A stretch of DNA of 47,147 nucleotides from a phage: the sequence record PZ787336.1. One strand, given 5' to 3'. The notes beneath the pieces are model-generated. The model had not been told where the DNA came from and made no database searches. It saw only the letters and a list, made by a program, of their open reading frames with translations. The position numbers and the translations under genes are program-made. Below are positions 1-47,147 of the stretch, in pieces (positions within the stretch are counted from its first letter, which is position 1; every line of letters begins with the position of its first letter).

Positions 1-584
<584 letters not shown>

Positions 585-585
<1 letters not shown>

Positions 586-2960
586 TATTCGGTTGCTCTC
601 CTGTTGGTGTTGTAGTTTCTTGAGATGGCTTGCCCTATTGGGCCATTTTCCGAAATATCACTCACAATCGTCTCAATTGTTACGCTGCCGTCACCATTAT
701 CTCTGGCGCTGCTGCTAACCTGCGCTGAGCTGTTATTGATAATGCTATTATAAACTACAACGCCACTGCTGCCGCCTGTCAGGTCTTTGTTGCTGATAAC
801 TGAGCCATCGTTACCGGGAATCATATACTGGCGACCGTTGGACGCCTGGAATATTTCAGGCAAGCCATTTTCGCCCACTTCGTACATACTTCCGGCACTA
901 ACAGGGCCACCATTTTTACGCTTGCCAGCAATGCCCATCGCCAGAGCTCCGAGAACGGCACCTACCCCAATTGCAGCTGCCCCGCCGAATGAGCCGATTG
1001 ATGCTACGATTGCTGCAGGAGTCCATGCTGCCGTGGTAGTGGCTGCTGCCGCCGTGGATGCTGCTGTTGTGGTTGCCAGCCCTGCTGTTTGCGCCGCCGT
1101 TGTGGTTGCTGTTGCCGCAACCTGCGCAGTCTGTCCCATAACAGCAGATTTAACCCACTGCACACCCATTTCGACGAAACTATTTACCAGAGAGTTCAGC
1201 ACTGTAGATCCTAGACTGCGCATGGCATCCTGAACGCTCATTGTGCCTGTTAGCAATCCGGTGATGCTATTTGATGCCGTGCTCATTGCAGAATCAAGCG
1301 CCGTACCGAACAATTGCGCCCCGAGGCTTTGCTGCTGCCACTCTGCCCACATGGCGTCCATTCGCTGCTGGCGGTATTGTGCTTCAATTGCTGCGCGAGT
1401 CTGCTCAATCTCCTTGATTTTTTGTGGATATGCTGCGGCGTATGCGTCAAGGTCAGCCATACGTTGCTGGTATTCACTGTCAATGCCAGTCGTTGGCGAC
1501 GCAATAGCGCGCAACCCCTGATATGATTTTTCTATGCGCTGCTTTTCCTTCTCCGCTTCTGCCTGCTCCTTCAGTGCATTCTTCTGGTCCCAAATTTTCG
1601 CAGCGTACTCACCAGCCAGTTTTATTTGCTCCTGAGTGGCAGCTTTGCCAAGCGATTGCTGCGCGTTGAGAATAGCTTGTTCGCGGGAGAGTTCGCTGGT
1701 AGATGTGGCATTAAGCATGGTTTGCTGGCGTAATTTCTCCAGCTTTTCAGCAACTGACTCAGCTTGCCGTTCTTCGGCGCTTTTGCCCTTTCCTTTGCCT
1801 TTCTTGTCTTTGGTTGGTGCTTGTGCAATCTTCAGGTGTTTTGTTGCTTCAGCCTGTTTCTTTGTCTGCTCGTAACCTTCTTTTGAAGCCTTAACGAATC
1901 GCTCGACTTGATCGTTATATTGTTTTTGCTTCTCAATATCATCATCACCGAAAAGCGCATCAACCCCCATTTGTGCCCATGCGCCTGGGTTTAGCTTCGA
2001 GATAACCGTGGCGAGAGATAGAATCTTGTCGCTCGTGCTGGTTGATTTGTCGCCGAGGAAATCAATGTATTTTGCCAGCTGGTCGATAATCTCTACTGCT
2101 GTTTTTGATGCACCAGTGGCATCGTTAACGGCAACCACAAGTTTGGAGAATGAAACTTCAAGAGAACCAACAGCCTGATCCATTGTGCGAGGAAGTTTTT
2201 CAAACTCAGCATTAACGATGCTTGTCCTGTCCTGAATAGCGTTCAGTGCATCCTCTGCTGTCAGTTTGCCATCGAGCATTCTTGCGCGAAGTTCACCCAT
2301 TGAAATGCCAAGCCCAGCCGCTATCTGGCGTGCAAGCTCAGGCATCTGCTCAAGGATGGAGTTGAACTCTTCCGCACGTATTGTGCCGGATGCGATTGAC
2401 TGACCGAACTGGCGCAGGGCGTTAGCCATTTCCTCAGTTGATGACCCGCCGATTCGACCTATTTTTTGCAGGGTATCGGTAAGATTAAGAACCTGAGCAT
2501 TTGTTGCACCAGCCTCTTTCAGTGATGACGTCAATGTCTCCCACAACTTCGTAGTATCACTCAGGCTTGCACCAGTGGTTGAGGCGATATTTGCCAGTGT
2601 GCTGAATGTTTCGTTTGCTGTTTTCGCGTCAGTTGACAGGCGAGCAATCCTTGCCTGAAGTTGAGTCATGTTATCGGCAACCTCAAGGAATCGCTTGCCC
2701 CATTCGATAATCAGTGACACGGATATTGCGCCAGCAAGAGCTGTCATCTGAGTTTTTAAACCAGAAACAGAGCCAGACAGTCCGCCAAATGTTTTGCCAG
2801 TTTTTTTTGCTGCGTTATCAACACCATTAAGTGTATCGGTTGCTGACGCTCCTGATTTAACGAATCGTCCAAATTCATCTCTCGCGCGTTGCGTGCCTTT
2901 TTTTAGCCCCTCAACATCCATCCCGACTTCATAGACGATTCCGCCGACTTCTTCAGCCAT
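585..2960 (-). CDS. tail tape measure protein
   Basis: 791 aa, long alpha-helical/coiled-coil-like sequence, Ala/Thr/Gly-rich hydrophobic C-terminal region; sits between chaperone-like gene and minor tail genes. Confidence 0.9.
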
Positions 2961-3676
2961 TATGTATTCCTCGCTTTTTTCGCTTTGCGTTCAGCCAGTG
3001 CTTTCATGCGCTCGCGGTCTGCTTTGGCCTGATCGTACTCTGCCGCGCGCTCTTCTTTCGTTAACCCTTTCGGCTCTGGGTATTTATTCTTAATCATCAT
3101 CTGAAACTCTGTCATAGACAGGTTTTCTGCCTCATCGCGCGTCATGTCGAAATGCGTGCGTGCTGAGATGATATATTGCGACGCATGAAACTCGTTTGTG
3201 GTTTTTTTGCCCCGCTCCTCCAGACGCTCAGGAACTTTGAGTGGAGACTTGCCAATGATGCCGTGCTGCATCAGATTGCGCGCAATAATAATAATGTCGC
3301 TCACTGGCATGATGCCAGGCACGTATCGCACGCCGCGAGGTGTTGGTTTCCATCCACCAATCAGTACGGAAATATCATCTTCACAGCATGACTGCATAAC
3401 GATATAGGCAGCACTCAGTACGTGCCGACCATACACGGGCTTACTGATGGTCTTCATGACCTGCATCTGTGCGCCAAATGGCAGGTATTCGACGTGCTGC
3501 AACGGCGCAACATAATCAATGCCGTTGAGCTTAGCGTATACCTCGACGATTTCTTTTGGTGTGCCGATTTCATTCATGGCACGGAATGATGGCTTGAAGA
3601 AAAAACTCCTGTCAGAAAGCGAGATGCGCATCTCCCCGATTTCTGTTAGTGGCGTGCGATTGCTCATGTTTTGCAT
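2960..3676 (-). CDS. putative tail assembly chaperone
   Basis: 238 aa ORF directly upstream of the tape measure gene, Lys/Glu-rich C-terminus; position-based. Confidence 0.4.
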   Translation of the reverse strand: MQNMSNRTPLTEIGEMRISLSDRSFFFKPSFRAMNEIGTPKEIVEVYAKLNGIDYVAPLQHVEYLPFGAQMQVMKTISKPVYGRHVLSAAYIVMQSCCEDDISVLIGGWKPTPRGVRYVPGIMPVSDIIIIARNLMQHGIIGKSPLKVPERLEERGKKTTNEFHASQYIISARTHFDMTRDEAENLSMTEFQMMIKNKYPEPKGLTKEERAAEYDQAKADRERMKALAERKAKKARNT

Positions 3677-3693
3677 CCTGAATTTGACTGATG

Positions 3694-3707
3694 TTGATTA
3701 TATCATC
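3694..3707 (-). promoter_or_regulatory. extended -10 promoter (TGATATAAT on minus strand) upstream of the chaperone/tape-measure genes
   Basis: plus-strand ttgattatatcatc = minus TGATATAAT, about 20 nt upstream of the ATG at 3676. Confidence 0.45.
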
Positions 3708-3716
3708 TCAGTGGTG

Positions 3717-3745
3717 TTGACACCTGCGAGGTGGTGATGTAGATT
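3717..3745 (+). promoter_or_regulatory. sigma70-like promoter TTGACA-N17-TAGATT driving the plus-strand Imm island
   Basis: TTGACA at 3717-3722, 17-bp spacer, TAGATT at 3740-3745, 35 nt upstream of the ATG at 3781; member of a repeated promoter family. Confidence 0.5.
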
Positions 3746-3780
3746 CAAATCATCGAAACGATATATGAATGAGGTGAGTT

Positions 3781-3975
3781 ATGGACGTTGTTATTTTGTT
3801 ACTTTTCGCTGGATTGGTTATATTTGCTTATCTTCTCCCGTCATTTGTGGCATTGCAAAGAAAGCACACAAATACGACCGCAATCTGTGTATTGAATATT
3901 CTTGTCGGATGGAGCTTTATTGGATGGGTTGCGGCACTTGTTTGGGCGTTGGTTAACAGTGGCGACAAAAAATGA
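3781..3975 (+). CDS. superinfection immunity protein (Imm family), small membrane protein
   Basis: 64 aa, two predicted transmembrane helices, conserved GWSFIGWVAALVWAL motif typical of the Imm_superinfect family. Confidence 0.75.
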   Translation: MDVVILLLFAGLVIFAYLLPSFVALQRKHTNTTAICVLNILVGWSFIGWVAALVWALVNSGDKK

Positions 3976-4115
3976 ACGAACAAACAAAAGCTGACCTGAT
4001 TTTCTATACTGATTTGTATGTCGATGCTGGTTATGACTACGAAGAAGCTGAACGCATGGCGAAAGACTTGCTTCGTGTGATTGGTGTGATTTTTGATGAG
4101 GATAAGGTGATATGA
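3972..4115 (+). CDS. hypothetical small acidic protein (47 aa)
   Basis: ATG overlaps the stop of the Imm gene (ATGA), ends overlapping the next start; below the ORF-track length cutoff. Confidence 0.35.
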   Translation: MNEQTKADLIFYTDLYVDAGYDYEEAERMAKDLLRVIGVIFDEDKVI

Positions 4116-4471
4116 ACAATTATGAAGAGATTAGTGATTTTGAGATTAATAAGGCGGTGGCACTAATTGTTGGTGCGACATTTAATGATGATGGCGAGCC
4201 GGTTAGATTTGTCGAATGTGATACAGGTGCTTACGCCGACTTTAATGAGATTGAATTTGACCCATGCAATAAACCAGAGGATGCGTGGCCAATTATCACT
4301 GAAAACAAAATCAGCATAATGTTTGATAGCACCGATACGAGATATGAAGGTGAATATCACGAATGGTGTGACGCGATTTCACATTGCCAAAAGTTCGGAA
4401 TTCAGCATCAGTCTAACCCACTCCGCGCCGCCATGATCGTCTTCCTGAAAATGAATGAGGATAAGTTATGA
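4112..4471 (+). CDS. hypothetical phage protein
   Basis: 119 aa ORF translationally coupled to neighbours in the plus-strand island. Confidence 0.55.
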   Translation: MNNYEEISDFEINKAVALIVGATFNDDGEPVRFVECDTGAYADFNEIEFDPCNKPEDAWPIITENKISIMFDSTDTRYEGEYHEWCDAISHCQKFGIQHQSNPLRAAMIVFLKMNEDKL

Positions 4472-4662
4472 GCAAGTGGATTAAGTGTAGTGAGCGAATG
4501 CCAAACGAAGAAGATGTTTTGGTTTATTGCTCAGACACAAAAGAGCAGATGGTTGGATTCCATAAGGGGAAAGGACTATTTCAATTTTTCTATATGAATG
4601 GAGTTGAGGGAGTCTGTGAGCCAACACACTGGATGCCACTACCAGAGCCACCACAAGAATAA
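4468..4662 (+). CDS. DUF551-like phage protein
   Basis: 64 aa with C-terminal HWMPLPEPP motif characteristic of DUF551. Confidence 0.55.
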   Translation: MSKWIKCSERMPNEEDVLVYCSDTKEQMVGFHKGKGLFQFFYMNGVEGVCEPTHWMPLPEPPQE

Positions 4663-4665
4663 AAC

Positions 4666-4689
4666 AAAGCCCCTTTCGGGGCTTTTTCT
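4666..4689. terminator. bidirectional rho-independent terminator
   Basis: aaaGCCCCtttcGGGGCttttt hairpin with A-run before and T-run after, between convergent genes. Confidence 0.7.
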
Positions 4690-5409
4690 TTATCCGGTTA
4701 CAGTGCAAGCTGTACTGATGATGATTTCAGGGTCGGTAGACGAATCCGTGACAGTAACGGTGTACACACCAGCTGTAGGGCTTGCCAGTGATGCGCCTGA
4801 TTCGCCACCAACAACTACGCCATCTTTTCGCCACACATAGGTGTATGGTGATACGCCGCCTTCAACAGCAACAGTTAACGGGCTTCCAGTGCTGCCAGTT
4901 GGCGATAAGTCGGTAGTGAACGCCAGAGGTTCAAGGCTTTCGACGGTAACGCTGTCAGAATCGTAAACCTTAAACTCAAGGCTGCCAGTAACAATGTCGT
5001 TCGTGCCACCTTCGTAGCTGATGCTGGTGATGTTGCAGTACGCGGTAACGATAGTTGCACCAGTTACCTGACGCACCCACAAGGAAGGCTGGCGACGCGC
5101 TTTCAGTTCAGTGGCGTAAATCTCAACCAGACGATGGAAGCCAAATTCATCGCTCGGGTCATTCTTGCGGATTTCAACCTCTGCACTGATGGTCATGTCA
5201 GAGCTGGTAACGAGAGTGGAAACAAAGCCGCCAGCGGTATCCGCTTCCGACGTAGTGGTCTGTGGCGAGTAGTCAACGCCTTTACTGGTGGTTGAGCCTA
5301 AATACTTCCAGTCGCCTGCATCCGGAACTGCGTCGCCGCACCCTTCAGCAAGGAACAGTCGGGTCATGCGACCGACCAGAACGCCTTTATCATTTGCACA
5401 AATAGCCAT
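4690..5409 (-). CDS. major tail protein with C-terminal Ig-like domain
   Basis: 239 aa; Thr/Ser/Gly/Val-rich C-terminal region typical of Ig-like (Big_2) domains on siphovirus tail tube proteins; position in tail module. Confidence 0.8.
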   Translation of the reverse strand: MAICANDKGVLVGRMTRLFLAEGCGDAVPDAGDWKYLGSTTSKGVDYSPQTTTSEADTAGGFVSTLVTSSDMTISAEVEIRKNDPSDEFGFHRLVEIYATELKARRQPSLWVRQVTGATIVTAYCNITSISYEGGTNDIVTGSLEFKVYDSDSVTVESLEPLAFTTDLSPTGSTGSPLTVAVEGGVSPYTYVWRKDGVVVGGESGASLASPTAGVYTVTVTDSSTDPEIIISTACTVTG

Positions 5410-5442
5410 TTCGATCTCCGAATTGTGTTAGCTGCTAACGTG

Positions 5443-5457
5443 GTGATTATATCACAG
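5443..5457 (-). promoter_or_regulatory. extended -10 promoter (TGTGATATAAT on minus strand) for the major tail protein gene
   Basis: plus gtgattatatcac; same 13-mer recurs at 23028-23040. Confidence 0.5.
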
Positions 5458-5460
5458 GTG

Positions 5461-5489
5461 TTGACAGTGATTATTTTGTGGTGTAGATT
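5461..5489 (+). promoter_or_regulatory. sigma70-like promoter TTGACA-N17-TAGATT, divergent from the major tail protein promoter
   Basis: TTGACA 5461-5466, TAGATT 5484-5489; no ORF downstream before the terminator at 6009-6034. Confidence 0.5.
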
Positions 5490-6034
5490 GTATTTCAGAT
5501 AGTTTTCGTGAGCGACTTTGCGGACTTTTTAGAAACTGACCACAAAGATAAATGCAAACGATGATGTTGTTCTGATGGCGGCGTAATAGCCTGTAAGTCA
5601 GCAAGGTCTTCCGATTCCTTGTAAACAAATTCGGCGCACTGGCCCGGTGTGATTAATAATGGGCACGCAACAGGTAAGAGCATTGAGAGGTTCGATTCCT
5701 CTTGGTTATTGAGGCCGCGAGGCGCGCTGGAATTGATCAACCAGTGTGAAATCCAATAGGCATAGGTTCAGTGCTCTTTCCGTTGTGGTGAATGCGCAGG
5801 TCGATGCGCAAGTAAGCAACCGATGGCGAGGTAGTGTATAAGGCGGTCGCTGCAAGCCTTGAACTGAAAATCCCGTCACGCCGGAGTTCGACACCGGCCA
5901 CCATAACACTTAACATTCAGCGTTATCGCAATCATATGTAGGGGTATGTATGGGTTACGGGGCTGGATGTTAAGAAAGCATGCTGGCAATGCTTAAACCA
6001 GCAATAAGGCCGCTTCGTGCGGCTTTATTTATTT
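5490..6034 (+). other. promoter-to-terminator plus-strand locus without ORF; candidate non-coding RNA
   Basis: no plus-strand ORF longer than 17 codons; bounded by promoter and hairpin terminator; contains a tRNA-like T-arm GAGAGGTTCGATTCCTCT. Confidence 0.25.
6009..6034. terminator. rho-independent terminator
   Basis: GCCGCttcgtGCGGC followed by tttatttattt. Confidence 0.6.
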
Positions 6035-6403
6035 CACAACCCGCAAAAGTAACTCATGCACAGGTCTTTTCTCTTCCGTTAACATCGGCCTACCGAGCGG
6101 CGCTTGCAACTGGATGTAGTTAACGCATGAATCAATCGGGTGTGTTTTGATGTATTCGATAATCTCATTGGCCTTCGAATCAACATCAGCAACATTGTAT
6201 TGGCCTTGTTTGCCAACAACATACAGCGAAAAATAGAAGTCACCGCCGAGGCCATCCATAACCTGAGTGCCACCGTTGGATTGCAGAACAATAAATTGCT
6301 CACTTCCATCTCCGGTGTCATTCCAGAACTGCAGCTGCGAAGTCCAGCCATCGTACAATCCTGCATCCTGAAGATATGCATCAACCAGTTCAAGCATATT
6401 CAT
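6029..6403 (-). CDS. putative tail terminator / neck protein
   Basis: 124 aa ORF between head-tail joining genes and major tail protein; position-based. Confidence 0.45.
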   Translation of the reverse strand: MNMLELVDAYLQDAGLYDGWTSQLQFWNDTGDGSEQFIVLQSNGGTQVMDGLGGDFYFSLYVVGKQGQYNVADVDSKANEIIEYIKTHPIDSCVNYIQLQAPLGRPMLTEEKRPVHELLLRVVK

Positions 6404-6801
6404 TAGAGTGTCATCTCCTTCTTAATCACGCTATCAACAAGGTCTTTTGTGCGTTGCGCTGCTTTGGTCAGGAATTGTGGTTCACCACCCGGCGACCAAT
6501 ACGTGCCGTTGCCGTTGCTGCGCGGTTTCCCTGCAAGTTTACCGCTGGCATTGTGGACGTACAGTGCATATTTTGCAGAGTAGCCAACCTTGCCAGTGAT
6601 TCGCGTTCCGCTAACTTCCACGGTATCAAACTGACTGTTAATTAGCGTTGATGTATCAATTGGCGTTAGCGTGGCTGATTCGGTGCGGATGATGTATGTC
6701 GCTGACTTAATTGCACGCACAGCTTTCGTGGCGATTATCTCATCCACAATCTGCGATGTTCTCTCTACGGCCTGTCGGACGCCTCTTAATTTCGCTGGCA
6801 T
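6403..6801 (-). CDS. putative head-tail joining protein (HK97 gp10-like position)
   Basis: 132 aa, translationally coupled in the head-tail connector block. Confidence 0.5.
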   Translation of the reverse strand: MPAKLRGVRQAVERTSQIVDEIIATKAVRAIKSATYIIRTESATLTPIDTSTLINSQFDTVEVSGTRITGKVGYSAKYALYVHNASGKLAGKPRSNGNGTYWSPGGEPQFLTKAAQRTKDLVDSVIKKEMTL

Positions 6802-7148
6802 TATGTCACCAGTGCAAAGTCAGGTGGCTCTGACCTGTTGAAAGTTGAGCCATAGTTAATCACATTCAGAATCTGATTTGCGCCAGCCGCCAGCGGGTCA
6901 GCTTCTGTCACCGTGCCAATCATGATGTAATCACCAACATTAGCGTCAGTGTATTCTGTCCAGAATGTATTTTTCTGCACAATCTCATTGCCTTTCGCAT
7001 CGGTCGATACATCATCGTTAAAGCCATAATCGCACATGATGCTCACTGGCGCGTCAAAAGTTGGCTTGCCGTACTTGTCAGTGCCTCTTTTGTGCCAGAT
7101 GGTGCATGGTTGCGTGTAGCTCCAGTTAGCCAGTGAAGTCATTTGCAT
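6801..7148 (-). CDS. putative head closure / head-tail adaptor protein
   Basis: 115 aa, coupled to neighbours; position-based. Confidence 0.5.
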   Translation of the reverse strand: MQMTSLANWSYTQPCTIWHKRGTDKYGKPTFDAPVSIMCDYGFNDDVSTDAKGNEIVQKNTFWTEYTDANVGDYIMIGTVTEADPLAAGANQILNVINYGSTFNRSEPPDFALVT

Positions 7149-7567
7149 TTACTCCCACGCACAACCGCAAACCACGGCTTGCCGCCGCCGTCCGGGTCTT
7201 CCACTAAATCGCCAGTGCATCCTGCTGTATCCAGTAGTTTCATCTGATTGTATAGCGCCACCCACGGCTTGCTGCCATAAGCGAATGATTGCGATGCGCC
7301 AGATGGTGCGCTCTGACTGGTGACGTAGCGCCCTGCGGTATTTGCGCTAATCAGGATGGAAGCCCACAGCATGATCGCATTTTGCCGGCATTCATCATTG
7401 GGGTAGTTCAGCTCAAGGCATTCACTGATTGATGCCACAAGACACAGAATACCAGACGCATCCGTTGTGGTGATAGTCATTCCACGTGATGCCATCTGGC
7501 TTACTAATTCTTCAGGTGTTGGTGCTGCCATTTTTTTTTGACTCCCGTACCTTCCACCACATTTCAA
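7139..7567 (-). CDS. putative head-tail connector protein
   Basis: 142 aa; likely true start at internal Met (about 7531); position-based. Confidence 0.5.
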   Translation of the reverse strand: MKCGGRYGSQKKMAAPTPEELVSQMASRGMTITTTDASGILCLVASISECLELNYPNDECRQNAIMLWASILISANTAGRYVTSQSAPSGASQSFAYGSKPWVALYNQMKLLDTAGCTGDLVEDPDGGGKPWFAVVRGSKCK

Positions 7568-7796
7568 AGAGGTTCTTTATTACCAGAGACAGGGCGCCGA
7601 GGATTGACGCTACTGCCGCCCACTCTGTCAGACTGTGTGGAATCATAGCCTCAAAATAAGACTGCGTGACAGGCGTTTGCTCTGCAACTTTCAGTCCAAT
7701 ACCAGTACCAATGGAGGCATATCCAGCCTTGTCAATCACCTGCCCCGTCGTCCCGCTTATAACTTGCTCTGCGGCCTGTCTTAGTGTTTCGTTCAT
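7512..7796 (-). CDS. hypothetical protein with C-terminal transmembrane segment
   Basis: 94 aa ORF; hydrophobic stretch AAVASILGALSLVI. Confidence 0.35.
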   Translation of the reverse strand: MNETLRQAAEQVISGTTGQVIDKAGYASIGTGIGLKVAEQTPVTQSYFEAMIPHSLTEWAAVASILGALSLVIKNLFEMWWKVRESKKNGSTNT

Positions 7797-7828
7797 TGCG
7801 AGTCTCGCTGATAATATGTTTCCAGCAC

Positions 7829-8269
7829 TTATAGATTTGAATCAGCGAAAAAACGATGGCAACCACGCCAAGAATAATGTCCAATTTCGCCGCCCCATTT
7901 AAAAGTGATGGAAAGGATGAACAGATGGATGCCGATAATAATAAATGCGTACTGCGCATGAAGCGGCGTTTCTACAGGCGTGATAAATTCCCATACGAAT
8001 GACTCTATCGCAACCAGCCATTCGTAAAGGCTCATCGTCAGCACGCAGAGCGCCATCTTTGTACTTTTACGCAGCGCAATAGCCGGAAACAACCAGACCA
8101 TACACTGCGCAAGGTAATACAGATATTCGGCGGGAAATGAATCAACAAGCACCCATCCAAGATACACAGACATCACCATTGCCGGAATGAACACCAGAAA
8201 CGCAACCATGCCCGTGCAGGCAAATCCAAGCACATACATGATCATGATGGCAACATCTGCGCCGAACAT
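7829..8269 (-). CDS. hypothetical polytopic membrane protein
   Basis: 146 aa, several hydrophobic helices; first larger gene of the minus operon starting near 8388. Confidence 0.5.
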   Translation of the reverse strand: MFGADVAIMIMYVLGFACTGMVAFLVFIPAMVMSVYLGWVLVDSFPAEYLYYLAQCMVWLFPAIALRKSTKMALCVLTMSLYEWLVAIESFVWEFITPVETPLHAQYAFIIIGIHLFILSITFKWGGEIGHYSWRGCHRFFADSNL

Positions 8270-8388
8270 TATTTTTTACCGCGCGATGGTGAACGGGTAG
8301 AGCCGTTTGGCTTCACCACGCCAGTTTTGCCGCCAGTTTTTGTGTTGCCAGTAGCGCGCGAACGAGATGGTGAGTTGGTTGAACCCAT
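8269..8388 (-). CDS. hypothetical small basic Ser/Thr/Lys-rich protein (39 aa)
   Basis: GGAG RBS 8 nt upstream of the ATG; stop overlaps the ATG of the membrane protein (TAATG). Confidence 0.35.
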   Translation of the reverse strand: MGSTNSPSRSRATGNTKTGGKTGVVKPNGSTRSPSRGKK

Positions 8389-8435
8389 GTTTAAATCTCC
8401 TGTTGTTTGATTAGCATGATTTTAGCATATTCCTG

Positions 8436-8464
8436 TTGACGTAGATTGATGTGGCGTTTATAGT
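8436..8464 (+). promoter_or_regulatory. sigma70-like promoter TTGACG-N17-TATAGT for the ParB/methyltransferase island
   Basis: TTGACG 8436-8441 followed directly by tagattga; TATAGT 8459-8464. Confidence 0.5.
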
Positions 8465-8505
8465 TAGTGACGTAGAAACAACAATAAATGTTAGAGGTGA
8501 TGAAG

Positions 8506-9129
8506 ATGAGTAGTAACGCAAAACATTATGATTATTACATGGTTGAAGGTGATGATGTTAAGAAACTAATCGACGCATACGATGACATCAAGAATCGCCG
8601 CAATGAAATTCTCGGTGACGCAATGAAAAAGGTTGGAGCTGTCGCATTTACCACAACGCGCAGTTGGGGCGCTGTTGGCGGTGGCCTGCTTGAGAGTTTT
8701 GCGTGGAGCAATAAATTTGAATTTCCATGCCCTGTAACAATAAAACGTGAAGATTTTTGGGAAGGTCAGCGCGTGGTTATTGTTCGTGGGAAAGGAAACA
8801 CAAAGGATGGTCGTGAATACAACAAAAAGCTGGACGCAGTGATGCGCGAGGCAAACGAGAAATTAAAGTTATTGCCAGAATGGAAGGACTACATTGTTAA
8901 CCATTATGGCATCGCACGTACCGGCATTGGTGAGCAATCTGGTCGCGGATTTGGTTTTGCAATGCTTTCTACTTATGGAGGCAAACACCCGAAAAAGGAT
9001 GATTGTTTGATTTTTGCTGTGCCAAATACAAAAGATGAAGGTCACGGACGGGTAACGATACCTGATAACTTTAAGCAGATAACCTACGGTCAGTTTTACG
9101 ATATTGCTAATTCTGGTGATGAGGATTAA
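8506..9129 (+). CDS. hypothetical protein (207 aa), first gene of an accessory island
   Basis: ATG at 8506 preceded by AGAGGTGA RBS; ORF track gives 8488; no recognised domain. Confidence 0.6.
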   Translation: MSSNAKHYDYYMVEGDDVKKLIDAYDDIKNRRNEILGDAMKKVGAVAFTTTRSWGAVGGGLLESFAWSNKFEFPCPVTIKREDFWEGQRVVIVRGKGNTKDGREYNKKLDAVMREANEKLKLLPEWKDYIVNHYGIARTGIGEQSGRGFGFAMLSTYGGKHPKKDDCLIFAVPNTKDEGHGRVTIPDNFKQITYGQFYDIANSGDED

Positions 9130-9131
9130 TC

Positions 9132-9323
9132 ATGGCAAACATGTCCTACTGTCGATTTCGTAATACAGAGCAAGACTTCAATGATTGTGTTGATGCAATT
9201 GGCAACATTGAGTCTATTGGTGACTTAAGTAATGCAGAACGCAAGTCTGCTGAGCGCCTGTACCATCTTGCTAATGAGTACGTCGCATATTACGAGCAAT
9301 TATTGGAAGAAAGTGGTGAATGA
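9132..9323 (+). CDS. hypothetical small acidic protein
   Basis: 63 aa ORF tightly packed between neighbours. Confidence 0.5.
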   Translation: MANMSYCRFRNTEQDFNDCVDAIGNIESIGDLSNAERKSAERLYHLANEYVAYYEQLLEESGE

Positions 9324-9324
9324 T

Positions 9325-10134
9325 ATGAAAACACTTAGCAAAATCTATTCAGACAAAGAAACGCGCAACGGAATCGCTGTTAACAAAACCTATCTCGTGC
9401 CAGTGGAGCAAATCTATCTGGAGCCGGGATACAACATCCGCGAAGCAGACGAGCAGCATGTGGAGTATTTCGCGCAGTGCTGGGAATCAGGTCAGCCATT
9501 ACCAGCATTAACAGTTATTCCTGATGAGAAGGGAATCCGCATTCTTGATGGTCAGCATCGCTATCTAGGCGCATTGCGTGCCATTGAGCGTGGCGCACCA
9601 ATTGTTCGTATTGAGTGCAAGGATTTCACAGGAGGCGAAGCAGATAAAATCGCCTTCATGGTGTCGTCCAGTCAGGGTAAGCAGCTTGACCCGTTTGAAC
9701 GCGCAAAGGCTTACACGCGACTGAAGGGTTTTGGCTGGACCAACGAGGAAATCGCCAAGAAGGTAGGGCGCTCAGTTTCTGACGTGCAGATGCACCTGTC
9801 ACTGGGTGATGTGCCAGCCGAAGTAAAAGCGCGAATCAGTGCAGGGCAAATCAGCTATGCAAATGCCGTAGCAGTAACTCGCGAACATGGCGATGATGCG
9901 GTTAAAGTTATCGACGAGGCAGTCGAAGAAGCGAAGGCGCAAGGCAAGGATAAGGTAACGGCGAAGGTGCTTAAGTCGAAAAAGATTAAGCCAGTAGACC
10001 GACTGATTGAGTTACTGAAGCCAGCTGACCACGTTATTCTTCCTGCTGGTCATGTAGTGGCAGAGAATGAGGAGTTTATCCAGATTCCTGTTGCTGATAT
10101 TCACGAGGTGATGGCAATTCTGGAGAAGATGTGA
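9325..10134 (+). CDS. ParB-like nuclease domain protein
   Basis: N-terminal ParB/Srx-like region with the GIRILDGQHRYLGA-type motif; start at ATG 9325 directly after the upstream stop. Confidence 0.7.
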   Translation: MKTLSKIYSDKETRNGIAVNKTYLVPVEQIYLEPGYNIREADEQHVEYFAQCWESGQPLPALTVIPDEKGIRILDGQHRYLGALRAIERGAPIVRIECKDFTGGEADKIAFMVSSSQGKQLDPFERAKAYTRLKGFGWTNEEIAKKVGRSVSDVQMHLSLGDVPAEVKARISAGQISYANAVAVTREHGDDAVKVIDEAVEEAKAQGKDKVTAKVLKSKKIKPVDRLIELLKPADHVILPAGHVVAENEEFIQIPVADIHEVMAILEKM

Positions 10135-10931
10135 TGATGGTCCACTATTACAATGAGTGGGACAAGGGCGCAGCGGCATGGCTGCGTGAATTAATTAACA
10201 ATAAACTAATTCCTTACGGATATGTCGATGAACGATCAATCACCGAAGTCACCCCTTCAGACCTGGAAGGATTTACACAGTGTCACTTCTTTGCCGGAAT
10301 CGGAGGGTGGCCCCTTGCACTCCAGCTGGCAGGAATACCAGAAAGCACTCGACTCTGGACAGGATCACCACCTTGCCAGCCGTTTAGCGTTGCCGGTAAG
10401 TCTCTCGGATTTGACGACGATCGACACCTTGCCCCAGCATTTCTCAGGCTCATCAGAGAGTGCAAGCCTGAATTGCTGTTTGGAGAGCAGGTTGCAGCAG
10501 CAATTGGGAAGCACTGGCTCGATTTTGTATTCCTTAACCTGGAAGACAAAGGCTACGCCTGCGGGGCGTCAGTATTGCCAGCTTGCAGCGTCGGCTCTCC
10601 ACAGGAAAGGAAAAGAATCATCTTTGGCGCGAGGATGGGCGACACCAACGGCGCGAGGATGGAAGGATTACGGGAATCTCAGCAAGTCATTTTACAGAAA
10701 GGACGGGAAATTCAGGAACGATACTCTTTATCGCCAGATGTGGCTTCATGTTTATGGGATTCATGGAAACCCAACCATGGAGCAGATAAGGAAACTAGAG
10801 TCATACCAGGCGGATTTTGCGAGGCAACTCATGGGGTATCCGCAAGAGTGGGACGATTGCGCGGTTATGGTAATGCCATAGTTCCACAAGTCGCAGCAGA
10901 ATTCATTAAAGCATTCATGAGGTCCGTTTAA
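10131..10931 (+). CDS. DNA cytosine-5 methyltransferase (orphan); reading frame in the middle part uncertain
   Basis: motifs FAGIGG (I), PPCQPFS (IV), SPQERKRIIF (VIII), GNAIVP (X) in this frame; RQLMGYPQEW (motif IX-like) lies in the overlapping frame 10222..10881. Confidence 0.75.
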   Translation: MMMVHYYNEWDKGAAAWLRELINNKLIPYGYVDERSITEVTPSDLEGFTQCHFFAGIGGWPLALQLAGIPESTRLWTGSPPCQPFSVAGKSLGFDDDRHLAPAFLRLIRECKPELLFGEQVAAAIGKHWLDFVFLNLEDKGYACGASVLPACSVGSPQERKRIIFGARMGDTNGARMEGLRESQQVILQKGREIQERYSLSPDVASCLWDSWKPNHGADKETRVIPGGFCEATHGVSARVGRLRGYGNAIVPQVAAEFIKAFMRSV

Positions 10932-11104
10932 TGACACCAGAACAATTCATTGAAAAACAACTTCGCACCAAGCTGCCTGACATTGACCAGATGGCAATTG
11001 ATGCGGCGATTCAGTATTACAAGCGCAATCAGAGCGCAAAGAAGGGTGGCATTTTTGAAGAATGCCTGAAGGTTGCAAAACAACACATGATTAAGGTGAA
11101 GTGA
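10931..11104 (+). CDS. hypothetical small protein (57 aa)
   Basis: ATG overlaps the methyltransferase stop (TAATGA); coupled to the next ORF. Confidence 0.3.
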   Translation: MTPEQFIEKQLRTKLPDIDQMAIDAAIQYYKRNQSAKKGGIFEECLKVAKQHMIKVK

Positions 11105-11244
11105 TGAAACTAAAAATTAGCAAATTATTACTTGAATCAGCATTAATATTTCAGGGTCGCAATGATGTGCGATATTACCTGAATGGAATCTGCTTCATGC
11201 CTGATGGTCGCATTGCATCAACTGACGGTCATCGCGCGTGGTGA
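11104..11244 (+). CDS. 46-aa ORF resembling a fragment of the DnaN beta sliding clamp
   Basis: NDVRYYLNGICFMPDGRIASTDGHR matches the conserved DnaN stretch QDVRYYLNGMLF...ATDGHRLA; stops after 46 codons, terminator follows. Confidence 0.4.
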   Translation: MKLKISKLLLESALIFQGRNDVRYYLNGICFMPDGRIASTDGHRAW

Positions 11245-11279
11245 ATATGTCGTATCTTACAGCCATAGAAACCCCCAAT

Positions 11280-11306
11280 AAAAAACCCGCATTATGCGGG
11301 TTCAGT
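11280..11306. terminator. rho-independent terminator (strong on minus strand)
   Basis: CCCGCATtATGCGGG hairpin flanked by A6 on plus, which is T6 on minus. Confidence 0.65.
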
Positions 11307-11504
11307 TTACTCTGCTTTCTTTTTCTTTGTCGTCTTTTCCTGCGGGGTTGCGACTTCGAAAGACTTTTCCAGTTCTGGCATGATGCGCAGCTTTGGTAGC
11401 AGATGCTCGGCTGGTTCGGTAATCACCTCGCCAAGCTGCAATTCACGAATCTTGCCTTTCTCTTTAACAAAGATTCCGCGTGCGATGACTTCGTATTTAG
11501 CCAT
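11307..11504 (-). CDS. hypothetical protein downstream of major capsid gene
   Basis: 65 aa ORF, Lys-rich C-terminus, followed by terminator. Confidence 0.4.
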   Translation of the reverse strand: MAKYEVIARGIFVKEKGKIRELQLGEVITEPAEHLLPKLRIMPELEKSFEVATPQEKTTKKKKAE

Positions 11505-11547
11505 TATTCACCTCAAATTCACAAAGGGGCTATTCGCCCCTTTTCGA

Positions 11548-12618
11548 TTACTTCGGAGTTTGCGTACCGTAGCCGTTGAACACTTTTGACTTGCCGGTGA
11601 AATCCTTACGAATTTGCAAACCGAAAGCTGACCACACCATAAAGTTAAAGTTATCGTGCGGATTGTCACGGGCTGCCGCATAGGTGGAAACAGGCTGAGC
11701 AACACGCGGACGGATGTACATGTCGTTGCGAACGTAGCCAACGAAGTGGTTGCCAGTCAGCAGGAAGTTGGTGCCAATCTTGCCGATGCGACCATTGCCG
11801 AACTGCGTGATGTACTGCTCAACTGTGCCGCCTTTGAAGCCAGCCGCATCAGAATACGGACGCATGAAGCTACGACGCACTGCCGGGGAAACCCACAGAG
11901 TCACCTGCTCAAATACGTTCTGCGCATCCAGAATAGCCTGAAAATTCTGATTGAAGAAGGTCACGATTTCGTCTGGCGTTGCGGTTTGCAGGTCGATATT
12001 CAGACCGCCGGAAGCATTCAGGTTAACCTGAACAGTGTTCGGGTGGTTGGTGATACCGTAGCCAGTGTAAACGCCGTTCACGTTCAGAGTCTGGTCGCCA
12101 GTCAGCAGGTATTGCGCCATATCTGAACGCAGGTTGAAGGTGACGTTAGCCTGATCATCCAGCAGCGGGTCGAAACCTTCAGACTGCATACCCAGAAGTT
12201 CTCGCCATTCGCGGCTGTAGCCAGTCTTGAAAATTGGAATTACATCGCCAGTGTAATCGTAGCGAGTTTTATCCAAATCTTCCGGCTCCTGACCAGACAG
12301 AGTGCGAACAACCTTACCAGCATCGGAAGCAATGCGGCTGATTGCCACAGTCTTACCGATATTGATGTTTGCCGCGATACCCATCAGGTCAGCCATCATA
12401 TCCTGACCAGCTTCGTTGCGGAAAACGCGGGTGGTGACGTTATCAACATCGCGCCAGTAATCCTTCGTTACCAGTGCGGTGGCGTTAACACCATAGGTTT
12501 TCGCCAGTTCAGCCTCTGCATTGCAGAATACCTTGCGGTCGATAGTGAGATGTTTCCACTGGTCAGCCACCACTGCGGAGTTGGCTACCAGGTCTTTGGT
12601 AAAAATAATCTTTTCCAT
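11548..12618 (-). CDS. major capsid protein
   Basis: 356 aa ORF following protease-scaffold and decoration-like genes; size and position typical. Confidence 0.7.
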   Translation of the reverse strand: MEKIIFTKDLVANSAVVADQWKHLTIDRKVFCNAEAELAKTYGVNATALVTKDYWRDVDNVTTRVFRNEAGQDMMADLMGIAANINIGKTVAISRIASDAGKVVRTLSGQEPEDLDKTRYDYTGDVIPIFKTGYSREWRELLGMQSEGFDPLLDDQANVTFNLRSDMAQYLLTGDQTLNVNGVYTGYGITNHPNTVQVNLNASGGLNIDLQTATPDEIVTFFNQNFQAILDAQNVFEQVTLWVSPAVRRSFMRPYSDAAGFKGGTVEQYITQFGNGRIGKIGTNFLLTGNHFVGYVRNDMYIRPRVAQPVSTYAAARDNPHDNFNFMVWSAFGLQIRKDFTGKSKVFNGYGTQTPK

Positions 12619-12629
12619 TATTAGATTCC

Positions 12630-13097
12630 TTACGCAGCAGGTCTGGAAGCATTGCCCGCGCGACGAACTGCAACCAGCTCAGCGCCATCAGAGGCAACGG
12701 TATAAGTTTCGTTGGAATAGAACAGGATGTTCTCACCAGTTGCGGCAACTTTCAGCGCACCAGTACCATCACTTGCCAACGGGGTGCCTTTCTTCAGTTC
12801 GGAAGATGCAGCAACCAGTGCGTGATAGGTGACGCCAAATTCACACTGCACAGCCATGCCAGTAGCATTAGCCGGAACAGCTTCAGACACATCACCACCG
12901 CCAATGTAGTTGTGCTGAAGCACGTAAGGGAAACCCTGACCGCCAGCGGTAGCGTGTGCGATGATTTTGTCATCAGCAGTATCGAAGTCAACCAGTGCTC
13001 CCGGCTTCAGCGCTACCTTCATGATGCCTTCGCGAATCTGCGGGTCGTTCTTGCGAGCTGGGCCACCAATGATGGTGCCATAACGGATAGTAGCCAT
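12630..13097 (-). CDS. putative head decoration protein
   Basis: 155 aa Gly/Ala-rich ORF between protease-scaffold and capsid genes. Confidence 0.45.
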
Positions 13098-14509
13098 TAT
13101 TCCGGTGCCTCCATATCAAAATCGTCATCAGCGTGGTTCGGCTGGAAGCCACCCTTCAGCGCGGCAGGCTTGCTGGTCAGCGCATAGGTTTCACGCAGTG
13201 CTTCGCCTTTCAGCGCATTCACGGCGGATTCCGGCAGTTTCAGTTCAGCGATGATAGCAGCACGCATCGCAGTTTCTTCCTGCTCGGTATTCGCCTGCAA
13301 TTGCTCTTTCAGCTTAACATTTTCAGCTTCGATGTCGGTCAGCTTCTGGTTGACAGCTGTCAACGATTCCTGAACCGGCTTGAGGGCATCAGCGAGTGCC
13401 GCCTGTAATTCCTCGTTCGTCATTGAGATTTCCCCTTCAGTTGATTTTACCGGCTCAAGTTCAGTCTTATAAACAGCCTTGACCCGCTCACCGACCAATT
13501 TTACCACATCATCTTCAACGATGTAGAACTGCTGAAAAATCTGGCCTTTGATTTCAAACCCGACACGGTCGTCGTAAACAGCCACAATGTAAGGCCATAC
13601 ATCTTCACCGACTTCAGCTTTCAGAATCTGGCGAATCTGCTCACTGATGTTCTCAAACGACAGGTCTGATTTGTTGGTGATGTAGTTGATGGCTTTGTGT
13701 AGCCACGATTTATAATTAATTTTGTTGGCGCTTTCGTCTGGCACGGTTGAATCCTCAAGATTTACAGTGATGCGTTCGATTTGCTCGCCGTTGGTGGCGA
13801 AGATTCCCACGCCATCTTCTGGAGTTCCGGCCCCCGGCACTCCCGGTGGCAGGATGGCGAGATGATCCCACTCCATGTTGCGTGCAATCCATGTGTATTT
13901 CTTGCCTTTACTTGTGCCTTCCGCAGCTTCGCGGTTGAGCAGCAAGCCAGTGGATACGTGGATTGGCTCAGCGCCTTCTGCGGAGTTCATTAGCGCCTCA
14001 ATGCGACCGAGCAACTCCCGTCCTTTCTCTGAGCGTTCGGCAATGACCTTGTTAACCTTCAGGTCTACCAGCGCCTTGCTACCATCATGGGATGAGTTTT
14101 CAATCCATGCCCCAACACTGAATTGGTTAGCAGCGCGCGTCATGCTTGCGGAGACATATTTACCATCAATCATCGGGTGATTGTATGGCGCAGGCTTACC
14201 ATCAAGGCCGTGATAGCTCTTGCGAATTTCCTCGCCAGGATACAAGCCGTTATTCATCACAACATCGTCAACAACTGGCACGACGTTTTTAATCACGTAG
14301 TGCGGGTCGCCATCAATGATTTGCTCACTGATATTTCTGGCTGAATTGATGGTCGTCAGTACGTTAACCTGCAATTTATTATTCATGTGCTTGAACGCTT
14401 CCACTTCTGTGAGGCGTTTTTTGGCGGCTTCTTCTGTATCGTATTCGCCAAATTGCTGTGAGCCATCTGTCGACTTGACCACCCACTTATCGCCAATCTT
14501 GACAATCAT
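13097..14509 (-). CDS. putative prohead protease / scaffolding fusion protein
   Basis: about 470 aa; C-terminal third is a charged coiled-coil-like scaffold region; ATG at 14509 preceded by GGAGAG; the track ORF extends to 14587 from a TTG. Confidence 0.55.
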
Positions 14510-14511
14510 GG

Positions 14512-14637
14512 TTAACTCTCCACGGTTAGTTTGTGGTCGAATTATAACACAGGGAGATATAGCACCATGAGGCGGTAGCCAGTGCAAACAATGGCGAATT
14601 GGTGAGTGCGTATAGCGTGAGAAAGTAAGTGATAGGG
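14512..14637 (-). CDS. hypothetical small hydrophobic protein (41 aa)
   Basis: AGGAGG RBS 5 nt upstream of the ATG; stop 2 nt before the protease-scaffold ATG. Confidence 0.3.
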
Positions 14638-14703
14638 ATTATATTCATGGGCTACCTCCTGATTAAATGATAGCAGCCCATGATGAACAAAAGATATACG
14701 GAG

Positions 14704-14850
14704 TTAGTCTGAAATCACATCATCCATAAATGCAAGGGCAGCACCTGACAGGCAGAACAGAGCGCCATAGCAAATCATCTGGTATAGAGTGTCAGCATCA
14801 AATACTCTCGCGAATGCGTAGGATGATAATATCCACAGTAATGGAATCAT
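14704..14850 (-). CDS. hypothetical small membrane protein (48 aa)
   Basis: GGAGGGG RBS; hydrophobic sequence; start overlaps upstream stop (ATGA). Confidence 0.3.
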   Translation of the reverse strand: MIPLLWILSSYAFARVFDADTLYQMICYGALFCLSGAALAFMDDVISD

Positions 14851-14960
14851 GCTCTACCCCTCCATGCTCTAATCAATTCTTCTAGGCCAGCAAATAATAA
14901 ATAGCAGAAGAATAAAGTTAAAATCCAGTGGTCAGCGAACCAGTTCAGGAAGTCCATCAT
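14847..14960 (-). CDS. hypothetical small membrane protein (37 aa)
   Basis: start overlaps the stop of the 14957..15283 gene; hydrophobic. Confidence 0.3.
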   Translation of the reverse strand: MMDFLNWFADHWILTLFFCYLLFAGLEELIRAWRGRA

Positions 14961-15283
14961 AACCCAGCCTCCTGTTTTGCGCGGTGAACGTACGACATGA
15001 ACTTGCCAATCGGCATTTCCTTGCGGATTTGCGCCAGTATCGCGCCATGCAAATATCTTTCCTCGCCGTAATACAGCTTATCGAGACGCGTTTTAATAAG
15101 CGCTCGCGTGCGCTTCATATGGTCGCGCGCCTTAAGTGCTTTCTCGTGCCAGACGCGGTCATTCTTCTTATCTGCATATTGCAGTTGACGCTCAACGGTT
15201 TCTATTTCAAACGCCAGTTGCACGTCATAATCTTCAAGTTGAATAATGTCTGCTTTCATGATGTCGTTTAACTGGATAATCAT
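14957..15283 (-). CDS. hypothetical protein
   Basis: 108 aa ORF in a tightly coupled minus-strand operon. Confidence 0.45.
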   Translation of the reverse strand: MIIQLNDIMKADIIQLEDYDVQLAFEIETVERQLQYADKKNDRVWHEKALKARDHMKRTRALIKTRLDKLYYGEERYLHGAILAQIRKEMPIGKFMSYVHRAKQEAGL

Positions 15284-15558
15284 TTTTTTATATTCTCCTC
15301 TAATGCATTGATTATGGATCTGGTCATGATGCCTTCGCCATTTACTGCGACGTGAGCACGAATCTCACTTAATGCCGCTTTAAGGACTCCAACATTCACA
15401 GAGACAATTCTCTGATTTTCTTTATTATTGATTTTCATTCTTTCGTATGCAGTTAACTCTTCCACTATCCAACCCATCTCTTTACGGTTATTGGCAATAA
15501 ACTCATCCGATGTTACAAACAGAGTTCTGCCTGATTTATGCTTAATAGCCCATCTCAT
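15280..15558 (-). CDS. hypothetical protein
   Basis: 92 aa ORF, overlapping start/stop with neighbours. Confidence 0.45.
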   Translation of the reverse strand: MRWAIKHKSGRTLFVTSDEFIANNRKEMGWIVEELTAYERMKINNKENQRIVSVNVGVLKAALSEIRAHVAVNGEGIMTRSIINALEENIKK

Positions 15559-15817
15559 TTAGTACGTCCTCAGCAAGTTTGCGGAACATGATTTGCACTC
15601 TTGCCACTTTGCGCCACTCAGCTTCGGTGAGAATCACATCCTCCTGCTGCGGAATTCCCGACATTTCGCATGGCGGTAATGGCTCATACTCTTGCTTCTT
15701 GCGTTTGGCTTTTCCCATGCTGACCTCTTGCGCTGCGAAGAAGTAAATTAAACAGGTTGCTGACATTAACCTCCTGCTCATGCCATGAGTAACGCCACAG
15801 CTTCTTGTGGTGGTCAT
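15542..15817 (-). CDS. hypothetical protein (start uncertain; may begin at internal Met)
   Basis: ORF begins inside a 19-bp tandem duplication. Confidence 0.4.
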   Translation of the reverse strand: MTTTRSCGVTHGMSRRLMSATCLIYFFAAQEVSMGKAKRKKQEYEPLPPCEMSGIPQQEDVILTEAEWRKVARVQIMFRKLAEDVLNEMGY

Positions 15818-15842
15818 AGCTTCTTGTGGTGGTCATAGCTTC
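15799..15842. repeat. perfect 19-bp tandem direct repeat (agcttcttgtggtggtcat x2 plus partial third copy)
   Basis: two identical adjacent copies at 15799-15817 and 15818-15836 straddling a gene boundary. Confidence 0.6.
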
Positions 15843-16245
15843 GCGTCACATCACCGTTATGAAACATAATGCGGATGCGGCTTTTCACGATGCGATAATC
15901 AATGCCAGTGGTGGTACTGATTTCTTTCACTTCCGCGCCAGCGTTATCAAGCAAATGGCACTTAATAGCATCATCAATACCGGCTGCATCATCAGAGATG
16001 AAATATTTATACTGCCACTTGCCGCCGCGAATCACTGACTTCTCGCGACGAATGAATCCAAGAGCAAGCATCTCATGTAAGCGATGCGTTGTGGTGCTTG
16101 AATGCTTACCTCCGCAATGCTTCTCAATGTATGCGCGCGTTGCTCCGGGGTGATTCATAATCACGCGCATGATTTGTGATTTATAGTCCATAATCACGCT
16201 CCTCTGCTGCCTGATTGAAGTCGTCGGAAGTGTAGAGGTGTCCAC
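15814..16245 (-). CDS. hypothetical protein, possibly truncated by the tandem duplication
   Basis: 143 aa; stop codon lies in the second repeat copy. Confidence 0.45.
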   Translation of the reverse strand: MDTSTLPTTSIRQQRSVIMDYKSQIMRVIMNHPGATRAYIEKHCGGKHSSTTTHRLHEMLALGFIRREKSVIRGGKWQYKYFISDDAAGIDDAIKCHLLDNAGAEVKEISTTTGIDYRIVKSRIRIMFHNGDVTRSYDHHKKL

Positions 16246-16426
16246 CTCTTGTGTTCCATTTCTTCATTGCCGTGGATGCGCAGCAATACGAGTCAGTGCG
16301 GCAAAAACAATCTCCGCACTCAACGTGCAACCATTCGCCGTCATCAATAACACTTACGTCATCACAACCACAAAACGGGCATTCAAGTAATTTCTCATCG
16401 TTCATTAGTAGTGTCATATTGCTCAC
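16181..16426 (-). CDS. Lar-like restriction alleviation protein (zinc-ribbon)
   Basis: 81 aa with CPFCG...C..C pattern and C-terminal KKWNTR, as in Lar-family proteins. Confidence 0.5.
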   Translation of the reverse strand: MSNMTLLMNDEKLLECPFCGCDDVSVIDDGEWLHVECGDCFCRTDSYCCASTAMKKWNTRGGHLYTSDDFNQAAEERDYGL

Positions 16427-16933
16427 CTTTTGTATTCAAAAATTTCCCGTGAACCATCTTTATGAGCCTGTTCCTCTCCTCTTTTGCTTGTGTTATTGAC
16501 GAGAATCTACCTCCATAATAATGCTTGCCATTGGCTGTAATTTGAACCCTCCACCTTTCTCGCGAAGAGTCCCAAACAACATCCTTAACTCCGCTTGTAT
16601 TATTGTTTTTCACGCCTACATTCATAACATTTTGACCTCTTGTGACCAATCTTAGGTTGCTGATGCGATTATCTTTCTTGTTCCCATTTATGTAATCAAT
16701 CTCATATCCGTTTGGTATATCTCCATTGCAAACAATCCACGCCATTCTGTGTGCGTAAAACCTCCCGATGGGGAGTTGAATTCTCCAATACCCATGCGAT
16801 GTAATACCTCCAGCCACCTTCCCTTTCTTTGATTTTCTTGAGAAATATCAATCCATAGAAAGTTTCCTGTATTTTCATCATACTGGAGGAACTTTAAAAT
16901 GCTTTCCTGACTAATGTTGCTCATTTCAACCAT
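16395..16933 (-). CDS. HNH-AP2 homing endonuclease, apparent frameshift
   Basis: N-terminal part (LQYDENTGNFLW...) in ORF 16688..16933, HNH (GYEIDYINGNKKDNRISNLR) and AP2 parts in ORF 16395..16817; frames differ by one base at a short A-run near 16819. Confidence 0.65.
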
Positions 16934-17115
16934 TCTCCCAGATTGTTAAATTTAGGTGTACCCCCAGACCAGTCGATGACATCTCTTTGCTGACTGCGCT
17001 TGCGTTGCAGGCGGTTGCGCACTTCTCGTAACTCGCACTCCAGCCATTCGCGAGTGCGCTCAACTTCATTCAACCTCTGGATTAACGATTCTTCGTACAG
17101 TTCGTCATGCGCCAT
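16921..17115 (-). CDS. hypothetical protein
   Basis: 64 aa ORF in operon. Confidence 0.4.
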   Translation of the reverse strand: MAHDELYEESLIQRLNEVERTREWLECELREVRNRLQRKRSQQRDVIDWSGGTPKFNNLGEWLK

Positions 17116-17175
17116 TTATAATTTCTCCCGTAGAATTTGATAACAACGTGCTCAACGCACAGATAACCTTCATCT

Positions 17176-17373
17176 TCAACCGTTACTGGTTGAACTATAA
17201 ACCACCGCAGATATAAGTTCGTCAGCCTTTTCACGACCCGCAACCTCCGCTTCAAGCGCCAGTGAACACATGGCGGTTTCCACAAACTTAATGGTATCCT
17301 CGCGAACGTTAAGGATTTCCATAACCTCGCGAACTTCCTTCTGGTATCTCGCTGCTATTTCTTTGTATCGCAT
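17176..17373 (-). CDS. hypothetical protein (start at ATG 17373)
   Basis: track ORF starts at a TTG at 17403 inside the promoter region; first ATG is at 17373. Confidence 0.4.
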   Translation of the reverse strand: MRYKEIAARYQKEVREVMEILNVREDTIKFVETAMCSLALEAEVAGREKADELISAVVYSSTSNG

Positions 17374-17384
17374 TTCCACATCAC

Positions 17385-17448
17385 CTTTTCCGTTGTGGTA
17401 CAATCTACGTCAACAAGTATTGACTAAATGATGTAGAAACGTCAAGAT
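17385..17448. promoter_or_regulatory. divergent promoter region (plus TTGACT at 17420-17425; minus-strand TTGACG-TAGATT element at 17401-17413)
   Basis: contains caatctacgtcaa and gatgtagaaacgtcaa, both members of the repeated motif family. Confidence 0.4.
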
Positions 17449-17472
17449 GTTTTTCGAGAAGGAGTAGTAAAT

Positions 17473-17679
17473 ATGCCAAGACCACGACGCGAGCCGATGG
17501 ACATTATCACCAGCATTGTGGAGAAGCGACAACCGCTGACACTCCGTGATGTTCGCTACTTCGCCCGTTGCTATGTGGCGCTGGCTGATATGCCTAAGGA
17601 AGATATGTATGATTTGATTCGGGCCAACTTCAGTGTTGACGAGAATAATAGAGTGACAATGAAAGAGGATGAGAAATGA
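17473..17679 (+). CDS. hypothetical protein
   Basis: 68 aa ORF with GAAGGAG RBS. Confidence 0.45.
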   Translation: MPRPRREPMDIITSIVEKRQPLTLRDVRYFARCYVALADMPKEDMYDLIRANFSVDENNRVTMKEDEK

Positions 17680-18186
17680 GGCATAGGAGAGATGAGCCGA
17701 GTAGGGAGTTTATATTGAGTTACCTTTACTACAATCCACTAACTGGGGAATTTAAATGGCTAAAGACAAGGAATAGGATTGCAGAAAAGGGAGTGTGGCT
17801 GGCTACTTAAAGCCAGATGGATATGTGCAAATAATTCTTTGCGGTAGGGCTTTTCTTGCTCACAGATTGGCATGGATATGCATTCATGGCGCGCCAGCAA
17901 GTGAAATGATTGACCACATAATGGCATTCGCAATGACAACAGGGCGTGCAATTTAAGGGAGGCCAGCAAATTTGAGAATAGCCACAACAAAGCAATGAAC
18001 AAAAACAACACTAGCGGTATCAAGGGGGTTAACTGGAGTTCATCGCACAACAAGTGGCATGCAAGAGTTGGAGTAAATGGCAAAAGATTCACAGTTGGTT
18101 ACTTTTCCGACATAAGAGAAGCAGAAGCAAAAATAAAAGAATTCAGGAGAATGCATCACAATGAGTTCACAAATCACGGGCGATAA
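17676..18186 (+). CDS. HNH-AP2 homing endonuclease, two apparent frameshifts
   Basis: N-terminal YYNPLTGEFKW in frame 1, GYLKPDGYVQI...AHRLAW...IDHI in a second frame, AP2 domain (GIKGVNWSSSHNKWHARVGVNGKRFTVGYF) in ORF 17995..18186; shifts at aaaaggg (17785-17791) and ataatgg (17918-17924). Confidence 0.65.
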
Positions 18187-18463
18187 GCGCCATACTGACG
18201 CAACAGAGCGACTCATCACCGAACGCGGTAGTCGATACGGTAAATTCAAAGACGGCGCTGAAATTATGCAGGAGTTGAAAGATGTGATGCGCGAGGTAGA
18301 TGGCTGGCGCAATCTCACACCAAGTCAACGCGAGGCGCTCGACATGATTCAGCACAAGATTGGGCGCATTCTGAATGGCGACCCGACTTATGATGACAGC
18401 TGGAAAGATATTGCTGGCTATGCAACGTTAATTGTTAATGAACTGAACGGAGAGATTAAATAA
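18161..18463 (+). CDS. hypothetical protein
   Basis: 100 aa ORF. Confidence 0.45.
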   Translation: MSSQITGDKRHTDATERLITERGSRYGKFKDGAEIMQELKDVMREVDGWRNLTPSQREALDMIQHKIGRILNGDPTYDDSWKDIAGYATLIVNELNGEIK

Positions 18464-18738
18464 TGTCTTTTTGCGACATCACAATCGCGCAGCGAAACGC
18501 GAACTTCACCAACATTACTGACACTTCCGCACAACTTGTATCACTGAACAGCGACGGCAGCGCAGTGCTGAAAATCGGCACAGAAACAGCGCAATTCATC
18601 GTGCAGAATCTGTCGCAGGCAAACGCGAAGCAGGTGCTTATTAGCACTGGTAGCGTGCTGTTTCTGGCTGGTAATTACAATGCACCGAATCTTGAGTGCT
18701 CACTGGTGCGGATTGTGGAGGATCATAATGGCGAGTAA
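18463..18738 (+). CDS. hypothetical protein
   Basis: 91 aa ORF coupled to upstream stop. Confidence 0.4.
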   Translation: MSFCDITIAQRNANFTNITDTSAQLVSLNSDGSAVLKIGTETAQFIVQNLSQANAKQVLISTGSVLFLAGNYNAPNLECSLVRIVEDHNGE

Positions 18739-19105
18739 GCCGATTCTTACGGAGGGTAGGCGCGGTAAGTCATGGCTATCCTACCCAAGTCAGTATATGT
18801 ACGATGGCTGGAGAATCGCATTCCCTGCAAAGCATTCCAATGGCAACCCAAGATTGGCTATCCTGTTCAATGAACGTAGCAATGAATGCAGCGGAACGGA
18901 AATTCAAACATTCGATTTGTATCTGCCAGCGAGTGGGAGGATGTATGAAGGGAGTGATGACGAAGCCAGATTTAGGAAGGAAAACTCACCAGCTGCCTAC
19001 ATCGTTACGGATAATCGAGGTAAACGCTATCTGGTGTTTTCTGGTAGCACTGAGCATCAGAATGCAATTATGTTTGGGTACAAGATGGAGGCGCTTTATG
19101 CGTGA
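18728..19105 (+). CDS. hypothetical protein
   Basis: 126 aa from ATG 18728 with GGAGG RBS; the track ORF starts earlier at 18680. Confidence 0.45.
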   Translation: MASKPILTEGRRGKSWLSYPSQYMYDGWRIAFPAKHSNGNPRLAILFNERSNECSGTEIQTFDLYLPASGRMYEGSDDEARFRKENSPAAYIVTDNRGKRYLVFSGSTEHQNAIMFGYKMEALYA

Positions 19106-19130
19106 CATTGGCTACGGAGAAGGTTAAAAC

Positions 19131-19156
19131 AAAGCCCCATCACGGGGCTTTTTTAT
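19131..19156. terminator. bidirectional rho-independent terminator
   Basis: GCCCCatcacGGGGC followed by tttttt, preceded by A-run. Confidence 0.65.
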
Positions 19157-19631
19157 TACGCAGAGAATTATACTGTGCCTCACACGTCAATCCTGCCTCT
19201 CTCGCCCTGTCAGCGTAATCTGCCAGCTGTTGATTTCTTTCGACAGATTTGCGGAGCACGTCTGCAAGCAAAACTCCGGTTTCTGCGGCTGGGTTGCCAA
19301 TGGACTCAGCGGTGGAATATCCGACGAGCTGCTTGCGGATACTGGTGAGTTGTTGCTGCAACCTGCCAGACTTAGCGACAGCATTAACAGCATCATTGCG
19401 CGCAGCATCAATCCTTTGCTGTGCGTCGGCCTGAATCTTTTGCAGTTCTGCATTGCGTCGTTGCTCCTCTTGTTCGTCTGCGGCCTTCTGTTCTGCGACT
19501 GCCTTCGCGTATCCGGCGGCATATTGTTGCTCGCCATAACCGGACACTTTATTTGCCACCCACAACGCGCCAGCGGCAACAATTATAATAATTGCCAGCG
19601 GTCGCCAGTATTTAACGAGAATCGACATCAT
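19140..19631 (-). CDS. Rz: i-spanin (Rz-like)
   Basis: 163 aa, N-terminal transmembrane helix, Ala/Gln/Arg-rich coiled-coil-like periplasmic region; follows endolysin and holin candidate. Confidence 0.65.
   Translation of the reverse strand: MMSILVKYWRPLAIIIIVAAGALWVANKVSGYGEQQYAAGYAKAVAEQKAADEQEEQRRNAELQKIQADAQQRIDAARNDAVNAVAKSGRLQQQLTSIRKQLVGYSTAESIGNPAAETGVLLADVLRKSVERNQQLADYADRAREAGLTCEAQYNSLRNKKAP
19187..19408 (-). CDS. Rz1: o-spanin (Rz1-like lipoprotein) embedded in the Rz gene in another frame
   Basis: MLRAMMLLMLSLSLAGC signal with LAGC lipobox, Pro-rich mature part, fully nested in 19140..19631. Confidence 0.5.
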   Translation of the reverse strand: MLRAMMLLMLSLSLAGCSNNSPVSASSSSDIPPLSPLATQPQKPEFCLQTCSANLSKEINSWQITLTGRERQD

Positions 19632-19851
19632 TGCGCAGCCTCCGGTTTTCCTTCCTCATGCCGTGCATTTTGCCGAGGATGCCGACAAGCATAATTGAGT
19701 AACTCACACCTTTGACCACGATTGGCGGTAGCGCTGCTTTCAGGTCATCCGGCATCATTACCCACACATGCATCATTGCATCAGGCCATAGTTGTAACAG
19801 CGAGCAGAATGAAATCCACGCGGCGAGCAGCCAGTTGCTTAGCTTTTTCAT
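19612..19851 (-). CDS. putative holin (two transmembrane segments, charged C-terminus)
   Basis: 79 aa membrane protein between endolysin and Rz; ATG overlaps the endolysin stop (ATGA). Confidence 0.4.
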   Translation of the reverse strand: MKKLSNWLLAAWISFCSLLQLWPDAMMHVWVMMPDDLKAALPPIVVKGVSYSIMLVGILGKMHGMRKENRRLRNDVDSR

Positions 19852-20311
19852 GCCACAGCTCCGCCAGCCTCTTTGTATACCTGAATCAGCTTATCCAGCT
19901 TCTGCTCATGCTGACCATACCCAGCGCCCGGCAATGAGGCCCAGCGGGAGCGGCATTTATGGATGGCATCAGCAATGCGACCAGCCTCAATATCAGCGGT
20001 GGCCTTGCATTCACGGATTAGCTGCATTGCAATGGCGTCCTGCGATGCGGGGAGAAGTCCGGTAAACGCAATTGCTTTTTGTACGCATCATAAAACTTAG
20101 CCAGTACCTGATAGCGACCGGCGGCGGTGGATTTAATGCCCAGCCTTGGCAGGCTAATCAGCTTGCGCGGGTGGTCGGAATAGTCGGTAAACAGTGAGCC
20201 GCCAACAATCACATCATAACCATGATTATTGGTTTTCTGCCGCCCGTTATCAGTGCCCTCGCTGTACGCCAGCATATCCAGAAACGCCTTCATGTTTTTA
20301 CTAATAGCCAT
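19848..20311 (-). CDS. endolysin, lambda R-like lytic transglycosylase, apparent -1 frameshift
   Basis: N-terminal KAFLDMLAYSEGTDNGRQKTNNHGYDVIVGG...DFSP closely matches lambda R; the C-terminal SQDAIAMQ...WASLPGAGYGQHE continues in another frame after a C4 run (plus 20049-20052). Confidence 0.8.
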
Positions 20312-20579
20312 ACCAGTAAACCTCTTTTTCAGCTTTGCGTTTTGCTTTGTCGCCAGTCTTCTCGCCCCACGCGATGAAATGCGCAACAGCACATGAGAAG
20401 CAGCGGAGGTTGTGCTTCTTCAGAAGCGTTGATTTACGGAACGCGTAAATGCCAATGTCGGTGGCAAGACTTGCCAGCGCGTCGAACTGATTCTGCGTTG
20501 TCTCGGTAGTGATGTAAGGCGATACATCCACGGCATCGGTAATTCCAAACGTCTCCACGCCTCGTTGCGATAGTTTCAT
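20301..20579 (-). CDS. hypothetical protein upstream of endolysin
   Basis: 92 aa with GGAGG RBS; stop overlaps the endolysin ATG; no clear transmembrane helix, so not called holin. Confidence 0.4.
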   Translation of the reverse strand: MKLSQRGVETFGITDAVDVSPYITTETTQNQFDALASLATDIGIYAFRKSTLLKKHNLRCFSCAVAHFIAWGEKTGDKAKRKAEKEVYWYGY

Positions 20580-20605
20580 TCTGCCTCCAGTTCAAATAAT
20601 GATTA

Positions 20606-20616
20606 ATTCTATCACA
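20606..20616 (-). promoter_or_regulatory. extended -10-like promoter (TGTGATAGAAT on minus) for the lysis operon
   Basis: about 20 nt upstream of the ATG at 20579. Confidence 0.4.
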
Positions 20617-20623
20617 ATGACTA

Positions 20624-20654
20624 TTGACGTAGATTGAGTGGTGGTGCATAGTAT
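20624..20654 (+). promoter_or_regulatory. sigma70-like promoter TTGACG...TAGTAT
   Basis: TTGACG 20624-20629 followed by tagattga; TAGTAT 20649-20654; 30 nt upstream of the ATG at 20685. Confidence 0.5.
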
Positions 20655-20684
20655 CTACATCAAATGATGAGTGAGGGAGAAATC

Positions 20685-20828
20685 ATGGCAATAGTCAAAT
20701 TCAAAGAAAGCGGTTGTCGCAGAATGTTCAGCCTTGAGCAAATCAAAATCCGTCCGTGCGGCAAGGTGGTTGCGCCATTTAGTCTGGTGCAGATGCGCGA
20801 AGTTGAGATTGTTGAATATATTAAGTGA
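20685..20828 (+). CDS. hypothetical small protein (47 aa)
   Basis: GAGGGAG RBS; below the track length cutoff. Confidence 0.35.
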   Translation: MAIVKFKESGCRRMFSLEQIKIRPCGKVVAPFSLVQMREVEIVEYIK

Positions 20829-20836
20829 GGTTGGTG

Positions 20837-21088
20837 ATGAAAGAATTTAAAGGAATCCCTGGGTCGTGGCATTACGATGATGAACTTGGTGGGGTCTATA
20901 GTAATGGCGACCAATTCGTGTGCGATGTTACCAATAAGGATGATGCCAACGTCATCGCTGCAGCACCTGAGCTTCTGGAGGCTTTGCAGAAAATGCTCAG
21001 TAAAGCGTATAAGCAAAACTGGAATGACGCATACCCAGAAGTGATTAAATCAGCACAGGATGCAATCAACAAAGCGCTAGGAGAATGA
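20837..21088 (+). CDS. hypothetical protein, paralog of 38762..39043
   Basis: shared EFKG..G(A/S)W, IAAAPELL.ALQ and AINKALG motifs with the second copy. Confidence 0.5.
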   Translation: MKEFKGIPGSWHYDDELGGVYSNGDQFVCDVTNKDDANVIAAAPELLEALQKMLSKAYKQNWNDAYPEVIKSAQDAINKALGE

Positions 21089-21089
21089 A

Positions 21090-21740
21090 ATGAAACTTAT
21101 CGAACTGTTAGTTCAAGAATTACCTAAGCGTGGTGGGTGGAACGAAAACTGGGTGGTGGTTACGCAAGATGCCGACGGCTATTTCTGTTGCTGGCGTTAT
21201 GATGACCCAAGATACAATGGATTTGGCTGGAGACACAGAACAGGAAAGGGTTTAGTTGGATACTGGCGAGTTGATAATGATGTTGTTTTATCATGCGACA
21301 GTACGAAGGCAATGGTAACTAGAAGCCAATACGAATCCGCACTCGCAGCATCACAAAAGCCAACATGGAGCGGCGAAGGCCTACCTCCAGTTGGTGCAAA
21401 AGTAGAATTCTTCATCAATCCAAAGTTAGGATACCGCAATGCCTGGATTCCTGATGCCGGCACTGAAATGGAAGTTGTGGCGCACAAGACAACAACGGAC
21501 GGAAACGATGTTGCTGTTTGCTATTGGGATGAAGGTGGTGCTGGTCGGTCATGCTGCTTCGTACCGGAAAGCCTAAAACCACTACGCACAGAAGCAGAAA
21601 GGAAACATGAGGCCGTACTTGAATCTATCTGTGCGGTATTAGAAATGGTGGCGCAAGATTACAAGCGCGAGGATGGGGCCAAGCTAATTTATGAAGCCAT
21701 CGCAGCAGGCAAAATTCCCGGCGTGAAACTTGATGATTAA
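21090..21740 (+). CDS. hypothetical protein (216 aa)
   Basis: ORF followed by a terminator; no recognised domain. Confidence 0.5.
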   Translation: MKLIELLVQELPKRGGWNENWVVVTQDADGYFCCWRYDDPRYNGFGWRHRTGKGLVGYWRVDNDVVLSCDSTKAMVTRSQYESALAASQKPTWSGEGLPPVGAKVEFFINPKLGYRNAWIPDAGTEMEVVAHKTTTDGNDVAVCYWDEGGAGRSCCFVPESLKPLRTEAERKHEAVLESICAVLEMVAQDYKREDGAKLIYEAIAAGKIPGVKLDD

Positions 21741-21814
21741 AACAATATTCAGCGTCGTAGAGATATTGTGCTATGCGATAATAGTATTTGTTCTGTGCAT
21801 GCTGATAAGATAAA

Positions 21815-21845
21815 ACCAAGCCCTCACTTAGAGGGCTTTTTGTTT
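21815..21845. terminator. bidirectional rho-independent terminator
   Basis: AAGCCCTCacttaGAGGGCTT followed by tttttgttt. Confidence 0.65.
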
Positions 21846-21858
21846 ACCGATTGCCATG

Positions 21859-22946
21859 CTAATTATTCATTATTTCATTCATTAATTCCGGTGAATACTT
21901 TAGCCACTCGGTGCATCCATTGAACCCACTAAGTCCAGCGGACTCATATCTATTATGATAATCGCTCTCCATTGATATTGCATCAACGCCTGAAAGTTTT
22001 ACGTACTTAATCACCTCAAACTCAAATGGCGTACTGCTTCTTAGTTGCATAATGCGTTGCTTTATTTTATTGGTTATCCCCACCTTTATTCCTTTCTCGC
22101 TCATTAGGAAGTAAACATACGATTTCTTATTCTTATCAAATCCTGTTACAGCGCATGATGGACATCCAGAACCTTGTATATGATGTGATGCTCGCTGTAC
22201 GAATACTCCATGGATGGGGCATGTTATTGACACGTTGGAGAGGGAGTTCTTGTAGCCGCACTTATCATAAATGTATTTATCTCCATGGACCGCCATTGAT
22301 TTTCTAGCAAAATCAGCTTCACTATCAGTTTGTGATTTTACTTGCTTGCTCTTACCGCAGGACGGACATCCACATCCAATCAGATGCACTGATGGTTTTT
22401 GCAATAAAACCCCATGAATTTCGCAAAGTATCATTACTTCTTTATTGTTTGCCTCATACTTAACGAGTGAGTAATCATATCTGTCACCATGAATGCCCTT
22501 TGATTTCTCAATAAACAGATCATTGCCAAGAGAATAAGACTTTGCTCTCTTTATGAGTCCGCAGCTAGGGCATCCCTGGCCATGTAAGTGATCTGATGGT
22601 CTTTGTTCAAATTCACCATGTCTTCGACAAACTATTACAACTTTTGATTCGCAATCTTTGTATTTAACTTTCGAGTATTCGTATGTATTAGAATGGATTT
22701 TTTTGCTTTTAATATAAACGATTCTGCATCGCTTCTTTTTGCGTTGCCTCTTCTGATGCACGCACACGCCGGACATCCATTACCAGCTAAATGATTTGAT
22801 GGTGATTGCATAAAATCACCATGCTCGCGACAGGTAATGATGACTTTAGTTTTTGAATTTTTGTAATTAGTCTTTGAATAATCATAACGATCGCCATATC
22901 GACAGATTACTTCAGAGATAAAGCGTGATGTCTTTTCTTTTGACAT
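21859..22946 (-). CDS. homing-endonuclease-like protein with tandem CPxCG zinc-ribbon repeats and C-terminal T5orf172 (GIY-YIG-like) domain, apparent frameshift
   Basis: first repeat unit in ORF 22635..22946, further units and the YVYFLMSEKGIKVGIT...TEW domain in ORF 21859..22776; frames meet at an A7 run (plus T7 at 22698-22704). Confidence 0.6.
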
Positions 22947-23027
22947 GATAACCTCGTGTAGGTTCGTGATGAAGATTGCAGCAGGGCGTCACGTTCACCT
23001 TTTCGACTGGCCGGTCTAGCTGCACTT

Positions 23028-23042
23028 GTGATTATATCACTT
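23028..23042 (-). promoter_or_regulatory. extended -10 promoter (GTGATATAAT on minus strand)
   Basis: identical 13-mer gtgattatatcac to the one at 5443-5455; upstream of the endonuclease-like gene. Confidence 0.45.
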
Positions 23043-23990
23043 CTCGTGCTGTGATTCCCATTTTTCTCTTGCCATCACCATCTTATTAAGAGATGACTCA
23101 AGCATGATTACATTGCCATTTTCATCTAACATGCATGGTGTTTGCGCACAGTGGCAGCGATAGCGATTTCCGTCCTTTGAGTAAAATTCCTCTACATCCT
23201 CCGGGCTAAAAGCGCGTGCGTGTCTGGCTGAGTGCGTGGCGCGGGTGGTTTTTAATAATGCCGACACCCAAAAAAGCGCGCTATTTAGCCCCAAAATAAT
23301 CTTTGATTCCTGAACTTCGTCAGACTGCGACTTACGTAAAATGCCTGTAAGCTCGGTTTGGGCAATATTTTTTGCTCGTGATTCACTTACACCGACGCGC
23401 TTAATGATGTCTGATTCAATATCTCTCGGATTAGAACCAACGGCGATAGCATTCATGATCACTTGAGATAAATCATTTCTCGCCGCGTCACCAATGCCAA
23501 CCCAATCACTGTAAGTGGTGGCATTGGCAATAGATAGACGCTGCAAATATGGCTCCGAGTAAATAATGTCTGCAATTGAACGGCGCTCAGCATAGAGTGG
23601 AGACATAGCTGCCAGTTGTTGTTGCGCCTCGACCGTTCCAGCCGAATAGGCGTCAGCGACATAAATTGACATCCAGAACTGACCTGCATTCATTGGCTGT
23701 GTGTCGTCAAGCAGGATTTCATCAATTAGCTGTTGCAACGCCTCATTGAATTGAGCCGCCCGAGCAGCTGAAAAATCATACCTGTAACCATAGGCATCAA
23801 TGGAGTTAATTGCGGCAACTGGGATTGACCTGAATAAGTCTATGACTGAAGATTTAAGGCGCTTGTATCGCGCCTCAATCTGTTTATTTGCCTTGCTTAG
23901 TCTCCTGTTGGCTCCAACAGGGTCTGTTTTGCTGGTTGGTATTTTCGGACCAACCAGTCTGGCACTAACCTTAAAGATTTTGATTTTCAT
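23037..23990 (-). CDS. head morphogenesis protein (minor head protein, SPP1 gp7 / Mu F-like position)
   Basis: about 318 aa immediately downstream of the portal gene; the track ORF extends to 24065. Confidence 0.6.
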
Positions 23991-25374
23991 CGTCAGGATT
24001 ACCCTCAGTGACGACCTGGATTTCTTCAATCGGCTCCATACCAACCATACCGCGAGCCTCATCAACGGTCAGCAGCGCAGATTGACCAGCATCAAAGAAC
24101 GACTTATTAGCAGTGGCGAGCTTGGACAGCAATTCCGCTTTATCCAGCTCTGAAGGTGCAAGCAGGTCATCCCACTTAACCTTGTAGCCATTTGTCGGTG
24201 CTTTATCGACAATGCCAAACTGAATCATGCGCTCAACGAACATTGAGATAACATAGTCAACCCACGTTTCGCGTCGCTGCTTGGCGGTCATCGCCTCCTG
24301 CATCTTGTCTTCATCGCTCGCAAGGCGTCCGGTTTGCTGACCAAAAATGACGGTGAACGGAAGCGCCATTGATGCAGCGAACTGGTTGGCAGCCACTTCC
24401 CACGTAGGTTTTGGGTCGGCGGGCGTCACAGCGAGCACCTTTGCATCCGCGCCCATTGTGAACATGGCTGCGTCAATCCCGGAGTTCAGCGCCTCAATAT
24501 TCTCATTCATGATATCGGTGAGTTCTTCAATATCGACACCCATAGACTGCGCAAGGCTTGCTGGCGTTACGTTGTCCTTCGTGTAGTTAACAGCCAGTTG
24601 ACGGCTGGCATTCTTCAGGAATCCTTCCGCAGAGCTGCCGGAAACTTTAGCCATGTCGATAAGGCTATTGTAACCAGCACGCAGCATCGGGATGCCGCTG
24701 AACATGCTGCCATCAAAACTACCCTCAGCAAGAATAATGATGCGGTCAGGATGAATCTGCACGGAACGCTCAGGTTTGCCGTCGCTGTCGAAATCTTCCA
24801 CGGCGCTTTCCTGATACTCGTACATCTCAGGCATTCCGTAGTCTTCGCTGGTTTCGTCGTTATTCCATGCGCTAACGCGTAGCTGCTCTTCCCATACCGG
24901 AATAAAGCGAACGATGGATTTATCTTTAATGCGGCGGGTTTTGGTGATGTCTACCGGCTCACTCCATTGCTTGCCATCACGGATTTGCAGGATAACGGCG
25001 GAATAGCGGTTGATGGCATTGCGCTTGTCGGCCTCCTTGATGAATGGATAAGCACGCTTCATCATTTCGTTGATGGACAGCTCCCACGTCGTGGAGTTCT
25101 TGTCATCCTCGCCATCTTCTACCACTTCAGGGTATTTCTGCCAGCATTTATTAATAATGCGGTTAATACCAGCGGCGGCTGCTGGATGTCGCTCGTAGGC
25201 ATAGCGGAACATCTCAGCAGTGATTTCTTGCGGGTATCCCAGCTCCTTCCACATGAACTCACGTTTCTGGTCTAGATTCTTCCCGCCAGCACAAAGCCGC
25301 TGCTGCTGAATAGCCCGGTTATTGTTCGCTACGCGGTCGCGAATATAGGCGTTTAGTGCATCAATTTTGGACAT
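23971..25374 (-). CDS. portal protein
   Basis: 467 aa acidic protein between terminase region and head morphogenesis gene; size and position typical. Confidence 0.7.
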
Positions 25375-25420
25375 ATGTCACCAATAAAAAATCCCTCACG
25401 ATGGAGGGATTATAGCATGG

Positions 25421-25672
25421 TCACTTGTTGCGATTTCGATTTCTGTAGGCCGGATAGAATTTTGACAGAGGCCACACCCAGAATTTCCACAGCATCTCAT
25501 CGTAGCCCGGTAGCGCCTCATGGAATCTCTTGCCTGCTGCGTATCCATTAGGGTCTTCTTCATAGAAGAACTTTATAAACCCAATTCTCGCATCAGCAAC
25601 TGCGTTGTTCCTAACAAGCATATAAGCAATGAACACCATAACGATAAGACCAAAAATCATAACTGCCATCAT
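25421..25672 (-). CDS. hypothetical membrane protein
   Basis: N-terminal transmembrane helix MMAVMIFGLIVMVFIAYML; the track ORF starts at 25717. Confidence 0.4.
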   Translation of the reverse strand: MMAVMIFGLIVMVFIAYMLVRNNAVADARIGFIKFFYEEDPNGYAAGKRFHEALPGYDEMLWKFWVWPLSKFYPAYRNRNRNK

Positions 25673-25679
25673 CACACCT

Positions 25680-25841
25680 CTATTTGAAATATTGATACAG
25701 CAAGCATGGCACAACACCAGTTACCACAGCGAAAAATGAACCAACTATAAAGTGAATCCATCTCGGTTCATTCACTCCGGCAGCCATAGCCCACCAGAAC
25801 ATAAAGTTAAGTGGAATCCAGAACGACCAGAATATAGCCAT
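25680..25841 (-). CDS. hypothetical small membrane protein (53 aa)
   Basis: AAGGTGGAG RBS; Trp/Phe-rich hydrophobic sequence; start overlaps upstream stop. Confidence 0.35.
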   Translation of the reverse strand: MAIFWSFWIPLNFMFWWAMAAGVNEPRWIHFIVGSFFAVVTGVVPCLLYQYFK

Positions 25842-26050
25842 CACTCCACCTTTTCGAATTTATCAAAAATAACAGAAAGATTAAAAGCACCTCTTTCAGT
25901 GATTGACTGAATTTCTTTCACCTGCGCTCTCATGGCATCTTCATATGCACTAACTGCATCAGGTCCAATTGATAATCCGCAGAAACCACCAACGCTCGCC
26001 ACGATTCCTTGTCGCTCAATGTGACCGCAATAAAAATAAACGCTCATCAC
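25841..26050 (-). CDS. hypothetical protein
   Basis: 69 aa ORF coupled to neighbours. Confidence 0.4.
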   Translation of the reverse strand: MMSVYFYCGHIERQGIVASVGGFCGLSIGPDAVSAYEDAMRAQVKEIQSITERGAFNLSVIFDKFEKVE

Positions 26051-26214
26051 TCAATCTCCTCACCGTTAACCCAGCGTTGCAGGACTTCTATTAACTGAGC
26101 GGCTTGGTGTTTGTCAATCCTGACATAATCGCCAGTGAAATCCTGCACGCAAATGGTATCGTAATCCGTGAACGCATTAATCGCCATGCAGTTAACCGTT
26201 TCCTCAATTTTCAT
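26047..26214 (-). CDS. hypothetical small protein (55 aa)
   Basis: GAGGTGA RBS; stop overlaps next ATG (ATGA). Confidence 0.35.
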   Translation of the reverse strand: MKIEETVNCMAINAFTDYDTICVQDFTGDYVRIDKHQAAQLIEVLQRWVNGEEIE

Positions 26215-26222
26215 CGCTCACC

Positions 26223-26630
26223 TCAACAAAGCTCACCATCAGTTATCATCAACAACTTCTGCCATTTAGCCACCGGCCTGCACAGTTCGGCCTTCAGTCT
26301 GCTTAACGAGCCTGTGATATCAGGCCACTCGGTAAAAGGAATAAATCGCACAAACCGGTAATCAGCACCAGACCAGTGCCAGCCTAGCGTGTAATCAACA
26401 TAAGAGCCGTCTGACTGCATATTAATGTAATGTGCTGTTGCGCTATCATCATTAATCATAACTACCTCAACCACTGCGCACGAACTACCATCGCGAGCCT
26501 TGTTCACTGCATTCAGATGACAGGCGTGATTGTACAGGCCAGCGCCATCAATGAATGAGATATCAATCTTTTTGGTGTATTTCTTATCCGCAGCGTCGCG
26601 GATTATTTTCTTTAATTTCGATTTAATCAT
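26223..26630 (-). CDS. hypothetical protein
   Basis: 135 aa ORF. Confidence 0.45.
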   Translation of the reverse strand: MIKSKLKKIIRDAADKKYTKKIDISFIDGAGLYNHACHLNAVNKARDGSSCAVVEVVMINDDSATAHYINMQSDGSYVDYTLGWHWSGADYRFVRFIPFTEWPDITGSLSRLKAELCRPVAKWQKLLMITDGELC

Positions 26631-26859
26631 TGTTGTTAAACCTGTAGTCCCTACGCGCCGCTAAACTGTTTGTTTTATACTCATGGCCGCAATTTCGGCA
26701 TCTGCAAAAGTAATAATTTCCAACCCTCTTTACAGCATCGACGTTTTCCCAAACAATGCCGCCAAGCCCTAAAATGTAGTTACTGATGTTTTCGTTATAG
26801 CACCTGCTACACCTTAAAGACCTCTTCCTTCTACAGCTTCCTCGACCACCCATAATCAC
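26623..26859 (-). CDS. hypothetical Cys-rich (zinc-ribbon-like) protein
   Basis: CxxC ... CxxC pattern (CSRC...CRCRNCG). Confidence 0.4.
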   Translation of the reverse strand: MIMGGRGSCRRKRSLRCSRCYNENISNYILGLGGIVWENVDAVKRVGNYYFCRCRNCGHEYKTNSLAARRDYRFNNND

Positions 26860-26870
26860 CCTCTAAAAAA

Positions 26871-27068
26871 TCAGTTAACCATATAGTAAATATCATCACG
26901 AGCAAACTCATCAGCATCCTCCTGGCATTCAATTGCAACATCTTCATCATAATATGATGCTAACTGCCGCGCCGTAGCTCTGCGCTTTTTCTTGCTATTA
27001 CGCATATCTCTGAATACGCACAGTTCTTTATCATATGCCCGGACCATTCTTTTCATTATGCTTTTCAT
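26871..27068 (-). CDS. hypothetical protein
   Basis: 65 aa ORF. Confidence 0.4.
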   Translation of the reverse strand: MKSIMKRMVRAYDKELCVFRDMRNSKKKRRATARQLASYYDEDVAIECQEDADEFARDDIYYMVN

Positions 27069-27072
27069 GTTT

Positions 27073-27279
27073 TCACCATCTCAAAAAATCATTCTTGCAG
27101 CAGATACCCTTATATCCGCGCTTCTCTTGCAGGTTAACGAAAACATCATCCAGAACGCGCAGCAGAAAATCCTCGTCGATATCATACCGACGGCAAATAA
27201 CCTCATCAGGCACACCAGCTCGCGCCAGTGAATAAACCTGTTCTTTTTCCTCCTGTGTGAATCCTGCATAGCTGCGCAT
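27073..27279 (-). CDS. hypothetical protein
   Basis: 68 aa ORF, first gene after promoter at 27310-27338. Confidence 0.4.
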   Translation of the reverse strand: MRSYAGFTQEEKEQVYSLARAGVPDEVICRRYDIDEDFLLRVLDDVFVNLQEKRGYKGICCKNDFLRW

Positions 27280-27309
27280 AGTGATATCTCCGATAAGCCT
27301 GATGTAGAT

Positions 27310-27338
27310 ATACTATGCGCTCGGTGTAGATTTGTCAA
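27310..27338 (-). promoter_or_regulatory. sigma70-like promoter TTGACA-N17-TAGTAT on minus strand
   Basis: plus tgtcaa 27333-27338 and atacta 27310-27315; immediately downstream of the terminase large subunit stop. Confidence 0.5.
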
Positions 27339-27354
27339 GTGTGGTGATGCAGAT

Positions 27355-28779
27355 TTATCGCCTGCGCCGGATTAGCATTCCGCTACCGCGTTGAACGATA
27401 TGGTCATTGAGCGCGTAACGAACCGCATCCCAGAAGTGGTTGAATGCATCAACAATATCGGTCAGCACATTCCCTGTCAGCTTATCAACTTTGTAACTGT
27501 ACATTGCAGCTTCATTCTGTATTTCCTTGCATCGTTCGTGAATGACAATGCTGTCACAGCCGCGTAACCATGTCACGCCATCCTCAACGCTTCCCGGCCA
27601 TTTTGTGCATGGATGAATGTCAAACCCGGAACGCTTGATGTGACTGATGGTTTCTGGTCGAGCGCAGTCTGCATACCATCGTGCGCGCTTAGCCATCGGG
27701 AATGATTGCTCCATCGCCGCTGGCGTATCGGTAATCTCAAGGCCAACCTTGCCATACTCGCGATTAATATAAATGTTGCGCCGTCCGCCTGGTAACTCTT
27801 TGATGTACACTTCAACCATTGCGGTAGGATCGGTGGAAAACCCGAAGTCCATTCCGAAATATGGACCGTGCCATTCAGGTTTGACTTCGAAGTTATCAAT
27901 GCGCCATTTGCCGCCGAAGACCTGCTCATCACTGCGTTTGTTAAATTTGCCTTCCCATATCCACATGTAGCGGTCGAAATCGACGCGCTTCATTTGCTCC
28001 ATAGCGGATGGCAACGGCGTATCCCAGAACCACGGGTTGTCTGAATAGTTACATTCGATAACCAGAATTTCATCGTTTTCGAATATGCCATCAACCATTT
28101 GTGAGTGGTAGGGAGCAATCCAGTTTTTCCATGTCGGGTCTGTATCTTTGTTGGGGTTAAATGAGCACCACAACTCGGAATTAGCAGTACGGATGGTAGG
28201 CACAAGAATATCCCAGCTTGTCTGGCTGACGTTCTCTGCTTCCTCTACCCAGCCAACGGTAATGCCAGCAAAACCCTTGACTGTAGTCTGGTTGCGATAC
28301 AGCCCCTTGAAGCGAAATTTAGCCTTAGTCTTTTTGTGAGTTATCTCGTTGTTGATAACGCGAAACTCTGCCGATTCTCCCTTGCGGGCTATTTCGTCAA
28401 CAAGCTCCTGATAGCTTGAATCCTCAATGGATTGCTGAATCTCGCGAAAGCAGGCGAAGCGGTCAGGACGAAACCTTGCTCGCTCGGTAAGGATAGTGAT
28501 AATCGTTCTTGTCTTACCTGACCCACGACCACCGTAGACAAACTTGAAACGCTTCGGATAAAGCAGTCGCTCCAGTTTTGCCGGAATAAGGTGGTCGGCA
28601 TGAGTGGTTGCATTGGTTACGTCATCAACGCCAGTAGCGGTCATCCTTAACCGCTTAATGACGTTCTTCTGCATGTCGCAGATTCCAAAGATGGCGGACT
28701 CGGCTACTTCGGTCATTGCATCATCAATCTGCGCTTCCAGCTTTTCGATTGCCAGTGCGGATAGGCGTTTACGAGCCAT
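27355..28779 (-). CDS. terminase large subunit
   Basis: Walker A VYGGRGSGKT, conserved size; ATG at 28779; the track ORF starts at a TTG at 28818. Confidence 0.85.
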   Translation of the reverse strand: MARKRLSALAIEKLEAQIDDAMTEVAESAIFGICDMQKNVIKRLRMTATGVDDVTNATTHADHLIPAKLERLLYPKRFKFVYGGRGSGKTRTIITILTERARFRPDRFACFREIQQSIEDSSYQELVDEIARKGESAEFRVINNEITHKKTKAKFRFKGLYRNQTTVKGFAGITVGWVEEAENVSQTSWDILVPTIRTANSELWCSFNPNKDTDPTWKNWIAPYHSQMVDGIFENDEILVIECNYSDNPWFWDTPLPSAMEQMKRVDFDRYMWIWEGKFNKRSDEQVFGGKWRIDNFEVKPEWHGPYFGMDFGFSTDPTAMVEVYIKELPGGRRNIYINREYGKVGLEITDTPAAMEQSFPMAKRARWYADCARPETISHIKRSGFDIHPCTKWPGSVEDGVTWLRGCDSIVIHERCKEIQNEAAMYSYKVDKLTGNVLTDIVDAFNHFWDAVRYALNDHIVQRGSGMLIRRRR

Positions 28780-28919
28780 ATCGAACACGCCCCCAAGCGA
28801 TAACAAATCCTGATACAAGGAACATAGATGCGAATATGCTACCAGCGAAATCCCCTGATGGCATAATGGCGCTAACCATGCTCATAGCGATAGATGCCAC
28901 AAAACACCACGTAACAACA

Positions 28920-29363
28920 TCACGCATTCTGCTGCTCCAGTAATTTCTCCAGTCGCTCAAGTCGCGCTGCGAGTTCGGTGATTTCCTGAATATCAAGGCC
29001 AGACTTGATAATGTCAGCCATCATCTTGCCGATGTCAGCAGGCACGACGCCAGTGGAGACACCCTTGATGATTGCATCCATTTTCTGAACCGGAGTTCCG
29101 TCAGCAGGGAAGTCAAACTCCACAGGAGGAGCTACAGGCTTAGGAATTGGGTTGAGCCGCAGGAATATCTCTCGAAGCATACCAGTTGCCTGAGCGTCTT
29201 CGCATGTCATGGCCCTATTGATGTAATACGTGACGAATTCAATCTCATTCATCGGTGTATTTGCAGCACGAAGCGCCTCAAGCAGCACTGTGCGATAACT
29301 CTTACCGCGCGGAGGCGGTTGATTTGTAGAGGAAAACTTGTGTTTTGGATTTGGATTCGCCAT
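28920..29363 (-). CDS. terminase small subunit
   Basis: 147 aa ORF immediately upstream of the large subunit, C-terminal coiled-coil-like LERLEKLLEQQ; position-based. Confidence 0.6.
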   Translation of the reverse strand: MANPNPKHKFSSTNQPPPRGKSYRTVLLEALRAANTPMNEIEFVTYYINRAMTCEDAQATGMLREIFLRLNPIPKPVAPPVEFDFPADGTPVQKMDAIIKGVSTGVVPADIGKMMADIIKSGLDIQEITELAARLERLEKLLEQQNA

Positions 29364-29421
29364 GTCTTTTTGTGTTCTTTGAGTAACTCACATACGCTAA
29401 TTTTAACACATAGACGTAGAC

Positions 29422-29447
29422 AAAAAAGAACCCGCACAAGGCGGGTT
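29422..29447 (-). terminator. rho-independent terminator after the HNH gene
   Basis: minus strand AACCCGCCttgtGCGGGTT followed by cttttttg. Confidence 0.5.
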
Positions 29448-29543
29448 AAAGGTTGGGTGATGATATAAGTGAAAGCAATGGTGGTTATGCGTTTATTGTA
29501 CACCATCATTATCGCGCTTGCCAACAGAGCATCATAAACACAT

Positions 29544-30011
29544 TTATTTTTTTTCGTTCTCTTCCTGGTATTTCTCAAACCAGAAAACAACTGGTCTCTC
29601 CACCACGGCGATAAGACCGAAACGCTCTGCAGTGCGGAAATTCATGCTGCTTTTGCGCCCACGAGCAACCTGAAGAGATACCTGCTTCCTGAACATTTCC
29701 AGGGAATAGGAAGTTTTCATCAGATTGCAGGGGGCGCACGCAGGGTAAAGGTTTTCCAGTCGCTCGGCTTCTGGTCGATATAGCTCACCGGTTGCCTTCA
29801 GCTTGAAAATCCCTTTCGCCGCTGCCTTCATGCACTGCTCAGATTTACGTAGCACTGGTTCAACATGGTCTGCATGCCAACCTTTCTCGGGTAGCTCACA
29901 CCCACAATAAGCACAGCGACCACCGAACTTCATGCGTAGCTCTTCGCGTTGTTTTTTTGTTAGCTTCATTTCATCTACCATTTGTATGATTTTTTGTGTA
30001 GCACCATGCAT
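29544..30011 (-). CDS. HNH endonuclease (terminase-associated)
   Basis: CAYCGCEL...WHADHVEPV...CAPCN HNH motif; located directly upstream of the terminase small subunit; the track ORF extends to 30068. Confidence 0.75.
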   Translation of the reverse strand: MHGATQKIIQMVDEMKLTKKQREELRMKFGGRCAYCGCELPEKGWHADHVEPVLRKSEQCMKAAAKGIFKLKATGELYRPEAERLENLYPACAPCNLMKTSYSLEMFRKQVSLQVARGRKSSMNFRTAERFGLIAVVERPVVFWFEKYQEENEKK

Positions 30012-30124
30012 TTTCATTTCGCGTCTGCACATGAACGACTTCAAGCGCGTCAGGGAATGTCTTTGCAACCTTCTCGATGAAATCGTCTAATTCGTGCTGC
30101 TTTGCGAGTTGCCAGACTTTCTGT

Positions 30125-30304
30125 TTAGTGGTTTGCATTAGCATAATCCCTCGTTGAGCACATGTACTTAATGTCGTGCACACCATTGTCAGGAGCAACC
30201 TCAATGTAACTACCTATCTGTACCATCATGTAGTGACATGTCTTCATGCTGTTCCAGTAGCGTTCCCACATGTTCTGCATTGCGTCGCTGATATCGTTAA
30301 ACAT
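30125..30304 (-). CDS. hypothetical protein
   Basis: ATG 30304 overlaps the stop of the upstream small ORF; the track ORF extends to 30355. Confidence 0.35.
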   Translation of the reverse strand: MFNDISDAMQNMWERYWNSMKTCHYMMVQIGSYIEVAPDNGVHDIKYMCSTRDYANANH

Positions 30305-30404
30305 AATGCACAACTCCTGCAATGGCTGCTGCCAGTGCCAGCACATAAACAGCAAGGAAAATTTTAGCGCCAGTGGTGTATCGGCGTCGTTGCTGCCTGG
30401 TCAT
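30297..30404 (-). CDS. hypothetical small membrane protein (35 aa)
   Basis: GGAG RBS; Arg-rich N-terminus then hydrophobic helix. Confidence 0.3.
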   Translation of the reverse strand: MTRQQRRRYTTGAKIFLAVYVLALAAAIAGVVHYV

Positions 30405-30416
30405 AAAAATCTCCTG

Positions 30417-30641
30417 TTAGCTATGTTTAAGAGGCCATAATGCAAACTTCTGCCTAATGGAATTCTCTTTTCTCTTGTGAAGATGAGACTCCTCCATTAC
30501 AACCTCTGATGCTTCATCAAGAAGGTTTGCAAGTTCCATTGGAGTTTTTCTGCTAAGTGCCTCCATGTCCATAATGACTGAGGACAACTCAGCTAGCTTA
30601 TAAGAAATATCACGAAGATATTCGCTTCTTGTTATCATCAA
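30417..30641 (-). CDS. hypothetical protein
   Basis: 74 aa ORF. Confidence 0.4.
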   Translation of the reverse strand: MMITRSEYLRDISYKLAELSSVIMDMEALSRKTPMELANLLDEASEVVMEESHLHKRKENSIRQKFALWPLKHS

Positions 30642-30701
30642 TACATCTCCACTAAAGCGTGCGCCGCATAGAGCGCACTGGTAATTAATATGAACGTGTA
30701 G

Positions 30702-30917
30702 CTATTCACTTTTAGACAGGCTTTCGAATTGATGGTTGGTGGTGTCATTCTCCACCTCAGCAAGCATATCATCAAGAATCTTCCTTGACTCATCAACGAG
30801 TCTGTTAAATCCAGCATCATTAATGACAGGAACTGGCACAAATCCGATGCCTTCTGATGCAAGCGAATTAGCCATTTCAAGAGACTGCCTCAACTCAACT
30901 GGCGATGCTTTGTTCAT
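30702..30917 (-). CDS. hypothetical protein
   Basis: 71 aa; start overlaps the stop of 30914..31309. Confidence 0.4.
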   Translation of the reverse strand: MNKASPVELRQSLEMANSLASEGIGFVPVPVINDAGFNRLVDESRKILDDMLAEVENDTTNHQFESLSKSE

Positions 30918-31309
30918 TGTTTTGCTCCTTGTTCTTCCAGAAAAATACGCATAGCCTCAAGCATCTCTTCTGTGTCATACGGTGACAACTTGTCACGCAG
31001 GATGTGTTCAATGCTGTTAATGAACTTGCGGATTGCTTTGCGTTCAATTTCAGCCAGGAAAGCGTCGGTGGCTGGGGTTTCAGTGAAGTTGTCCTCCCAA
31101 CCGTAGTACTCCTGACGACAGAAGTTATTAAATTCCTTCTCCGACTGTTTAAGCGCCGCATTCTCCGCTGCCAGCTCCGCGCATTTAGTTTCGAGTGCTG
31201 CATAGTCCTTGTATTTAACGAACTGCCCGAGCCTCAGCTCTTCTCCATGCTTAAAATTAAGAATCTCTTTTTCGCCCATAACCAATGTGTATATCTTCAC
31301 TTCACTCAT
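30914..31309 (-). CDS. hypothetical protein
   Basis: 131 aa ORF, coupled to neighbours. Confidence 0.45.
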   Translation of the reverse strand: MSEVKIYTLVMGEKEILNFKHGEELRLGQFVKYKDYAALETKCAELAAENAALKQSEKEFNNFCRQEYYGWEDNFTETPATDAFLAEIERKAIRKFINSIEHILRDKLSPYDTEEMLEAMRIFLEEQGAKQ

Positions 31310-31539
31310 ACCATAACCCCCATTATTTCTTCGTAATAGCCATCTTCTTCAAACTCAATCTTTGCGATTGTGAGTGCATCCTCATCTGTGATGTCAATCG
31401 CTTTGAATTTGCACTTTGCCAGCACGATGCAGCCAGACATGATTAACCACTTATTCCACCAGCGCACTCGCTTGATTGTTTTGATTGCATACATTTTGTT
31501 CTGAACAAACCAGAACTCGTATGTTTTCACTTTTGCCAT
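31306..31539 (-). CDS. hypothetical protein
   Basis: 77 aa ORF. Confidence 0.4.
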   Translation of the reverse strand: MAKVKTYEFWFVQNKMYAIKTIKRVRWWNKWLIMSGCIVLAKCKFKAIDITDEDALTIAKIEFEEDGYYEEIMGVMV

Positions 31540-31575
31540 ATCATCACCATTAAAAATAAAAGCGCTGAATCGATG

Positions 31576-31758
31576 TCAGAACACGACAATCAGCTCATCC
31601 ATTACTCTTCGCTTTCCTTCACCATTAAACACGCGCACAACGCGATTTACGCGGATAGATTCCATTGCATTGCGTGCCTGCTTGCTCATGAAGTTCTGCG
31701 CGCCAACGTGACCGAGTTCCTGCTCCAGTTTCTCGCGACGATAGATAGTCTTTGCCAT
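31576..31758 (-). CDS. hypothetical protein
   Basis: 60 aa ORF. Confidence 0.4.
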   Translation of the reverse strand: MAKTIYRREKLEQELGHVGAQNFMSKQARNAMESIRVNRVVRVFNGEGKRRVMDELIVVF

Positions 31759-31938
31759 TTATTGCACCTCGCAAGAGTTAATGATTGACTTAATGCGACG
31801 GCGATACAGCTGCATGATGTGTTCGTTATGCCAGTTGCTCATCTTATTACTCCTTATACCCTGATTTGGAAACTGCCACTGCGATAATGATGAATGCCAC
31901 GGTAACAAGACTGGCAATAAGTTCGAATGCTGCGCCTG

Positions 31939-32085
31939 TCATTTGCTTAACCCATACGCTGAGATTAAAGCCTGCATTGCTGCGTTCCAGAATGCTTCTG
32001 CAGGAATGCTTTTGTTTGTGCGCTCAACTGCAATGCGTGCCATTGCCTGTGCATCTTCAAATTCTTCACGGTCTTTGATTTTCAT
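31939..32085 (-). CDS. hypothetical small protein, first gene of the leftward early operon
   Basis: about 48 aa, starts about 30 nt downstream of the minus promoter at 32116-32144. Confidence 0.3.
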   Translation of the reverse strand: MKIKDREEFEDAQAMARIAVERTNKSIPAEAFWNAAMQALISAYGLSK

Positions 32086-32115
32086 CTCTTCACTCTCGTT
32101 TGTTCCGATGAGTTC

Positions 32116-32144
32116 AATCTACATCAATGATGATTCTACGTCAA
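32116..32144 (-). promoter_or_regulatory. sigma70-like promoter TTGACG-N17-TAGATT on minus strand
   Basis: plus cgtcaa 32139-32144 and aatcta 32116-32121; adjacent to the iteron region. Confidence 0.5.
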
Positions 32145-32159
32145 CATAAATGCGTTAAA

Positions 32160-32475
32160 AACGTGCTCGTGGGGTAAATTTTTGCCCGTGGGGCAGGTCG
32201 TGGGGAAGGTGGTATGCCCCACGGGAAACCCTTGCGCCATGCGGCTTTTAACATGTTTGGGTAAGTGGGGCAGATTTCATACCCATCCCCTTATAAATAT
32301 ATTCAAATAATCCATTTGTTAATATTATGTTAATTACTATCTATAATATGAATAATAATATTACCCATTACCCCAAATAATAATAATTTTATTATATTAC
32401 ATATACTTAGAGTAAAAGTTCGTGGGGAAGGTGATGTTCCCCACGGCTGCCCCACGTTACCCACGCGAGTCGTAT
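32160..32475. other. putative origin of replication: CGTGGGG/CCCCACG iterons flanking an AT-rich stretch
   Basis: at least 8 copies of the 7-mer in both orientations on either side of a roughly 130-bp AT-rich segment, immediately upstream of the replication protein gene. Confidence 0.55.
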
Positions 32476-32520
32476 TTGATGTTGCATGAATCAATACTTA
32501 TGATATGATTCAATCATAAT

Positions 32521-32760
32521 TTGTTGCTGTTGGAGGCTTTTGTGAAACTTGATAAGTACGGCAAAAAGAATGCAGCTCTTTCTGGGTTGTCGGCGGTTTC
32601 AATAGGTGAGACTGTGATGATTAATTCGAAGAGGTTTGGAGGAATTGCAAACCTGAGGAACGCATTAAACTACTTCATGCGCAGGAATGAAGGCATGAAA
32701 TTCTCAACAAAGGTTGGGTATCCTGACAAAGACATGGTTTACGTAAAAAGGATTTCATGA
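32521..32760 (+). CDS. hypothetical protein preceding the replication protein
   Basis: track ORF; probably starts at an internal GTG after a GGAGG RBS. Confidence 0.4.
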   Translation: MLLLEAFVKLDKYGKKNAALSGLSAVSIGETVMINSKRFGGIANLRNALNYFMRRNEGMKFSTKVGYPDKDMVYVKRIS

Positions 32761-34313
32761 TGATCACAGCGCAAGACATCTTCAACGAAGCAAGGGAGTT
32801 AAAAGTATCTCCGGCTCGCGTTGCCTTCCATCATGGCATGACACCAAGTTCTAACATGTGGCTTGACATCAAGGAAGGAAAGGAGCGCGATGTAACGTAC
32901 TCAGAAACAGAACTGACCAGTGAGCACCGGACTGATTTGCTGTCTCGTTATGCAATCGCTGCAGCTCGCGCAGTTCAGTTCCCAATAAATACATCGTTCA
33001 TGCATTTACTTGGGTGCGTTGCCAGCGCAATGACGAGAAACTTTAGCGTTGAGTATTACCATTCAGAACTTCCAGTCTCTCTTTACGTGGTGACTTCTCA
33101 GCCTCCATCAGCAGGGAAAACAGCCATCAACTCAATGCACATGAATCCGGTGAAGATTGAATATGACAACCTTTCTAAAAAGATGGAAAAGCAAATCATA
33201 AAAATAAATCTTCGCATCGAAGAACTGATGAAGGCATACAAAGAGGCCAGTAATCAGAATGCAAAGGCACTAATCGGAGATGATATTGCTCGCGAAAAGG
33301 AGAAGCTGGAGGAGCTTTATACGATCACATATCCACTGACGGACGCAACTCCGGAGGCTGTTCAGCATCAGGCCATTCATGAAGGTGGTTTTTTTAATCT
33401 GATAAGTGACGAGGCAAGCGTTCTTAACACATGCCTTGGCCTTTCTTACGGAAAAGAAGGTGGAAAGGCAAACGCCGAAGTAATCCTGAAGGGATGGGAT
33501 GGCGGATTCATTGGCTCTGCTCGTGTTGGTCGTGGCGTTTCATCTGGTTACGTGCTTGGAAACATAAGTGTGATTGCGCAGGATGAAAGTATTGATGCCA
33601 TTCTTGCCGCTGGCGACAGGGGGAACGGTCTTTCTGAACGTTTCCTGATGTTGCGAGAGCAATCAATGCTTGGCTATCGCGAACACTGGGACATGGTTAA
33701 TGATTGCCCTGTAAGCAAGCCAATGCCAGACAGCTTGAGGTCGGAATATGCAAGATTTATACATAATGTTGTGTCAGCAGAAAAAACAAAACTGACGCTT
33801 CACAATGACTCAGCAAGAATGATCGGCCTGTTACGAAATCAGTGGGAGAAAAACTTCCTTCCCGGCGGTAAGTGGGACCACGTTCTTCTTCGTGGCGCGA
33901 TGGGTAAAGCTGATAAGCAAATAATACGTCTGGCAGCAATATTTCACGCTGCTGAAAACTGGTGCGATGGAGGAAAGCGTTCAAAGATTATCGGTGAAAA
34001 TGAAATTAGTCGCGCCATCAGTGTTTATGACGCACTGACAAAAACGTTCACTGATGCTGTTGAATCAAATGGGTATGCTGGTGAACGATCTGAGTTTGAT
34101 GTTGTTGCCGAAAAACTACGCTCCGCCGCTCAGAAAGGGAAAAATAGCGTAACGGTGAAGTGGCTTTATGATTCACTTAAAAACGTGCGACCATTCAAAG
34201 GGATACCTAAAATTTATGACCGACTCAGATCAAGTGTATTGCCATCACTTGAAGAGGATGGTTACTGCGTATTTATCGGAAACACTGTTCACATAAATCC
34301 GAGGTTGAAATGA
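32757..34313 (+). CDS. putative replication protein with P-loop (DUF3987-like)
   Basis: 518 aa, P-loop-like SQPPSAGKT, directly downstream of the iteron origin. Confidence 0.55.
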   Translation: MMITAQDIFNEARELKVSPARVAFHHGMTPSSNMWLDIKEGKERDVTYSETELTSEHRTDLLSRYAIAAARAVQFPINTSFMHLLGCVASAMTRNFSVEYYHSELPVSLYVVTSQPPSAGKTAINSMHMNPVKIEYDNLSKKMEKQIIKINLRIEELMKAYKEASNQNAKALIGDDIAREKEKLEELYTITYPLTDATPEAVQHQAIHEGGFFNLISDEASVLNTCLGLSYGKEGGKANAEVILKGWDGGFIGSARVGRGVSSGYVLGNISVIAQDESIDAILAAGDRGNGLSERFLMLREQSMLGYREHWDMVNDCPVSKPMPDSLRSEYARFIHNVVSAEKTKLTLHNDSARMIGLLRNQWEKNFLPGGKWDHVLLRGAMGKADKQIIRLAAIFHAAENWCDGGKRSKIIGENEISRAISVYDALTKTFTDAVESNGYAGERSEFDVVAEKLRSAAQKGKNSVTVKWLYDSLKNVRPFKGIPKIYDRLRSSVLPSLEEDGYCVFIGNTVHINPRLK

Positions 34314-34501
34314 TAACAATATCAGGCGAACTTTGCCGCTCAGAAGGCTCATGGAATTTCAGACCGTATGGTTATTCGACGTGGTTTTTCTGGTCTGGGA
34401 TTAACAAAGTATGGATTCGATCTAATTACCACGTACTTGATGATTACTGGCACAGATTTTCTGTTGGTTATGTTGACATTTCAAAATTGATGATTAAGTG
34501 A
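34310..34501 (+). CDS. hypothetical Trp/Tyr-rich small protein
   Basis: 63 aa ORF. Confidence 0.35.
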   Translation: MITISGELCRSEGSWNFRPYGYSTWFFWSGINKVWIRSNYHVLDDYWHRFSVGYVDISKLMIK

Positions 34502-34511
34502 GGGTAAGGAA

Positions 34512-34769
34512 ATGGATGTAAAAGAGAAGGTTTTGCAGGTGATGCGTTCCCGGGCTGCCCTGCAAGAGAAAGCTCTCGGCGGGGAATATCCATTCAGGAT
34601 AGCAACATGGAATTTGCGGTTGGCAATGGAGAAGGAATTTCCTGATGAAGAATGGCGTTCGGCAGATTTGCGAAAAATTCTTATGGAGCTGGCTAAAGAC
34701 GGAGCGGTATCCAAAGACACCTATGCCAGCCGGATTGGTCAGGCGGTATGGAGACTGGAGGCGCGGTAA
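34512..34769 (+). CDS. hypothetical protein
   Basis: 85 aa ORF. Confidence 0.4.
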   Translation: MDVKEKVLQVMRSRAALQEKALGGEYPFRIATWNLRLAMEKEFPDEEWRSADLRKILMELAKDGAVSKDTYASRIGQAVWRLEAR

Positions 34770-35074
34770 TGGCTAACCTGCAACTTGCTGTCAAAGGTGA
34801 ATACTTCGATGCCATGATTCGCGGAGAGAAAACGGAAGAGTATCGCCTTTTTAATGACTACTGGAAGAAGCGCCTTATTAACTTTAAAGACAGCGGACAG
34901 ATTGGAAGGAAGTACGAAAGGTTAATTATCACAAAAGGATATCCAAAGAAGGACGATAAATCCAGGCGTATTGATATCCCATACGATGGATGGACGGTTA
35001 AGACCATCACCCACCCACACTTCGGTCCTGACCCGGTGGAAGTGTTCGCAATAAAAGTTAACATCAAAGCATAA
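34769..35074 (+). CDS. ASCH-domain-like protein
   Basis: about 100 aa, pattern LAVKGEYFDAMIRGEKTEEYR resembles ASCH/PUA-like domain proteins; the track ORF starts at 34748. Confidence 0.45.
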   Translation: MANLQLAVKGEYFDAMIRGEKTEEYRLFNDYWKKRLINFKDSGQIGRKYERLIITKGYPKKDDKSRRIDIPYDGWTVKTITHPHFGPDPVEVFAIKVNIKA

Positions 35075-35075
35075 C

Positions 35076-35105
35076 AAAAACCCTCCAGTCGGAGGGTTTA
35101 TTTTA
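35076..35105. terminator. bidirectional rho-independent terminator
   Basis: aaaaaCCCTCCagtcGGAGGGtttatttt. Confidence 0.7.
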
Positions 35106-36056
35106 TCTGCTTACTGGCATTTTCTCTATCAGCTCGCCAGCGTCATAAATCTTTCTCCTGATTCTCTTTGCCATCCTTATTGTTTCAGCATCATCAGGAA
35201 GCATCACCGGAAGCCCTGCATTTTCCGCAGCGCAAAGTTCGTCGAATTTATAATTAACTATGCAGCGCAATCTCGCCTTCGTTTCATCGCTAACCGAGCG
35301 CACAACCTCCCACATGTTTTCCGGCGACCAGCAGCACCAGGCATGAGCGCCAGTGAAGTAGTGGCATTTCCACGCATCGGCATAATCAGATACCAGGTAA
35401 ATGAACTTCCCGTTGTCTTCTCCGATTGGGCTTATCGCGCCGCGCGTGAGTTTGCCGTTGATGGCTGAGTCCTTGTTGTATCCTGCGCGGAAAAACGTTC
35501 TGATTGAATCACCATCCATGCCAATGAATGCCACGTTGCACAGTTTCATTGTGTCAGCTCGCATCATCTCAACCGCAATAAGTTCTCCAGATTTGCCTCT
35601 GGTGACGTTAACGTCGCAACCAATACCATTTATCAAAGTCCACTCATTCATCGCGACACGAGTCGTTTTAGCCATGATTGCTGCGACTTCCTGCTCGGTG
35701 ATGAAGTCATCGCTGTGATTTATCTTCGGTAGCTCTTTCCTGATTGCCTCCAGCTTTTCACGCGGGTGCATATTCAGGAATCCACCAAGTGCCTCCAGCG
35801 CTTCAGGAAAGCTCATTCCGGAGAGTTTCATCAGCCAATTCATGCCGCTGCCGGAACCGCACTGATTGCAGATTGCGCCGCCATCGCCTTTTGTTTCGAA
35901 GTTGTCATCAAAGCGATACCTGTCTTTTCCTGAGCATGACGGGCATGGCTGGTGCTTGCCATTGAAAACTCTGCTATCCACATTGACGATAGACATGATG
36001 GCAGCTTGCCAATTTCCGATCATTTTTGGCTCAATGTCTTTCCAGTCGTATCTCAT
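35103..36056 (-). CDS. DNA primase (zinc-finger plus Toprim-like)
   Basis: CPSCSGKDRYRFDD...CNQCG zinc-binding motif typical of phage/plasmid primases; ATG at 36056 with AAGGG RBS; the track ORF extends to 36167. Confidence 0.7.
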   Translation of the reverse strand: MRYDWKDIEPKMIGNWQAAIMSIVNVDSRVFNGKHQPCPSCSGKDRYRFDDNFETKGDGGAICNQCGSGSGMNWLMKLSGMSFPEALEALGGFLNMHPREKLEAIRKELPKINHSDDFITEQEVAAIMAKTTRVAMNEWTLINGIGCDVNVTRGKSGELIAVEMMRADTMKLCNVAFIGMDGDSIRTFFRAGYNKDSAINGKLTRGAISPIGEDNGKFIYLVSDYADAWKCHYFTGAHAWCCWSPENMWEVVRSVSDETKARLRCIVNYKFDELCAAENAGLPVMLPDDAETIRMAKRIRRKIYDAGELIEKMPVSR

Positions 36057-36066
36057 AAATTTACCC

Positions 36067-36094
36067 TTGATTGTTGGTGTAGATTGAGTATAAG
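36067..36094 (+). promoter_or_regulatory. sigma70-like promoter TTGATT-N16-TATAAG
   Basis: contains gtagattga; the divergent minus promoter for the primase uses the gacgtagaaacatcaa element at 36101-36116. Confidence 0.45.
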
Positions 36095-36131
36095 CTAACT
36101 GACGTAGAAACATCAATAAAAGGATATAGCA

Positions 36132-36395
36132 GTGTTCCTTGATAGCATTTTTAAGAGGATTTTTCATGGCAAGCCAATCCCTGTTGCCTTCGGATACCCG
36201 CCACGAAGCAATACATGGCTAACCATATACAGAAGACAGAGAACTGGAGAATGGATTTTTGAGTGGGATGATTTGTTTGCCGATGAGCGACCAGAAGATT
36301 ATCTATGGAATCTTAGTTATATGTATTTTTATAGCGGAATAGATGATGAAACAAAGAAACAAACAATTGAACGTCTTGGTGCGAGGATTTGGTAA
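36132..36395 (+). CDS. hypothetical protein (GTG start)
   Basis: 87 aa ORF; stop overlaps the helicase ATG (TAATG). Confidence 0.4.
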   Translation: MFLDSIFKRIFHGKPIPVAFGYPPRSNTWLTIYRRQRTGEWIFEWDDLFADERPEDYLWNLSYMYFYSGIDDETKKQTIERLGARIW

Positions 36396-38317
36396 TGCAT
36401 AAAATCGACAAAATGATTTCAGAGATTGATATTAATCTGCTGAAATCTTATCTGGATACTGGTGATATCGAGCCAAGACCCTATCAGTGGTTGATATATA
36501 AGTTAACTGGCGATGTGATTCGTCATTATGTTGGCCCAAGCTATGTAACAGCAAGTGTCGGTAGCGGAAAGTCACTGATGATTGCCATGATAGCAAAGCG
36601 TTTTCAGGAGATGGGCTATTCAGGGATGATTTTATCAAGACAGGGCGAAATAGTGGAGCAAGATGCGGAAGAGCTATGGTTGCTTGGTGTTAGAAACTCG
36701 CTATTCAGTGCTTCGTTGGGTAGGAAAAGTTCTACGTACCCAATAATCTGTGGTTCTGAGGGTACTGTTGTAAATGCTTTGTTTGATAAAAAAGATGAGC
36801 ATGGGAATGTTATTGCAAAAGGTGCGCTCTCTGACTTTTGCCCAAGATTCCTGCTGATCGATGAAAATCATATGGTTAATGACATTGATGTTGTTAATAA
36901 TGGTGATACGCAGTATGCAGTGATAATTAATGAGCTAATGAAAAGGTGTAAAGATAAGCATGGCCATGAGTTGAGAATAATAGGTTATACAGGCTCACCG
37001 TTTCGCGGAACTACATCAATAAAAGGCGCTTTCTGGAAGAAAGAGATTATCAACATAGACACCAAGTACATGGTTGAAAACGGTTTTCTTGTTCCAACAA
37101 TTTTTGGTCTTCGTGATGTTGATAGTCTGCATTATGACCTTTCGGATTTTCATGGTTCAGATGTTGATGGTACTCAGGACTTTACCGCCGAGCAGCTCAA
37201 GCAGATGCAGAAAGAAATTCTTGAGCAAGGTACGTTGACGCAGAAAATCATGCTCAAGGTTATGGAGTTGACTAAAAACAGAAACGGCGTACTGATTACA
37301 TGTGCTGGTAAAAAACATTGTCAGGAGGCGGCAAAATACCTACCCGAAGGAAGTTATTCAATAGTTACAGAAGATATGGGGTCAAAAGCCAGAAGGAAGG
37401 CTCTAAAAGATGCATACACCGGGCGTAAAAAATTCACATTCCAGATAGCCGCCCTTACCACTGGCGTAAATATACCGTTATGGGATACGAGCTGCATATT
37501 GCGAAAAATAATGTCGCTAACTCTCCTTGTCCAGCTTCTTGGTCGCGGAATGCGCCTACTGAAGAAAGAGCAAATTGATGCCGGGTATCATAAAGAAGAC
37601 CATCTGGTTCTTGATTTCTCTGGCACGATGTTTGAGCTTGGTCAGCTGTATGAAGACCCGATTCTGGAAGAGGCTGAAGCGCAACGTTCAAAACGCAGTG
37701 GCGAACAAGTTCCGTGTCATACATGTGGAACAATGAACAGCCCATATGCGCGTCGATGCATAGGGAAAGACCCGCTATCTCCAGATGGTCGCTGCGAAGA
37801 ATTTTTCAGTTACATCCGTTGCGGTTTTGATAAGCACGGAATCCGGATTTTTGATGATGGTTGCGGCACTAAAAACGACCCCACTGCGCGCTATTGCAGA
37901 CATTGCGATCACGTGTTGCGCGACCCTAATTCGGCACTGAATGAGCGTGCTTATACAGATAACGAGTGGGCTGATGTTATGGATTTCAAGGTTCAACTAA
38001 CGAAGGACGGAGAGGGGATTTTATATCGCTACTGGATTAACCGTTGTGATGGCAAAGAAGGCTGGGCTAATGAAGTTTTCTACCCTTATGGCGGCGCAAC
38101 TCACATGAAAAACATGTTCAAGGCAAAGGCGGTTTTTCCTCACCTTGATGATAAGTCAATGGCTTGGAAAATACTGAAATGCCAGAACGCCAAGCAATTC
38201 ATGATGTATGCGGGATTAATTAAAGCGCCAAAACGCATAACGCATCGAATTAATGATAAAGGCAGAGACATAATCCACCGCAAAGAATTTAAAGGAGAAC
38301 AAAGTGAAGCAGCTTGA
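36395..38317 (+). CDS. SF2 DEAD/DEAH-box-type helicase with Cys-rich C-terminal region
   Basis: Walker A ASVGSGKS, LLIDENH DExH box, LGRGMR motif VI; several CxxC pairs in the C-terminal third; the track ORF starts at 36389. Confidence 0.8.
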   Translation: MHKIDKMISEIDINLLKSYLDTGDIEPRPYQWLIYKLTGDVIRHYVGPSYVTASVGSGKSLMIAMIAKRFQEMGYSGMILSRQGEIVEQDAEELWLLGVRNSLFSASLGRKSSTYPIICGSEGTVVNALFDKKDEHGNVIAKGALSDFCPRFLLIDENHMVNDIDVVNNGDTQYAVIINELMKRCKDKHGHELRIIGYTGSPFRGTTSIKGAFWKKEIINIDTKYMVENGFLVPTIFGLRDVDSLHYDLSDFHGSDVDGTQDFTAEQLKQMQKEILEQGTLTQKIMLKVMELTKNRNGVLITCAGKKHCQEAAKYLPEGSYSIVTEDMGSKARRKALKDAYTGRKKFTFQIAALTTGVNIPLWDTSCILRKIMSLTLLVQLLGRGMRLLKKEQIDAGYHKEDHLVLDFSGTMFELGQLYEDPILEEAEAQRSKRSGEQVPCHTCGTMNSPYARRCIGKDPLSPDGRCEEFFSYIRCGFDKHGIRIFDDGCGTKNDPTARYCRHCDHVLRDPNSALNERAYTDNEWADVMDFKVQLTKDGEGILYRYWINRCDGKEGWANEVFYPYGGATHMKNMFKAKAVFPHLDDKSMAWKILKCQNAKQFMMYAGLIKAPKRITHRINDKGRDIIHRKEFKGEQSEAA

Positions 38318-38729
38318 TAGCGGCATATGGGTATTTGATAGCGGTTATCGTGGTGAGTGTCCTAAAGAGGAGACTGACCAGATGGGTTACGGAACATGGA
38401 TGCAACACCGCTTCCCTGATGTTCTGTGGTTTCATGTACCCAACGAAACTGGCACATCAAGCAGGGTGCAGTTTGTGCTGAAGCGCCAGAAGATGGGGGT
38501 TAAGGCTGGTATAGGCGACAATGTGATAATGACTCCGGGGGTAAATCACAGTTGTGGGATGATTGAAGCAAAGCGTCGCGATAAAAGCAAAAGCAGGGTG
38601 AGCAAGGAGCAATCGTCCGTGTTAACTGAGATGTGCAGGCTTGGTCATTATGCCGCCATCGCTTACGGTCTTGATGAACTAAAAAAAGCCACACTTTTCT
38701 ATTTTGGCTTGCCTTTCGATGTAGATTGA
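38304..38729 (+). CDS. VRR-NUC domain nuclease
   Basis: 141 aa with GIGDNVIMTPGV...GMIEAKRRD...SKEQ pattern consistent with the VRR-NUC fold; the 3' end runs into the promoter motif. Confidence 0.65.
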   Translation: MKQLDSGIWVFDSGYRGECPKEETDQMGYGTWMQHRFPDVLWFHVPNETGTSSRVQFVLKRQKMGVKAGIGDNVIMTPGVNHSCGMIEAKRRDKSKSRVSKEQSSVLTEMCRLGHYAAIAYGLDELKKATLFYFGLPFDVD

Positions 38730-38737
38730 TGTAGATT
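38709..38737 (+). promoter_or_regulatory. sigma70-like promoter with tandem GTAGATTGA / GTAGATTCA elements
   Basis: TTGCCT 38709-38714, N17, TAGATT 38732-38737; 24 nt upstream of the ATG at 38762. Confidence 0.45.
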
Positions 38738-38761
38738 CAACTGACAATAACAAGTGAGGTA

Positions 38762-39043
38762 ATGAAGATGAGTAACGAATTCAAAGGTACTAAAGGTGCG
38801 TGGAGAGTAGTGGTTGGTGATGACAATTCGCCTGATATTGTAGCTGATGGTGGAGTTGATATTGCCAGCACGCCAACATATAACGGGGATAAAGATGAGC
38901 AGTGGCACAATGCATACCTCATAGCCGCCGCCCCAGAACTCTTGAGTGCTTTGCAAGCATGTCTAGGATGGGTAAATAATGGTATTTCTCGTGACGCACA
39001 TAATCAAGCGATTACAGCAATCAACAAAGCGTTAGGCAAATAA
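38762..39043 (+). CDS. hypothetical protein, paralog of 20837..21088
   Basis: shared motifs EFKGTKGAW, IAAAPELLSALQ, AINKALG. Confidence 0.5.
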   Translation: MKMSNEFKGTKGAWRVVVGDDNSPDIVADGGVDIASTPTYNGDKDEQWHNAYLIAAAPELLSALQACLGWVNNGISRDAHNQAITAINKALGK

Positions 39044-39045
39044 CT

Positions 39046-39984
39046 ATGAAAGTCTACTTCAACAATGAACTCACAAACGAACAGTACCATGCCGACACAG
39101 AGCACATTAATGGTTCTGGATTATGGAATATACTTGACAGATGCCCAGCAGCATGGCGCTACAAAGACGAAGAAGATGAGCAATCAAAAGCTCTTATCTT
39201 CGGAACTGGAAGCCATACTGCACTACTTGAACCTGAGCGTTTCGATGCAGAATATGCGCGAATGCCAACAAAAGAAGATTTTGGTGATGACCTGCTTGTT
39301 ACAGTTAGTGACATGAACTCATGGGCGAAAGAGCGTGGCATTAAAGGACTATCAGGGAAGTCGAAAGCTGAGGTAATCAAAATTATTCAGGCGACTGGCG
39401 AACCAGTGAAAATTTACGATGTCATCCGTGAAGATGCTGAAAAAGCTGCTGCAGGAAAGCAGATGCTGGAAGGTAGTGATTATGACGCAATTCAGCAAAT
39501 GCGTGCTGTAATACACGCAAACAGCTACTACAGCAGCCTTCTTGCTGGCGCTTATGCTGAAGTGTCAATTCTCGGTGAACTTAACGGAGAAAAAGCAAAA
39601 GTTCGTTTTGACTGCCTGACAAAAGGTGGTGACATTATTGACTACAAAACGGCAGTGAGCGCCAAGCCTGAAGAGTTTTTCCGTCATGCTGCGCGACTTG
39701 GCTACTTTATGAAAATGGCTATGCAACACGATATGTTTGTTGCTGCATACGGTTATGCGCCACGCTCTGTTAATCTTCTCGTTCAGGAAAAGAAAGCACC
39801 ATTTATTCCTGCGTTAATTCGCTTGACTGAAGAGCAATTACGCATCGGTCGAATTCAGTTGCATGGCGCTATGGAAATTTACAAGGCGTGCAAAAAAGCC
39901 AATTCGTGGCCCGGTTATTCAATGGGTAATCCTGTCATAGAAATGGAAACGCCTGAATGGTTCAAAAAACAGTTTAATTTATAA
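39046..39984 (+). CDS. PD-(D/E)xK family exonuclease (RecE/YqaJ-like recombination nuclease)
   Basis: 312 aa with D...DIIDYKT-type nuclease motif; lies in a recombination module upstream of the ATPase and SSB genes. Confidence 0.6.
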   Translation: MKVYFNNELTNEQYHADTEHINGSGLWNILDRCPAAWRYKDEEDEQSKALIFGTGSHTALLEPERFDAEYARMPTKEDFGDDLLVTVSDMNSWAKERGIKGLSGKSKAEVIKIIQATGEPVKIYDVIREDAEKAAAGKQMLEGSDYDAIQQMRAVIHANSYYSSLLAGAYAEVSILGELNGEKAKVRFDCLTKGGDIIDYKTAVSAKPEEFFRHAARLGYFMKMAMQHDMFVAAYGYAPRSVNLLVQEKKAPFIPALIRLTEEQLRIGRIQLHGAMEIYKACKKANSWPGYSMGNPVIEMETPEWFKKQFNL

Positions 39985-39992
39985 TTAGTGAG

Positions 39993-41042
39993 GTGATGAA
40001 AATGGGTATTCTCAATATTAAACCAGCAGAGCGTTCAGGTTCTCGTGTAGTCATCGGTATTTCAGGCCAGTCTGGTAGCGGAAAAACATACAGCGCACTT
40101 AAGCTGGCTCGCGGGATGGTTGACTCACCAGAAGAAATCGGATTCCTTGATACTGAAAATGGTCGCGGTCGCCTGTACTCAAACATCCTTGATGGCAAAT
40201 TCCTGCACGCTGATATGTATGCTCCATTCAGCCCGGCCCGTTACCGTCAGGCCATTGAAGAGTTTCAGGCTGCCGGCGTTAAGGTTCTTGTTATTGATTC
40301 AGGTTCGCATGAATGGGAAGGTGAAGGCAGTTGCACGGAGATTGCTGAAAAGCCGCTGCTTAACGGTAAAAAGATGGCTGACTGGAAGCGCGCCAAAGCT
40401 GAACACAAGAAGTTCATGAATGCCATGCTACAAAGCAATATGCATATCATTGTCTGTCTTCGCGCTCGCCAGAAAACTGACTTCGCAAACCCGAAGGAAC
40501 CTGTATCACTTGGGTTACAGCCAGTGTGCGAGAAAGATTTCATGTTCGAGATGACCGTGAGCATGATGATGCACGATGGAGGAAAAATTCAGGAGTTCAC
40601 CAAATTACCAGAAGAGCTACGCCCCATCTTCTTTGAGTCTGGTCGTGAAAGCGTTCGTCATGGCTATATTGGAGAGGCTCATGGTCGAGGACTCATCAAA
40701 TGGGTGGACTCTGGTGTTAAAGTTGACGAAGAGTTTGAATCATGGCGCTCACGACTTCAGCTTTCAGCAGCAAAAGGAATGGAAGGACTGAAGGAAGAGG
40801 CGAAATCAATACCTGATAACCTGAAAGATAAGATTCGTGCAATATGGCCTTCTCTCGCTGCTTCTGCTGCTGAATATGATCGCATTGAGTCTTTTATCAA
40901 TGATGAGCAATTATCTCCTGTGGTAATAACTCCGCAGGATAATTTCGACCCTGCAAAACTGGCTAAACCGCAACCACAACAGCCAGAGCCACAGGAAGAA
41001 ACCAAAACCGAACATAAACCAACTCCAATTGAAGGATTTTAA
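39993..41042 (+). CDS. RecA-like / AAA ATPase (Sak4-like recombination ATPase candidate)
   Basis: Walker A GQSGSGKT and Walker B VLVIDSG; Pro/Gln-rich C-terminal tail. Confidence 0.6.
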   Translation: MMKMGILNIKPAERSGSRVVIGISGQSGSGKTYSALKLARGMVDSPEEIGFLDTENGRGRLYSNILDGKFLHADMYAPFSPARYRQAIEEFQAAGVKVLVIDSGSHEWEGEGSCTEIAEKPLLNGKKMADWKRAKAEHKKFMNAMLQSNMHIIVCLRARQKTDFANPKEPVSLGLQPVCEKDFMFEMTVSMMMHDGGKIQEFTKLPEELRPIFFESGRESVRHGYIGEAHGRGLIKWVDSGVKVDEEFESWRSRLQLSAAKGMEGLKEEAKSIPDNLKDKIRAIWPSLAASAAEYDRIESFINDEQLSPVVITPQDNFDPAKLAKPQPQQPEPQEETKTEHKPTPIEGF

Positions 41043-41045
41043 TAA

Positions 41046-41552
41046 ATGGCACGCGGCGTAAATAAAGTAATTATTGTCGGCACTCTCGGAAACGACCCTG
41101 AAGTTAAATATTCAGCATCAGGCTCTGCAATTGCCAACCTTTCTGTTGCAACATCTGAGCAGTGGAAAGATAAGCAGACAGGAGAAAAGAAAGAACAGAC
41201 CGAGTGGCATCGCGTGGTCATCTTCGGGAAACTTGCTGAGATTGCAGGCGAATACCTTCGCAAAGGTTCTCAGGTTTATATCGAAGGCCAGCTACGCACT
41301 CGTAAGTGGACTGACAGCAACGGCGTGGACAAATACACCACTGAGATTGTCATTCCGCAGATGGGTGGTGTTATGCAGATGCTTGGTGGTAGACGTGATG
41401 ATTCTGATCAGCAACAACCACGCCAGCAATCAGGACAGCAACCTCAAGGTGGATGGGGGACAAATCCGCAACAACAACAGCCACAAAAACAACAAAGCCC
41501 ACAAGGAGGCAATGAGCCGCCGATTGACTTCGACGACGACATTCCGTTCTGA
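41046..41552 (+). CDS. ssb: single-stranded DNA-binding protein
   Basis: OB-fold N-terminal region, Gln/Pro/Gly-rich linker and acidic C-terminal tail DFDDDIPF. Confidence 0.9.
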
Positions 41553-41561
41553 TGATAAAAC

Positions 41562-41586
41562 AAACCCCGCCTGGGCGGGGTTTTAT
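41562..41586. terminator. bidirectional rho-independent terminator
   Basis: aaaCCCCGCCtgGGCGGGGtttt between convergent ssb and tailspike genes. Confidence 0.7.
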
Positions 41587-41620
41587 ACCTTGACTACTGA
41601 TCTAACCGTACTAGTATTAC

Positions 41621-43888
41621 TCACTTAGACATAACAGCTAATGCTTCCTGCATACGCTTAATAGTACGCCGCATCAACGCAGCCTCTAATATCAGTACTT
41701 CCTCGTAACGAATACCGTAGCGGGAACCTGCTGGTGTAATCAGTTTACGAGAGCCATTGGCATCTTCCTCGTATACATCATCCCAACTGTCGAAGCACAG
41801 GAAGCCATAGCGATGTGCATCTATACCGTGACGTTCGAATGCCTCCTTAGCTCGCTGAGCGATGATGCCGAAGTGCCATCTAGCTGAGTCTGCACCCTTC
41901 TCCTCAATTCGGTACAAGTACTGAAATTGCACAAAGTCAACTTCAGACCAAGCATCCAGTAAAGCATCTGAGATAATAAGAGGCTCTGTTTTATCCCTAG
42001 CATCTGAGACAACAGTGAATGCTGATTGAGTAAAACCGCCAGACCATGCTCGACTTGCGGAACCTAATGCGTATGTATCAGTACTATCTGGGGTCATTGC
42101 ATTAGAACCTAACTGCAAATAACCTGTGCTACTGGTGGGAAGACGCACGTTACCGTTGGTGAGTGATACTGCCCGAGAAGTACCATCAGAAGTAAATAGG
42201 CGAACTTGAGAAGAAGTACCCCCACCTACAGCTAATGACACAGCACCATCCCCAAGCATTCTGTACTTATCAGCCGAGGTAAGAACGCCTGACGGAAGTG
42301 ACATGGACTTAATCCGCCATTCGAACCTACCGGACATACTGCCTATGTACTGTCCTAATGCAGGAGCGTGCACTACGTTGCTATTACTGGTGCCGTCAAT
42401 AGTAACTGCACCTTCAATAGTACCAGCAGCACCGAGAAGGTCGTTTCTCCTTCCCGGATGCTTTACCTCTACGAAGTTACGGGTAGAACCTGATTCGAAA
42501 GTAATAACACCTGTAGCACTGTAGCTAGGAAATACAGACGCATAGTTGTTATTAGCTGTATCTATAAAGCGCGCAATTGTAGCAGTTTGAGCTTGCCCTA
42601 AAGAGTTAGTACCATCACATCCTGACATAAGCACATTGCTTATTACGTTATCAGAGCCTTCTACTGTAACACCGTGAGCCTGACTAGCATCAGAGATTGA
42701 GAAATCTACAAGCACATCTGAGATTAAGTTGGCACTACCTTTGCCTGCAACAACCGCTGCATATTTAGGATTATTAGCCACTACCCCATTGATAAGGTTG
42801 TTAGAGGGAGCTATTGACCCTTCTGTACCGTTGTAAGTTACATGCTGGCAGTCTGCCCCTATAACATTGCTGACTATGTTATAACTGGCTGTACCTTTCA
42901 GTTCTACAGCCCCGAACTGAGGGTAGTCCTTAGCAATGACGTTATTTATGAGGGAGTTAACCGAGGAATCAGCAAGTATGCATCCAGCCGCCTTATTAGC
43001 AGCATAGCCGGAGTAGCTACCTCGAATGCCTTTAATCATAAGCCCATCAGAGGGTGCATCATTAGGGTATGTGATTAAACTGAAACCAATGCCCTTAACG
43101 TTTGAGAAATTAACATCACTTATAGTAACATCACTACCACCAGCAAGAGATACCTGCTGCCCTTGAGTGGTATCGGTCGCCTTATTACTTTCTACCGTAA
43201 TATTACTTAAGCGACCTGAGCGTAGATTGTTAAATACTAAGTAGTTACCTGTACTTGAACGGTGACTTAGTACACCACTGCCTCTACCGTCTAAGTTACA
43301 GTAATTACTATTAATACCAGAACTAGAGAATACACCGTCTGATGCTACGACAGCTTTTTGAGAATTTAGTGAAGCAGCTATATTCTCCGTACTATCCGTT
43401 ACACCATCCCCTTTAGCACCCCAGCCTCGAACATCACCCTCATCACGCCATCTTGCCATCTGCAATTCAGGGTAACTGGACGCACCATCCGGGTCTGAAA
43501 TCTGGCTGCGCAGGGCTGCATCACCAACACTCAACCATTTCCCAATTCCAACACCGCCAGCGGATGCAGGAGCTGAACCAGAAGCGACTGTTTTAGGGAA
43601 TTCACCATCCCAGCGGTAATATTCTCCAGTAGCTTCATAGCGCAAAACCTGATTCGGTAACGTCAGCGTCGCTCCATCTTCAAAACTGTCCATTGTGATG
43701 TAGCCATAATTACGGATTGCTTCTTCTGCGGTGTATTGGAATCCAGCAATTGTCCAGCGGCGTACACCGAAGCGATCGGTATAGTAATGTGCATCAGATG
43801 TCACTACCTCGTCGATCTTACCGGCATTAAATTTCAGGTCGCGCGGGTCTTCTGACGGAATTGGTTTATTGGTTGGTGTGGTAGCCAT
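41621..43888 (-). CDS. tailspike / tail fibre protein with C-terminal intramolecular chaperone (peptidase S74-like) domain
   Basis: 755 aa; Gly/Ser/Asn-rich repetitive beta-helix-like middle region; C-terminal ...DARDKTEPL...FDSWDDVYEE... resembles the autoproteolytic chaperone domain of endosialidase-type tailspikes. Confidence 0.8.
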   Translation of the reverse strand: MATTPTNKPIPSEDPRDLKFNAGKIDEVVTSDAHYYTDRFGVRRWTIAGFQYTAEEAIRNYGYITMDSFEDGATLTLPNQVLRYEATGEYYRWDGEFPKTVASGSAPASAGGVGIGKWLSVGDAALRSQISDPDGASSYPELQMARWRDEGDVRGWGAKGDGVTDSTENIAASLNSQKAVVASDGVFSSSGINSNYCNLDGRGSGVLSHRSSTGNYLVFNNLRSGRLSNITVESNKATDTTQGQQVSLAGGSDVTISDVNFSNVKGIGFSLITYPNDAPSDGLMIKGIRGSYSGYAANKAAGCILADSSVNSLINNVIAKDYPQFGAVELKGTASYNIVSNVIGADCQHVTYNGTEGSIAPSNNLINGVVANNPKYAAVVAGKGSANLISDVLVDFSISDASQAHGVTVEGSDNVISNVLMSGCDGTNSLGQAQTATIARFIDTANNNYASVFPSYSATGVITFESGSTRNFVEVKHPGRRNDLLGAAGTIEGAVTIDGTSNSNVVHAPALGQYIGSMSGRFEWRIKSMSLPSGVLTSADKYRMLGDGAVSLAVGGGTSSQVRLFTSDGTSRAVSLTNGNVRLPTSSTGYLQLGSNAMTPDSTDTYALGSASRAWSGGFTQSAFTVVSDARDKTEPLIISDALLDAWSEVDFVQFQYLYRIEEKGADSARWHFGIIAQRAKEAFERHGIDAHRYGFLCFDSWDDVYEEDANGSRKLITPAGSRYGIRYEEVLILEAALMRRTIKRMQEALAVMSK

Positions 43889-43927
43889 TATAATAAATGC
43901 TCCTTTGTGAATTTGATGTATATTGTA

Positions 43928-47147
<3,220 letters not shown>

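What the first reader, a model, noticed from the sequence alone, without database searches (positions are those of the whole stretch)
32160..32475. Iteron-type origin of replication between divergent early promoters
At least eight copies of CGTGGGG / CCCCACG in both orientations flank a roughly 130-bp segment of very high AT content. The region lies between the leftward early promoter (32116-32144) and the rightward replication genes, and directly precedes a P-loop replication protein gene (32757..34313).
Basis: partly seen in the sequence, partly recalled or inferred. Interest (0 to 1): 0.5.

Follow-up and report, generated by a model that had tools for sequence, protein, structure and literature searches.

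The report
Iteron replication origin of a siphophage
A cluster of short TGGGG repeats on both sides of the most easily melted DNA in this phage genome is very probably the phage's replication origin, served by the neighbouring MCM-like helicase; the design is a familiar one but had not been described for this helicase family.

Summary
CGTGGGG/CCCCACG occurs 7 times exactly, plus 2 one-mismatch copies, in 32168-32465. Only one other exact copy exists in the 47 kb window. The repeats flank a 125-bp segment of 15% GC, the least stable DNA in the window, and lie between divergent sigma-70-type promoter-like sites.

The window is a Skatevirus/Macdonaldcampvirus/Akiravirus-like siphophage, 99.8-100% identical to Escherichia phage HC6 in this region.

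Comparative evidence supports an origin:
- TGGGG cores are 94% conserved across 23 relatives, against 62% for the neighbouring bases.
- The element travels with the adjacent DUF3987 helicase into a phage with an unrelated small terminase (Pectobacterium phage Ymer).
- It is missing from a phage with homologous packaging genes (Salmonella phage 64795_sal3), which carries different repeats and a different large protein at the same junction.

The 518-aa protein models as an MCM-like AAA+ ATPase with a C-terminal winged helix. The best analogue is the SaPI ori/Rep self-loading helicase system.

No replication experiment exists for this phage group. Which protein binds the repeats is inferred. GC skew agrees but is confounded by transcription direction.

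Verdict: a new member of a known kind, of moderate interest.

The parts
32116..32144 (-). Leftward sigma-70-type promoter-like site (TTGACG-17-TAGATT). It marks the conserved left boundary of the variable replication cassette.
   Evidence: The site is conserved in relatives that carry unrelated cassettes to its right.
32168..32223 (.). Left iteron cluster. CGTGGGG at 32168(+), 32187(+), 32199(+) and 32217(-). The last two form a 25-bp palindrome CGTGGGG-N11-CCCCACG (32199-32223).
   Evidence: TGGGG/CCCCA cores are 90-100% conserved in 23 relatives, while the 11-bp palindrome spacer is 60% conserved.
32258..32270 (+). Inner-left degenerate iterons TGGGTAA + GTGGGG (AGTGGGG at 32264).
   Evidence: (D1, I4). 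Core conservation is 0.80.
32291..32415 (.). AT-rich core (15% GC), the presumed DNA-unwinding element.
   Evidence: Lowest GC and least stable 100 bp of the whole window. It is 88% conserved in relatives. Its right part (ATAATAATAAT...ACATATACTTAG.AGTAAAA) is shared with the unrelated TTATCC-type cassette of phage 64795_sal3.
32319..32347 (+). Promoter-like element inside the AT-rich core (TTAATA-17-TATAAT). The -10 lies in an invariant block, CTATAATATGAATAATAATAT.
   Evidence: 10/12 match. The block 32338-32361 is 97% conserved. Its function was not tested.
32363..32375 (-). Inner-right degenerate iterons (ACCCATTACCCCA, which is TGGGGTAATGGGT on the - strand). They form an imperfect inverted pair with 32258-32270.
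   Evidence: (I4). Core conservation is 0.84.
32421..32465 (.). Right iteron cluster. CGTGGGG at 32421(+), 32439(-) and 32450(-), plus degenerate CGTGGGT at 32459(-). The palindrome is 32421-32445. The cluster mirrors the left one (+ + + - versus + - - -).
   Evidence: (D2, I1, I16).
32476..32504 (+). Rightward sigma-70-type promoter-like site (TTGATG-17-TATGAT) for the replication operon. My own reading of the sequence gives an overlapping alternative, TTGCAT-16-TATGAT, at 32482-32509.
   Evidence: for the first site. The alternative was read directly.
32542..32760 (+). 72-aa first gene of the cassette (GTG start after GGAGG). The predicted fold is winged-helix-like. Possibly an accessory factor or regulator.
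32757..34313 (+). DUF3987 MCM-like AAA+ helicase with a C-terminal winged helix. It is the candidate initiator and self-loading replicative helicase.
32150..35070 (.). Exchangeable replication cassette: ori, rightward promoter, small genes and helicase. It is bounded by sequence conserved in 64795_sal3.
   Evidence: blastn boundaries at 32149 and 35071. Alternative cassettes sit at the same junction.
35103..36167 (-). DnaG-type primase (Zn-ribbon). It is conserved across cassette types and is a presumed partner of the helicase. HC6 annotates a shorter 317-aa CDS.
   Evidence: It is 94% identical in 64795_sal3 and 28% identical in Ymer.

Best explanation
Region 32160-32475 is the origin of vegetative replication of this siphophage.

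**Proposed mechanism (inferred).** Pentanucleotide iterons (core TGGGG, here mostly CGTGGGG) sit in two mirror-image clusters. Inner degenerate copies lie on either side of a 125-bp, 15%-GC unwinding element. The product of 32757-34313 is an MCM-like AAA+ (DUF3987) helicase. Its C-terminal winged helix recognises the iterons. The protein then assembles on both sides of the AT-rich core, melts it, and loads itself as the replicative helicase. The DnaG-type primase (35103-36167) and host polymerase follow.

Transcription may assist opening or priming. Candidates are the flanking divergent promoters and possibly the conserved promoter-like element inside the AT-rich core.

**Shown here.** The anatomy, its statistical exceptionality, its conservation pattern, its co-inheritance with the helicase gene, and the fold of the helicase.

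**Inferred.** Binding, melting, self-loading and replication start.
For: 1. **Anatomy.** There are 9 iterons where 0.35 are expected. It is the top k-mer cluster of the window. It flanks the least stable DNA of the window.
2. **Selection.** TGGGG cores are 94% conserved against 62% for other cluster positions in 23 distinct relatives. Palindrome arms are kept while the spacers vary.
3. **Co-inheritance.**
   - A contig with a 62%-identical helicase (L051) has TGGGG clusters around an AT-rich core.
   - Ymer (helicase 49% identical, small terminase unrelated) has 10 GTGGGG/CCCCAC copies in 350 bp, including the CGTGGGG palindrome.
   - 64795_sal3 shares terminase, HNH, primase and SF2 helicase genes (78-96% identity). 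It lacks both the helicase and the motif, and carries TTATCC repeats plus an unrelated 495-aa protein.
4. **Cassette swapping.** Seven further repeat types, each next to AT-rich DNA, sit at the same junction in relatives.
6. **Analogy.** The architecture matches the experimentally defined SaPI origins: 6-12 penta- or hexanucleotide iterons, a central AT-rich region, and iterons on each side pointing in opposite directions, bound by the winged helix of a self-loading helicase (PMC9371898).
7. **GC skew.** The cumulative minimum is at 32145.
Against: - No experimental datum (replication assay, footprint, marker frequency) exists for this phage group in the literature I could search.
- The GC-skew minimum coincides with the switch of coding strand, so it is not independent evidence.
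- Co-inheritance with the helicase could partly reflect linkage within one cassette.
- A fast-evolving 72-aa winged-helix-like protein is encoded between the origin and the helicase. It could be the real iteron binder.
- In the 777-aa primase-helicase cassettes, two 93%-identical proteins sit next to different repeats. The large protein is therefore not obviously the specificity determinant there.
- T1-like phages with DUF3987 homologues (35-39% identical) show no such cluster within 3 kb of the gene.
Confidence: 0.75

Rival explanations
1. It is the origin, but the iterons are read by a small accessory origin-binding protein. The candidate is the 72-aa winged-helix-like product of 32542-32760, or another small cassette gene. 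That protein then recruits the DUF3987 helicase, as plasmid Rep proteins or lambda O do.
For: - The 72-aa protein belongs to a positional family. It is the first gene of the rightward operon in most cassette types, with a shared sequence pattern and very low identity.
- The 93%-identical 777-aa helicases of L042 and L048 face different repeats, while their small proteins are only 39% identical.
Against: - Close relatives with the same CGTGGGG layout and a 99%-identical helicase replace this gene with an unrelated AP2-like 90-aa gene (L047, L039, L005, L013).
- The L043 and L050 small proteins are 87% identical but face different repeats, GCTTCCCG versus TATTTGCC.
- Ymer's counterpart shows no detectable sequence similarity although the motif is the same.
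Confidence: 0.2
2. The repeats are operators for a phage transcription factor that controls the two divergent early promoters. The AT-rich DNA is a curved or UP-like promoter element, not a replication start.
For: - The element lies exactly between two promoter-like sites.
- The 25-bp palindromes look like dimer-binding operators.
- A winged-helix-like small protein is encoded next door.
- A conserved promoter-like element lies inside the AT-rich core.
Against: - No iteron overlaps a -35 or -10 hexamer. The clusters end 24 bp and 11 bp upstream of the -35 boxes.
- The leftward promoter is kept unchanged in relatives that have completely different repeats.
- The motif tracks the helicase gene across genera, not any regulator.
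- Nine sites plus a 125-bp, 15%-GC core is more than promoter control needs.
Confidence: 0.1
3. It is a packaging signal or physical genome end (cos or pac site with terminase-binding repeats). This would explain why many database records are cut here.
For: - At least six GenBank records (Akira, KpV2811, ZC2, ZCKp20p, ZCKP8, Ymer) and several metagenomic contigs start or end inside the element.
- In Ymer it lies about 130 bp upstream of the small terminase gene.
- An HNH endonuclease gene sits next to the terminase-like genes.
Against: - Ymer has the same motif but an unrelated small terminase.
- 64795_sal3 has a homologous terminase region (78-94% nucleotide identity) but no such motif.
- PhageTerm on relative KlebP_265, which carries the element, found no termini and a fully permuted genome (PMC11769527).
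- The cut points differ between records (equivalent to window 32319-32395). This fits arbitrary linearisation, coverage loss in 15%-GC DNA, or assembly-graph breaks.
Confidence: 0.03
4. The repeats act as hairpins in RNA or single-stranded DNA (terminators or insulators), or are a neutral recombination scar with no sequence-specific protein binding.
For: - The palindromes fold better than shuffled sequence as single strands (z -2.5 to -3.3).
- One is flagged as terminator-like on the - strand.
- The region is a recombination junction.
Against: - Most copies are not in palindromes.
- Conservation is in the TGGGG pentamer itself in both orientations, not in pairing potential.
- There is no Rfam match.
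- The palindromes lie upstream of both flanking promoters.
- The same pentamer persists at 49-62% helicase identity.
Confidence: 0.03

Closest known systems
SaPI (Staphylococcus aureus pathogenicity island) ori and Rep/PriRep self-loading helicase
   Same: - Short penta- or hexanucleotide iterons, 6-12 per origin.
- A central AT-rich region.
- Iterons on both sides pointing in opposite directions.
- The initiator is itself the replicative AAA+ helicase and reads the iterons with a C-terminal winged helix (PMC9371898).
   Different: - The origin lies upstream of the helicase gene, between divergent promoters (1.7 kb upstream in Ymer). In SaPIs it lies immediately downstream of rep.
- The host is Gram-negative and the element is a lytic phage.
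- Two of the iteron pairs form 25-bp palindromes.
- Binding is not demonstrated.
Phage P4 ori/crr and alpha protein (from my own knowledge, not checked here)
   Same: One protein combines the helicase with a C-terminal origin-binding domain that recognises short repeats in both orientations. The host is enterobacterial.
   Different: - P4 alpha is a primase-SF3 helicase fusion.
- P4 needs a second site (crr).
- The repeats are TGTTCACC-type.
- I found no sequence or Pfam relation to the window protein.
Lambda-type ori (O-protein iterons plus AT-rich region; Stx phages, PMC7466680 listed)
   Same: Iterons next to an AT-rich region. The replication module is exchangeable among related phages. 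Activation by nearby transcription is plausible.
   Different: - The lambda ori lies inside the O gene.
- Its initiator is not a helicase and needs P plus host DnaB.
- No O or P homologues occur here. The window phage has its own helicases and primase.
Archaeal and eukaryotic MCM origins (ORB elements flanking a DUE; MCM double hexamer)
   Same: MCM-like fold of the helicase. Inverted recognition elements flank an unwinding element. This suggests two oppositely oriented helicase rings.
   Different: In those systems separate initiators (Orc1/Cdc6, ORC) read the origin and load MCM. Here no Orc-like gene is present and self-loading is proposed. A DUF3987 member unwinds 5'-3' (PMC11724360), unlike MCM.

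Membership tests
Iteron-type replication origin (functional class) | Cluster of several short repeats far above chance | tested here: met
   There are 7 exact and 2 near copies in 300 bp where 0.35 are expected. It is the top k-mer cluster of the window. The shuffle maximum was 3-5.
Iteron-type replication origin (functional class) | Adjacent AT-rich DNA-unwinding element | tested here: met
   32291-32415 has 15% GC. It is the least stable 100 bp of the window, about 5.5 sd from the mean.
Iteron-type replication origin (functional class) | Linked gene for a cognate initiator, co-inherited with the repeats | tested here: met
   The DUF3987 helicase gene lies about 300 bp downstream. The motif and the gene co-occur in L051 and Ymer and are jointly absent from 64795_sal3.
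Iteron-type replication origin (functional class) | Initiator binds the repeats; the fragment supports replication | not testable with these tools
   This needs EMSA or footprinting and a plasmid replication or marker-frequency assay.
SaPI-type ori with self-loading Rep helicase | 6-12 penta- or hexanucleotide iterons, split by a central AT-rich region, with at least two per side in opposite orientation | tested here: met
   Left + + + -, right + - - -, plus an inner inverted pair. The definition is taken from PMC9371898.
SaPI-type ori with self-loading Rep helicase | Origin immediately downstream of the rep ORF | tested here: not met
   The element lies upstream of the helicase gene, separated from it by a promoter and a 72-aa ORF. 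In Ymer it is 1.7 kb upstream.
SaPI-type ori with self-loading Rep helicase | Helicase of the Rep/Cch family with a C-terminal winged helix | tested here: inconclusive
   [not shown]
DUF3987 / SF6 MCM-like phage helicases (the neighbouring gene) | Pfam PF13148 match above the gathering score; Walker A and B | tested here: met
   120.5 bits against a cut-off of 27. G120, K121 and E219 are invariant, and S122 is at least 90% conserved, in 50 homologues.
DUF3987 / SF6 MCM-like phage helicases (the neighbouring gene) | [quoted passage not shown] | tested here: met
   [not shown]
DnaA-dependent oriC-type origin | DnaA boxes (TTWTNCACA), GATC clusters, IHF site | tested here: not met
   None is present in 32101-32530.
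Lambda-type ori | Iterons inside the initiator gene; O/P-type proteins | tested here: not met
   The element is intergenic. No O or P family hit was found in Pfam or PHROGs for the ten neighbouring ORFs scanned.
cos/pac packaging site | Co-varies with the terminase; coincides with physical genome ends | tested here: not met
   The motif and the terminase genes dissociate in both directions. Relative KlebP_265 is fully permuted by PhageTerm (PMC11769527). The ends of this phage itself were not tested.
Known structured RNA | Rfam covariance-model match | tested here: not met
   No match at E <= 1 in 31700-32900.

The most novel reading that the evidence does not exclude
The phage's MCM-like DUF3987 helicase is a bona fide self-loading initiator. 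It reads a mirror-symmetric TGGGG origin with its own winged helix and assembles two opposed rings around the AT-rich core. That would be a minimal, E. coli-tractable model of MCM-type origin melting without ORC, Cdc6 or a loader.

In addition, the origin and initiator form one of at least eight interchangeable specificity cassettes that recombine at a fixed junction. The junction is the conserved leftward promoter on one side and the primase gene on the other. Such exchange could let these phages escape competitors or defences that target replication.
Probability: 0.3. Interest if true: 0.6.

Novelty: new member of a known kind. Interest (0 to 1): 0.42.

Why it matters
If confirmed, this would be the first origin assigned to a DUF3987/MCM-like phage helicase. 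That family is widespread in phages and mobile elements. In the literature I could search it has one biochemically characterised helicase and no known loading site.

The element is compact (about 300 bp), and its candidate initiator is a single 518-aa protein in phages that grow on E. coli K-12 derivatives, such as the BASEL isolates Bas78 and Bas79. Binding, melting and self-loading are therefore directly testable.

The cassette picture also gives a practical annotation rule for this phage group. The origin sits to the right of the conserved leftward promoter, whatever repeats are found there. The same picture suggests a set of orthogonal ori/initiator pairs that could be used in synthetic biology.

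Tried and rejected
- **Rfam scan** of 31700-32900 found nothing.
- **PDB sequence search** with the 518-aa protein gave no meaningful hit. Only the fold comparison was informative.
- **DnaA box, IHF and GATC searches** in the region found nothing, so a host-DnaA origin was rejected.
- **GC skew.** The cumulative minimum is at 32145. I give it little weight because coding-strand orientation switches at the same point.
- **T1-like phages** with DUF3987 homologues (L055, L056) show no iteron cluster within 3 kb of the gene. The generalisation 'every DUF3987 gene sits next to its origin' is therefore not supported.
- **The 72-aa protein as specificity determinant** was considered and largely rejected. 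It is replaced by an AP2-like gene in phages with the same iterons, and the 87%-identical pair L043/L050 faces different repeats. It is kept as a rival.
- **Packaging site or genome end** was rejected by the dissociation from terminase genes in both directions and by the PhageTerm result for KlebP_265.
- **Pickard et al. 2008** (J Bacteriol 190:2580) sequenced Vi II-E1, and the GenBank record annotates the repeats. I could not read it. I therefore cannot exclude that an origin role was already suggested there.
- **Literature searches** for iterons in Jersey-like, Guernseyvirinae or Kagunavirus phages, or linked to DUF3987, found nothing.

Full report
**What the window is.** The region 31900-32800 is 99.8% identical to Escherichia phages HC6, 6947 and HC8A, and 88-94% identical to Escherichia phage C1, Salmonella phages STGO-35-1 and Vi II-E1, the BASEL phages Bas78 and Bas79 (Skatevirus), and others. 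The 316-bp element itself is found in 51 phage records: Klebsiella 24, Salmonella 11, Escherichia 9, plus Shigella, Aeromonas, Vibrio and Acinetobacter. The Vi II-E1 GenBank record already annotates two copies of 'GTGGGGCAACCAACCTGCCCCACGA' at the equivalent place, without a stated function.

**Checking the observation.**
- CGTGGGG occurs 8 times in 47,147 bp, and 7 of these lie in 32168-32456.
- With one mismatch allowed there are 9 copies in the region, against 0.35 expected.
- A scan of all k-mers (K = 6, 7, 8; strands merged) for the densest 320-bp cluster puts this locus first at every K. One hundred block shuffles never exceeded 5 copies of a 7-mer.
- The layout is mirror-symmetric. Left: + + + - (32168, 32187, 32199, 32217). 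Right: + - - - (32421, 32439, 32450, degenerate 32459). Flanking bases match in mirror order (CGTGGGGTAA / CGTGGGGCAG / CGTGGGGAAG).
- Each cluster holds a 25-bp palindrome CGTGGGG-N11-CCCCACG.
- An inner, degenerate inverted pair (TGGGTAAGTGGGG at 32258-32270; ACCCATTACCCCA at 32363-32375) lies inside the outer clusters. The first element sits just left of the AT-rich core and the second within it.
- The core 32291-32415 has 15% GC. It is the lowest-GC and least stable 100-bp stretch of the window: dG -99 kcal/mol against a mean of -138, sd 7.
- Divergent sigma-70-like promoter sites lie just outside the clusters.
- The neighbouring 518-aa ORF has Walker A and B motifs and is a Pfam DUF3987 protein.

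There are seven exact copies rather than eight. A 72-aa ORF lies between the repeats and the P-loop gene.

**Comparative anatomy.**
- I collected 29 loci encoding relatives of the helicase and aligned 23 distinct intergenic regions.
- The close group (98-100% helicase identity) keeps the CGTGGGG layout. The 86% group keeps a YTGGGG core at the same positions.
- TGGGG/CCCCA cores are 94% conserved, against 62% for the other positions of the clusters and 60% for the palindrome spacers. Selection therefore acts on the pentamers rather than on the hairpins.
- The AT-rich core is also conserved (88%). It contains an invariant block, CTATAATATGAATAATAATAT, which holds the -10 of a promoter-like element (TTAATA-17-TATAAT, 32319-32347).

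**Association with the helicase, not with packaging.**
- A contig whose helicase is 62% identical (L051) has TGGGG clusters on both sides of an AT-rich core.
- Pectobacterium phage Ymer (helicase 49% identical) carries CGTGGGGAA-N-TCCCCACG plus two further TCCCCAC(G) copies. Once circularised it has 10 GTGGGG/CCCCAC copies in 350 bp.
- Ymer's small terminase is unrelated to the window's terS-like ORF.
- Conversely, Salmonella phage 64795_sal3 shares the terminase and HNH region (78-94% nucleotide identity), the leftward early genes, the primase (94%) and the SF2 helicase (96%) with the window. It has no TGGGG cluster.
- At the same junction 64795_sal3 carries TTATCC/TTATCAC repeats around an AT-rich stretch, followed by an unrelated 495-aa protein.
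- I ran tblastn with every window ORF of 40 aa or more. Apart from an overlapping alternative-frame ORF in the SSB-gene region (41074-41628), which I take to be an artefact, the 518-aa helicase is the only ORF present in Ymer and absent from 64795_sal3.

**A cassette hot spot.**
- A pattern search for the conserved leftward promoter retrieved further relatives. Immediately to the right of that promoter they carry other repeat sets next to AT-rich DNA: GCTTCCCG, AAATGCC, TATTTGCC, TTCGCCC/TGCCCAC, CCGGTAAC and TGCCCA/GGGCAT.
- These are followed by other large proteins: 777-aa proteins I read as primase-helicases from their N-terminal sequence, not checked against a family library, and a 33%-identical DUF3987 homologue.
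- In the window the exchangeable block is about 32150-35070.
- Part of the AT-rich core (ATAATAATAAT...ACATATACTTAG.AGTAAAA) is shared between the TGGGG and TTATCC cassettes. It may serve a function that does not depend on iteron type.

**The candidate initiator.**
- With 50 homologues AlphaFold2 gave a confident model (pLDDT 89.8).
- This agrees with the published classification of DUF3987 as SF6/MCM-like phage helicases with a C-terminal wHTH (PMC4889955). It also agrees with the demonstration that a PriCT-DUF3987 protein is an ATP-dependent 5'-3' helicase (PMC11724360).
- The C-terminal segment (..VTVKWLYDSLKNVRPFKGIP..) is shared by the TGGGG-type proteins down to 49% identity. It differs in the 33-39% relatives that have other repeats or none nearby.

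**Mechanism proposed.** The helicase's winged helices bind the TGGGG iterons on both sides of the core. Oligomers then assemble in opposite orientation, the 15%-GC core melts, and the protein loads itself. The DnaG-type primase and host polymerase take over. This is the SaPI Rep model: 6-12 penta- or hexanucleotide iterons, a central AT-rich region, opposite orientations on each side, a winged-helix-bearing self-loading helicase, and ATP-independent binding and melting (PMC9371898). Binding, melting and loading are inferred here.

**Caveats and rivals.**
1. A 72-aa protein (32542-32760) belongs to a fast-evolving positional family found in most cassette types. It models as winged-helix-like and could be the iteron reader or an accessory factor. 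Two facts argue against it as the specificity determinant. It is replaced by an AP2-like gene in phages with identical iterons. The 87%-identical pair L043/L050 faces different repeats.
2. In the 777-aa cassettes, 93%-identical proteins face different repeats. Their central 300 residues are identical, and the differences are confined to the N-terminal 300 and the C-terminal 77 residues. The determinant there is unclear.
3. A purely transcriptional role is unlikely, because no iteron overlaps a promoter hexamer and the leftward promoter is unchanged next to unrelated repeats.
4. A packaging role is contradicted by the dissociation from terminase genes in both directions and by PhageTerm data for KlebP_265.
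5. The cumulative GC-skew minimum at 32145 agrees with an origin but is confounded with divergent transcription.

**Novelty and score.** Iteron/AT-rich origins served by self-loading helicase-initiators are well known. I found no paper that links DUF3987 helicases, or this phage group, to an origin. I could not read the 2008 Vi II-E1 paper. I rate the finding as a new member of a known kind, with 0.75 confidence that it is the origin and interest 0.42.

Noticed in passing
window 32150-35070; loci L033, L036-L038, L042, L043, L046, L048-L050: The DNA to the right of the conserved leftward promoter is a swap site. Related phages carry at least eight different repeat/AT-rich sets there (TGGGG, TTATCC, GCTTCCCG, AAATGCC, TATTTGCC, TTCGCCC/TGCCCAC, CCGGTAAC, TGCCCA). 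Where the sequence extends far enough, different large proteins follow these sets.
   Followed up: partly
window about 32319-32395; records MK599416 (Akira), MT682064 (KpV2811), OP481875 (ZC2), OP373729 (ZCKp20p), MZ440881 (ZCKP8), OP748252 (Ymer); contigs L016, L026, L036, L037, L042, L043, L046: An unusual number of GenBank records and metagenomic contigs start or end inside this element, mostly in the AT-rich core and at different positions. The likely causes are arbitrary linearisation, coverage loss in 15%-GC DNA, or assembly-graph breaks at a variable junction. Relative KlebP_265 is reported as fully permuted.
   Followed up: partly
window 32319-32362: A promoter-like element (TTAATA-17-TATAAT) lies inside the AT-rich core. 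Its -10 sits in a block that is invariant in 23 relatives (CTATAATATGAATAATAATAT). It could drive an origin-activating or primer transcript.
   Followed up: partly
window 32375-32418 versus L033 2577-2620: About 40 bp of the AT-rich core (ATAATAATAAT...ACATATACTTAG.AGTAAAA) is shared between the TGGGG cassette and the otherwise unrelated TTATCC cassette of phage 64795_sal3. It sits directly left of the right-hand repeat cluster in both.
   Followed up: partly
window 32542-32760 and first rightward genes of L033, L042, L043, L048-L052: A fast-evolving protein of about 70-97 aa is the first gene of the rightward operon in most cassette types. It shares a sequence pattern (h-x-x-G-D/E-x-h ... h-h-V-x-R-h at the C-terminus). 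The window copy models as winged-helix-like. It has no Pfam or PHROG family.
   Followed up: partly
L042 +1269..+3602 versus L048 +1251..+3584: Two 777-aa primase-helicase-like proteins are 93% identical. Residues 300-600 have no difference at all. All changes lie in the N-terminal 300 and the C-terminal 77 residues, and the adjacent repeats differ. This suggests recombination inside the gene.
   Followed up: partly
window 31759-31917 (-): A 52-aa ORF matches PHROG 6763, 'activator of host PrrC lysyl-tRNA endonuclease' (Stp-like), over residues 26-44 (E 3e-11). Relative ST1UNAM annotates an 'anticodon nuclease activator family protein' at the corresponding position.
   Followed up: no
window 28920-30068 (-): An HNH endonuclease gene (29544-30068) lies next to the ORF that relatives annotate as the small terminase (28920-29363, PHROG of unknown function). 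The 180-bp gap between them is 94% identical in 64795_sal3. This arrangement is typical of HNH-assisted packaging systems.
   Followed up: no
window 15799-15842: A perfect 19-bp tandem repeat is present (2.3 copies, 100% match, AGCTTCTTGTGGTGGTCAT).
   Followed up: no
window about 13006-13330: This is the second-ranked k-mer cluster of the window: six copies of GCTGAA/CGCTGA within 320 bp. I did not examine it.
   Followed up: no
L055, L056 (T1-like Klebsiella and Escherichia phages): DUF3987 homologues (35-39% identical) sit inside long rightward operons. No repeat/AT-rich cluster lies within 3 kb, so the origin, if iteron-type, lies elsewhere in those phages.
   Followed up: partly

What the first reader, a model, noticed from the sequence alone, without database searches (positions are those of the whole stretch)
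41621..43888. Tailspike with an endosialidase-type C-terminal chaperone domain: likely capsule or polysaccharide specificity
The 755-aa protein ends in a domain resembling the self-cleaving intramolecular chaperone of endosialidase and T5-type fibres. Its repetitive Gly/Ser/Asn-rich centre is consistent with a beta-helix depolymerase. It is separate from the J-like tip protein, so the phage probably uses two receptor-binding devices.
Basis: partly seen in the sequence, partly recalled or inferred. Interest (0 to 1): 0.4.

Follow-up and report, generated by a model that had tools for sequence, protein, structure and literature searches.

The report
K5 capsule lyase tailspike on siphophage
This gene encodes an ordinary, well-understood phage tailspike, a K5 (heparosan) capsule lyase about 92% identical to a crystallised enzyme; here it is grafted onto the tail-anchoring end used by an Sf11-like long-tailed phage, which marks the host as K5-encapsulated E. 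coli.

Summary
It can be named more precisely as a KflA-type K5 capsule (heparosan) lyase tailspike.

- **Lyase:** residues 155-628 match the solved K5A lyase 2x3h (E 1.7e-276, 92% identity).
- **Chaperone:** residues 628-755 are a Peptidase_S74 self-cleaving chaperone. Its Ser628/Lys633 dyad is invariant in 32 homologues.
- **Anchor:** residues 1-135 match the tailspike anchor of Shigella siphophage Sf11 (9occ). In Sf11, three N-terminal helices bundle with an adaptor helix of the distal tail protein, and that helix is conserved in this window.

The gene is a mosaic. A cassette of about 2 kb (about 41557-43542) is 98% identical to the K5 lyase gene of N4-like podoviruses (UE-S5b). It joins the siphovirus backbone inside a conserved linker-coding stretch at the 5' end and inside a shared terminator hairpin at the 3' end.

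The same 755-aa chimera, at 95-96% identity, already exists in unnamed metagenomic phage contigs. It is not in any phage genome record of the 'phages' collection searched.

The 'two receptor devices' idea is plausible but not shown. Verdict: supported, a new member of a known kind, of low interest.

The parts
41621..43888 (-). Complete tailspike gene, 755 aa plus stop codon: K5 (heparosan) lyase tailspike precursor
   Evidence: ORF list. PHROG 14895 'tail spike protein' at E=0, matching residues 121-755. PDB matches 9vvr, 2x3h and 9occ.
43900..43905 (-). AAGGAG ribosome-binding site, 11 nt upstream of the ATG
   Evidence: Read directly from the sequence.
43709..43888 (-). Residues 1-60: N-terminal virion-anchor helices, including Arg16 and Lys19. 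By homology these form a bundle with the adaptor helix of the distal tail protein.
   Evidence: 9occ_G (Sf11 gp13) aligns to residues 1-135 at E 3.4e-70. The AF2 model superposes on the 9occ spike chains with TM 0.91-0.96 and rmsd 0.6-0.8 A. The assembly is described in PMC12724387.
43520..43702 (-). Residues 63-123: Tail_spike_N domain (PF18668)
   Evidence: Pfam E 2.6e-16, 59.9 bits against a cut-off of 25. It also matches CBA120 TSP1/3/4 and G7C gp63.1.
43518..43542 (-). 5' recombination junction, codons about 116-124 (GKWLSVGDA). Homology to the siphovirus backbone ends here and the 98% identity to the podoviral K5 lyase gene begins.
   Evidence: blastn end points and 30-nt identity bins.
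43427..43519 (-). Residues 124-154: helical neck or linker, shared with the Kayfunavirus and Gamaleyavirus K5 spikes
   Evidence: Helices 124-156 in the model. Identity of 87-100% to the 843-aa and 784-aa spikes in this segment.
42449..43426 (-). Residues 155-480: single-stranded right-handed parallel beta-helix, the lyase catalytic domain
   Evidence: 2x3h aligns to residues 155-628 at E 1.7e-276. pLDDT is 81-97 with regular strand rungs. Foldseek top hit is 2x3h at 92% identity.
42833..42904 (-). Codons for Glu329, Lys331 and Tyr352, which correspond to KflA Glu206, Lys208 and Tyr229, the proposed catalytic residues. The KflA residue numbers come from my memory of Thompson et al. 2010.
   Evidence: The residues sit at an offset of 123. 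They are conserved in 23 of the 24 K5-lyase-type homologues, including those only about 50% identical; one has Thr in place of Tyr352. Only two of the eight unrelated spikes keep the Tyr, and one of those keeps all three residues.
42008..42448 (-). Residues 481-627: C-terminal stalk of the mature spike, an intertwined triple-beta-helix region in the trimer
   Evidence: Aligned to the C-terminal part of 2x3h. The monomer model has low confidence here, as expected for an intertwined trimer. [quoted passage not shown]
41624..42007 (-). Residues 628-755: Peptidase_S74 intramolecular chaperone, with nucleophile Ser628 and general base Lys633 (SDARDK)
   Evidence: Pfam. PDB matches 3gud, 3gw6 and 4uw8. 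Ser628 and Lys633 are invariant in 32 homologues. The 2x3h chain ends at the aligned Ser.
41562..41583 (.). Bidirectional terminator hairpin between the convergent spike and ssb genes. It is also the 3' recombination junction.
   Evidence: Terminator scan. Fold energies of -19 and -15.2 kcal/mol, z -4.5 and -2.8. The hairpin is shared by UE-S5b and by the siphovirus backbone HC6.
41557..43542 (-). Exchanged cassette: linker, lyase, chaperone, 3'UTR and terminator. It is 98% identical to the K5 lyase gene of the N4-like Escherichia phage UE-S5b.
   Evidence: megablast, blastn end points and alignment.
112..585 (-). Distal tail protein (157 aa), carrying the adaptor helix to which the spike is expected to dock
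   Evidence: 9occ_C (Sf11 gp17) aligns 1-155 to 1-155 at E 1.6e-99. Glu129, Glu136 and Glu147 are kept, and Glu152 is replaced by Asp. Their role is described in PMC12724387.
43928..46417 (-). Baseplate hub 2, the J-like central tail-tip protein (829 aa), directly upstream of the spike gene
   Evidence: 9occ_E (Sf11 gp14) aligns full length, E=0, 1765 bits. PHROG 469 'tail protein'.

Best explanation
The gene encodes the precursor of a trimeric tailspike whose enzyme is a KflA-type K5 lyase.

**Shown by sequence or structure comparison**
- Residues 1-60 are the helices that anchor Sf11-type spikes to the siphovirus tail.
- Residues 63-123 are a Tail_spike_N domain.
- Residues 155-480 are a right-handed parallel beta-helix about 92% identical to the crystallised K5A lyase. 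They keep Glu329, Lys331 and Tyr352.
- Residues 481-627 are the stalk region.
- Residues 628-755 are a Peptidase_S74 chaperone with a Ser628/Lys633 dyad.

**Inferred mechanism**
1. Three chains fold together, with the C-terminal chaperone domains nucleating the intertwined stalk.
2. Once the trimer is correct, Ser628, activated by Lys633, cuts the chain at Ser628 and the 127- or 128-residue chaperone is released.
3. Six mature trimers dock on the hexameric distal tail protein (112..585). Each spike's three N-terminal helices bundle with one adaptor helix of that protein.
4. On a K5-encapsulated E. coli cell, the spikes bind heparosan [-4)-GlcA-beta(1,4)-GlcNAc-alpha(1-] and cut it by beta-elimination. 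This tunnels the tail tip through the capsule to the outer membrane.

**Evolution**
The lyase-chaperone-terminator cassette was exchanged between an N4-like podovirus lineage and this Sf11-like (Deseoctovirus/Shuimuvirus-like) siphovirus. The exchange used homologous recombination in a conserved linker-coding stretch and in a shared terminator hairpin. The direction of transfer is unknown.
For: - **ORF and ribosome-binding site:**
- **Lyase homology:** 2x3h 'K5 lyase' aligns to residues 155-628 at E 1.7e-276, and the 9vvr tail spike aligns to residues 61-755 at E=0. Seventy-four phage records match, and several are annotated as K5 lyase, including K5 (Y10025), K1-5 and UE-S5b.
- **Fold:** the AF2 model has pLDDT 81-97 across the beta-helix. 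Its top Foldseek hit is 2x3h at E 4.5e-51 and 92% identity, followed by other beta-helix enzymes.
- **Catalytic residues:** Glu329, Lys331 and Tyr352 are conserved in 23 of the 24 K5-lyase-type homologues, down to about 50% identity; one has Thr at position 352. Most unrelated spikes lack them.
- **Chaperone:** S74 scores above its gathering threshold. Ser628 and Lys633 are invariant. The Ser plus Lys(+5) mechanism and the scissile bond are described for T5 pb1 and K1F in PMC4690869.
- **Anchor:** Sf11 gp13 aligns to residues 1-135 at E 3.4e-70 and superposes at 0.6-0.8 A. The Sf11 gp17 adaptor helix is conserved in the window's distal tail protein. The four-helix bundle, the Arg16/Lys19 salt bridges and the count of six trimers per virion come from PMC12724387.
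- **Mosaic structure:**
- **Terminator:**
- **Biochemistry:** K5 lyase activity and the heparosan structure are described in PMC5380687 and PMC7885116.
Against: - No experiment supports activity, cleavage or assembly for this particular protein.
- The KflA catalytic residue numbers (Glu206, Lys208, Tyr229) come from my memory of Thompson et al. 2010. I could not read that paper and no held paper confirmed the numbers.
- The window protein has about 8% substitutions relative to 2x3h, and their effect on fine specificity is untested.
- The residue before the scissile Ser is Val here and Thr in 2x3h, although the solved 9vvr spike also has Val.
- The monomer model is poor for residues 481-634, so the triple-beta-helix stalk rests on homology alone.
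- The window's distal tail protein lacks the roughly 300-residue C-terminal appendage of Sf11 gp17, so the docking geometry may differ in detail.
Confidence: 0.9

Rival explanations
1. The spike is a K5-lyase relative whose specificity has drifted. It might recognise a different capsule or O-antigen, or bind heparosan without cutting it.
For: About 8% of residues differ from 2x3h. Tailspike specificity can change with few substitutions. In phage ES17, a fibre with a K5-lyase-like binding domain binds heparan sulfate (PMC7885116).
Against: Identity to spikes of phages annotated as K5 lyase is 92-98% over the whole catalytic domain. The Glu329/Lys331/Tyr352 stretch is identical to 2x3h. It is also conserved in 23 of the 24 K5-lyase-type homologues, down to about 50% identity.
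Confidence: 0.06
2. The spike is an endosialidase-type (K1, polysialic acid) spike, as the domain name 'chaperone of endosialidase' might suggest.
For: The S74 domain matches 3gw6 from the K1F endosialidase. A close backbone relative, ST1UNAM, annotates its spike as endo-N-acetylneuraminidase.
Against: No endosialidase beta-propeller, beta-barrel or stalk Pfam domain was found (PF12217, PF12218, PF12219, PF12195). Real siphoviral endosialidase spikes of 983 aa in the database do carry these domains. The central domain is a K5 lyase. The similarity to endosialidase is confined to the chaperone.
Confidence: 0.01
3. The protein is a non-enzymatic fibre, or a chromosomal or prophage ElmA-type lyase, rather than a virion spike of a lytic phage.
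For: T5 pb1 carries the same chaperone without any enzyme activity (PMC4690869). E. coli proteins of 820 aa annotated 'phage tail protein' are 54-55% identical.
Against: There is no near-identical DNA in 5,426 complete E. coli genomes. The gene sits in a tail module of a 47-kb virulent-type siphovirus genome, next to the hub and distal tail protein genes. The catalytic domain is KflA-like at 92% identity, against about 55% for the 820-aa proteins.
Confidence: 0.02

Closest known systems
KflA, the K5 lyase tailspike of coliphage K5A (PDB 2x3h), and ORF46 of phage K1-5
   Same: The catalytic beta-helix, the stalk and the S74 chaperone are shared. Identity is about 92% over residues 155-628, and the Glu-x-Lys...Tyr stretch is identical. 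The substrate (K5 heparosan) and the beta-elimination mechanism are expected to be the same (PMC5380687).
   Different: KflA is 632 aa and attaches through a short N-terminal peptide to the adapter protein of an SP6-like podovirus (PMC5380687). The window protein instead has a 154-residue N-terminal part (anchor helices, Tail_spike_N domain and neck) of siphovirus type. DNA homology to K5 and K1-5 starts only at gene nt 498.
K5 lyase of N4-like Gamaleyavirus phages UE-S5b, UE-S5a, UE-M3 and UE-M6 (784 aa)
   Same: DNA identity is 98% from gene nt 347 to the stop codon and on through the 3'UTR and terminator hairpin. Both have Tail_spike_N and S74 domains.
   Different: The first 115 residues or so are unrelated: 15% identity in residues 1-60 and 51% in 61-123. 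Those phages are Schitoviridae podoviruses that also carry an endosialidase gene next to the lyase. The window lacks 44 nt of their 3'UTR.
Kayfunavirus (T7-like) 843-aa tail fibre/K5 lyase fusion (PDB 9vvr; IME177 and others)
   Same: It aligns to residues 61-755 at E=0. DNA identity is 92-93% from gene nt 261 onward. The linker, lyase and chaperone are the same.
   Different: It has a T7 gp17-type N-terminus (PF03906) instead of the siphoviral anchor.
Tailspike gp13 of Shigella siphophage Sf11 (PDB 9occ)
   Same: The N-terminal 135 residues match at E 3.4e-70, with Arg16 and Lys19 kept. The partner proteins are also shared: the distal tail protein adaptor helix and hub gp14. The gene order, hub followed by spike, is the same. 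The mode of attachment is therefore presumably the same (PMC12724387).
   Different: In Sf11, gp13 continues as an Sf6/P22-like O-antigen endorhamnosidase of 585 aa; no similarity was found beyond residue 135. Here the receptor-binding part is a capsule lyase with an S74 chaperone. The Sf11 distal tail protein is 457 aa, against 157 aa here.
Uncultured 755/756-aa spikes in metagenomic and MAG phage contigs (e.g. NCBI UVM87448.1, 'MAG: pectate lyase superfamily protein [Bacteriophage sp.]')
   Same: They have the same full-length architecture at 95-96% identity, on 47-48 kb contigs with the same tail gene order.
   Different: They are not identical, and the window's exact sequence is not in the collection. 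Identity varies segment by segment, for example 79-100% in residues 61-123, which shows further recombination. Some sit beside a different replication module. None is annotated as a K5 lyase.

Membership tests
KflA-type K5 (heparosan) lyase tailspike | Sequence homology across the whole catalytic domain to the characterised KflA | tested here: met
   2x3h aligns to residues 155-628 at E 1.7e-276, with 92% identity over 470 columns.
KflA-type K5 (heparosan) lyase tailspike | Single-stranded right-handed parallel beta-helix fold | tested here: met
   The AF2 model has regular strand rungs over residues 161-475 with pLDDT 81-97. Foldseek's top hit is 2x3h, followed by beta-helical spikes, polygalacturonases and C5-epimerases.
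KflA-type K5 (heparosan) lyase tailspike | Proposed catalytic residues (KflA Glu206, Lys208, Tyr229; numbering recalled from Thompson et al. 2010, which I could not read here) | tested here: met
   Glu329, Lys331 and Tyr352 sit at an offset of 123. The stretch is identical to 2x3h and conserved in 23 of the 24 K5-lyase-type homologues.
KflA-type K5 (heparosan) lyase tailspike | Beta-eliminative cleavage of K5 polysaccharide, and K5-dependent infection | not testable with these tools
   This needs an enzyme assay and host-range tests.
Peptidase S74 / C-terminal intramolecular chaperone domain | Profile match above the curated threshold | tested here: met
   PF13884 at E 2.8e-13, 50.4 bits against a cut-off of 22, residues 628-688. 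Matches to 3gud, 3gw6 and 4uw8.
Peptidase S74 / C-terminal intramolecular chaperone domain | Ser nucleophile with Lys five residues downstream (S-D-x-R-x-K) | tested here: met
   The sequence is S628-D-A-R-D-K633. Both residues are invariant in 32 homologues. The motif's role is described in PMC4690869.
Peptidase S74 / C-terminal intramolecular chaperone domain | Preceded by an intertwined trimeric (triple-beta-helix) stalk whose correct folding licenses cleavage | tested here: inconclusive
   The monomer model has low confidence for residues 481-634. The feature is supported only by about 95% identity to the corresponding part of 2x3h and 9vvr and by the description of KflA in PMC8822698.
Peptidase S74 / C-terminal intramolecular chaperone domain | Actual autoproteolytic release of the domain | not testable with these tools
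   The evidence is indirect. The crystallised 2x3h chain ends at the Ser aligned with Ser628, and the 3gud chain begins at it.
Sf11-type siphophage tailspike attachment | N-terminal helices (gp13 residues 4-59) with Arg16 and Lys19 | tested here: met
   9occ_G aligns 1-135 at E 3.4e-70, with R16 and K19 present. Superposition gives TM 0.91-0.96 and rmsd 0.6-0.8 A.
Sf11-type siphophage tailspike attachment | Distal tail protein with the acidic adaptor helix (Glu129, Glu136, Glu147, Glu152) | tested here: met
   The window's 157-aa distal tail protein aligns to gp17 residues 1-155 at E 1.6e-99. E129, E136 and E147 are identical, and E152 is replaced by Asp.
Sf11-type siphophage tailspike attachment | Six spike trimers physically mounted on the distal tail protein ring | not testable with these tools
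   This needs electron microscopy or mass spectrometry of virions.
Endosialidase (K1-specific) tailspike | Sialidase beta-propeller, beta-barrel and stalk domains (PF12217, PF12218, PF12219, PF12195) | tested here: not met
   None of these was found at E up to 0.1. They are present in the 983-aa siphoviral spikes.

The most novel reading that the evidence does not exclude
K5 heparosan is chemically the unsulfated precursor of heparan sulfate, and K5 lyase cuts unsulfated heparan sulfate domains in vitro (cited in PMC7885116). The six spikes of this siphovirus could therefore also bind, or nibble, host mucosal heparan sulfate. That would hold the phage at the epithelium where K5 E. coli live, as proposed for podophage ES17. 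In that case the K5 cassette, with its own terminator, would be a portable 'mucosa-targeting' module that spreads across phage families.
Probability: 0.12. Interest if true: 0.5.

Novelty: new member of a known kind. Interest (0 to 1): 0.2.

Why it matters
**Practical value**
- The gene names the likely host receptor: the K5 capsule found on uropathogenic E. coli, and on the probiotic Nissle 1917 according to PMC4366286 and PMC6895014. That helps host prediction and the choice or avoidance of phages for therapy.

**Conceptual value**
- The gene is a clean example of spike modularity. The same lyase-chaperone-terminator cassette sits on the SP6-like K5 and K1-5 podoviruses (and on records named Vectrevirus), T7-like (Kayfunavirus), N4-like (Gamaleyavirus) and now Sf11-like siphovirus anchors.
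- The crossover points can be mapped to a conserved linker and a shared terminator.
- Together with the recent Sf11 tail structure, this supports the idea that the adaptor helix of the distal tail protein is a generic socket for swapping spikes. That is useful for engineering host range.

None of this is surprising to a specialist.

Tried and rejected
- **Primary KflA papers.** I tried to read the structure paper (Thompson 2010, by DOI and as PMC2911314) and the specificity paper (PMC3505012). Neither is held.
- **Catalytic residue numbers.** A text search for Glu206, Lys208 and Tyr229 together with 'K5 lyase' found nothing relevant. A search for KflA plus heparinase II gave only the ES17 paper. 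The residue numbers therefore stay marked as recalled from memory.
- **Backbone family.** I first took the backbone for Guernseyvirinae. The taxonomy lines of the relatives show Deseoctovirus and Shuimuvirus instead, so I corrected this.
- **K1-to-K5 swap.** I considered a K1-to-K5 swap on one backbone, because ST1UNAM annotates its spike as an endosialidase. The HC6 and ST1UNAM spikes have no endosialidase domain, and residues about 150-610 have no solved homologue. Their specificity is unknown and I dropped the claim.
- **Prophage or ElmA origin.** There is no match in complete E. coli genomes.
- **Where the chimera occurs.** Phage genome records cover at most 89% of the gene. IMG/VR holds no full-length high-identity copy. 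Logan, ENA and NCBI MAG data do hold it.
- **Literature.** A search for a K5-lyase siphovirus (Deseoctovirus, Shuimuvirus, K5) found none.
Full report
**1.

A 755-aa ORF runs from an ATG at 43888 to a stop at 41621 on the minus strand. An AAGGAG ribosome-binding site lies 11 nt upstream. The gene follows the 829-aa J-like gene (43928..46417) and converges on ssb (41046..41552).

- Pfam finds Tail_spike_N (residues 63-123, E 2.6e-16) and Peptidase_S74 (residues 628-688, E 2.8e-13). Both score above their gathering thresholds.
- PHROGs places residues 121-755 in 'tail spike protein' phrog_14895 at E=0.
- The centre is moderately rich in Gly, Ser and Asn (12%, 14% and 8%).

**2. What it is**

A search of solved structures resolves the protein into three known pieces.

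| Residues | Match | E-value |
|---|---|---|
| 1-135 | gp13, the tailspike of Shigella siphophage Sf11 (9occ) | 3.4e-70 |
| 61-755 | an 843-aa tail spike (9vvr) | 0 |
| 155-628 | 'K5 lyase' of coliphage K5A (2x3h) | 1.7e-276 |

The chaperone region also matches 3gud (phi29 gp12), 3gw6 (K1F endosialidase chaperone) and 4uw8 (T5 pb1).

An AlphaFold2 model built from 32 homologues has mean pLDDT 74.5. It is confident (81-97) for regular beta-strand rungs over residues 161-475. It is poor for residues 481-634, as expected when a monomer is used to model an intertwined trimer.

Foldseek returns the following:
- 2x3h first, at E 4.5e-51 and 92% identity;
- then CBA120 spikes, polygalacturonases and mannuronan C5-epimerases, all beta-helices;
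- the three chaperone structures;
- the Sf11 spike N-terminal helices, with TM 0.91-0.96 and rmsd 0.6-0.8 A.

The enzyme is specifically a KflA-type K5 (heparosan) lyase. Phage records under the match are annotated as K5 lyase in K5 (Y10025), K1-5 and the UE-S5/UE-M phages. No endosialidase catalytic domain is present.

**3. Active sites**

With an offset of 123 between KflA and the window protein, KflA Glu206, Lys208 and Tyr229 fall on Glu329, Lys331 and Tyr352. I recall those residue numbers from Thompson et al. 2010, but the paper was not available here.

- That stretch is identical to 2x3h.
- The three residues are conserved in 23 of the 24 K5-lyase-type homologues, including the 778-901-aa proteins that are only about 50% identical; one homologue has Thr in place of Tyr352.
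- They are mostly not conserved in unrelated spikes that share only the N- and C-terminal modules.

In the chaperone, S628-D-A-R-D-K633 reproduces the Ser plus Lys(+5) dyad. Both residues are invariant across the alignment.

For T5 pb1 and K1F, the Ser is the nucleophile and is activated by the Lys. The bond before the Ser is cut, and an Arg from a neighbouring chain makes cleavage depend on correct trimer folding (PMC4690869). The 2x3h chain ends with the aligned Ser, whereas 3gud begins with it. The cut is therefore at Ser628, and I leave open on which side.

**4. How it is mounted**

The window is a complete, circularly permuted genome of 47.1 kb. The 156-aa hub-1 gene wraps around its ends. 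The siphovirus gene set includes tape measure, major tail, portal and terminase genes.

The backbone is 89-97% identical to HC6, 6947, ST1UNAM, DS8 and IME207. Of the two related genomes whose taxonomy line I read, C1 is a Deseoctovirus and IME207 a Shuimuvirus.

The tail-tip proteins are those of Sf11:
- the hub (829 aa) matches gp14 over its full length;
- the 157-aa distal tail protein matches gp17 residues 1-155 at E 1.6e-99.

In the Sf11 cryo-EM structure, the three N-terminal helices of a spike trimer (residues 4-59) bundle with one adaptor helix of the distal tail protein. Salt bridges link Glu129, Glu136, Glu147 and Glu152 of that protein with Arg16 and Lys19 of the spike. Six trimers sit on each virion (PMC12724387).

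The window keeps Arg16 and Lys19. It also keeps Glu129, Glu136 and Glu147, and has Asp at position 152. I therefore infer the same attachment.

**5. Mosaic origin**

Homology to the siphovirus backbone runs from the hub gene into the spike gene and stops at window position 43518 (gene nt 371). It resumes at 41583.

Identity to the K5 lyase gene of the N4-like Gamaleyavirus UE-S5b is 98% from 43542 to 41594, and continues to 41557. Thirty-nucleotide bins show the switch at gene nt about 347-390.

- The 5' junction therefore lies in the coding sequence for GKWLSVGDA, at the end of the Tail_spike_N domain.
- The 3' junction lies in a GC-rich hairpin (41562-41583; -19 kcal/mol, z -4.5). This hairpin is a plausible bidirectional terminator for the spike and ssb genes. 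It is present both downstream of the podoviral lyase gene and in the siphovirus backbone.
- The window lacks 44 nt of 3'UTR that UE-S5b and the metagenomic relatives retain.

The closest backbone relatives, HC6 and ST1UNAM, carry an 859-aa spike at the same position. It has the same anchor (84% identity over residues 1-135), an unrelated centre with no solved homologue, and a 33%-identical chaperone.

Segment-wise identities show that the anchor, the Tail_spike_N domain, the neck, the lyase and the chaperone each have their own history.

**6. Is it new?**

The enzyme is not new. The siphoviral chimera is missing from several collections:
- phage genome records, where the best coverage is 89%, from Kayfunavirus;
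- IMG/VR;
- complete E. coli genomes.

I also found no paper describing a K5-lyase siphovirus.

However, 755/756-aa proteins with 95-96% identity exist in Logan, ENA and NCBI MAG data. They sit on 47-48 kb contigs with the same tail gene order. NCBI names them only 'pectate lyase superfamily protein [Bacteriophage sp.]' or 'tail fiber domain-containing protein'. The window's exact sequence is not in that collection.

This is a new member of a known kind.

**7. The 'two devices' claim**

The spike and the hub are indeed separate proteins. No receptor is known for the Sf11-type hub, and ompA, ompC and ompF deletions did not affect Sf11. A second receptor-binding device is therefore a reasonable inference, not a finding.

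**8. Verdict**

Confidence that this is a self-processing K5 heparosan lyase tailspike mounted Sf11-style is about 0.9. Interest is low, at about 0.2.

The most novel reading not excluded is that these spikes also target host heparan sulfate in the gut, as proposed for ES17. I put its probability at about 0.12.

Noticed in passing
window 46789..47147 joined to 1..112 (minus strand): The window appears to be a complete, circularly permuted genome. The 156-aa baseplate-hub-1 gene is split by the window ends: 359 nt at the end plus 112 nt at the start make 471 nt, the length of the gene in HC6.
   Followed up: partly
window 112..585 (minus strand): The distal tail protein is 157 aa. It stops just after the adaptor helix, whereas Sf11 gp17 continues for about 300 more residues (457 aa, described as a 'large extra appendage'). 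HC6 and the metagenomic relatives also have the short form. What the appendage does, and why it is dispensable, remains open.
   Followed up: partly
window about 41594 (between the spike stop codon and the terminator): There is a 44-nt deletion in the spike 3'UTR relative to UE-S5b and to the metagenomic siphoviral K5-lyase loci L005 and L006.
   Followed up: yes
L001 6001..8580 (HC6) and L002 6001..8580 (ST1UNAM): The 859-aa spike of the closest backbone relatives is annotated 'endo-N-acetylneuraminidase' in ST1UNAM. It has no endosialidase Pfam domain, and residues about 150-610 have no solved homologue. The name probably comes from the 'chaperone of endosialidase' domain. Its receptor specificity is unknown.
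   Followed up: partly
L006 6509..14281 and L007: The same 756-aa K5-lyase spike and tail-tip genes sit next to a different replication module from the window's (DEAD helicase, Sipho_Gp157, AAA_24, Prim-Pol). The tail module and the replication module therefore assort independently.
   Followed up: no
window 43928..46417 (minus strand), N-terminal about 80 residues: The hub protein begins with a ubiquitin-like segment, annotated MoaD/ThiS in ST1UNAM. Sf11 gp14 was modelled only from residue 81. It resembles a lambda gpI-like domain fused to a J-like protein.
   Followed up: no
window 46347..46913 (minus strand): This is an NlpC/P60 (lambda gpK-like) protein. The longest ORF is 188 aa, but relatives annotate 149 aa. 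The real start is probably internal, and the ORF overlaps both neighbouring genes.
   Followed up: no
window 9232..10134 (+) and 21859..22776 (-): A ParB-like protein and an HNH endonuclease are encoded in this lytic-type siphovirus genome.
   Followed up: no
L003 1..3384 (UE-S5b): The N4-like phages that carry the near-identical K5 lyase gene have an endosialidase gene immediately upstream. They look like dual K1/K5 phages, analogous to K1-5. The window phage has only the one spike gene at this locus.
   Followed up: no
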